This document shows, one piece after another, positions 1 through 8,546 of a stretch of DNA of 8,546 bases. Origin of the DNA: a virus (taxonomy: Duplodnaviria; Heunggongvirae; Uroviricota; Caudoviricetes). The position numbers and the translations under genes are program-made. The stretch is taken from IMG/VR virus record IMGVR_UViG_2531839200_000005; one strand, written 5' to 3'. Positions within the stretch are counted from its first letter, which is position 1, and each line of letters starts with the position of its first letter. The notes under the pieces were generated by a model. The model saw only the letters and a list, made by a program, of their open reading frames with translations. It did no database searches and was not told the DNA's origin.

Positions 1-283
1 CAACAGGGAGTACTGGCGACTCGTATGACAACGCGATGGCTGAGAGCATCAATGGTCTTTACAAAGCGGAGGTAATACACCGTAAGAGCTGGAAAAACCG
101 GACAGAAGTGGAACTGGCCACACTAACGTGGGTGGACTGGTATAACAATCGACGATTGCTGGAAAGGCTGGGCCATATTCCTCCGGCAGAAGCAGAAAAA
201 GCTTATTATGCTTCCATCGGAAATAATGATCTGGCAGCCTGAGTTCACAGATAAAATACTCTCCAGGAAACCCGGGGCGGTTC
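1..283 (+). mobile_element. Right (3') end of an IS3-family insertion sequence (IS629/IS3411-like), left part outside the window
   Basis: The sequence ends ...TCTCCAGGAAACCCGGGGCGGTTCA at 283, with the family-typical terminal 5'-CA-3'. Its reverse complement, TGAACCGCCCCGGG..., resembles the terminal inverted repeat I recall for IS629-group elements. The encoded protein fragment is a typical IS3-family transposase C-terminus. Lambda-like right-arm sequence resumes at about 284. The exact IS identity is from memory and not verified. Confidence 0.75.
3..242 (+). CDS. IS3-family DDE transposase (OrfB), C-terminal fragment; 5' end truncated by window edge
   Basis: Reading frame 3 from position 3 gives TGSTGDSYDNAMAESINGLYKAEVIHRKSWKNRTEVELATLTWVDWYNNRRLLERLGHIPPAEAEKAYY..., stop TGA at 240-242. 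The DSYDNA motif carries the catalytic glutamate of retroviral-integrase-like DDE transposases. The ORF track lists only the part from the internal Met at 36. Confidence 0.8.
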   Translation, partial: TGSTGDSYDNAMAESINGLYKAEVIHRKSWKNRTEVELATLTWVDWYNNRRLLERLGHIPPAEAEKAYYASIGNNDLAA

Positions 284-440
284 AATTCAGTGTCGCTGAT
301 TTGTATTGTCTGAAGTTGTTTTTACGTTAAGTTGATGCAGATCAATTAATACGATACCTGCGTCATAATTAATTATTTGACGTGGTTTGATGGCGTAGAT
401 GCACGTTGTGACATGTAGATGATAATTATTATCATTTTGC

Positions 441-447
441 GGGTCCT
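441..447 (+). other. cosQ-like element (approximate position)
   Basis: GGGTCCT lies about 24-30 bp upstream of the cohesive-end sequence, matching my recollection of where cosQ sits near the lambda right end. Exact boundaries are uncertain. Confidence 0.4.
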
Positions 448-470
448 TTCCGGCGATCCGACAGGTTACG

Positions 471-482
471 GGGCGGCGACCT
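471..482 (+). other. cosN: 12-nt cohesive-end sequence GGGCGGCGACCT (terminase nicking site)
   Basis: Exact match to the lambda 12-nt cohesive end. It is preceded by ...GATCCGACAGGTTACG (lambda right-end sequence) and followed by CTCGCGGGTTTTCGCTATTTATGAAAATTTTCCGG (lambda left-end sequence). Confidence 0.9.
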
Positions 483-522
483 CGCGGGTTTTCGCTATTT
501 ATGAAAATTTTCCGGTTTAAGG

Positions 523-638
523 CGTTTCCGTTCTTCTTCGCCGTAACCTAATGTTTTTATTTAAAACACCCCCTGAAAAGAAAGGAAACGACAGGTGCTG
601 AAAACGGGCTTTTTGGCCTCTGTCGTTTCCTTTCTCTG
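523..638 (+). other. cosB: terminase small-subunit binding region (R3, AT-rich IHF-type segment, R2, R1)
   Basis: R3-like CGTTTCCGTTCTTCTTCG is at 523-540 (+). An AT-rich segment at 541-579 is in the position of the lambda IHF site I1. R2-like GAAAGGAAACGACAG is at 580-594 (inverted orientation). R1-like TGTCGTTTCCTTTCTCTG is at 621-638 (+). All lie between cosN and the nu1 start, as in lambda. Confidence 0.75.
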
Positions 639-659
639 TTTTTGTCCGTGGAATGAACA

Positions 660-1179
660 ATGGAAGTCAACAAAAAGCAGCTGGCTGACATTTTCGGTGC
701 GAGTATCCGTACCATTCAGAACTGGCAGGAACAGGGAATGCCCGTTCTGCGAGGCGGTGGCAAGGGTAATGAGGTGCTTTATGACTCTGCCGCCGTCATA
801 AAATGGTATGCCGAAAGGGATGCTGAAATTGAGAACGAAAAGCTGCGCCGGGAAGTTGAAGAACTGCGGCAGGCCAGCGAGACAGATCTCCAGCCAGGGA
901 CTATTGAGTACGAACGCCATCGACTTACGCGTGCGCAGGCCGACGCACAGGAGCTGAAAAATGCCAGAGACTCCGCTGAAGTGGTGGAAACCGCATTCTG
1001 TACTTTCGTGCTGTCGCGGATCGCAGGTGAAATTGCCAGTATTCTCGACGGGATCCCCCTGTCGGTGCAGCGGCGTTTTCCGGAACTGGAAAACCGACAT
1101 GTTGATTTCCTGAAACGGGATATCATCAAAGCCATGAACAAAGCAGCCGCGCTGGATGAACTGATACCGGGGTTGCTGA

Positions 1180-1205
<26 letters not shown>
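660..1205 (+). CDS. nu1: Terminase small subunit (gpNu1)
   Basis: 181-aa ORF, MEVNKKQLADIFGASIRTIQNWQEQGMPVLRGGGKGNEVLYD..., which I recognise as lambda Nu1. The N-terminal winged helix-turn-helix region is the cosB-binding domain. Same length and position relative to cos as in lambda. Confidence 0.95.
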
Positions 1206-4886
<3,681 letters not shown>

Positions 4887-4906
<20 letters not shown>

Positions 4907-6206
4907 TCTCCCGCATATTGCCAGCATGGCTTTTAATGAGCCGCTGATGCTTGAACCCGCCTATGCGCGGGTTTTCTTTTGTGCGCTTGCAGGCCAGCTT
5001 GGGATCAGCCGCCTGACGGATGCAGTATCCGGCGACAGCCTGACTGCCGGAGAGGCACCCGCGGCGCTGGCGTTATCCGGTGATGATGACGGACCACGAC
5101 AGGCCCGGAGTTATCAGGTCATGAACGGCATCGCCGTGCTGCCGGTGTCCGGTACGCTGGTCAGCCGGACGCGGGCGCTGCAGCCGTATTCGGGGATGAC
5201 CGGTTACAACGGCATTATCGCCCGTCTGCAACAGGCTGCCAGCGACCCGATGGTGGACGGCATTCTGCTCGATATGGACACACCGGGCGGAATGGTGGCG
5301 GGAGCATTTGACTGTGCTGACATCATCGCCCGTGTGCGTGACATAAAACCGGTATGGGCGCTGGCCAACGACATGAACTGCAGTGCAGGTCAGCTGCTTG
5401 CCAGCGCCGCCTCCCGGCGTCTGGTCACGCAGACCGCCCGGACAGGCTCCATCGGCGTCATGATGGCTCACAGTAATTACGGTGCTGCCCTGGAGAAACA
5501 GGGCGTGGAAATCACGCTGATTTACAGCGGCAGCCATAAGGTGGATGGCAACCCCTACAGCCATCTACCGGGTGATGTCCGGGAAACACTGCAGTCCCGG
5601 ATGGATGCAACCCGCCGGATGTTTGCGCAGAAGGTGTCGGCATATACCGGCCTGTCCGTGCAGGCTGTGCTGGATACCGAGGCTGCAGTGTACAGCGGTC
5701 AGGAGGCCATTGATGCCGGACTGGCTGATGAACTTGTCAACAGCACCGATGCGATCACCGTTATGCGTGATGCACTGGATGCACGTAAATCCCGTCTCTC
5801 AGGAGGGCGAATGACCAAAGAGACTCAATCAACAACTGTTTCAGCCACTGCTTCGCAGGCTGACGTTACTGGCGTGGTGCCAGCGATGGAGGGCGAAAAC
5901 GCCAGCGCGGCGCAGCCGGACGTGAACGCGCAGATCACCGCTGCGGTTGCGGCAGAAAACAGCCGCATTATGGGGATCCTCAACTGTGAGGAGGCTCACG
6001 GACGCGAAGAACAGGCCCGCGTGCTGGCAGAAACCCCCGGTATGACCGTGGAAACGGCCCGCCGCATTCTGGCCGCAGCACCACAGAGTGCACAGGCGCG
6101 CAGTGATACTGCGCTGGATCGTCTGATGCAGGGGGCACCGGCACCGCTGGCTGCAGGTAACCCGGCATCTGATGCCGTTAACGATTTGCTGAACACACCA
6201 GTGTAA
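4887..6206 (+). CDS. C: Head maturation protease / scaffold fusion gpC (S49 ClpP/SppA-like serine protease N-terminal domain)
   Basis: GTG at 4887 lies just downstream of a GAGGAGGAG Shine-Dalgarno run (4875-4883) and gives MTAELRNLPHIASMAFNEPLMLEPAYARVFF..., 439 aa as in lambda C. The ORF-track start at 4752 is an in-frame upstream Met inside B and is probably not used. Overlaps the B 3' end by 20 nt. Confidence 0.9.
5601..6206 (+). CDS. nu3: Scaffolding protein gpNu3, translated from an in-frame internal start within C
   Basis: ATG at 5601 is 714 nt into the C frame, the same offset as lambda nu3 within C. It encodes MDATRRMFAQKVSAYTGLSVQ... (201 aa) and shares the C stop codon. Confidence 0.8.
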   Translation: MDATRRMFAQKVSAYTGLSVQAVLDTEAAVYSGQEAIDAGLADELVNSTDAITVMRDALDARKSRLSGGRMTKETQSTTVSATASQADVTGVVPAMEGENASAAQPDVNAQITAAVAAENSRIMGILNCEEAHGREEQARVLAETPGMTVETARRILAAAPQSAQARSDTALDRLMQGAPAPLAAGNPASDAVNDLLNTPV

Positions 6207-6210
6207 GGGA
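6205..6210 (+). promoter_or_regulatory. Shine-Dalgarno for D
   Basis: AAGGGA sits 5 nt upstream of ATG 6216. Confidence 0.5.
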
Positions 6211-6215
6211 TGTTT

Positions 6216-6548
6216 ATGACGAGCAAAGAAACCTTTACCCATTACCAGCCGCTGGGCAACAGTGACCCGGCTCATACCGCAACCGCGCCCGGCGGATTGA
6301 GTGCGAAAGCGTCTGCAATGACCCCGCTGATGCTGGACACCGCCACCCGTAAGCTGGTTGCGTGGGATGGCACCACCGACGGTGCTGCCGTTGGCATTCT
6401 TGCGGTTGCTGCTGACCAGACCAGCACCACGCTGACGTTCTACAAGTCCGGCACGTTCCGTTATGAGGATGTGCTCTGGCCGGAGGCTGCCAGCGACGAG
6501 ACGAAAAAACGGACCGTGTTTGCCGGAACGGCAATCAGCATCGTTTAA
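6216..6548 (+). CDS. D: Head decoration protein gpD
   Basis: 110-aa ORF from ATG 6216, [27 protein letters not shown]...AISIV. An AAGGGA Shine-Dalgarno at 6205-6210 favours ATG 6216 over the upstream in-frame ATG 6210. Confidence 0.93.
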
Positions 6549-6565
6549 CCTTACCCTTCATCACT

Positions 6566-6590
6566 AAAGGCCGCCTGTGCGGCTTTTTTT
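6566..6590 (+). terminator. Intrinsic-terminator-like hairpin with U-tract in the D-E intergenic region
   Basis: AAAGGCCGC-CTGT-GCGGCTTTTTTT: 5 G:C pairs extendable by A:U pairs, a 4-nt loop, then 7 T (6584-6590) and a second T7 run at 6597-6603 immediately before the E start codon. Confidence 0.5.
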
Positions 6591-6603
6591 ACGGGATTTT
6601 TTT

Positions 6604-7629
6604 ATGTCGATGTACACAACCGCCCAGCTGCTGGCGGCAAATGAGCAGAAATTTAAGTTTGATCCGCTGTTTCTGCGTCTCTTTTTCCGTGAGAGCTATC
6701 CCTTCACCACGGAGAAAGTCTATCTCTCACAAATTCCGGGACTGGTAAACATGGCGCTGTACGTTTCGCCGATTGTTTCCGGTGAGGTTATCCGTTCCCG
6801 TGGCGGCTCCACCTCTGAATTTACGCCGGGATATGTCAAGCCGAAGCATGAGGTGAATCCGCAGATGACCCTGCGTCGCCTGCCGGATGAAGATCCGCAG
6901 AATCTGGCGGACCCGGCTTACCGCCGCCGTCGCATCATCATGCAGAACATGCGTGACGAAGAGCTGGCCATTGCCCAGGTCGAAGAGATGCAGGCAGTTT
7001 CTGCCGTGCTTAAGGGCAAATACACCATGACCGGTGAAGCCTTTGATCCGGTTGAGGTGGATATGGGCCGCAGTGCGGCAAACAACATCACACAGTCCGG
7101 TGGCACGGAGTGGAGCAAGCGTGACAAGTCCACGTATGACCCGACCGACGATATCGAAGCCTACGCGCTGAACGCCAGCGGCGTGGTGAATATCATCGTG
7201 TTTGATCCGAAAGGCTGGGCGCTGTTCCGTTCCTTCAAAGCCGTCAGGGATAAGCTGGATACCCGTCGCGGCTCTCATTCCGAGCTGGAGACAGCGGTAA
7301 AAGACCTGGGCAAAGCGGTGTCTTATAAGGGAATGTATGGCGATGTGGCCATCGTCGTGTATTCCGGACAGTACGTGGAAAACGGCGTCAAAAAGAACTT
7401 CCTGCCGGACAACACGATGGTGCTGGGGAACACTCAGGCACGCGGTCTGCGTACCTATGGCTGTATTCAGGATGCGGACGCACAGCGCGAAGGCATTAAC
7501 GCCTCTGCCCGTTACCCGAAAAACTGGGTGACTACCGGCGATCCGGCGCGAGAGTTCACCATGATTCAGTCAGCACCGCTGATGCTGCTGGCTGACCCTG
7601 ATGAGTTCGTGTCTGTACAACTGGCGTAA
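6604..7629 (+). CDS. E: Major capsid protein gpE (HK97-fold)
   Basis: 341-aa ORF from ATG 6604, MSMYTTAQLLAANEQKFKFDPLFLRLFFRESYPFTTEKVYLSQIPGLVNMALYVSPIVSGE.... The ORF-track start at 6577 lies inside the upstream hairpin and is rejected. Confidence 0.95.
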   Translation: MSMYTTAQLLAANEQKFKFDPLFLRLFFRESYPFTTEKVYLSQIPGLVNMALYVSPIVSGEVIRSRGGSTSEFTPGYVKPKHEVNPQMTLRRLPDEDPQNLADPAYRRRRIIMQNMRDEELAIAQVEEMQAVSAVLKGKYTMTGEAFDPVEVDMGRSAANNITQSGGTEWSKRDKSTYDPTDDIEAYALNASGVVNIIVFDPKGWALFRSFKAVRDKLDTRRGSHSELETAVKDLGKAVSYKGMYGDVAIVVYSGQYVENGVKKNFLPDNTMVLGNTQARGLRTYGCIQDADAQREGINASARYPKNWVTTGDPAREFTMIQSAPLMLLADPDEFVSVQLA

Positions 7630-7631
7630 TC

Positions 7632-7649
7632 ATGGCCCTTCGGGGCCAT
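7632..7649 (+). other. Stem-loop with UUCG tetraloop in the E-FI intergenic region (possible attenuator or mRNA stability element)
   Basis: ATGGCCC-TTCG-GGGCCAT: perfect 7-bp stem, UUCG loop, starting 3 nt after the E stop codon and followed by the U-rich TGTTTCTCTGT. Confidence 0.4.
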
Positions 7650-7670
7650 TGTTTCTCTGTGGATGAGTCC

Positions 7671-8069
7671 ATGACGAAAGATGAACTGATTGCCCGTCTC
7701 CGCTCGCTGGGTGAACAACTGAACCGTGATGTCAGCCTGACGGGGACGAAAGAAGAACTGGCGCTCCGTGTGGCAGAGCTGGAAGAGGAGCTTGATGACA
7801 CGGATGAAACTGCCGGTCAGGACACCCCTCTCAGCCGGGAAAATGTGCTGACCGGACATGAAAATGAGGTGGGATCAGCGCAGCCGGATACCGTGATTCT
7901 GGATACGTCTGAACTGGTCACGGTCGTGGCACTGGTGAAGCTGCATACTGATGCACTTCACGTCACGCGGGATGAACCTGTGGCATTTGTGCTGCCGGGA
8001 ACGGCGTTTCGTGTCTCTGCCGGTGTGGCAGCCGAAATGACAGAGCGCGGCCTGGCCAGAATGCAATAA
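7671..8069 (+). CDS. FI: gpFI (DNA-packaging accessory / head assembly protein)
   Basis: 132-aa ORF from ATG 7671, MTKDELIARLRSLGEQLNRDVSLTGTKEELALRVAELEEELDDTDE.... The ORF-track start at 7632 would begin inside the E-FI hairpin. Size matches lambda FI. Confidence 0.9.
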   Translation: MTKDELIARLRSLGEQLNRDVSLTGTKEELALRVAELEEELDDTDETAGQDTPLSRENVLTGHENEVGSAQPDTVILDTSELVTVVALVKLHTDALHVTRDEPVAFVLPGTAFRVSAGVAAEMTERGLARMQ

Positions 8070-8080
8070 CGGGAGGCGCT

Positions 8081-8434
8081 GTGGCTGATTTCGATAACCT
8101 GTTCGATGCTGCCATTGCCCGCGCCGATGAAACGATACGCGGGTACATGGGAACGTCAGCCACCATGACATCCGGTGAGCAGTCCGGCGCAGTAATACGT
8201 GGTGTTTTTGATGACCCTGAAAATATCAGCTATGCCGGACAGGGCGTGCGCGTTGAAGGCTCCAGCCCGTCCCTGTTTGTCCGGACTGATGATGTGCGGC
8301 AACTGCGGCGTGGAGACACGCTGACCATCGGTGAGGAAAACTTCTGGATAGACCGGATTTCGCCGGATGATGGCGGAAGCTGTCATCTCTGGCTTGGGCG
8401 TGGCGTGCCGCCTGCCGTTAACCGTCGCCGCTGA
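8081..8434 (+). CDS. FII: Head-tail connector protein gpFII
   Basis: 117-aa ORF with GTG start at 8081, preceded by GGGAGG (8071-8076). MADFDNLFDAAIARADETIRGYMGTSATMTSGEQ... I recognise as lambda FII. Confidence 0.92.
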   Translation: MADFDNLFDAAIARADETIRGYMGTSATMTSGEQSGAVIRGVFDDPENISYAGQGVRVEGSSPSLFVRTDDVRQLRRGDTLTIGEENFWIDRISPDDGGSCHLWLGRGVPPAVNRRR

Positions 8435-8445
8435 AAGGGGGATGT

Positions 8446-8546
8446 ATGGCCATACAGGGTCTTGAGCAGGCCGTTGAAAACCTCAGCCGTATCAGCAAAA
8501 CGGCGGTGCCCGGTGCGTCAGCAATGGCCATTAACCGCGTTGCTTC
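8446..8546 (+). CDS. Z: Tail assembly protein gpZ, N-terminal fragment (3' end beyond window)
   Basis: ATG at 8446, preceded by AAAGGGGGA (8435-8443), gives MAIQGLEQAVENLSRISKTAVPGASAMAINRVA, matching the lambda Z N-terminus. It is absent from the ORF track because no stop falls within the window. Confidence 0.85.
   Translation, partial: MAIQGLEQAVENLSRISKTAVPGASAMAINRVA

Follow-up and report, generated by a model that had tools for sequence, protein, structure and literature searches.

The DNA analysed here raises the question of what an insertion sequence (IS) means when it lies directly beside the packaging site of a prophage: does it mark a prophage in decay, or a simple and recent transposition? 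The window, which denotes the whole stretch of 8,546 bp that was analysed, opens inside an IS and continues into the cos region and head genes of a lambda-like prophage. The initial annotation took the foreign DNA between the lysis region and cos as an argument for either a degrading or cryptic prophage or a recent IS hop. The reading favoured here, to which I assign a probability of roughly 0.93, is a simple transposase-mediated insertion of IS629 at the triplet ATT (lambda 48317-48319) of a lambda-like E. coli prophage.

The way in which the window begins is of little help with this question. It is the entire draft contig AOEN01000043.1 (GCA_000335095.2), identical base for base, and it opens inside IS629 because short-read assemblies break at multicopy repeats. 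Both ends of the window are probably assembly breaks and not biological boundaries, the one at the 3' end presumably falling in shared prophage sequence within gene Z, and a contig that opens inside an IS is poor evidence for prophage decay. The analysis covered the identity and exact end of the element, the state of cos, and relatives that carry either the complete element or the empty site.

The right end of IS629 and the adjoining cos region

Window 1-284 (+ strand) corresponds to the 3' terminal 284 bp of IS629, a member of the IS3 family (IS positions 1027-1310 of 1310). These 284 bp are 100% identical to the copy in phage BP-4795, where they match OrfB of IS629, to a copy in O157:H7 PV15-279, and to the copy in the L029 contig described below. 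The annotated IS629 beside prophage VT1-Sakai showed 97.2% identity over the same stretch, and the element was named from the annotated copies of BP-4795 and VT1-Sakai. Among 5,426 complete E. coli genomes, 4,136 contained the sequence, at a total of 25,207 places (E=4e-146) on chromosomes as well as plasmids, labelled 'IS3 family transposase' and with a median of 3 and up to 49 places per genome. The closely related names IS1203 and IS3411 are in use for isoforms of IS629, in line with a RefSeq label.

The coding part of the fragment comprises the C-terminal 79 codons of OrfB, part of the OrfAB transposase, at 3-242 (+), with the stop codon TGA at 240-242. As in the IS3 family generally, the GAG codon at 42-44 (within DNAMAES...K) probably encodes the last of the three acidic DDE residues. 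Two short ORFs overlap the end of the IS or the junction, one at 208-330 (+, 40 aa) and one at 49-285 (-, 78 aa); being out of frame with and antisense to the transposase gene, respectively, they are probably spurious. An Rfam search at the gathering threshold returned no family in the window itself.

The right terminal inverted repeat of IS629 occupies the 25 bp at 260-284 (+), ends in ...GGTTCA, and lines up with a feature that AP000400 (VT1-Sakai) labels 'inverted repeat from right end of IS629'. Both this repeat and the mobile_element feature of VT1-Sakai stop exactly where the match to window 284 stops, so that IS629 ends at 284 and not at 283, where the end of the terminal repeat had been placed. 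The start of the lambda-like match in relatives leads to the same position: lambda-like DNA begins at window 285 (= lambda 48317), and the match starts at exactly 285 in every uninterrupted relative, among them O26/O103-type prophages, the isolated phages PhiR, Kati, and 2H10, and lambda. The lambda-like right arm resumes directly after the IS, as had been proposed.

The segment at 285-470 (+) corresponds to lambda 48317-48502 with 94.6% identity (the 186 bp before cosN contain 10 substitutions relative to lambda), and it is 99-100% identical to prophage relatives; it forms an intergenic spacer between a leftward DUF3950 (YlcI/YnfO-type) gene and cos. A scan of this spacer for promoters revealed nothing promoter-like on the minus strand that could serve the DUF3950 gene, and the two consensus matches on the plus strand, against 1.2 expected by chance, are at chance level. 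From 471 to 8546, the window matches lambda 1-8077 with 97.7% identity and a single gap, and the gene order nu1-A-W-B-C-D-E-Fi-FII-Z is common to both. The 12-nt cohesive end in cosN, GGGCGGCGACCT, lies at 471-482 (+) and is identical to lambda 1-12. The distance between the IS629 end and this cohesive end is therefore 186 bp; a spacer of about 187 bp had been announced, and it is present at this marginally smaller size.

The cos site measures ~200 bp and is built from cosQ (7 bp and highly conserved), cosN, and cosB (120 bp, comprising the elements R3-I1-R2-R1), and cosQ is needed for the termination of packaging (Feiss et al., PMC4669245). In the window, cosQ (GGGTCCT, 441-447, +) is identical to lambda 48473-48479 and, as the leftmost cos subsite, lies 156 bp away from IS629. 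Following the published architecture (PMC4669245), cosB with R3-I1-R2-R1 was placed at 521-640 (+), and its R cores are identical to those of lambda (R3 CGTTTCC at 523, R2 GGAAACG at 584 in inverted orientation, and R1 CGTTTCC at 624). In an ungapped comparison, window 455-540, which spans the cohesive end and the R3 core, is wholly identical to lambda; cos departs from that of lambda by five substitutions within the I1 spacer and by one base pair that is missing between R2 and R1. The lambda-type layout is complete, with the cohesive end, cosQ upstream of it, cosB downstream, and then intact nu1 and A, and the comparison of the subsites with lambda upheld the view that cosQ, cosN, and cosB had been spared by the insertion. 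Since cos is only ~200 bp long and cosQ is 156 bp away from the IS, the packaging signals probably still work.

The first gene after cos, nu1 (terminase small subunit, 660-1205, +), is an intact 181-aa ORF (Pfam Phage_Nu1) in the same orientation as the transposase gene of the IS. Open reading frames of lambda-like length were present for all nine head genes that the window contains in full (nu1, A, W, B, C, D, E, Fi, and FII), and nothing within the window suggests decay of the prophage.

The complete element and its target duplication in a related prophage

According to a cluster-member look-up, both the gpD allele of the window and its cut OrfB product are rare, and they led to AOEN01000043.1, which was reached via the cut OrfB product, and to L029. 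The latter, which was reached via the rare gpD allele, is a 5.29-Mb contig (SWKA01000005.1) of a separate assembly, GCA_013141925.1. L029 aligns to window 1-8546 as one piece and is 100% identical over 1-7807, junction included, and over 8049-8546. Its complete IS spans 1760-3069, i.e. 1310 bp, and contains an orfA with an HTH_Tnp_1 domain and an orfB with HTH_21 and rve domains (rve E=1.6e-26). An ALIL frameshift pseudoknot was detected in it with 121.5 bits against a threshold of 50 (Rfam), and RefSeq marks a 'programmed frameshift' on an identical copy. The left terminal repeat, TGAACCGCCCCGGAAATCCTGGAGA, pairs with the right repeat at 260-284, 22 of 25 positions being complementary by eye, and the terminal repeats of IS629 end in 5'-TG...CA-3' (the right one read in the window, the left one in L029).

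The L029 IS thus shares with IS629 the 25-bp terminal repeats, the orfA/orfB arrangement, the ALIL frameshift pseudoknot, and a 3-bp duplication. Over its full length it is 100% identical to the O157:H7 PV15-279 copy and 98.9% identical to the IS629 of BP-4795, and only 95.0% identical (65 differences) to the copy next to VT1-Sakai. IS629 'types' differ from each other by 55-60 bp (Rump et al., 2011, PMC3271280), and as the 65-difference gap matches this distance, the L029 IS belongs to another subtype than the Sakai-flank copy. The 95-96% identity to other IS629 copies fits the distance between types as well. Judged by these features, window 1-284 is the right end of a full-length, probably active IS629 of 1310 bp, an element whose DDE transposase OrfAB is produced through -1 ribosomal frameshifting.

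The L029 site reads ...CCCCGTATT, then IS629, then ATTCAGTG..., with ATT on both sides; together with their flanks, the ends of the IS read ...GAGGTTGCCCCGTATT, TGAACCGCC...GGCGGTTCA, ATTCAGTGTCGC... The left junction of a simple insertion would join ...CCCCGTATT to TGAACCGCCCCGG... The flank of the DUF3950 gene to the left of IS629 ends in ...GTTGACATGAGGTTGCCCCGTATT, and a stretch of the gene reads ...GTTGACATGAGGTTGCC. The right copy of ATT is at window 285-287 (= lambda 48317-48319), and the left copy falls outside the window. Empty sites, ...GTATTCAGTG..., carry a single ATT and were read in eight relatives (L030-L033, L001, L007, L013, and lambda): the context is ...CCCCGTATTCAGTG... in L030-L033, with lambda identical there, and ...CCCTGTATTCAGTG... 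in L001, L007, and L013, with one ATT in each case.

Compared with the empty site of L031, which is 100% identical to window 285-6848, the left flank of L029 stops at L031 position 216 and the right flank begins at 214, an overlap of 3 bp. The left flank of L029 is 100% identical to L030 and L031 up to and including ATT, and 99.8% identical to L032. The ATT overlap and the collinear flanks show a 3-bp target-site duplication without loss of phage DNA. Duplications of the same kind, GTT, GGGA, TGC, GGT, and ATC (3-4 bp), flanked five other IS629-type copies that were examined, and IS629 has been described to duplicate 3-4 bp of its target (Rump et al., 2011, PMC3271280). Both features that the initial annotation had anticipated, an inverted repeat at the left end and a short target duplication (3-4 bp), were seen in L029. 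Whether Rz/bor-region DNA had been deleted or merely interrupted had been posed as an alternative: deletion is ruled out by flanks that are collinear with the empty sites, and the phage DNA is interrupted, although at a different neighbour, as the PerC/DUF3950 region and not Rz/bor lies immediately to the left.

The left end and the left ATT were read in L029 only, which shares the junction of the window, and the source contig shows the right side. The IS of the source strain might accordingly mark the boundary of an IS-mediated rearrangement (including a later one between IS copies) or deletion, in which case the DNA on its left would not be the DUF3950/PerC/lysis region and the right arm would be truncated and degrading. 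The left flank does lie outside the window, the contig stops inside the IS, and both IS629-type copies without a duplication beside truncated genes (as in L043) and a truncated IS beside a group II intron (in L027) exist near the region. I nevertheless consider such a boundary improbable, because L029, with the identical junction and 100% identity over 1-7807, shows the ATT duplication and a collinear left flank, and because all head genes in the window are intact. A short-read assembly chimera at the IS/phage junction is in practice refuted: the window, a whole contig of 8.5 kb, does have repeats at its boundaries, and a mosaic patch in Fi could stem from collapsed prophage repeats, but the same junction occurs base for base in the independent 5.29-Mb contig, together with the matching left junction and the duplication.

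The idea that the ORF at the start of the window is a fragment of a phage-encoded integrase has a negligible probability: Pfam calls the matching domains 'integrase core domain', and the 79-aa cut product is on record as an exact match named 'integrase core domain-containing protein, partial', but rve, rve_2, and rve_3 denote the retroviral-integrase-type DDE fold and not a tyrosine recombinase (Phage_integrase), and the sequence is multicopy, has inverted repeats at its ends, contains a frameshift pseudoknot, and is flanked by duplicated target sites. The 79-residue fragment matched rve_3 (E=3e-12) and rve_2 (E=1e-7), i.e. a DDE transposase domain, and a search for Phage_integrase in it gave no match at E<=1e-3, with only rve-type domains found. 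The IS3-family transposase gene in which the window had been said to open is thereby confirmed, by its domains as well as by its IS629 matches.

Age and distribution of the insertion

For the simple insertion of IS629, the near-identical prophages with an empty site provide an indication of age. Outside the IS, just two SNPs and a 1-bp indel distinguish L029 from L030 over 15.2 kb, and since prophages as similar as this (three differences) carry the empty site, the insertion is recent. Of the two options that had been offered for the element, the recent hop is favoured by these empty sites, and degradation or a cryptic state has no support within the window, where the nine head genes are intact.

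The gpD allele of the window was found on 27 contigs. Among the 24 gpD-allele contigs that were read (8 distinct places shown), L029 was the only one with an occupied site; the second occupied site is that of the window contig itself, which has the same gpD allele, and the other allele carriers that reach the site are empty. The exact 33-mer of the junction was absent from one-genome-per-species contigs, IMG/VR, and JGI metagenomes. Megablast of window 1-1300 against 5,426 complete genomes of E. coli and against 50,697 phage records returned no single-piece junction, and exact-protein look-ups of gpA (2,619 blocks) and gpFI (27,916 blocks) yielded no block with the IS. Twelve megablast matches with 'full coverage' turned out to be other IS insertions nearby and not this junction. 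The junction is rare and rests on two assemblies. The presence of the IS is polymorphic among near-identical prophages, which is consistent with recent activity, and the insertion is simple, recent, and restricted to one small lineage.

Other E. coli strains (SLK172 and relatives, M15, and UTME-9) carry IS629-type insertions in the same orientation and in the same accessory stretch between the lysis genes and cos. In SLK172 and relatives (L042 1604-2913) and in Z1323CEC0013 (L027 2272-2784), the IS is found at window-equivalent 385-387, where GTT is duplicated, and just 83 bp (window 388-470) separate it from the cohesive end on its right. In M15 (L028 1475-2784), it lies just downstream of ylcI with the duplication GGGA, and in UTME-9 an IS629-type copy lies upstream of PerC. 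These copies differ from that of the window in target position and in subtype (95-96% identity, left repeat CCGGGAATCC), and they consequently represent separate insertion events. Repeated IS629-type insertions fit a dispensable region, and the spacer between DUF3950 and cos tolerates insertion, with at least two independent IS629 events within ~190 bp of cosN that left cosQ untouched. Two of the IS copies met in this comparison are irregular: the copy in L027 is truncated and adjoins a group II intron reverse transcriptase, and an IS629-type copy at L043 475-1784 has no duplication and lies beside a truncated integrase.

IS629 is the most abundant IS of EHEC O157 (PMC9943667), and in four sequenced O157:H7 genomes 62% of its copies were located in prophages or prophage-like elements, with phage-borne sites that vary between strains (Rump et al., 2011, PMC3271280). 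The insertion described here resembles IS629 in the lambdoid prophages of EHEC O157:H7 with respect to prophage location, a duplication of 3-4 bp, and strain-specific presence, and it shares with these insertions the lack of a sequence-specific target (PMC3271280). Unlike those O157:H7 sites, the site at lambda 48317-48319 was occupied in 0 of 5,426 complete genomes and 0 of 50,697 phage records and is private to a small lineage. The insertion of IS629 beside cos is thus correct, ordinary, and already known in kind; it carries little weight beyond annotation, although a strain-specific site of this sort could serve as a typing marker for the small lineage.

Likely effects and neighbouring variation

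A copy-out/paste-in reaction through a circular intermediate is typical of IS3-family elements and is the probable route of this insertion as well. The ATT target, which was duplicated, belongs to the non-coding spacer, and 186 bp separate it from the cohesive-end site on its right. IS629 is co-oriented with nu1 and A, and hence with late transcription. It would lie inside the late transcription unit, where Q-antiterminated RNA polymerase may be expected to read through it into nu1 and A with little polarity, and the genome to be packaged would grow by 1,313 bp.

To the left of the IS, L029 contains Rz1, a PerC-family gene, and a leftward 74-aa DUF3950 (YlcI/YnfO-type) gene. The start codon of the latter is 13 nt away from the duplicated ATT, with the IS upstream of the gene, and the insertion would cut this gene off from the DNA upstream of it, which, together with the added 1,313 bp, would be its main local effect. 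Lambda NC_001416 also has an intact ORF of 64 aa (L003 3110-3304 = lambda complement(48109-48303)), a homologue of the YlcI/YnfO (DUF3950) genes in the prophage relatives. This ORF starts 13 nt from the target triplet and is absent from the annotated features of NC_001416.

A more far-reaching scenario, in which the prophage is inducible and packaging-competent, would have IS629 carried in virions at the extreme right of the chromosome, with 186 bp between it and the cohesive end, and induction would read into the transposase gene, which is co-oriented with the Q-antiterminated late transcript, and boost transposition. I regard this scenario as unlikely, if conceivable, given that cos and the head genes are intact and that IS629-bearing phage genomes (BP-4795) are on record. 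If it were true, the phage would be both vehicle and trigger for the spread of IS629. A separate observation concerns the minor tail gene M of L029, where a 1-bp deletion in a G-run (~16528) relative to L030 breaks a 109-aa ORF; this may be an inactivating frameshift, so that the L029 prophage may be defective, or a homopolymer sequencing error.

Variation between the window and L029/L030 is concentrated in gene Fi, where 240 bp at window 7808-8048 hold every one of the 21 substitutions as well as a 3-bp indel; the remaining 8.3 kb outside this patch are 100% identical. In its 132-aa FI, the window has the allele that is very common in O157-type prophages (27,916 blocks). The patch reflects either gene conversion among lambdoid prophages that share a host or the collapse of a repeat during draft assembly.

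Gene E showed variation of a different kind. In L031 (6777-15477; L031 is the relative identical to window 285-6848) and in L044 (16280-27200), this major capsid gene is split by an island of ~11 kb at window-equivalent 6848. The island encodes an integrase, a primase, and SSB, has AlpA-like genes, and brings its own capsid (E-like) and decoration (D-like) genes. Of the 5,426 complete E. coli genomes, 172 contained its junction; in the window, the corresponding site is empty. The island matches the helper-embedded PICI '11capE' at site E:Phage_cap_E:80 (PMC10111431).

Follow-up and report, generated by a model that had tools for sequence, protein, structure and literature searches.

A complete cos site of predicted lambda specificity where the virion ends of a lambdoid prophage are joined

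An exact copy of the lambda cohesive end is present in a viral DNA stretch of 8,546 nucleotides (IMG/VR record IMGVR_UViG_2531839200_000005; the whole stretch that was analyzed, hereafter the window). The question raised by this locus is whether the short sequence belongs to a complete packaging site, which terminase specificity such a site would have, and whether the site would serve a prophage that is still able to package its own DNA. Comparative analysis indicates, with high confidence, that positions 441-635 represent a complete lambda-specificity cos, situated where the two virion ends of a lambdoid prophage are joined and followed directly by intact terminase and head genes of the lambda type, the prophage being one of Escherichia coli or of a close relative. 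The site is a standard lambda cos of a known and frequent kind, and its spacer allele is a natural one that also occurs in deposited phage genomes. The subsites were delimited according to the definitions of Feiss and co-workers (PMC4669245, PMC4856287, PMC9026076).

The non-coding stretch 286-659 (374 bases) corresponds to the right and left ends of lambda joined to each other, with 16 substitutions and one 1-bp difference relative to NC_001416. Segment 286-470 corresponds to lambda 48318-48502 in a gap-free alignment that shows 10 substitutions, the part left of cosQ (286-440) being non-coding DNA homologous to the lambda right end at 48318-48472, and segment 471-700 pairs with lambda 1-231, from which it differs by 6 substitutions and a single 1-bp gap; no indels are present across 286-605. 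In the comparison with lambda and DE3 records, 286-700 (415 bases) is 95.9% identical (E = 0), and the similarity to lambda extends over the full length of 286-8546, at 97.7% identity. The first-pass annotation had described the cohesive end as flanked by lambda right-end and left-end DNA and the genome ends as joined in the manner of a prophage or concatemer; both descriptions hold, the lambda right and left ends meeting at 470/471.

To the left of the lambda homology, positions 1-285 (plus strand) are the 3' end of an IS3-family (IS629/IS1203-like) element, with the Pfam domains rve_3 and rve_2 and with best matches annotated as 'IS3-like element IS1203 family transposase'. The window begins inside this element; the transposase C-terminus occupies 3-242 on the plus strand (stop codon at 240-242), and the terminal inverted repeat ends ...GGCGGTTCA at 285, with lambda homology starting at 286. 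The element abuts the lambda-equivalent base 48318, 185 bp left of the predicted nick; in relatives, the leftward ylcI/ynfO gene has its start codon about 15 bp short of this point. Because of this element, the DNA is interpreted as chromosomal or prophage DNA and not as virion DNA. The IS/cos junction at 285/286 occurs in no complete E. coli genome; the corresponding 46-mer and 23-mer were not found in GTDB representative genomes, nor the 23-mer in IMG/VR, so the junction is regarded as strain-specific. An IS at this place was also found in none of the 10 other genomes with an exact gpA. The same IS end, in the same orientation, was observed at other points just upstream of cos, including the equivalent of 386 in the chicken strain Z1323CEC0013, a place upstream of ylcI in strain M15, and a different right-end module in the IMG/VR locus L011 (recorded occurrences of the IS end in relatives: L008 2284, L003 2784 and L011 99). 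The recurrence of this end near cos is consistent either with a permissive insertion zone or with nested IS-adjacent deletions.

The cohesive-end 12-mer GGGCGGCGACCT, placed at 471-482 by the first-pass annotation, is a single-copy sequence in the window, found there on the plus strand by exact search and in 0 of 200 dinucleotide-preserving shuffles; a search tolerating up to two mismatches is uninformative, about 1.2 matches being expected by chance. The homologous place in phage DE3 carries the label 'cos site'. The signal cosQ, a 7-bp element with a role in packaging termination (PMC4669245), has the sequence GGGTCCT at 441-447 on the plus strand, equal to lambda 48473-48479; it starts 30 bp left of the top-strand nick, and the alignment from cosQ to cosN is free of indels relative to lambda, so that the conserved distance is kept. 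The partly symmetric nicking site cosN, of about 22 bp (PMC4856287), spans approximately 466-487 and is identical to that of lambda. No differences from lambda are present across 455-540, and the nicks are predicted at 470/471 on the top strand and at 482/483 on the bottom strand. In lambda a weak R-like sequence, R4, lies between cosQ and cosN; the R-element search of the window, with up to three mismatches allowed, found no match in this interval.

Right of cosN, the components of cosB follow one another as in lambda. The segment I2 at 488-520 (lambda 18-50), with limits and a role as a statically bent segment between cosN and cosB described previously (PMC4856287), is identical to lambda. 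The critical Nu1 (TerS) binding site R3 lies at 520-535 on the plus strand (lambda 50-65) and is equal to that of lambda, including the contact bases 55-63 and the critical bases 56, 58 and 59 (PMC9026076). The distance from cosN to R3, where a 3-bp deletion is already severe (PMC9026076), is unchanged, lambda bases 1-70 being matched identically and without gaps. The remaining two elements share a 16-bp sequence, with R2 inverted (PMC4669245, PMC4856287, PMC9026076): R2 occupies 579-594 on the minus strand, and R1, an accessory Nu1 binding site, occupies 620-635 on the plus strand (lambda 151-166 in NC_001416 numbering), both identical to lambda. A search of the window for GTCGTTTCCTTTCT with up to three mismatches recovered these elements at 521-534 (plus strand, two mismatches), 579-592 (minus strand, exact) and 622-635 (plus strand, exact), together with a distant three-mismatch match at 8003; four matches were observed against 0.64 expected, a number reached in 0 of 200 shuffles. 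The repeat search recovered the same geometry, with R3 and R1 as a direct repeat and with R3/R2 and R2/R1 as inverted repeats. The plus/minus/plus arrangement of R3, R2 and R1 claimed in the first reading is confirmed, and the order R3-I1-R2-R1, the inversion of R2 and the spacing are those of lambda. As a separate observation, the R2/R1 inverted repeat reaches 26-nt arms (579-604 and 610-635) that are 85% complementary and 5 nt apart, and a small GC stem inside it, GGGCTTTTTGGCCT (606-619), was marked as terminator-like; lambda shows this arrangement as well.

The segment I1 (lambda 65-90; PMC4856287) corresponds to 535-560, inside the R3-R2 spacer 536-578, and is predicted to contain an IHF site and an intrinsic bend. 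The AT-rich character of the DNA between the R elements, noted in the first reading, is reproduced: the R3-R2 spacer has 63% A+T and I2 has 72%, against 44% in the whole window. IHF-consensus-like cores are present at 544-556 and 549-561, both on the minus strand, in a scan that gave 38 matches over the window against 44 expected and is thus no better than chance. The I1 substitutions relative to lambda, at 541, 543 and 548, fall at none of the specified positions of either core, and the same alleles occur in deposited phage genomes; IHF binding at I1 is putative.

The distribution of the differences from lambda separates subsites from spacers. There are zero differences in cosQ, cosN, I2, R3, R2 and R1, and all differences are located in spacers: left of cosQ at 427, 435 and 439, between cosQ and cosN at 454, between R3 and R2 at 541, 543, 548, 567 and 572, and between R2 and R1 at 604 and at the 1-bp difference. 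In lambda numbering, within 48446-182, these are ten substitutions at 48459, 48467, 48471, 48486, 71, 73, 78, 97, 102 and 134, and one G fewer at 137/138. At window 604-607 (lambda 134-138), in the R2-R1 spacer, NC_001416 has an extra G (GCGAGGC). The length found in the window at 137/138 is common to DE3, the Qin prophage of K-12, phage Perceval, Stx1a phages, prophages of Shiga toxin-producing E. coli (STEC) and every relative inspected, and a resequenced lambda record matches it over the R2-R1 spacer span; the extra G is therefore a peculiarity of NC_001416 and not of the window. Coordinates to the right are consequently shifted by one, with Nu1 beginning at base 190 of the left end in the window and at base 191 in NC_001416. 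Alignment to lambda cos, which the first-pass annotation had suggested as a check, thus gives identity in all six subsites, and its placement of a complete cosQ, cosN and cosB within 430-650 is upheld, all parts lying inside this interval in lambda order and spacing.

The genes downstream agree with the site. The terminase small subunit Nu1 (181 aa) is encoded at 660-1205 on the plus strand, starts 189 bp past the first cohesive-end base as in lambda, and has 179 of 181 residues identical to lambda (Pfam Phage_Nu1, E = 3.9e-101). Its residues 1-74 are unchanged relative to lambda and cover the recognition helix (17-24, including E24) and the wing (31-39, including K35), as these are defined in PMC9026076, and the DNA-binding domain is thus the same as that of lambda. 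The large subunit A (gpA, 641 aa), at 1180-3105 on the plus strand, has 635 of 641 residues identical to lambda in a gap-free alignment and contains the Pfam domains GpA_ATPase and GpA_nuclease. For W, B, C, D, E, FI and FII, a constant offset of 285 converts the annotated lambda gene ends into the ends of the open reading frames; within the window, these seven genes, like Nu1 and A, have the lengths and stop positions of their lambda counterparts. Since the window matches lambda exactly in the R elements and in Nu1 residues 1-74 and gpA is 99% identical, the packaging specificity is predicted to be that of lambda, and the corresponding claim of the first reading stands at the sequence level.

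The mechanism of cos is established for lambda and is applied here from the near-identity of the two sites. R1 would play an accessory part in terminase binding, and gpA would be anchored on cosN and would cut the top strand at 470/471 and the bottom strand at 482/483 to yield 12-nt 5' cohesive ends. Terminase would then hold the cosB end (Complex I), helped by the bend in I2, and portal docking and rightward DNA translocation would follow. At the next cos, cosQ (441-447) and cosN would together direct the terminating cut. At the locus described here, the binding of proteins, the cuts and a role in a living phage are inferred from this likeness.

The module is very common in nature: among 5,426 complete E. 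coli genomes, approximately 3,040 contain 80% or more of 286-8546, and the closest copies (99.5%) are found in prophages of O26, O103 and other STEC and in Stx1a-converting phages. Variation was surveyed in 70 IMG/VR loci with at least 99% identical Nu1 and in register with the window, which represent 43 haplotypes. Among these haplotypes, variable sites per base amount to 0.06 in R1 and R2, 0.12 in R3 and I2, and 0.26-0.72 in the spacers. The only polymorphisms in R3 are at 523 and 524 (lambda 53 and 54), just outside the contact bases, and the six substitutions that distinguish the window from lambda right of cosN are all at segregating sites. Of 65 relatives whose Nu1 is at least 99% identical, 12 (20-25 of 64 in another count) lose homology right at the left edge of cosQ, which suggests that this terminase can do without any sequence left of 441. 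Separately, different cohesive ends were observed at the equivalent of 471-482: GGGCGGAAGGCG in the IMG/VR loci L012, L042, L047, L053, L076 and L088, GGGCGGCGACCG in L077 and GGGCGACGACCT in L085. These loci encode Nu1 proteins at least 99% identical (most of them 100%) and have the same cosB as the window; in the GGGCGGAAGGCG variant the right half only (bases 7-12) is changed, and its six loci also have unrelated right-end modules. Genomes with identical gpA include L093, where head genes are deleted and W is directly followed by Z, and L099, where the major capsid gene is split into three open reading frames, and many copies of the module thus reside in decaying or defective prophages; in AP027185, two module copies are present in one genome.

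Relative to lambda cos (NC_001416, 48473-48502 joined to 1-166), cosQ, cosN, I2, R3, R2 and R1 have the same sequence, order, orientation and spacing, whereas the site in the window is internal to a prophage and has the IS element 185 bp to its left. Prophages of non-O157 STEC, such as UTAK-15, O26 RM8426 and O103 RM8385, and the Stx1a-converting phages LC645428-37 are 99.5-99.8% identical; the IS junction at 285/286 is missing from all of them. Over 414-659, no base separates E. coli UTAK-15 from the window, and this stretch spans the equivalent of the 238-bp lambda fragment 48446-182 that has been used as a complete cos (PMC4856287). In the linear record of Escherichia phage Perceval (OV696612), the sequence starts at GGGCGGCGACCT and continues with the same cosB allele (one of 182 bases differs over 471-652), and the right end contains cosQ and finishes ...ACAGGTTACG; the right-end module left of cosQ is different, and the terminase large-subunit gene is annotated differently (start at 899). 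That this record begins at the homologous base lends indirect support to the predicted staggered nicking.

The alternative that survives best concerns the use of the site and not its identity, and it is compatible with a lambda-specificity cos. According to this alternative, which deserves serious consideration though it is on balance unlikely, the intact cos is a relic in a defective or cryptic prophage whose own DNA is never packaged, similar to cos-nohA of the K-12 prophage Qin, and the site could be used only if a co-resident or infecting phage of lambda specificity supplied the missing functions. The Qin locus (L101, NC_000913.3 about 1636327-1636759) is 96% identical to the window over 286-700, including cosQ, cosN, the R elements and the Fur-box palindrome discussed below, with a G-to-A change in R3 at the equivalent of 524 (lambda 54), and it shows that a complete cos of this kind can be retained upstream of a stranded nohA. 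The IS3-family element, which separates the lysis/ylcI region from cos and lies 185 bp from cosN on its left side, points in the same direction, as do the deleted or fragmented head genes in identical-gpA relatives (L093 and L099) and the common occurrence of several module copies per genome (median 2, up to 8 places). Against a relic stand the nine genes from Nu1 to FII with lambda lengths and stops, whereas in Qin nohA directly precedes the tail-fibre gene stfQ and the terminase large subunit and head genes are missing. The IS is also located outside the 238-bp complete-cos fragment (lambda 48446-182, window 414-651), its junction being 129 bp away from it, and at least one deposited phage genome, PhiR70_1, has a transposase inside this module.

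A specificity other than that of lambda, of the phage 21 or N15 type, in spite of the shared cohesive end would mean that lambda terminase would not use the site; we consider it very improbable. Such a possibility arises because cosQ and cosN are common to lambda, 21 and other relatives, so that the 12-mer alone does not define specificity (PMC4669245), and because in some O157:H7 prophages homology to the window ends near 515, before R3. The determinants that distinguish lambda from 21 are R3 bases 56 and 59 and TerS residues 20 and 24 (PMC4669245); here R3, R2 and R1 are base-for-base those of lambda, and so are the recognition helix and wing of Nu1. A 21-type cosB was ruled out from the R elements and Nu1 residues 1-74, the 21 determinants being taken from their description (PMC4669245). 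The simple cosB of N15 has a single R3 without I1, R2 or R1, a TerS start near bp 89 and an rR2 inside terS (PMC9026076), and it was ruled out by the three R elements and by the Nu1 start at left-end base 190, which is 189 bp past the first cohesive-end base and not at bp 89. The chance that this is the cos of a phage-inducible chromosomal island hijacking a helper terminase through Rpp is negligible, since the cos sites of such islands, in spite of nearly identical cosQ and cosN with the same spacing, are devoid of R repeats and of I1 and have rpp as the next gene (PMC9026076), whereas in the window Nu1, A and the full head gene set come after three R elements of lambda, and gene content and R repeats together refute a cos-rpp module.

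The lambda-specificity cos is thus the reading retained, no feature of the sequence speaking against it, and it is bordered on the left by an element that is not a defined cos subsite. The Fur-box core TGATAATTATTATCA, a perfect palindrome at 420-434, lies 6 bases left of cosQ and overlaps the left edge of the 430-650 interval; its counterpart in lambda is TGATAATCATTATCA at 48452-48466. The center of the palindrome is 233 bp upstream of the Nu1 start, and a strong Fur site confirmed by gel shift has been reported 233 bp upstream of nohA in K-12 Qin by Chen et al. 2007 (PMC2189734); the palindrome of the window is homologous to this nohA site, the Qin region being 96% identical there. Among 65 relatives the palindrome is exact in 44, present with 1-3 mismatches in 9 and absent from 12, and it is kept in several right-end modules that are otherwise unrelated. 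In the Stx1a phages LC645428-LC645437, the sequence corresponds to 420-8546 at 99.3-99.5% and is unrelated left of about 420, which therefore places a mosaic breakpoint at the left edge of the Fur-box/cosQ block. A rightward sigma-70-like promoter is predicted at 408-435 on the plus strand (10 of 12 matches), with a -10 hexamer overlapped by the palindrome. These features allow the proposal, improbable in our estimation, that the palindrome is a working iron switch on cos, through which Fur would repress a Q-independent promoter reading across cos into Nu1-A. Were it true, iron starvation would lead to terminase expression from a resident, even defective, prophage, or to altered events at cosQ; no link of the Fur site to packaging was found in the literature.

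Beyond annotation, the importance of the site is small, and only the adjacent Fur box raises a further question. For annotation, the locus marks the predicted start and end of the virion DNA of this prophage at the nick 470/471, and it indicates that the IS insertion spared the packaging site. The near-identity to lambda predicts that the prophage DNA could be packaged by, and could exchange with, any phage of lambda specificity in the same cell, which bears on mobilization between the numerous lambdoid and Stx prophages found in pathogenic E. coli.

What the first reader, a model, noticed from the sequence alone, without database searches (positions are those of the whole stretch)
575..639. 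Perfect 15-bp inverted repeat (R2/R1 arms) with a 25-nt spacer directly upstream of the nu1 start
GAAAGGAAACGACAG (580-594) and CTGTCGTTTCCTTTC (620-634) are exact reverse complements. As DNA they are the oppositely oriented Nu1 binding sites. In the late mRNA the same sequence could fold into a long hairpin ending about 25 nt before the nu1 AUG. That may influence nu1 translation initiation or mRNA stability, a role separate from its DNA-level function.
Basis: partly seen in the sequence, partly recalled or inferred. Interest (0 to 1): 0.35.

Follow-up and report, generated by a model that had tools for sequence, protein, structure and literature searches.

The report
Lambda cosB terminase-binding inverted repeat
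The inverted repeat is the well-known pair of small-terminase (Nu1) binding sites R2 and R1 in the DNA-packaging site of a lambda-like prophage; the RNA hairpin it would form in the late transcript is real on paper, but I found no sign that it controls nu1 expression.

Summary
Observation confirmed. The perfect inverted repeat is 16 bp (579-594 / 620-635), one more than reported. It has a 25-nt spacer and ends 24 nt before the nu1 ATG (660). It is the longest such repeat in the window; 100 shuffles reached only 8-12 bp.

The window is a lambda-type cos/nu1/A head-gene region in an E. coli prophage (lambda bp 1 = window 471). The arms are cosB elements R2 and R1. R3 (523-534) and an IHF-like site (549-561) lie upstream.

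Across 174 unique related cos regions:
- The box sequence changes in R3, R2 and R1 together between packaging-specificity families.
- The R2-to-R1 span is fixed at 57 nt.
- Only the 9-12 bp box core stays complementary.
- N15-type phages lack R2/R1 altogether.

As RNA the segment folds into a 17 + 8 bp hairpin (-32.8 kcal/mol). In two of three modelled transcript contexts, removing or disrupting it left the cost of opening the nu1 ribosome-binding region at about 9 kcal/mol. G·U-type mismatches are not favoured over A·C-type, and covariation is not above controls.

Verdict: a known DNA element. The RNA role is an untested and probably minor by-product.

The parts
441..447 (+). cosQ-equivalent heptamer GGGTCCT (lambda bp 48473-48479 by offset)
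   Evidence: Sequence read. The position comes from the lambda offset (window 471 = lambda bp 1). The identity of cosQ is from my own knowledge of the lambda literature and was not tested here.
471..482 (+). cosN cohesive-end sequence GGGCGGCGACCT (lambda bp 1-12)
   Evidence: Alignment to NC_001416 bp 1-12 and to phage 21. The phi80 record annotates the same 12 bases as the sticky end.
523..534 (+). R3 box CGTTTCCGTTCT, same orientation as R1
   Evidence: Direct repeat of R1 at 92% identity (D2). It aligns with the annotated R3 of phage 21 and is conserved at a fixed 44-nt core gap from R2.
549..561 (-). IHF-consensus-like site at the position of I1, between R3 and R2
   Evidence: WATCAANNNNTTR with 1 mismatch. 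It lies where phage 21 I1 is annotated. The consensus match alone is not above chance across the window (38 found, 44 expected).
579..594 (-). R2 box (left arm), AGAAAGGAAACGACAG on the + strand; the 12-nt box core is 579-590
   Evidence: It aligns with the annotated R2 of phage 21 and is conserved in 174 unique relatives.
595..619 (+). R2-R1 spacer; partly self-complementary (597-604 / 610-617) with a 5-nt loop at 605-609
   Evidence: The length is conserved (total R2-to-R1 span 57 nt) but the sequence is not.
620..635 (+). R1 box (right arm), CTGTCGTTTCCTTTCT; the 12-nt box core is 624-635
   Evidence: It aligns with the annotated R1 of phage 21. The literature describes R1 as an accessory TerS site (PMC4669245).
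636..647 (+). Pyrimidine/U-rich tract CTCTGTTTTTGT directly after the hairpin
   Evidence: It is conserved in lambda-like relatives and weaker in phage 21-like ones. In the MFE fold it pairs with the nu1 AUG region.
650..652 (+). Weak Shine-Dalgarno GGA of nu1
   Evidence: The position corresponds to the ribosome-binding site annotated in Lambda imm434, OM418626.1 180-182.
660..1205 (+). nu1, small terminase subunit (TerS), the protein that binds the R boxes
   Evidence: ORF found. Pfam Phage_Nu1 PF07471, E = 3.9e-101, full length. 98.9% identical to lambda Nu1.

Best explanation
The repeat is the R2/R1 pair of cosB, the packaging-initiation site of a lambda-type phage. It works as double-stranded DNA.

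The winged-helix N-terminal domain of the small terminase subunit (gpNu1, encoded immediately downstream) recognises three copies of a roughly 12-16 bp box: R3, R2 and R1. R2 is inverted relative to the other two. IHF bends the DNA between R3 and R2 so that a gpNu1 dimer can dock on both boxes and position the large subunit on cosN for nicking. R1 is an accessory site that adds to efficiency.

The inverted orientation of two copies of one protein-binding box produces the inverted repeat. Because the late transcript from pR' reads through cos into nu1, the same sequence must also form a stable hairpin in the nu1 leader. That hairpin is most likely a by-product: a self-contained module upstream of the ribosome-binding region with little or no regulatory effect.

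Shown here: identity, position and architecture; joint change of all three boxes across families; the predicted RNA fold and its lack of effect on modelled accessibility in most contexts tested. Taken from the literature: protein binding, the IHF bend and the accessory role of R1. Inferred: that the RNA hairpin is functionally neutral.
For: - Window 471-670 aligns base for base with lambda bp 1-201. The same R3-I1-R2-R1 order is annotated in phage 21 record M81255.
- nu1 downstream is a full-length Phage_Nu1 protein.
- PMC4669245 describes cosB as three TerS sites with R2 opposite to R3 and R1, IHF site I1 between R3 and R2, and R1 as accessory.
- In 174 unique relatives the box sequence differs between specificity families (CGTTTCC in lambda-like, AGATCC in L216/L206-like, CATGTCGG in 21-like). 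It changes in R3 as well as in R2 and R1. An R2:R1 RNA helix would not require that; recognition by one protein does.
- Spacing is rigid: the R3-R2 core gap is 44, the R2-R1 core gap is 37, and the R2-to-R1 span is 57 nt in 58/67 lambda-like and 17/19 phage 21-like unique sequences. The spacer sequence, by contrast, is largely unalignable between lineages. This fits helical phasing of a nucleoprotein complex. A hairpin loop would not need it.
- Only a 9-bp core helix is conserved by RNAalifold.
- With the lambda hairpin imposed on 58 distinct lambda-like sequences, pairs 13-26 are unpaired in up to about 60% of sequences (about 10-60% depending on the pair). The two robust covariation measures are no higher than shuffles (12 vs 11.0 pairs; 32 vs 32.4 pair types).
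- G·U-type and A·C-type mismatch states are equally frequent: 11 vs 9 and 13 vs 12.
- In the 460-720 and 560-720 contexts the nu1 initiation-region opening cost is 7.1-9.2 kcal/mol for wild type, complement-disrupted arms, restored pairing, deletion, and RNA starting after the hairpin.
Against: - The perfect complementarity in this lineage (16 bp) goes 4 bp beyond the box shared with R3. Weaker pairing continues through the spacer, including three G·U pairs that exist only on the transcribed-sense strand.
- Phage 21 proper shows the same pattern; its + strand hairpin is 10 kcal/mol more stable than the - strand version.
- R2 and R1 resemble each other more than either resembles R3 in both families.
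- The + strand fold is the more stable one in 58/67 lambda-like unique sequences. These are not independent, and phage 21-like sub-lineages go the other way.
- In the longest modelled context, disrupting R2 raised the opening cost of the initiation region from 8.8 to 11-14 kcal/mol. Reversing the R2 arm raised it by about 1.6 kcal/mol in the shorter contexts.
- None of the protein-binding steps was tested here.
Confidence: 0.85

Rival explanations
1. One reading: in the late mRNA the R2:R1 hairpin tunes nu1 translation initiation or stabilises the downstream message. It might do this by keeping the pyrimidine-rich R1 arm from pairing with the purine-rich Shine-Dalgarno region, or by acting as a barrier to RNases.
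For: A stable hairpin is predicted (-32.8 kcal/mol alone; z = -3.9 in context). It ends at a nearly constant 22-28 nt from the AUG across families. It forms in the MFE fold of almost all complex-cosB relatives. In the longest context, R2-arm disruption raises the initiation-region opening cost by 2.5-5 kcal/mol. Lambda-proper and phage 21-proper carry + strand-only G·U pairs in the extended stem.
Against: The stem excludes the SD and the AUG. Opening cost is essentially unchanged in two of three contexts and after deletion. The long stem is not conserved. There is no G·U over A·C bias and no covariation above controls. N15-type phages have no R2/R1 (PMC4669245). Lambda lacking bp 92-164 is rescued by a TerS missense change (PMC4669245). 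The constant distance to the AUG is equally explained by a compact cosB-nu1 module.
Confidence: 0.1
2. The hairpin plus the following CUCUGUUUUUGU acts as an intrinsic terminator or insulator. It would stop RNA polymerase that has not been modified by Q before it enters the terminase genes, limiting leaky terminase in a lysogen. Q-modified polymerase would read through.
For: A strong stem is followed within 1-3 nt by a tract with 8 U in 11 nt. The U-run is conserved after R1 in nearly all lambda-like lineages. In this window an IS3-family element points toward nu1 from about 300 nt upstream.
Against: The consensus terminator scan did not call it; only a small inner 5-bp stem was flagged. The base of the stem is A-U rich and the stem is far longer than typical terminators. 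The U-run is weak in phage 21-like phages. The T/C-rich 3' flank is a property of all three R boxes, including R3, which is not in a hairpin. I know of no report of a terminator in cosB and found none.
Confidence: 0.06
3. The roughly 26-bp interrupted stem is an RNase III processing site that separates the lysis-gene part of the late transcript from the head-gene part.
For: The predicted 17 + 8 bp coaxial stem with a single 1x1 mismatch has the length RNase III needs. Lambda uses RNase III hairpins elsewhere, for example sib and the N leader (my own knowledge).
Against: In most relatives the continuous stem is only 9-14 bp. No literature support was found. Nothing here tests cleavage.
Confidence: 0.04
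4. The 4 bp of perfect symmetry beyond the box, and the symmetry in the spacer, come from DNA-level processes and not from selection on RNA. Candidates are an inverted-duplication origin of R2/R1, quasipalindrome correction by template switching, or a wider symmetric protein footprint on R2 and R1 than on R3.
For: R2 and R1 are more alike than R3 in both families. Both wobble-type and A·C-type intermediates occur at the same spacer positions in phage 21-like lineages: at positions 16 and 17, all four combinations G-C, G·T, A-T and A·C are seen. The overall counts of the two mismatch types are equal. That is what independent drift of two half-sites predicts.
Against: This is not a function in itself, and template switching cannot be shown from sequences alone. 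Lambda-proper polymorphisms inside the stem are mostly wobble-compatible, but the numbers are small.
Confidence: 0.3

Closest known systems
Bacteriophage lambda cosB (R3-I1-R2-R1), NC_001416 bp ~50-166
   Same: Same position relative to cosN and nu1. R2 and R1 have identical 16-bp sequences, the 12-nt R3 box is identical, and the downstream Nu1 protein is 98.9% identical.
   Different: There is one base fewer in the R2-R1 spacer (57-nt span against 58 in the lambda reference), plus a few substitutions in the spacer and in the R3-R2 interval. An IS3-family element lies about 186 bp upstream of cosN.
Phage 21 cosB (M81255: R3 216-231, I1 238-252, R2 273-288, R1 316-331)
   Same: Same order, orientation and spacing of the boxes. 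The R2-to-R1 span is 57 nt, R1 is a similar distance from the start codon, and the R2-spacer-R1 RNA hairpin is equally long (-33.5 kcal/mol).
   Different: The box sequence differs (CATGTCGG core), matching a different TerS specificity. TerS is 53% identical.
N15-type simple cosB
   Same: Lambda-like cohesive end and a homologous TerS (54% identical in Enterobacter phage MStein-2023a).
   Different: It has only an R3-like site, with no I1, R2 or R1. No hairpin therefore precedes the TerS gene (PMC4669245).
Regulatory 5'-leader or intergenic RNA hairpins in phages (lambda sib and N-leader RNase III sites, T7 RNase III sites)
   Same: A long, stable stem in a polycistronic phage transcript just upstream of a gene.
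   Different: Those elements have demonstrated cleavage or occlusion and are conserved as structures. This one is conserved as protein-binding boxes, does not cover the SD or AUG, and shows no structure-specific covariation. No Rfam family matches: the best hit has E = 0.37 to a microRNA model on the opposite strand.

Membership tests
Lambda-type complex cosB R elements | Located between cosN (12-nt cohesive end) and the start of the small-terminase gene | tested here: met
   cosN is at 471-482, the repeat at 579-635 and the nu1 ATG at 660.
Lambda-type complex cosB R elements | Three copies of one box, with R2 inverted relative to R3 and R1 | tested here: met
   R3 at 523-534 is a direct repeat of R1 at 624-635 (92%). 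R2 at 579-590 is the inverted copy of both (D2, I1, I2).
Lambda-type complex cosB R elements | IHF site (I1) between R3 and R2 | tested here: inconclusive
   A 1-mismatch match to WATCAANNNNTTR lies at 549-561 (- strand), in the expected place. Such matches are not above chance across the window. IHF binding was not testable.
Lambda-type complex cosB R elements | Cognate TerS with a Phage_Nu1 DNA-binding domain encoded directly downstream | tested here: met
   PF07471, E = 3.9e-101, covering 1-164 of 164 profile positions.
Lambda-type complex cosB R elements | Box sequence co-varies with TerS specificity in all three boxes | tested here: met
   Lambda-like, AGATCC-type and phage 21-like families change R3, R2 and R1 together.
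Lambda-type complex cosB R elements | gpNu1 binds the boxes, and the boxes are needed for efficient packaging | not testable with these tools
   Taken from the literature (PMC4669245).
Translation-regulating 5'-leader hairpin | The structure occludes, or controls access to, the SD or start codon | tested here: not met
   The stem is 579-635, the SD about 650-652 and the AUG 660. In the 460-720 and 560-720 contexts the opening cost of -18..+12 is 9.1 (WT), 9.1-9.2 (R2 arm complemented), 7.1-7.2 (R1 arm complemented), 8.8 (hairpin deleted) and 8.6 (RNA from 636) kcal/mol. Exceptions: reversing the R2 arm gives about 10.7, and in the 300-760 context R2 disruption gives 11-14.
Translation-regulating 5'-leader hairpin | The structure is conserved through compensatory changes beyond what the DNA function requires | tested here: not met
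   Only the 9-bp box core is conserved. Pairs with a change on both sides number 12 against 11.0 in shuffles, and pair types 32 against 32.4. G·U vs A·C states are 11 vs 9 and 13 vs 12.
Intrinsic (Rho-independent) terminator | Compact G+C-rich stem, short loop, U-tract immediately 3' | tested here: inconclusive
   A U-rich tract at 636-647 follows the stem. However, the stem is 26 bp, interrupted and A-U rich at its base, and the consensus scan did not call it.
RNase III processing site | About 20 bp or more of near-continuous dsRNA, with cleavage in vivo | not testable with these tools
   The predicted stem meets the length criterion. Cleavage cannot be assessed.
Any Rfam RNA family | Score at or above the family's gathering threshold | tested here: not met
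   The best overlap is mir-578 on the - strand at 25.5 bits against a threshold of 98, E = 0.37.

The most novel reading that the evidence does not exclude
The R2-spacer-R1 hairpin in the late transcript has an RNA-level job of its own in lambda-proper and phage 21-proper, the two lineages with extended stems carrying + strand-only G·U pairs. It could be a Q-bypassed terminator or insulator that keeps unmodified polymerase out of the terminase genes. It could equally be a processing or stability element for the head-gene message. Either way, one sequence would serve both as a DNA packaging signal and as an RNA signal.
Probability: 0.1. Interest if true: 0.45.

Novelty: already known. Interest (0 to 1): 0.15.

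Why it matters
As a DNA element it matters because cosB is what gives lambda-like phages, and the satellites that hijack them, their packaging specificity. That has been established for decades, and this window adds only another natural variant.

The RNA idea would be of modest interest if true. It would be an example of one sequence read at two levels, and it could explain how terminase expression is kept low or insulated in lysogens. My analyses make a strong effect unlikely.

The comparative by-products may be useful to people who work on cos recognition. These are the rigid 57-nt R2-to-R1 span across families with unalignable spacers, and the fact that R2 and R1 are closer to each other than to R3.

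Tried and rejected
- **Rfam, permissive threshold:** nothing relevant.
- **Consensus terminator/promoter scan:** it called only a small inner stem (606-619) and unrelated sites, not the long hairpin.
- **Literature:** five full-text searches found no paper linking the cosB hairpin to nu1 translation, termination or RNase III; two searches were searches for the lambda late-gene expression papers. The two older papers most likely to bear on nu1 translation (Murialdo et al. 1987 NAR 15:119; Sampson et al. 1988 PNAS 85:5439; both recalled from memory) are not held. PMC4856287 says nothing about cruciforms or transcription at cosB.
- **G·U impression:** my first reading, that all R2/R1 mismatches in relatives are G·U on the + strand (phage 21, L017, L019, phi80), did not survive the larger sample. 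A·C-type states are as common.
- **Strand asymmetry of folding energy:** it favours the + strand in most lambda-like sequences, but it depends on lineage and reverses in several phage 21-like groups. I do not count it as evidence.
- **nu1 initiation-region cost against other head genes:** nu1 is not unusual (about 9-10 against 7-17 kcal/mol). Several start codons were taken from the mechanical ORF list and are not curated, so I draw no conclusion.
- **Locus searches:** the first viral-contig scan with the Nu1 alignment returned only sequences at least 99% identical. Diversity came from re-querying with phage 21, PhiR5_1 and phi80 TerS.
- **Window source:** the best full-length E. coli genome hit (H61) turned out to be a two-piece match at a different IS junction. 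I did not pin down the window's exact source.

Full report
**1. The observation**

The perfect repeat is one pair longer: 579-594 AGAAAGGAAACGACAG and 620-635 CTGTCGTTTCCTTTCT, separated by 25 nt. Weaker complementarity continues into the spacer, giving arms 579-604 / 610-635 that are 85% complementary with 5 nt between them. The nu1 ORF starts at ATG 660, which leaves 24 nt between the repeat and the start codon.

This is the longest perfect inverted repeat in the window with a loop of 60 nt or less. In 100 dinucleotide-preserving shuffles the longest was 8-12 bp. It is not a chance feature.

**2. What the window is**

Positions 285 onward match lambda-like phages and E. coli prophages at 96-99.9% identity. 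Window 471 corresponds to lambda bp 1, the cohesive end GGGCGGCGACCT. The region up to the nu1 start aligns base for base with lambda apart from a few substitutions and one missing base in the spacer.

The downstream ORF is a full-length Phage_Nu1 protein (PF07471, E = 3.9e-101). It is 98.9% identical to lambda Nu1. ORFs at the positions expected for A, W, B and the further head genes follow. Positions 1-284 are the 3' end of an IS3-family insertion sequence.

**3. What the repeat is**

Phage 21 record M81255 carries annotated protein-binding features in the order R3, I1 (IHF), R2, R1, I0 and then gene 1. In the three-way alignment the window's arms fall exactly on R2 and R1. A third copy of the box lies at 523-534 in the orientation of R1. 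A one-mismatch IHF consensus lies between it and R2, at 549-561.

The literature describes lambda cosB in just these terms. There are three TerS binding sites with R2 opposite to R3 and R1. IHF bends the DNA between R3 and R2 so that dimeric gpNu1 docks on both. R1 is a non-essential accessory site (PMC4669245).

**4. Comparative evidence**

I collected about 335 loci encoding Nu1 homologues from genomes, IMG/VR contigs and GenBank phages. They reduce to 174 unique cos-to-nu1 regions. Four results bear on the interpretation.

- **The box changes in all three copies together.** Lambda-like phages have CGTTTCC(T/G)TTCT. A second group has (T/G)AGATCC(T/G)TTCT. Phage 21-like phages have C(A/G)TGTCGG. 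In each family R3, which is not part of the hairpin, carries the same family-specific core as R2 and R1. Recognition by one protein explains this. An R2:R1 RNA helix would not require it.
- **The geometry is rigid.** The R3-R2 core gap is 44 nt and the R2-R1 core gap is 37 nt. The outer-to-outer R2-to-R1 span is 57 nt in 58 of 67 lambda-like and 17 of 19 phage 21-like unique sequences. Yet the spacer sequence is largely unalignable between lineages. Fixed spacing with free sequence is what helical phasing in a nucleoprotein complex predicts.
- **The long stem is lineage-specific.** Stems of 16-17 bp occur in lambda-proper and in one other lineage (L309/L319). phi80-like phages keep 12 bp, others keep 9-14 bp, and one Kosakonia prophage has a degenerate R1. 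RNAalifold on 28 representatives keeps only a 9-bp core helix.
- **N15-type phages lack R2 and R1 entirely.** Their TerS is 54% identical, and only about 77 nt separate cosN from the TerS start (PMC4669245).

**5. Is there selection on pairing as such?**

I imposed the window's hairpin on 58 distinct lambda-like 57-mers. Overall, 76% of cells pair, but pairs 13-26 are unpaired in up to about 60% of sequences. The two measures that are robust to relatedness are no higher than shuffles: pairs with a change on both sides are 12 against 11.0, and further pair types are 32 against 32.4.

RNA-level selection on the transcribed strand should favour G·U over A·C mismatches. Counting each position and state once gives 11 against 9 in lambda-like arms and 13 against 12 in phage 21-like arms. 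In phage 21-like spacers, positions 16 and 17 show all four combinations: G-C, G·T, A-T and A·C. That is the pattern expected when two half-sites drift independently.

The + strand fold is more stable than the - strand fold in most lambda-like sequences and in phage 21 proper. The reverse holds in several phage 21-like sub-lineages.

Some features remain unexplained by the box consensus alone. R2 and R1 are more alike than R3. In lambda-proper and phage 21-proper the symmetry extends beyond the box, with G·U pairs specific to the + strand. An inverted-duplication origin, template-switch correction of a quasipalindrome, or a wider protein footprint could each account for this. A weak RNA constraint cannot be excluded.

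**6. The RNA hairpin and nu1 translation**

Folded as RNA, 579-635 forms 17 pairs, a 1x1 mismatch, 8 pairs and a 5-nt loop. The 57-nt hairpin alone has an energy of -32.8 kcal/mol. It contains neither the Shine-Dalgarno GGA (650-652; compare) nor the AUG.

I computed the ensemble cost of making -18..+12 single-stranded, in three transcript contexts and for several variants.

| Variant | Opening cost (kcal/mol) |
|---|---|
| Wild type | 9.1 |
| R2 arm complemented | 9.1 |
| R1 arm complemented | 7.2 |
| Both arms complemented | 9.0 |
| Hairpin deleted | 8.8 |
| RNA starting at 636 | 8.6 |

Reversing the R2 arm raised the cost to about 10.7 kcal/mol in the two shorter contexts. In the longest context (300-760), disrupting R2 raised it to 11-14 kcal/mol, because the freed pyrimidine-rich R1 arm finds other partners. 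The hairpin therefore behaves mainly as an autonomous module. At most it mildly insulates the initiation region.

Genetics points the same way. A lambda deletion of bp 92-164, which removes the whole hairpin, is suppressed by a missense change in TerS (PMC4669245). Its defect is in DNA recognition, and nu1 can be expressed without the hairpin.

**7. Other RNA-level readings**

The stem is followed by CUCUGUUUUUGU, so it looks loosely like an intrinsic terminator. At about 26 bp it is also long enough for RNase III. Neither reading has support beyond that resemblance:
- The consensus scan did not call it.
- The T/C-rich 3' flank is a property of every R box, including R3.
- The U-run is weak in phage 21-like phages.
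- I found no literature on either idea.

I keep them as low-probability possibilities that end-mapping experiments could settle.

**8. Verdict**

The element is the R2/R1 part of lambda cosB, which is already known, and it works as a double-stranded DNA binding site for the small terminase subunit. The predicted RNA hairpin is a necessary consequence of two inverted copies of a protein-binding box lying in a transcribed leader. My modelling and comparative tests give no positive evidence that it regulates nu1. Interest is low. The residual novel reading, a dual DNA/RNA signal, has a probability of about 0.1.

Noticed in passing
window 1-284: This is the 3' end of an IS3-family insertion sequence. 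The transposase C-terminus ORF is 36-242, with Pfam rve_3/rve_2 matches. It abuts lambda right-end sequence, about 186 bp upstream of cosN, and has the same orientation as late transcription. It would lie between the late promoter/lysis genes and cos-nu1 in this prophage.
   Followed up: partly
window 523-535 vs 578-590: R3 is 12/13 complementary to R2. In the transcript, an R3:R2 pairing made first during transcription could therefore compete with R2:R1. This is an attenuator-like topology that follows automatically from three boxes.
   Followed up: no
window 579-635 and homologous positions in L002-L334: The outer-to-outer R2-to-R1 span is 57 nt in 58/67 lambda-like and 17/19 phage 21-like unique sequences, although the spacer is largely unalignable between lineages. 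The lambda reference genome is an outlier at 58 nt (one extra G in the spacer).
   Followed up: yes
R boxes: window 523-534, 579-590, 624-635 and relatives: In both the lambda-like and phage 21-like families, R2 and R1 share bases at box positions 8-10 that R3 does not (lambda T-T-T vs G-T-T; phage 21 A-C-C vs T-A-C). R3 is thus a distinct subtype of the box.
   Followed up: partly
window 636-680: A second, weaker predicted hairpin pairs the U-rich tract after R1 with the nu1 start-codon region. The initiation region costs about 9 kcal/mol to open, which is within the range of the other head-gene starts in the window (starts not curated).
   Followed up: partly
window 408-435 (+): A sigma-70-like match (GTGACA, 16 nt, TATCAT; 10 of 12) lies between cosQ and cosN, pointing toward nu1. 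Such matches are not more frequent than in shuffles.
   Followed up: no
loci L007-L012, L015, L018, L021, L022: Near-identical lambda nu1 sequence sits on tiny contigs in assemblies of unrelated organisms (Kitasatospora, Chromatium, Paenibacillus, Bradyrhizobium, Ancylomarina and others). This most likely reflects lambda DNA contamination of those assemblies.
   Followed up: no
L037 (Escherichia phage PhiR12_5) 311-417: This is a different cosB layout with four copies of a CATGTCCGGTT box. Two of them overlap as a tight palindrome (398-417) about 40 nt before the TerS start. The inverted pair exists, but with quite different geometry.
   Followed up: no

What the first reader, a model, noticed from the sequence alone, without database searches (positions are those of the whole stretch)
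6549..6603. Terminator-like hairpin plus double U-tract immediately before the major capsid gene
A GC-rich stem (GGCCGC/GCGGC) with a CTGT loop is followed by T7, then ACGGGA, then a second T7 that ends at the E start codon. A strong intrinsic terminator between D and E would be odd, since E is the most abundantly required head protein. More likely roles are a partial attenuator, an RNA-processing or stability element, or a structure that sets E translation initiation; the only Shine-Dalgarno-like sequence is the weak GGGA at 6593-6596.
Basis: seen in the sequence. Interest (0 to 1): 0.4.

Follow-up and report, generated by a model that had tools for sequence, protein, structure and literature searches.

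The report
Conserved terminator hairpin before capsid gene
The hairpin plus U-run between the lambda-type head genes D and E is a real, evolutionarily conserved, textbook-shaped transcription terminator. Relatives' genome records already annotate it, and it is not paradoxical, because late transcription in these phages is made by terminator-proof (Q-modified) RNA polymerase.

Summary
The hairpin GGCCGC/CTGT/GCGGC lies at 6569-6583, followed by T7 (6584-6590), ACGGGA, T7 (6597-6603) and the E ATG at 6604. The motif is far from chance: 0.008 such sites are expected per shuffled window.

The window is a lambda-type head operon, 98.9% identical to lambda and 99.9% to Stx1a phages. GenBank records of N15, HK225, HK629 and 434 already annotate the same element as a putative rho-independent terminator.

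Hairpin plus U6-8 is kept in 26 of 29 diverged relatives (E 56-100% aa identity). Loops vary freely, several stem sequences are unrelated, and the stem sits 18-25 nt (mostly 20) before the capsid-gene ATG. The second T7 is not conserved (N15-like phages have AAAAATCT). It is simply the SD-to-AUG spacer.

Best reading: a genuine intrinsic terminator that Q-loaded polymerase reads through, so it acts only on unmodified polymerase. The hairpin then persists in the late mRNA, possibly as a decay barrier. Its U-run doubles as the U-rich upstream flank of E's weak GGGA ribosome site.

Function has never been tested directly and I found no 3'-end data. Novelty is low.

One speculative reading survives: hairpin + spacer + second U7 formally fits the hypothetical "Q-dependent terminator" of Yin et al. 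2022.

The parts
6546..6548 (+). Stop codon (TAA) of the head-decoration gene D (ORF 6210-6548)
   Evidence: The gene is annotated as D / head decoration protein in lambda, 434 and HK629.
6549..6565 (+). Variable spacer between the D stop codon and the hairpin. It keeps the hairpin outside the footprint of a ribosome terminating on D.
   Evidence: The sequence varies even among near-identical relatives (CTT/TTT/CTG). Sequence and length are unrelated in N15-like and more distant relatives.
6566..6587 (+). Terminator-type hairpin. The GC core GGCCGC/GCGGC lies at 6569-6583 with loop CTGT at 6575-6578. The stem can extend to AAAGGCCGC/GCGGCUUU.
   Evidence: - Folding energy is -8.9 to -11.8 kcal/mol.
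- 96% of alignment cells are paired across 26 distinct relatives. Two pairs carry double changes, there are several wobble changes, and the loop has no consensus.
- More distant relatives have unrelated stems at the same place.
6584..6590 (+). First U-tract (T7). It is the terminator's U-run and at the same time the U-rich segment directly upstream of E's SD.
   Evidence: - Five of the T columns are invariant and one more is >=90% conserved in alignment A2.
- The run is T5-T8 (mostly T7) in the 26 of 29 lineages that carry the motif.
- A T>=5 run upstream of the capsid gene occurs in only 2 of 32 family members that lack the hairpin.
6593..6596 (+). Weak Shine-Dalgarno sequence GGGA of gene E, 7 nt before the ATG
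   Evidence: GGGA, AGGA or GGG is conserved at this position in relatives. It is annotated as the RBS in the 434 record.
6597..6603 (+). Second T7. This is the SD-to-AUG spacer of E and is not a conserved part of the terminator.
   Evidence: - N15, HK225 and about 12 enterobacterial prophages have AAAAATCT or AAATATCT instead.
- 569R10 has TATATAA.
- A T-run is kept only in the lambda type, in Erwinia L120 (T7) and in L136 (T6).
- Source.
6604..6606 (+). ATG start codon of the major capsid gene E (6604-7629, 341 aa)
   Evidence: The mechanical ORF start GTG 6577 lies inside the hairpin and is not conserved in N15-like sequences.
7632..7649 (+). Companion hairpin in the E-Fi gap: ATGGCCC-UUCG-GGGCCAU followed by UGUUUCU. 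E is therefore bracketed by the only two sizeable non-coding gaps of the head operon, and each gap holds a hairpin.
   Evidence: -.
- Annotated as a putative rho-independent terminator after the capsid gene in N15 and HK225.
- A strong hairpin follows the capsid gene in Chi, K251, Suzuki, AchV4, RcPescado and PPF1.

Best explanation
The element is a bona fide intrinsic (Rho-independent) terminator kept by selection in the D-E gap of lambda/N15-type head operons.

**How it most likely works**
1. RNA polymerase that is not antitermination-modified folds the 5-9 bp GC hairpin. Such polymerase could come from spurious or read-in transcription in the prophage, or from complexes that never loaded Q. 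It releases the RNA in or just after the U7 run (about 6589-6592), immediately before E's ribosome-binding site.
2. Q-loaded late polymerase cannot form the hairpin at its exit channel and reads through. E and the downstream genes are therefore fully transcribed only in the antiterminated late mode.
3. In the read-through late mRNA the hairpin folds behind the polymerase. There it probably serves as a barrier to 3'-exonucleases for the D-containing segment, as the E-Fi hairpin would for E.
4. The U7 run and the A/U-rich SD-AUG spacer (the second T7) give the weak GGGA ribosome site an unstructured U-rich platform.

**Shown:** the motif, its non-randomness, its conservation and co-variation, and its fixed position next to the RBS.

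**From literature:** Q-loaded polymerase ignores terminators.

**Inferred:** actual termination of unmodified polymerase here, the decay-barrier role and the translational role.
For: - **Canonical architecture on the coding strand.** It starts 21 nt after the D stop and is expected 0.008 times per shuffled window.
- **Conservation in close and mid-distance relatives.** Hairpin plus T-run is present at the D|E junction in 26 of 29 diverged loci (E 56-100% aa identity). Other + strand terminator-like hits in about 113 kb are sporadic.
- **Stem versus loop.** The stem is conserved or compensated while the loop is free: 96% of cells are paired and 15 different loops are seen.
- **Independent stems in the same slot.** Unrelated stems occupy it: GCCGC, CCGCC, GAGCC, GGCCAC, CCGCGC and GGCTGCC, plus GGGCGCC in alphaproteobacterial prophages read directly from the sequence. 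The U-run is retained in these, which a mere exonuclease barrier would not need.
- **U-run tied to the hairpin.** It is essentially never present without the hairpin (2 of 32).
- **Prior annotation.** Annotators of N15, HK225, HK629 and 434 independently called it a rho-independent terminator.
- **Read-through mechanism.** Q-loaded RNAP processively ignores terminators by blocking hairpin formation (PMC9388147; PMC7547250).
- **Precedent.** Intra-late-operon terminators are a known feature of lambdoid phages. Stopping non-antiterminated transcription is one proposed role (PMC8022706).
- **Absence outside the lineage.** The five more distant phages sampled (Chi, AchV4, Suzuki, RcPescado, PPF1) lack a decoration|capsid terminator. 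That fits its being tolerated where late transcription is antiterminated. However, n is small, the samples are phylogenetically confounded, and the lifestyle and transcription control of these phages are assumed from general knowledge rather than checked.
Against: - I found no transcript 3'-end, in vitro termination or mutational data for this site. The held literature has nothing on the sequence. The one Term-seq data set on an Stx phage concerns a prophage with a different head module.
- It is unclear how much unmodified polymerase ever reaches this point, so the selective value of a barrier here is uncertain.
- The two hairpins specifically bracket the most highly expressed gene. The stem-to-ATG distance is nearly fixed at 18-25 nt. 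Both facts hint at a role in expression level (mRNA stability or translation) rather than insulation.
- The stem is short (5-6 G-C pairs), so efficiency could be modest.
- The lifestyle correlation rests on few, related lineages.
Confidence: 0.5

Rival explanations
1. The primary role is post-transcriptional. The hairpin is a segmental mRNA stabiliser. After endonucleolytic cuts in the 20+ kb late mRNA, 3'-to-5' exonucleases stall at the D|E hairpin (protecting D) and at the E|Fi hairpin (protecting E). This raises the steady-state level of the two most needed head messages. Termination is incidental.
For: - D|E (55 nt) and E|Fi (41 nt) are the only sizeable non-coding gaps in the head operon, and each carries a stable hairpin.
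- A hairpin right after the capsid gene is present in all six distant phages sampled and meets the terminator-type criterion in 27 of 60 IMG/VR contexts.
- D2-like phages keep a D|E hairpin with a degenerate U-run.
- Hairpin decay barriers in polycistronic mRNAs are established biology (malEFG REP elements, the puf operon; my own knowledge).
Against: - An exonuclease barrier needs no U-run, yet T6-8 immediately after the stem is among the most conserved features.
- No decay or abundance data are available.
- By my recollection, Sampson et al. 1988 (PNAS 85:5439; not retrievable) attributed lambda late-gene expression ratios mainly to translation initiation.
Confidence: 0.25
2. It is mainly a translation-initiation device for E. 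The U-rich tract or tracts flanking the weak GGGA SD would recruit 30S subunits through ribosomal protein S1 (an A/U-rich enhancer or standby site). The hairpin would insulate the site from pairing with upstream D coding RNA. The closest analogue is the terminator-like hairpin + U8 just upstream of the SD of E. coli rnd, whose U-run is required for translation.
For: - The stem end lies 18-25 nt (mostly 20) from the ATG in nearly all lineages, even those with unrelated stems.
- The SD is weak (GGGA), and SDs are weaker on average where the terminator is present (score 3.2 vs 4.3).
- The SD-AUG spacer is A/U-rich in most lineages with the element (Serratia L135 is an exception with GGGCCT).
Against: - The RBS opening energy is not consistently changed by disrupting or deleting the hairpin in silico.
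- A U-run upstream of the capsid gene appears in only 2 of 32 family members without the hairpin, so it is not a general requirement of these ribosome sites.
- The fixed spacing is also what simple compaction gives: U7 + SD + spacer.
- A/U-rich enhancers are reported to help strong SDs much more than weak ones.
Confidence: 0.15
3. It is a partial attenuator of the late transcript itself. A fraction of late polymerases stop after D, lowering transcription of E and everything downstream.
For: The motif is a good terminator. Partial termination is one role proposed for intra-operon terminators in phage L/P22. Leaky terminators tune expression in other phages (PMC9163698).
Against: - E is needed in about the same copy number as D and more than any upstream gene, so attenuating just before E makes no stoichiometric sense (copy numbers are my own knowledge).
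- Q-loaded complexes are described as an effectively absolute barrier to terminator-hairpin formation.
Confidence: 0.05
4. The motif is a chance or relic sequence with no function.
For: There is no experimental function. The core stem GCCGC/GCGGC is nearly invariant in the lambda/N15 clade, so some of the conservation is shared ancestry.
Against: Expected 0.008 per window. It is retained while the flanking intergenic sequence and the loop diverge freely. Unrelated stems occupy the same slot in distant lineages.
Confidence: 0.02

Closest known systems
Putative rho-independent terminators annotated between the decoration and major-head genes of N15 (AF064539, stem_loop 5980-6004), HK225, HK629 and phage 434
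   Same: The genomic slot (D|E gap) and strand are the same. In HK629 and 434 the sequence is the same element: the query is 98.9% identical overall, and HK629's 70 nt upstream of the ATG differ from the window at a single base outside the hairpin. In N15 and HK225 the core stem GCCGC/GCGGC and the T7 are the same.
   Different: Nothing essential differs. N15 and HK225 have a CTGC loop and an AAAAATCT or AAATATCT spacer instead of the second T7. All these annotations are computational and none has been tested experimentally.
Intra-operon terminators of lambdoid late operons (for example after the procapsid module of P22/L; discussed in PMC8022706)
   Same: A terminator-shaped element sits inside a single-promoter, antiterminator-controlled late operon next to head genes. 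The role is acknowledged as unknown. Proposed roles are partial termination or stopping non-antiterminated transcription.
   Different: The head-gene family is different and the position is downstream of the procapsid module rather than upstream of the capsid gene.
Canonical intrinsic terminators read through by Q-loaded RNAP (lambda tR')
   Same: A GC hairpin is immediately followed by a 7-9 nt U-run. Q-loaded complexes are expected to ignore it.
   Different: tR' is the regulatory target next to the Q loading site and has been tested experimentally. This site lies several kb into the operon, abuts an RBS, and is untested.
E. coli rnd (RNase D) 5'-UTR: terminator-like hairpin + U8 upstream of the SD, with the U-run required for translation (Zhang & Deutscher 1992, PNAS 89:2605; content from memory, reference seen)
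   Same: A hairpin plus U-run sits directly 5' of a ribosome-binding site that lacks strong initiation signals.
   Different: rnd is a monocistronic leader, whereas this is an intercistronic site in an antiterminated operon. No translation data exist here, and the comparative data tie the U-run to the hairpin rather than to the RBS.
Hypothetical 'Q-dependent terminators' (hairpin + spacer + 7-9 nt U-tract) proposed in Yin et al. 2022, PMC9388147
   Same: The lambda-type sequence has a hairpin, then 13 nt (9 nt if the A-U extension is counted), then a U7 run.
   Different: - No such terminator has been demonstrated anywhere.
- The required spacer length is unknown; the torus overlaps only 4-5 bp of a terminator stem.
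- The second U7 is absent in N15-like relatives.
- Stopping late polymerase before E would be harmful.

Membership tests
Intrinsic (Rho-independent) terminator | GC-rich stem of >=5 bp with a 3-8 nt loop | tested here: met
   The stem GGCCGC/GCGGC has 5 G-C pairs plus a G.U pair and extends to 9 bp. The loop is CUGU. Folding energy is -8.9 to -11.8 kcal/mol.
Intrinsic (Rho-independent) terminator | A U-run of about 7-9 nt immediately 3' of the stem | tested here: met
   T7 lies at 6584-6590, directly after the GC core. It is conserved as T5-T8, mostly T7, in 26 of 29 lineages.
Intrinsic (Rho-independent) terminator | On the transcribed strand, in untranslated RNA clear of the terminating ribosome | tested here: met
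   It is on the same strand as D and E. The GC stem starts 21 nt after the D stop codon. On the opposite strand the hairpin is followed only by CTTTAGTG.
Intrinsic (Rho-independent) terminator | Produces RNA 3' ends or releases RNAP in vitro or in vivo | not testable with these tools
   I found no 3'-end data for this head module.
Intrinsic (Rho-independent) terminator | Structure maintained by selection (stem conserved or compensated, loop free) | tested here: met
   96.1% of cells are paired, 2 pairs carry double changes, and slid controls give 29-70%. There are 15 loop variants and unrelated stems in distant lineages. The core stem is mostly invariant, so covariation proper is limited.
Hypothetical Q-dependent terminator (Yin et al. 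2022) | Hairpin, then a spacer matching the Q-nozzle extension, then a 7-9 nt U-tract | tested here: inconclusive
   The layout is formally present: hairpin, then 13 nt (or 9 nt), then U7 at 6597-6603. The required spacer length is undefined, and the torus overlaps only 4-5 bp of a stem.
Hypothetical Q-dependent terminator (Yin et al. 2022) | The spaced U-tract is conserved among relatives that use the same head module | tested here: not met
   N15, HK225 and about 12 enterobacterial prophages have AAAAATCT or AAATATCT. Only the lambda type, Erwinia L120 and L136 keep a T-run.
A/U-rich (S1-dependent) translational enhancer | An unstructured A/U-rich tract directly upstream of, or around, the SD of a highly expressed gene | tested here: met
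   The sequence is UUUUUUUACGGGAUUUUUUUAUG. The 30 nt upstream of the start are 60% A+T on average in lineages with the element.
A/U-rich (S1-dependent) translational enhancer | The tract is a property of the RBS itself, so it should be present in homologous capsid-gene RBSs independently of the hairpin | tested here: not met
   A T>=5 run within 30 nt upstream of the start occurs in 2 of 32 family members that lack the hairpin.
Structure-controlled RBS (hairpin sets initiation by changing accessibility) | Removing the structure changes the predicted accessibility of the SD to +13 region | tested here: not met
   Opening cost is 3.8-6.1 kcal/mol in wild type and 3.4-7.2 in the stem-mutant or deleted versions. 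The sign is inconsistent across four context sizes. This is thermodynamic modelling only.
Intercistronic mRNA decay barrier (REP- or puf-type stabiliser hairpin) | A stable hairpin just 3' of a highly expressed cistron within a polycistronic RNA | tested here: met
   Hairpins lie 3' of D (6566-6587) and 3' of E (7632-7649, UUCG loop, about -17 kcal/mol for the whole gap).
Intercistronic mRNA decay barrier (REP- or puf-type stabiliser hairpin) | Upstream segment more stable or more abundant, with processed 3' ends at the hairpin | not testable with these tools
   No RNA data are accessible.
Moron (autonomous promoter-gene-terminator insert) | Its own promoter upstream of the inserted gene, and patchy presence of the gene | tested here: not met
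   There is no sigma-70-like promoter near D. The order protease - decoration - capsid is conserved even in distant phages that lack the terminator.

The most novel reading that the evidence does not exclude
In lambda-type phages the layout hairpin - U7 - ACGGGA - U7 might be a natural example of the 'Q-dependent' terminator or pause site hypothesised by Yin et al. 2022: a hairpin, a spacer matching the Q-nozzle extension, then a 7-9 nt U-tract. When the RNA 3' end reaches the end of the second U-run (6603), the base of the GC stem (6583) is 20 nt upstream and the base of the extended stem (6587) is 16 nt upstream. That is roughly where the RNA would emerge from a nozzle-extended exit channel. 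The site could therefore pause or partly release Q-loaded polymerase exactly on E's ribosome-binding site, for example to let ribosomes load. The evidence does not exclude this, but non-conservation of the second U-run and the cost of stopping before E weigh against it.
Probability: 0.03. Interest if true: 0.8.

Novelty: already known. Interest (0 to 1): 0.22.

Why it matters
It matters little as a discovery. The element is the lambda D-E intergenic hairpin. It is identical across the many near-identical lambda-like sequences examined and already annotated as a putative terminator in several relatives.

Three things are worth keeping:
1. The apparent paradox (a terminator in front of the most needed head gene) is resolved by Q antitermination.
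2. The comparative picture is clean. Terminator-type hairpins with unrelated stems sit about 20 nt before the E-family capsid gene in many lineages, and the U-run travels with the hairpin. This argues that termination-competent geometry, not just a stem, is under selection. It makes a cheap, well-defined test case for the unanswered question of what intra-operon terminators do in antiterminated phage operons.
3. The lambda-type double U-run is a ready-made natural candidate for the spacer-library experiment proposed for 'Q-dependent terminators'.

Tried and rejected
- **Rfam, whole window, E<=1.** Only a sub-threshold Leu_leader hit at 6495-6590 (21 bits against a gathering score of 50). I read it as a generic match to the terminator shape and rejected it.
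Key older papers could not be retrieved: Sampson 1988, Liu 2013, Casjens & Hendrix 2015 and Zhang & Deutscher 1992. Sanger 1982 and Ravin 2000 were not attempted.
- **Term-seq of EHEC Sakai (Sy et al. 2020).** No supplement is held, and the Sakai Stx1 prophage Sp15 has a different head module with a fused protease/scaffold-type head. The data would not cover this element.
- **RBS-accessibility model.** No consistent effect of the hairpin.
- **Moron hypothesis for gene D.** Rejected: no promoter and gene order conserved without the terminator in distant phages.
- **Alternative E start at GTG 6577.** This start is listed by the ORF tool and used in record OM418625. Rejected because it lies in the hairpin and is not conserved in N15-like sequences.
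- **Bidirectional terminator.** Rejected for the lambda type, since the reverse strand has only CTTTAGTG after the stem.
- **Single-protein locus searches.** They returned mostly near-identical sequences. An alignment query was needed for diversity.

Full report
**1. What the window is.**

The ORF layout and megablast show the left arm of a lambda-type phage. The genes, in window coordinates, are:

| Gene | Coordinates |
|---|---|
| Nu1 | 660-1205 |
| A | 1180-3105 |
| W | 3102-3308 |
| B | 3305-4906 |
| C/Nu3 | ending at 6206 |
| D | 6210-6548 |
| E | 6604-7629 |
| Fi | from 7671 |
| FII | from 8081 |

The 6100-6900 segment is 99.9% identical to ten Stx1a-converting phages and 98.9% identical to lambda J02459, HK629, HK630, 434 and DE3. 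The finding's span 6549-6603 is exactly the D-E intergenic region.

**2.

Reading the sequence gives the following:
- 5' arm GGCCGC at 6569-6574, loop CTGT at 6575-6578, 3' arm GCGGC at 6579-6583.
- First T7 at 6584-6590, then ACGGGA at 6591-6596 (GGGA at 6593-6596).
- Second T7 at 6597-6603, then the ATG at 6604.

The stem can extend to AAAGGCCGC/GCGGCUUU. ViennaRNA gives -8.9 kcal/mol for the GC core and -11.8 for the extended stem. The minimum-free-energy fold of the 86-nt context contains exactly this hairpin.

The two T7 runs are the only T>=7 runs in the window; 0.24 are expected. Under a stringent terminator definition the + strand has two sites, this one and 4953-4974. Shuffles give 0.008 on average, and 7 of 1000 have any.

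The built-in scan missed the site. Its stated rules suggest that greedy stem extension through the A-U pairs eats the T-tract. That is a tool artefact, not evidence against the site.

**3. It is already annotated in relatives.**
- The 434 record OL657226 and the HK629 record carry 'terminator, rho-independent' at the homologous 21 nt.
- N15 (AF064539) annotates a 'putative rho-indep. transcription terminator' both before and after its major head gene. HK225 does the same.
- One record (Lambda imm21, OM418625) instead starts E at the GTG inside the hairpin. That start is not conserved in N15-like sequences.

**4. Comparative anatomy.**

*Close relatives.* Among 83 loci examined, mostly near-identical (E 99-100% aa identity), variation falls in three places. 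These are the loop (CTGT, CTTT, CGGT, ATGT), the stretch right after the D stop, and the lengths of the T-runs (6-8). The two stem changes seen are transitions that keep a G.U pair.

*Diverged relatives.* I collected loci with a genome scan using an E-protein alignment and from phage records.
- 26 of 29 loci with E at 56-100% identity carry a GC hairpin plus T-run in the D|E gap. In about 113 kb scanned, other + strand hits are sporadic, apart from the E|Fi gap.
- Stems include GCCGC/GCGGC, GGGTCGC/GCGGCCC, CCGCC/GGCGG, GGCCAC/GTGGCC and GGCTGCC/GGCGGCC. Fifteen different loops occur.
- The distance from stem end to ATG is 18-25 nt, mostly 20.
- Counting pairs gives 96.1% paired cells, two pairs with changes on both sides, and slid controls at 29-70%. 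Because the core stem is mostly invariant, formal covariation is limited.
- The stronger argument is that unrelated stems recur in the same slot. A wider IMG/VR sample of 60 distinct contexts adds GAGCC/GGCTC (Vibrio K251-like, four loop variants) and CCGCGC/GCGCGG, mostly 19-24 nt from the ATG. Alphaproteobacterial prophages with E at 31% identity have GGGCGCC-TCG-GGCGCCC followed by a T-rich tail.

*Where it is absent.* The hairpin is missing in Providencia prophages, in Chi, AchV4, Suzuki, RcPescado and PPF1, and in about half of the environmental contigs. D2-like phages keep a hairpin with a degenerate T-run.

**5. The 'double U-tract' is two different things.**
- The first run is conserved with the hairpin.
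- The second lies between the SD and the ATG. It is AAAAATCT or AAATATCT in N15, HK225 and about a dozen enterobacterial prophages, and TATATAA in 569R10. It is a T-run only in the lambda type, Erwinia L120 and L136. It is an A/U-rich SD-AUG spacer.
- A T>=5 run within 30 nt upstream of the capsid gene occurs in only 2 of 32 family members without the hairpin. The first U-run therefore belongs to the terminator unit rather than being a general feature of these ribosome sites.

**6. E is bracketed.**

D|E (55 nt) and E|Fi (41 nt) are the only sizeable gaps in the head operon; the other junctions overlap or are <=11 nt. The E|Fi gap holds ATGGCCC-UUCG-GGGCCAU followed by a weaker U-rich tail. 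The same UUCG-loop hairpin is found in eight diverged loci of the 29-locus set. A strong hairpin follows the capsid gene in all six distant phages sampled.

**7. Why a terminator here is not odd.**

Lambdoid late operons are transcribed by Q-loaded RNAP. [quoted passage not shown] They suggest partial termination or stopping transcription that started without antitermination (PMC8022706).

**8. Mechanism.**

*Most likely (0.5):* a genuine intrinsic terminator that acts only on non-antiterminated polymerase and is transparent to Q-loaded polymerase. Retention of a perfect U-run next to the stem is what termination needs and what a mere stem would not need. That is the main argument. Absence from the five distant phages sampled fits, but n is small and confounded, and I did not check their lifestyle or transcription control. 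In the read-through mRNA the hairpin must fold. It plausibly doubles as a 3'-exonuclease barrier, and its U-run forms the upstream flank of E's weak ribosome site.

*Rivals:*
- **Primary role as a decay barrier (0.25).** This is supported by the bracketing of E and weakened by the conserved U-run.
- **Primary role in E translation (0.15).** This is supported by the fixed spacing, the weak SD and the S1/A-U enhancer literature. It is weakened.
- **Attenuation of late transcription (0.05).** This makes no stoichiometric sense and conflicts with Q.
- **No function (0.02).**

These roles are not mutually exclusive, and none has been tested. I found no 3'-end or mutational data. The only Stx-phage Term-seq data set concerns a prophage with a different head module.

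**9. A speculative lead.**

Yin et al. 2022 propose that a Q nozzle could create 'Q-dependent' terminators: a hairpin, a spacer and a 7-9 nt U-tract. They ask whether such sequences exist in phage genomes.

The lambda-type layout fits this formally. With the RNA 3' end at 6603, the stem base is 16-20 nt upstream. Three points weigh against it:
- The second U-run is not conserved.
- The expected spacer is probably shorter, since the torus overlaps 4-5 bp of a stem.
- Stopping before E would be costly.

I put this at about 3%. It is cheap to test in the in vitro system those authors already have.

**10. Verdict.**

The element is a real, conserved and already-annotated intrinsic-terminator-type sequence. 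It is ordinary in kind and its function is unproven. Their sense of paradox is resolved by antitermination, and their 'double U-tract' should be split into a terminator U-run and an RBS spacer.

Noticed in passing
window 7632-7649 (E-Fi gap 7630-7670): A very stable hairpin with a UUCG tetraloop (ATGGCCC-UUCG-GGGCCAU), followed by a weak U-rich tail, lies directly after the E stop codon. The same UUCG-loop hairpin is found in eight diverged loci of the 29-locus set, and N15 and HK225 annotate it as a putative terminator. All six distant E-family phages sampled have a strong hairpin after the capsid gene.
   Followed up: partly
window 4953-4974 (+ tail to 4984): This is the second site meeting the stringent terminator definition: GAACCCGC-CTAT-GCGCGGGTT followed by TTCTTTTG. 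It lies about 66 nt inside the coding region of gene C (codons EPAYARVFFC), just downstream of the B stop codon. It is equally improbable by chance. I did not check its conservation in relatives.
   Followed up: no
loci L090-L105, L107, L123, L126, L131, L138, L140-L148, L150-L152, L154-L158, L160-L161: Near-identical lambda capsid-gene sequence (about 96-100%) sits on short, often low-coverage contigs in species-representative assemblies of unrelated bacteria, including Neobacillus, Kitasatospora, Shewanella, Pseudomonas, Paenibacillus, Prevotella, Corynebacterium and Akkermansia. This is most likely lambda control-DNA contamination of those assemblies.
   Followed up: no
window 6577 (GTG) vs 6604 (ATG); L003 / OM418625 CDS CPT_lambdaimm21_008: The mechanical ORF, and one GenBank record (Lambda imm21), start gene E at a GTG inside the terminator hairpin, 27 nt upstream of the ATG used in the other annotated records inspected (434, HK629, N15, HK225). 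The GTG is not conserved in N15-like relatives, so this is probably a mis-annotation.
   Followed up: partly
window 6569-6590, tool behaviour: The built-in terminator scan did not report this textbook terminator. It appears to extend the stem greedily through the A-U pairs and then finds too few T left in the tail. Terminators with an upstream A-tract may be missed systematically.
   Followed up: partly
capsid-gene ribosome sites across L108-L267: E-family capsid genes preceded by the terminator have weaker SD motifs on average (GGGA/AGGA, score 3.2) than those without it (AGGAG/AAGGA, score 4.3). This could mean the U-run compensates for a weak SD, or it could just reflect phylogeny.
   Followed up: no
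window 6495-6590: There is a sub-threshold Rfam match to Leu_leader (21 bits against a gathering score of 50, E = 0.94). I read it as a generic match to the hairpin + U-run shape.
   Followed up: yes
L171 (E. coli O157:H7 Sakai, prophage Sp15): The Sakai Stx1 prophage has a different head module (portal, then protease/scaffold-type genes, one interrupted by IS629) from the Stx1a phages LC645428-37 that match this window at 99.9%. Stx1 phages therefore carry at least two unrelated head modules.
   Followed up: no

Follow-up and report, generated by a model that had tools for sequence, protein, structure and literature searches.

Gene Layout of the Analyzed Locus

The analyzed stretch of DNA, herein referred to as the window, is 8546 nt long and corresponds to the left arm of a lambda-type phage. 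From just before cos onward, the window contains the genes Nu1, A, W, B, C/Nu3, D, E, FI, and FII, in this order. Window coordinates are equal to lambda coordinates plus 469, and in the region 7300-8100 the identity to phage 434 and lambda is 98.9%. The E-FI region of Stx1a-converting phages in GenBank is 97% identical to that of the window. The features considered here are as follows.

470-481: cohesive-end sequence GGGCGGCGACCT of cos
6210-6548: gene D (Pfam: PF02924, HDPD)
6566-6590, plus strand: hairpin of the D-E spacer, AAAGGCCGC-CUGU-GCGGCUUUU, with the 3′ arm GCGGC and a U7 run ending at 6590
6604-7629, plus strand: gene E, the upstream cistron, encoding the major capsid protein (Pfam: PF03864, Phage_cap_E; E = 3e-71)
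7627-7629, plus strand: stop codon TAA of E, followed by TC
7632-7649, plus strand: C(UUCG)G hairpin of the E-FI spacer, with the 5′ arm AUGGCCC (7632-7638), the loop UUCG (7639-7642), and the 3′ arm GGGCCAU (7643-7649)
7650-7660, plus strand: U-rich single-stranded tail TGTTTCTCTGT / UGUUUCUCUGU between the hairpin and the Shine-Dalgarno (SD) sequence of FI
7661-7673, plus strand: translation initiation region of FI, with the SD-like GGAUGAG (7661-7667) and AUG (7671-7673), placed by alignment with lambda
7671-8069, plus strand: gene FI, the downstream cistron, encoding a DNA packaging protein (Pfam: PF14000, Packaging_FI; E = 3e-58)

The product of E is named major capsid protein in the records for lambda and related phages. 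The cos sequence lies inside the window; thus, a joined cos is spanned, which points to a prophage or concatemer origin of this DNA. A perfect AT-rich palindrome, ATGATAATTATTATCAT (419-435), is located about 35 nt upstream of the cohesive-end sequence and overlaps the sole strong promoter-like match (406-435).

The E-FI spacer differs from that of lambda at one position only, the G-to-T change at 7664, with which the SD of FI reads GGATGAG in the window versus GGAGGAG in lambda. Variants of this SD found among relatives include GGAGAAG and GGGGGAG, which suggests that the strength of FI initiation drifts. A small local hairpin, GUGGA-UGAG-UCCAU (7659-7673), can be drawn in the same initiation region, pairing part of the FI SD with the bases just 5′ of the AUG and into it. 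The (U/C)CCAUG context at the FI start is kept in relatives and could pair with GGAG in a similar way.

The first three bases of the E-FI hairpin form an ATG in frame with FI, and therefore mechanical ORF calling gives a FI product of 145 aa, extended by 13 codons (7632-8069). This ATG of the 5′ arm is not conserved, and GTG, CTG, or CCG were found in relatives. In the record of phage D2 (L157, 2548), the start of the FI coding sequence is annotated at an ATG within the loop of the equivalent hairpin, which is probably a mis-annotation. The hairpin ATG is thus an annotation trap for the calling of FI starts.

Sequence and Fold of the E-FI Hairpin

A perfect 7-bp stem with a UUCG loop and a U-rich tail had been described after the E stop codon in the original prediction, and all these elements can be read directly in the window. 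The hairpin begins 2 nt past the E stop codon and ends 21 nt ahead of the FI start. It is identical to lambda 7163-7180, and the hairpin together with the tail is identical to lambda 7163-7191. The stem has five GC pairs among its seven and carries a loop of 4 nt, as in intrinsic terminators, the stem-loops of which are GC-rich, about 5-14 bp long, and have loops of 3-8 nt. The loop is closed by a C-G pair and thus has the extra-stable C(UUCG)G form; UUCG loop, C-G closing pair, and complementary stem are all found in ...GGCC-C(UUCG)G-GGCC.... The isolated hairpin folds with -12.9 kcal/mol (z = -3.3; 0 of 200 shuffles as good) and is retained in both the MFE and the centroid structures of its 101-nt context. 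The U-rich tail (7650-7660) could be an imperfect terminator U tract or a single-stranded entry site for RNase E. A role as an RNase III site was rejected: the stem has 7 bp versus the approximately 20 bp or more of double-stranded RNA that are needed, and no longer helix was found in the 101-nt and 201-nt folds. A search with Rfam covariance models gave no match at or near 7632-7649, even at E ≤ 1.

The window sequence alone supports a hairpin beyond chance only weakly. Perfect hairpins of at least 7 bp occur 5 times in the window, compared with 3.8 ± 2.2 in dinucleotide shuffles, and 0.36 hairpins with at least five GC pairs and a tetraloop are expected per window. Among about 251 sliding folds of 34 nt and 30 nt, the hairpin ranks 43rd, and a 30-nt folding scan of the 60 nt past the E stop codon gave an empirical p of 0.185. 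A simple terminator scan of the window returned 13 matches, the hairpin included, with 8.1 ± 3.1 expected. Folding energy alone was dropped as evidence on account of this rank, this p-value, and hairpin counts like those of shuffles. Since the single-sequence statistics are unremarkable, the case for a selected element rests on conservation and covariation.

Conservation and Covariation in Close Relatives

Loci with relatives of E were collected from GTDB genomes, IMG/VR, and GenBank phages. The scan of IMG/VR with lambda E gave only loci with 99-100% identity; the diversity of the set came from contigs of GTDB genomes, from scans seeded with the N15 and Erwinia capsids, and from GenBank phages. 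Capsid stop codons were placed by tblastn, and the sequence downstream was extracted. Many of the matches with 98-100% identity to the lambda capsid (loci L003-L018, L020, L035-L055, L058-L063, and L067-L073) lie on short contigs of genome assemblies from unrelated organisms (for example, Chromatium, Neobacillus, Kitasatospora, Bradyrhizobium, Akkermansia, and Prevotella), and several of these contigs have a coverage near 1 in their names. Such matches are almost certainly lambda DNA contamination or spike-in and not prophages.

The pattern GGCCC-N3-4-GGGCC was found by pattern search in 281 of the 282 loci with a capsid identity of at least 74%. The sole exception, L033, has a variant 7-bp hairpin, UGGUCCC-GUCC-GGGGCCA. 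The 281 loci represent 102 distinct spacer sequences. Of the ten bases in the core stem, nine are the same in every one of these spacers; at the remaining base, a single C-to-U substitution was found, and pairing is retained there as G·U. The surroundings of the core are variable. At third positions of the last 30 codons of E, the minor-allele fraction averages 0.28 (3 of 30 invariant), and the spacer bases flanking the core have fractions of 0.37-0.40 (0 of 18 invariant).

The two outer pairs of the stem covary, one between A-U, G·U, and G-C and the other between U-A and C-G. For these pairs, 19 cells are changed on both sides versus 1.6 in shuffles (0 of 500). The share of cells that pair is 94.9%, versus 30-57% with the partner slid. 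The loop varies according to the UNCG pattern: minor-allele fractions at positions 1-4 are 0.03, 0.46, 0.25, and 0.26, position 1 being almost fixed as U, position 2 being the most variable, and positions 3-4 being mostly CG. The loops of this type include UUCG, UGCG, and UCCG, as well as UACG in a relative with 69% capsid identity. Stems of 5 bp occur with UNCG loops only. The non-UNCG loops (UGUC, UGUU, AUUC, UUUC, and others) are found on stems with at least 6 pairs, nearly all of them with at least 7, and usually with a G-C outer pair. Fold energies across all variants range from -10.4 to -18 kcal/mol. These trade-offs between stem and loop, together with the energy range, suggest that the selected property is a thermodynamically stable RNA hairpin.

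The hairpin always follows the E stop codon and precedes the next SD. The distance from the 3′ end of the core to the FI ATG is 19-24 nt in most relatives, and the distance from the hairpin to the E stop codon is bimodal, being 4 or 10-13 nt. Judging from these alignments, strong purifying selection maintains a stable fold at this site. A chance palindrome without function would be in line with the unremarkable single-sequence statistics, but such a reading is effectively refuted by the comparative data, namely the retention in 281 of 282 loci, the invariant core amid variable flanks, the covariation, and the recurrence of hairpins after capsid genes described below; we give it almost no credence.

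Hairpins After Capsid Genes in Distant Relatives

At greater distance, the architecture is kept while the sequence of the stem changes. In relatives with 71, 69, and 61% capsid identity, the hairpins GAGGC.GGGC-GCAA-GCCC.GCCUC-UUUUU, AGGGGC-UACG-GCCCCU, and CGGGGGC-GAAAU-GCCCCCG were found, respectively, the third in phage D2. A canonical terminator, GGGGCGC-UGAG-GCGCCCC-UUUUU, is present at 42% identity, and unrelated strong GC hairpins were found at 25-43%. The set at 25-35% includes chi-like and other Casjensviridae as well as phages of Rhodobacter, Ruegeria, and Rhizobium. Among the intergenic spacers of these clusters in distant relatives, that following the capsid gene is usually the longest.

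A hairpin unusually stable for its locus was found within 60 nt of the capsid stop codon in 15 of 19 lineages (each p < 0.1), and the Fisher combined p is 4e-15. A stable hairpin just 3′ of the major capsid gene is thus general to this capsid-gene family.

Terminator-Like Features of the Spacer

Across relatives, the spacer between the stem and the SD contains 66% T, versus 39% T in the equally pyrimidine-rich 5′ flank. In the window, the stem is followed by U-GUUUCUCU, or by UUGUUUCU if the terminal A-U pair is open, and the U run is interrupted; this tail passes a lax scan (at least 5 T in 8 nt). The number of T residues in the 8 nt 3′ of the stem ranges from 1 to 7 among relatives. At least 5 T were found in 48 of the 102 distinct spacers, and 23 spacers keep the hairpin with at most 3 T. 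The hairpin is kept with a poor U tract (GGGCC-CUGUUCC) in the second-commonest lineage, which comprises 38 loci. Strong U tracts were found in some relatives (U8 in L066 and U6-7 in L315 and L289), and the distant relatives L057 and L039 have canonical terminators, each a hairpin with U5, at the equivalent place. Most of the post-capsid hairpins of distant relatives are not followed by U runs.

The late operon is transcribed by Q-modified RNA polymerase (PMC12360218). Q narrows and extends the RNA exit channel, and Q-loaded polymerase resists pausing and termination (PMC12360218).

The D-E Hairpin and a Hairpin Inside Gene C

Gene E is bracketed by two hairpins, that of the D-E spacer on its 5′ side and that of the E-FI spacer on its 3′ side. 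The D-E hairpin has the canonical form of an intrinsic terminator and lies just upstream of the E ribosome-binding site. It was missed by the built-in scan because its stem runs into the T run. Almost every relative with a capsid identity of about 40% or more retains it as GCCGC-N4-GCGGC followed by T6-9, with a free loop, and the records of N15 and mEp237 list it as a terminator. The products of D and E are needed in roughly equal amounts; therefore, the D-E hairpin must be read through. Such read-through in turn suggests that terminator-shaped hairpins in this operon act otherwise than by attenuation, or besides it.

Another terminator-like hairpin, GAACCCGC-CUAUGC-GCGGGUUU followed by UCUUUUG, is located inside gene C (4953-4974, plus strand), about 48 nt past the B stop codon (4906), in the part encoding the conserved motif LEPAYARVFF. 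In relatives with at least 80% identity, the synonymous sites of its stem are essentially invariant, and flanking synonymous sites vary. One GAA-to-GAG change was found in the stem, with pairing kept, and a rare CGG codon for Arg is retained. This hairpin is lost in distant relatives. It resembles the protective structures embedded in coding sequences of E. coli operons (PMC5927463).

Proposed Role of the E-FI Hairpin

Two options had been offered for the hairpin in the original prediction, a determinant of E mRNA stability at the 3′ end and a leaky terminator. The anatomy of the spacer fits both, and the comparison of relatives shows the selected stable hairpin that both require. The resistance conferred by Q, the early start of the stem after the stop codon, and the lineages with poor U tracts tilt the balance towards the stability option. 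Thus, the best reading of the hairpin here is a protective 3′ stem-loop, through which E mRNA would persist longer than the message downstream; we assign somewhat less than an even chance to this reading.

According to this proposal, Q-modified polymerase would read through the hairpin and produce the long antiterminated late mRNA. RNase E would cut this polycistronic RNA in places less covered by ribosomes, either in the U-rich tail or in FI and beyond. The 3′-to-5′ exonucleases PNPase and RNase II would then degrade the RNA as far as the hairpin and be halted there. The message of E, which is heavily translated, would therefore outlive that of FI, FII, and the tail genes, as would D-E sequences upstream. 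The expected outcome would be more capsid protein relative to the products of the downstream genes, and any residual termination at the imperfect U tract would push in the same direction. The steps that involve RNases, half-lives, and expression ratios are inferred.

A barrier to decay would take the form of a stable conserved structure at the 3′ boundary of the more highly expressed cistron and outside its coding part. Such a hairpin, with bases either invariant or covarying, was found in all relatives past the stop codon of E and ahead of the ribosome-binding site of FI, and it recurs across E-type capsid genes. Stability looks like the selected trait, given the UNCG loops and the restriction of 5-bp stems to them. 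The retention of the hairpin where the U tract is poor, and the lack of U runs in most of the distant cases, would also fit a barrier, as would the resistance of Q-loaded polymerase to termination (PMC12360218). Protective intercistronic structures are conserved between species and are the established model for malEFG and many E. coli operons (PMC5927463). In papBA, hairpins delimit the mRNA of a major structural subunit at either end, the 3′ one being of the terminator type (PMC5927463), and the bracketing of E by two conserved hairpins would be analogous to that of papA mRNA. By the same analogy, the capsid protein may be made from a processed "capsid mRNA cassette," with E bracketed by two independently conserved hairpins within the 26-kb antiterminated late operon; papA-type segmental stabilization would then set the capsid excess of lambda-like phages together with translation initiation. 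This extended proposal is rather unlikely as it stands.

Several points speak against a decay barrier. An element acting purely as a block to exonucleases would not need the enrichment in U 3′ of the stem, which speaks for a contribution from termination. With only 2 nt between stop codon and stem in the lambda lineage, every terminating ribosome must melt the stem. Low-copy genes upstream would be stabilized as well, and the use of this is not obvious. A 7-bp stem is reportedly near the lower limit for stalling PNPase (Spickler and Mackie, in 2000), and Sampson et al., in 1988, are said to have attributed differences in late-protein yield to translation initiation and not to mRNA level. No measurement of mRNA level, 3′ ends, or half-life for lambda E versus FI was found in the searchable literature. 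A small RNA bound by Hfq and derived from the 3′ end of E was considered and rejected, as the lambda RIL-seq preprint (Silverman et al., 2024) reports none at E-FI. The RNAs in that preprint include LPR1 (tL2a region), LPR2, and 6S RNA, the latter two being neighbors in the late operon.

Alternative Explanations

The main rival to the protective stem-loop is a leaky intrinsic (Rho-independent) terminator, at which part of the polymerases would release at the U-rich tail, leaving less transcript for FI, FII, and the tail genes than for D and E. The GC-rich stem and tetraloop followed by UUGUUUCU, which passed the simple scan, are consistent with such a role, as are the T bias of the spacer (66% 3′ versus 39% 5′ of the stem), the U6-U8 tracts of L066, L315, and L289, the canonical U5 terminators of L057 and L039, the annotation of the N15 ortholog in GenBank as a putative rho-independent terminator, and the precedent of leaky terminators that balance expression in T7 and LUZ7 (PMC9163698). 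However, Q-modified polymerase resists hairpin-dependent termination (PMC12360218), the U tract is interrupted in the window, and 23 of the 102 spacers, including those of the abundant CUGUUCC lineage, keep the hairpin with at most 3 T in 8 nt. Moreover, in the lambda lineage, the stem starts 2 nt past the end of E, which is translated more heavily than any other late gene, and so a coupled ribosome would occlude the stem and hinder its formation behind the polymerase; and the far better terminator of the D-E spacer lies between genes needed equally and is evidently read through. Leaky termination is thus considered unlikely as the main function, although it is a rival of real weight. A narrower version, in which only polymerase that is not Q-modified would be stopped and spurious or read-in transcription from head to tail genes blocked (for example, in a lysogen), has been proposed for the equivalent element after the procapsid module of phages L and P22 (PMC8022706). 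The terminator-like asymmetry of the spacer is consistent with it, but lineages with weak U tracts keep the hairpin, no promoter-like site was found within E (the window has matches only at 406-435 on the plus strand and 5242-5214 on the minus strand), and the conservation of the post-capsid position across unrelated hairpins would be left unexplained; this version seems quite improbable.

The hairpin might instead act on translation, by blocking ribosome sliding and re-initiation at FI or by fixing the fold of the FI initiation region, so that FI would be uncoupled from ribosome flux on E. Such an insulator would be in line with the invariable place of the hairpin past the stop codon and ahead of the following SD, with a spacing to the FI ATG (mostly 19-24 nt) that varies no more than the bimodal spacing to the E stop codon, and with the conservation of a small but highly stable element; the U tract would not be needed. 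In silico, however, insulation of the FI ribosome-binding site in the window was unsupported: its predicted opening energy is 8.7 kcal/mol for the native sequence, 8.3 with the hairpin deleted, and 8.9-9.9 with shuffled arms. Also, the hairpin precedes unrelated downstream genes in distant phages, and we consider insulation distinctly unlikely. Separately, the pyrimidine-rich 5′ flank of N15-like phages (CUUCC...) seemed able to pair with the SD of FI, and a ribosome-mediated coupling based on such pairing was tested and rejected. Among 61 spacers, native flanks were no better than composition-matched shuffled ones (mean difference of -0.25 kcal/mol; native better in 15 of 61). A site recognized as DNA or by a protein, with GGCCC....GGGCC kept as sequence for binding or as a recombination boundary of the head-gene module, would account for the five inner pairs, none of which is replaced by another Watson-Crick pair where the capsid identity is at least 86%, a conservation beyond what the fold alone demands. 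Yet the outer pairs covary, the loop changes obey the UNCG rule, and relatives with 61-71% identity have different stem sequences in the same architecture. No Rfam match and no second copy were found in the window, where the hairpin contains the sole CTTCGG of the plus strand, and the divergence of both flanks next to an invariant core favors selection over a recent exchange. A DNA site is therefore rated as very improbable.

Similarity to Known Elements

The E-FI hairpin is an already known kind of element, of modest interest and without surprise for a specialist, given the canonical lambda sequence, the N15 annotation, the CUUCGG class, and the recognized terminators after capsid genes. The stem-loop after gene 8 of N15, encoding the major head protein, is annotated as a "putative rho-indep. 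transcription terminator" (AF064539, 7053-7073) and represents a positional ortholog. The capsid gene of N15 is 90% identical, and its spacer is of the same E-FI type, with the GGCCC/GGGCC core, a 7-bp stem, and then CUUUCUGGAG. The N15 hairpin differs in having the loop AUUC rather than UUCG, an outer pair G-C rather than A-U, and a location 9 nt further from the stop codon.

C(UUCG)G hairpins in intercistronic regions of phages were described by Tuerk et al. (1988), as cited in PMC8948821. In the account given there, the members of this class share with the E-FI hairpin the CUUCGG loop, the C-G closing pair, a short complementary stem, and a place in intergenic phage mRNA. As that account presents it, the class is defined by loop chemistry and not by function, and the roles listed vary, including a 5′ stabilizer of T4 gene 32, the 3′ end of MS2, and stops of reverse transcriptase (PMC8948821).

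The structures of malE-malF and papBA (Dar and Sorek, 2018, PMC5927463) are likewise stable, conserved, intercistronic, and located 3′ of a ribosome-dense gene with higher expression. Unlike the malE-malF structure, the E-FI hairpin is not a REP element, is much shorter, and belongs to an operon of a phage, read by antiterminated polymerase.

Terminators after capsid genes are found in other phages as well. T-phi of T7 sits after the capsid gene 10. In phages L and P22, a terminator-like hairpin lies just 3′ of the coat module within a single late transcription unit, and according to the authors of the phage L study the "roles are not known" for such terminators (PMC8022706). Partial termination and the blocking of transcripts that are not antiterminated are the roles discussed for the terminators of L/P22 and T7 (PMC8022706, PMC9163698). 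These cases differ from lambda in having unrelated capsid families and hairpin sequences, and T-phi acts on T7 RNA polymerase.

Biological Significance

The present analysis adds quantitative evidence for selection on the stability of the hairpin, its persistence without a good U tract, and the second hairpin upstream of E. As a compact insulator or stabilizer of 18 nt that has been tested by evolution, the element could serve in synthetic operons. If the hairpin is indeed a decay barrier with a partner in the D-E spacer, differential mRNA decay would set part of the stoichiometry of lambda late proteins, complementing the textbook view that translation initiation alone sets these ratios. It would also provide a role for the intra-operon "terminators" annotated after capsid genes (PMC8022706).
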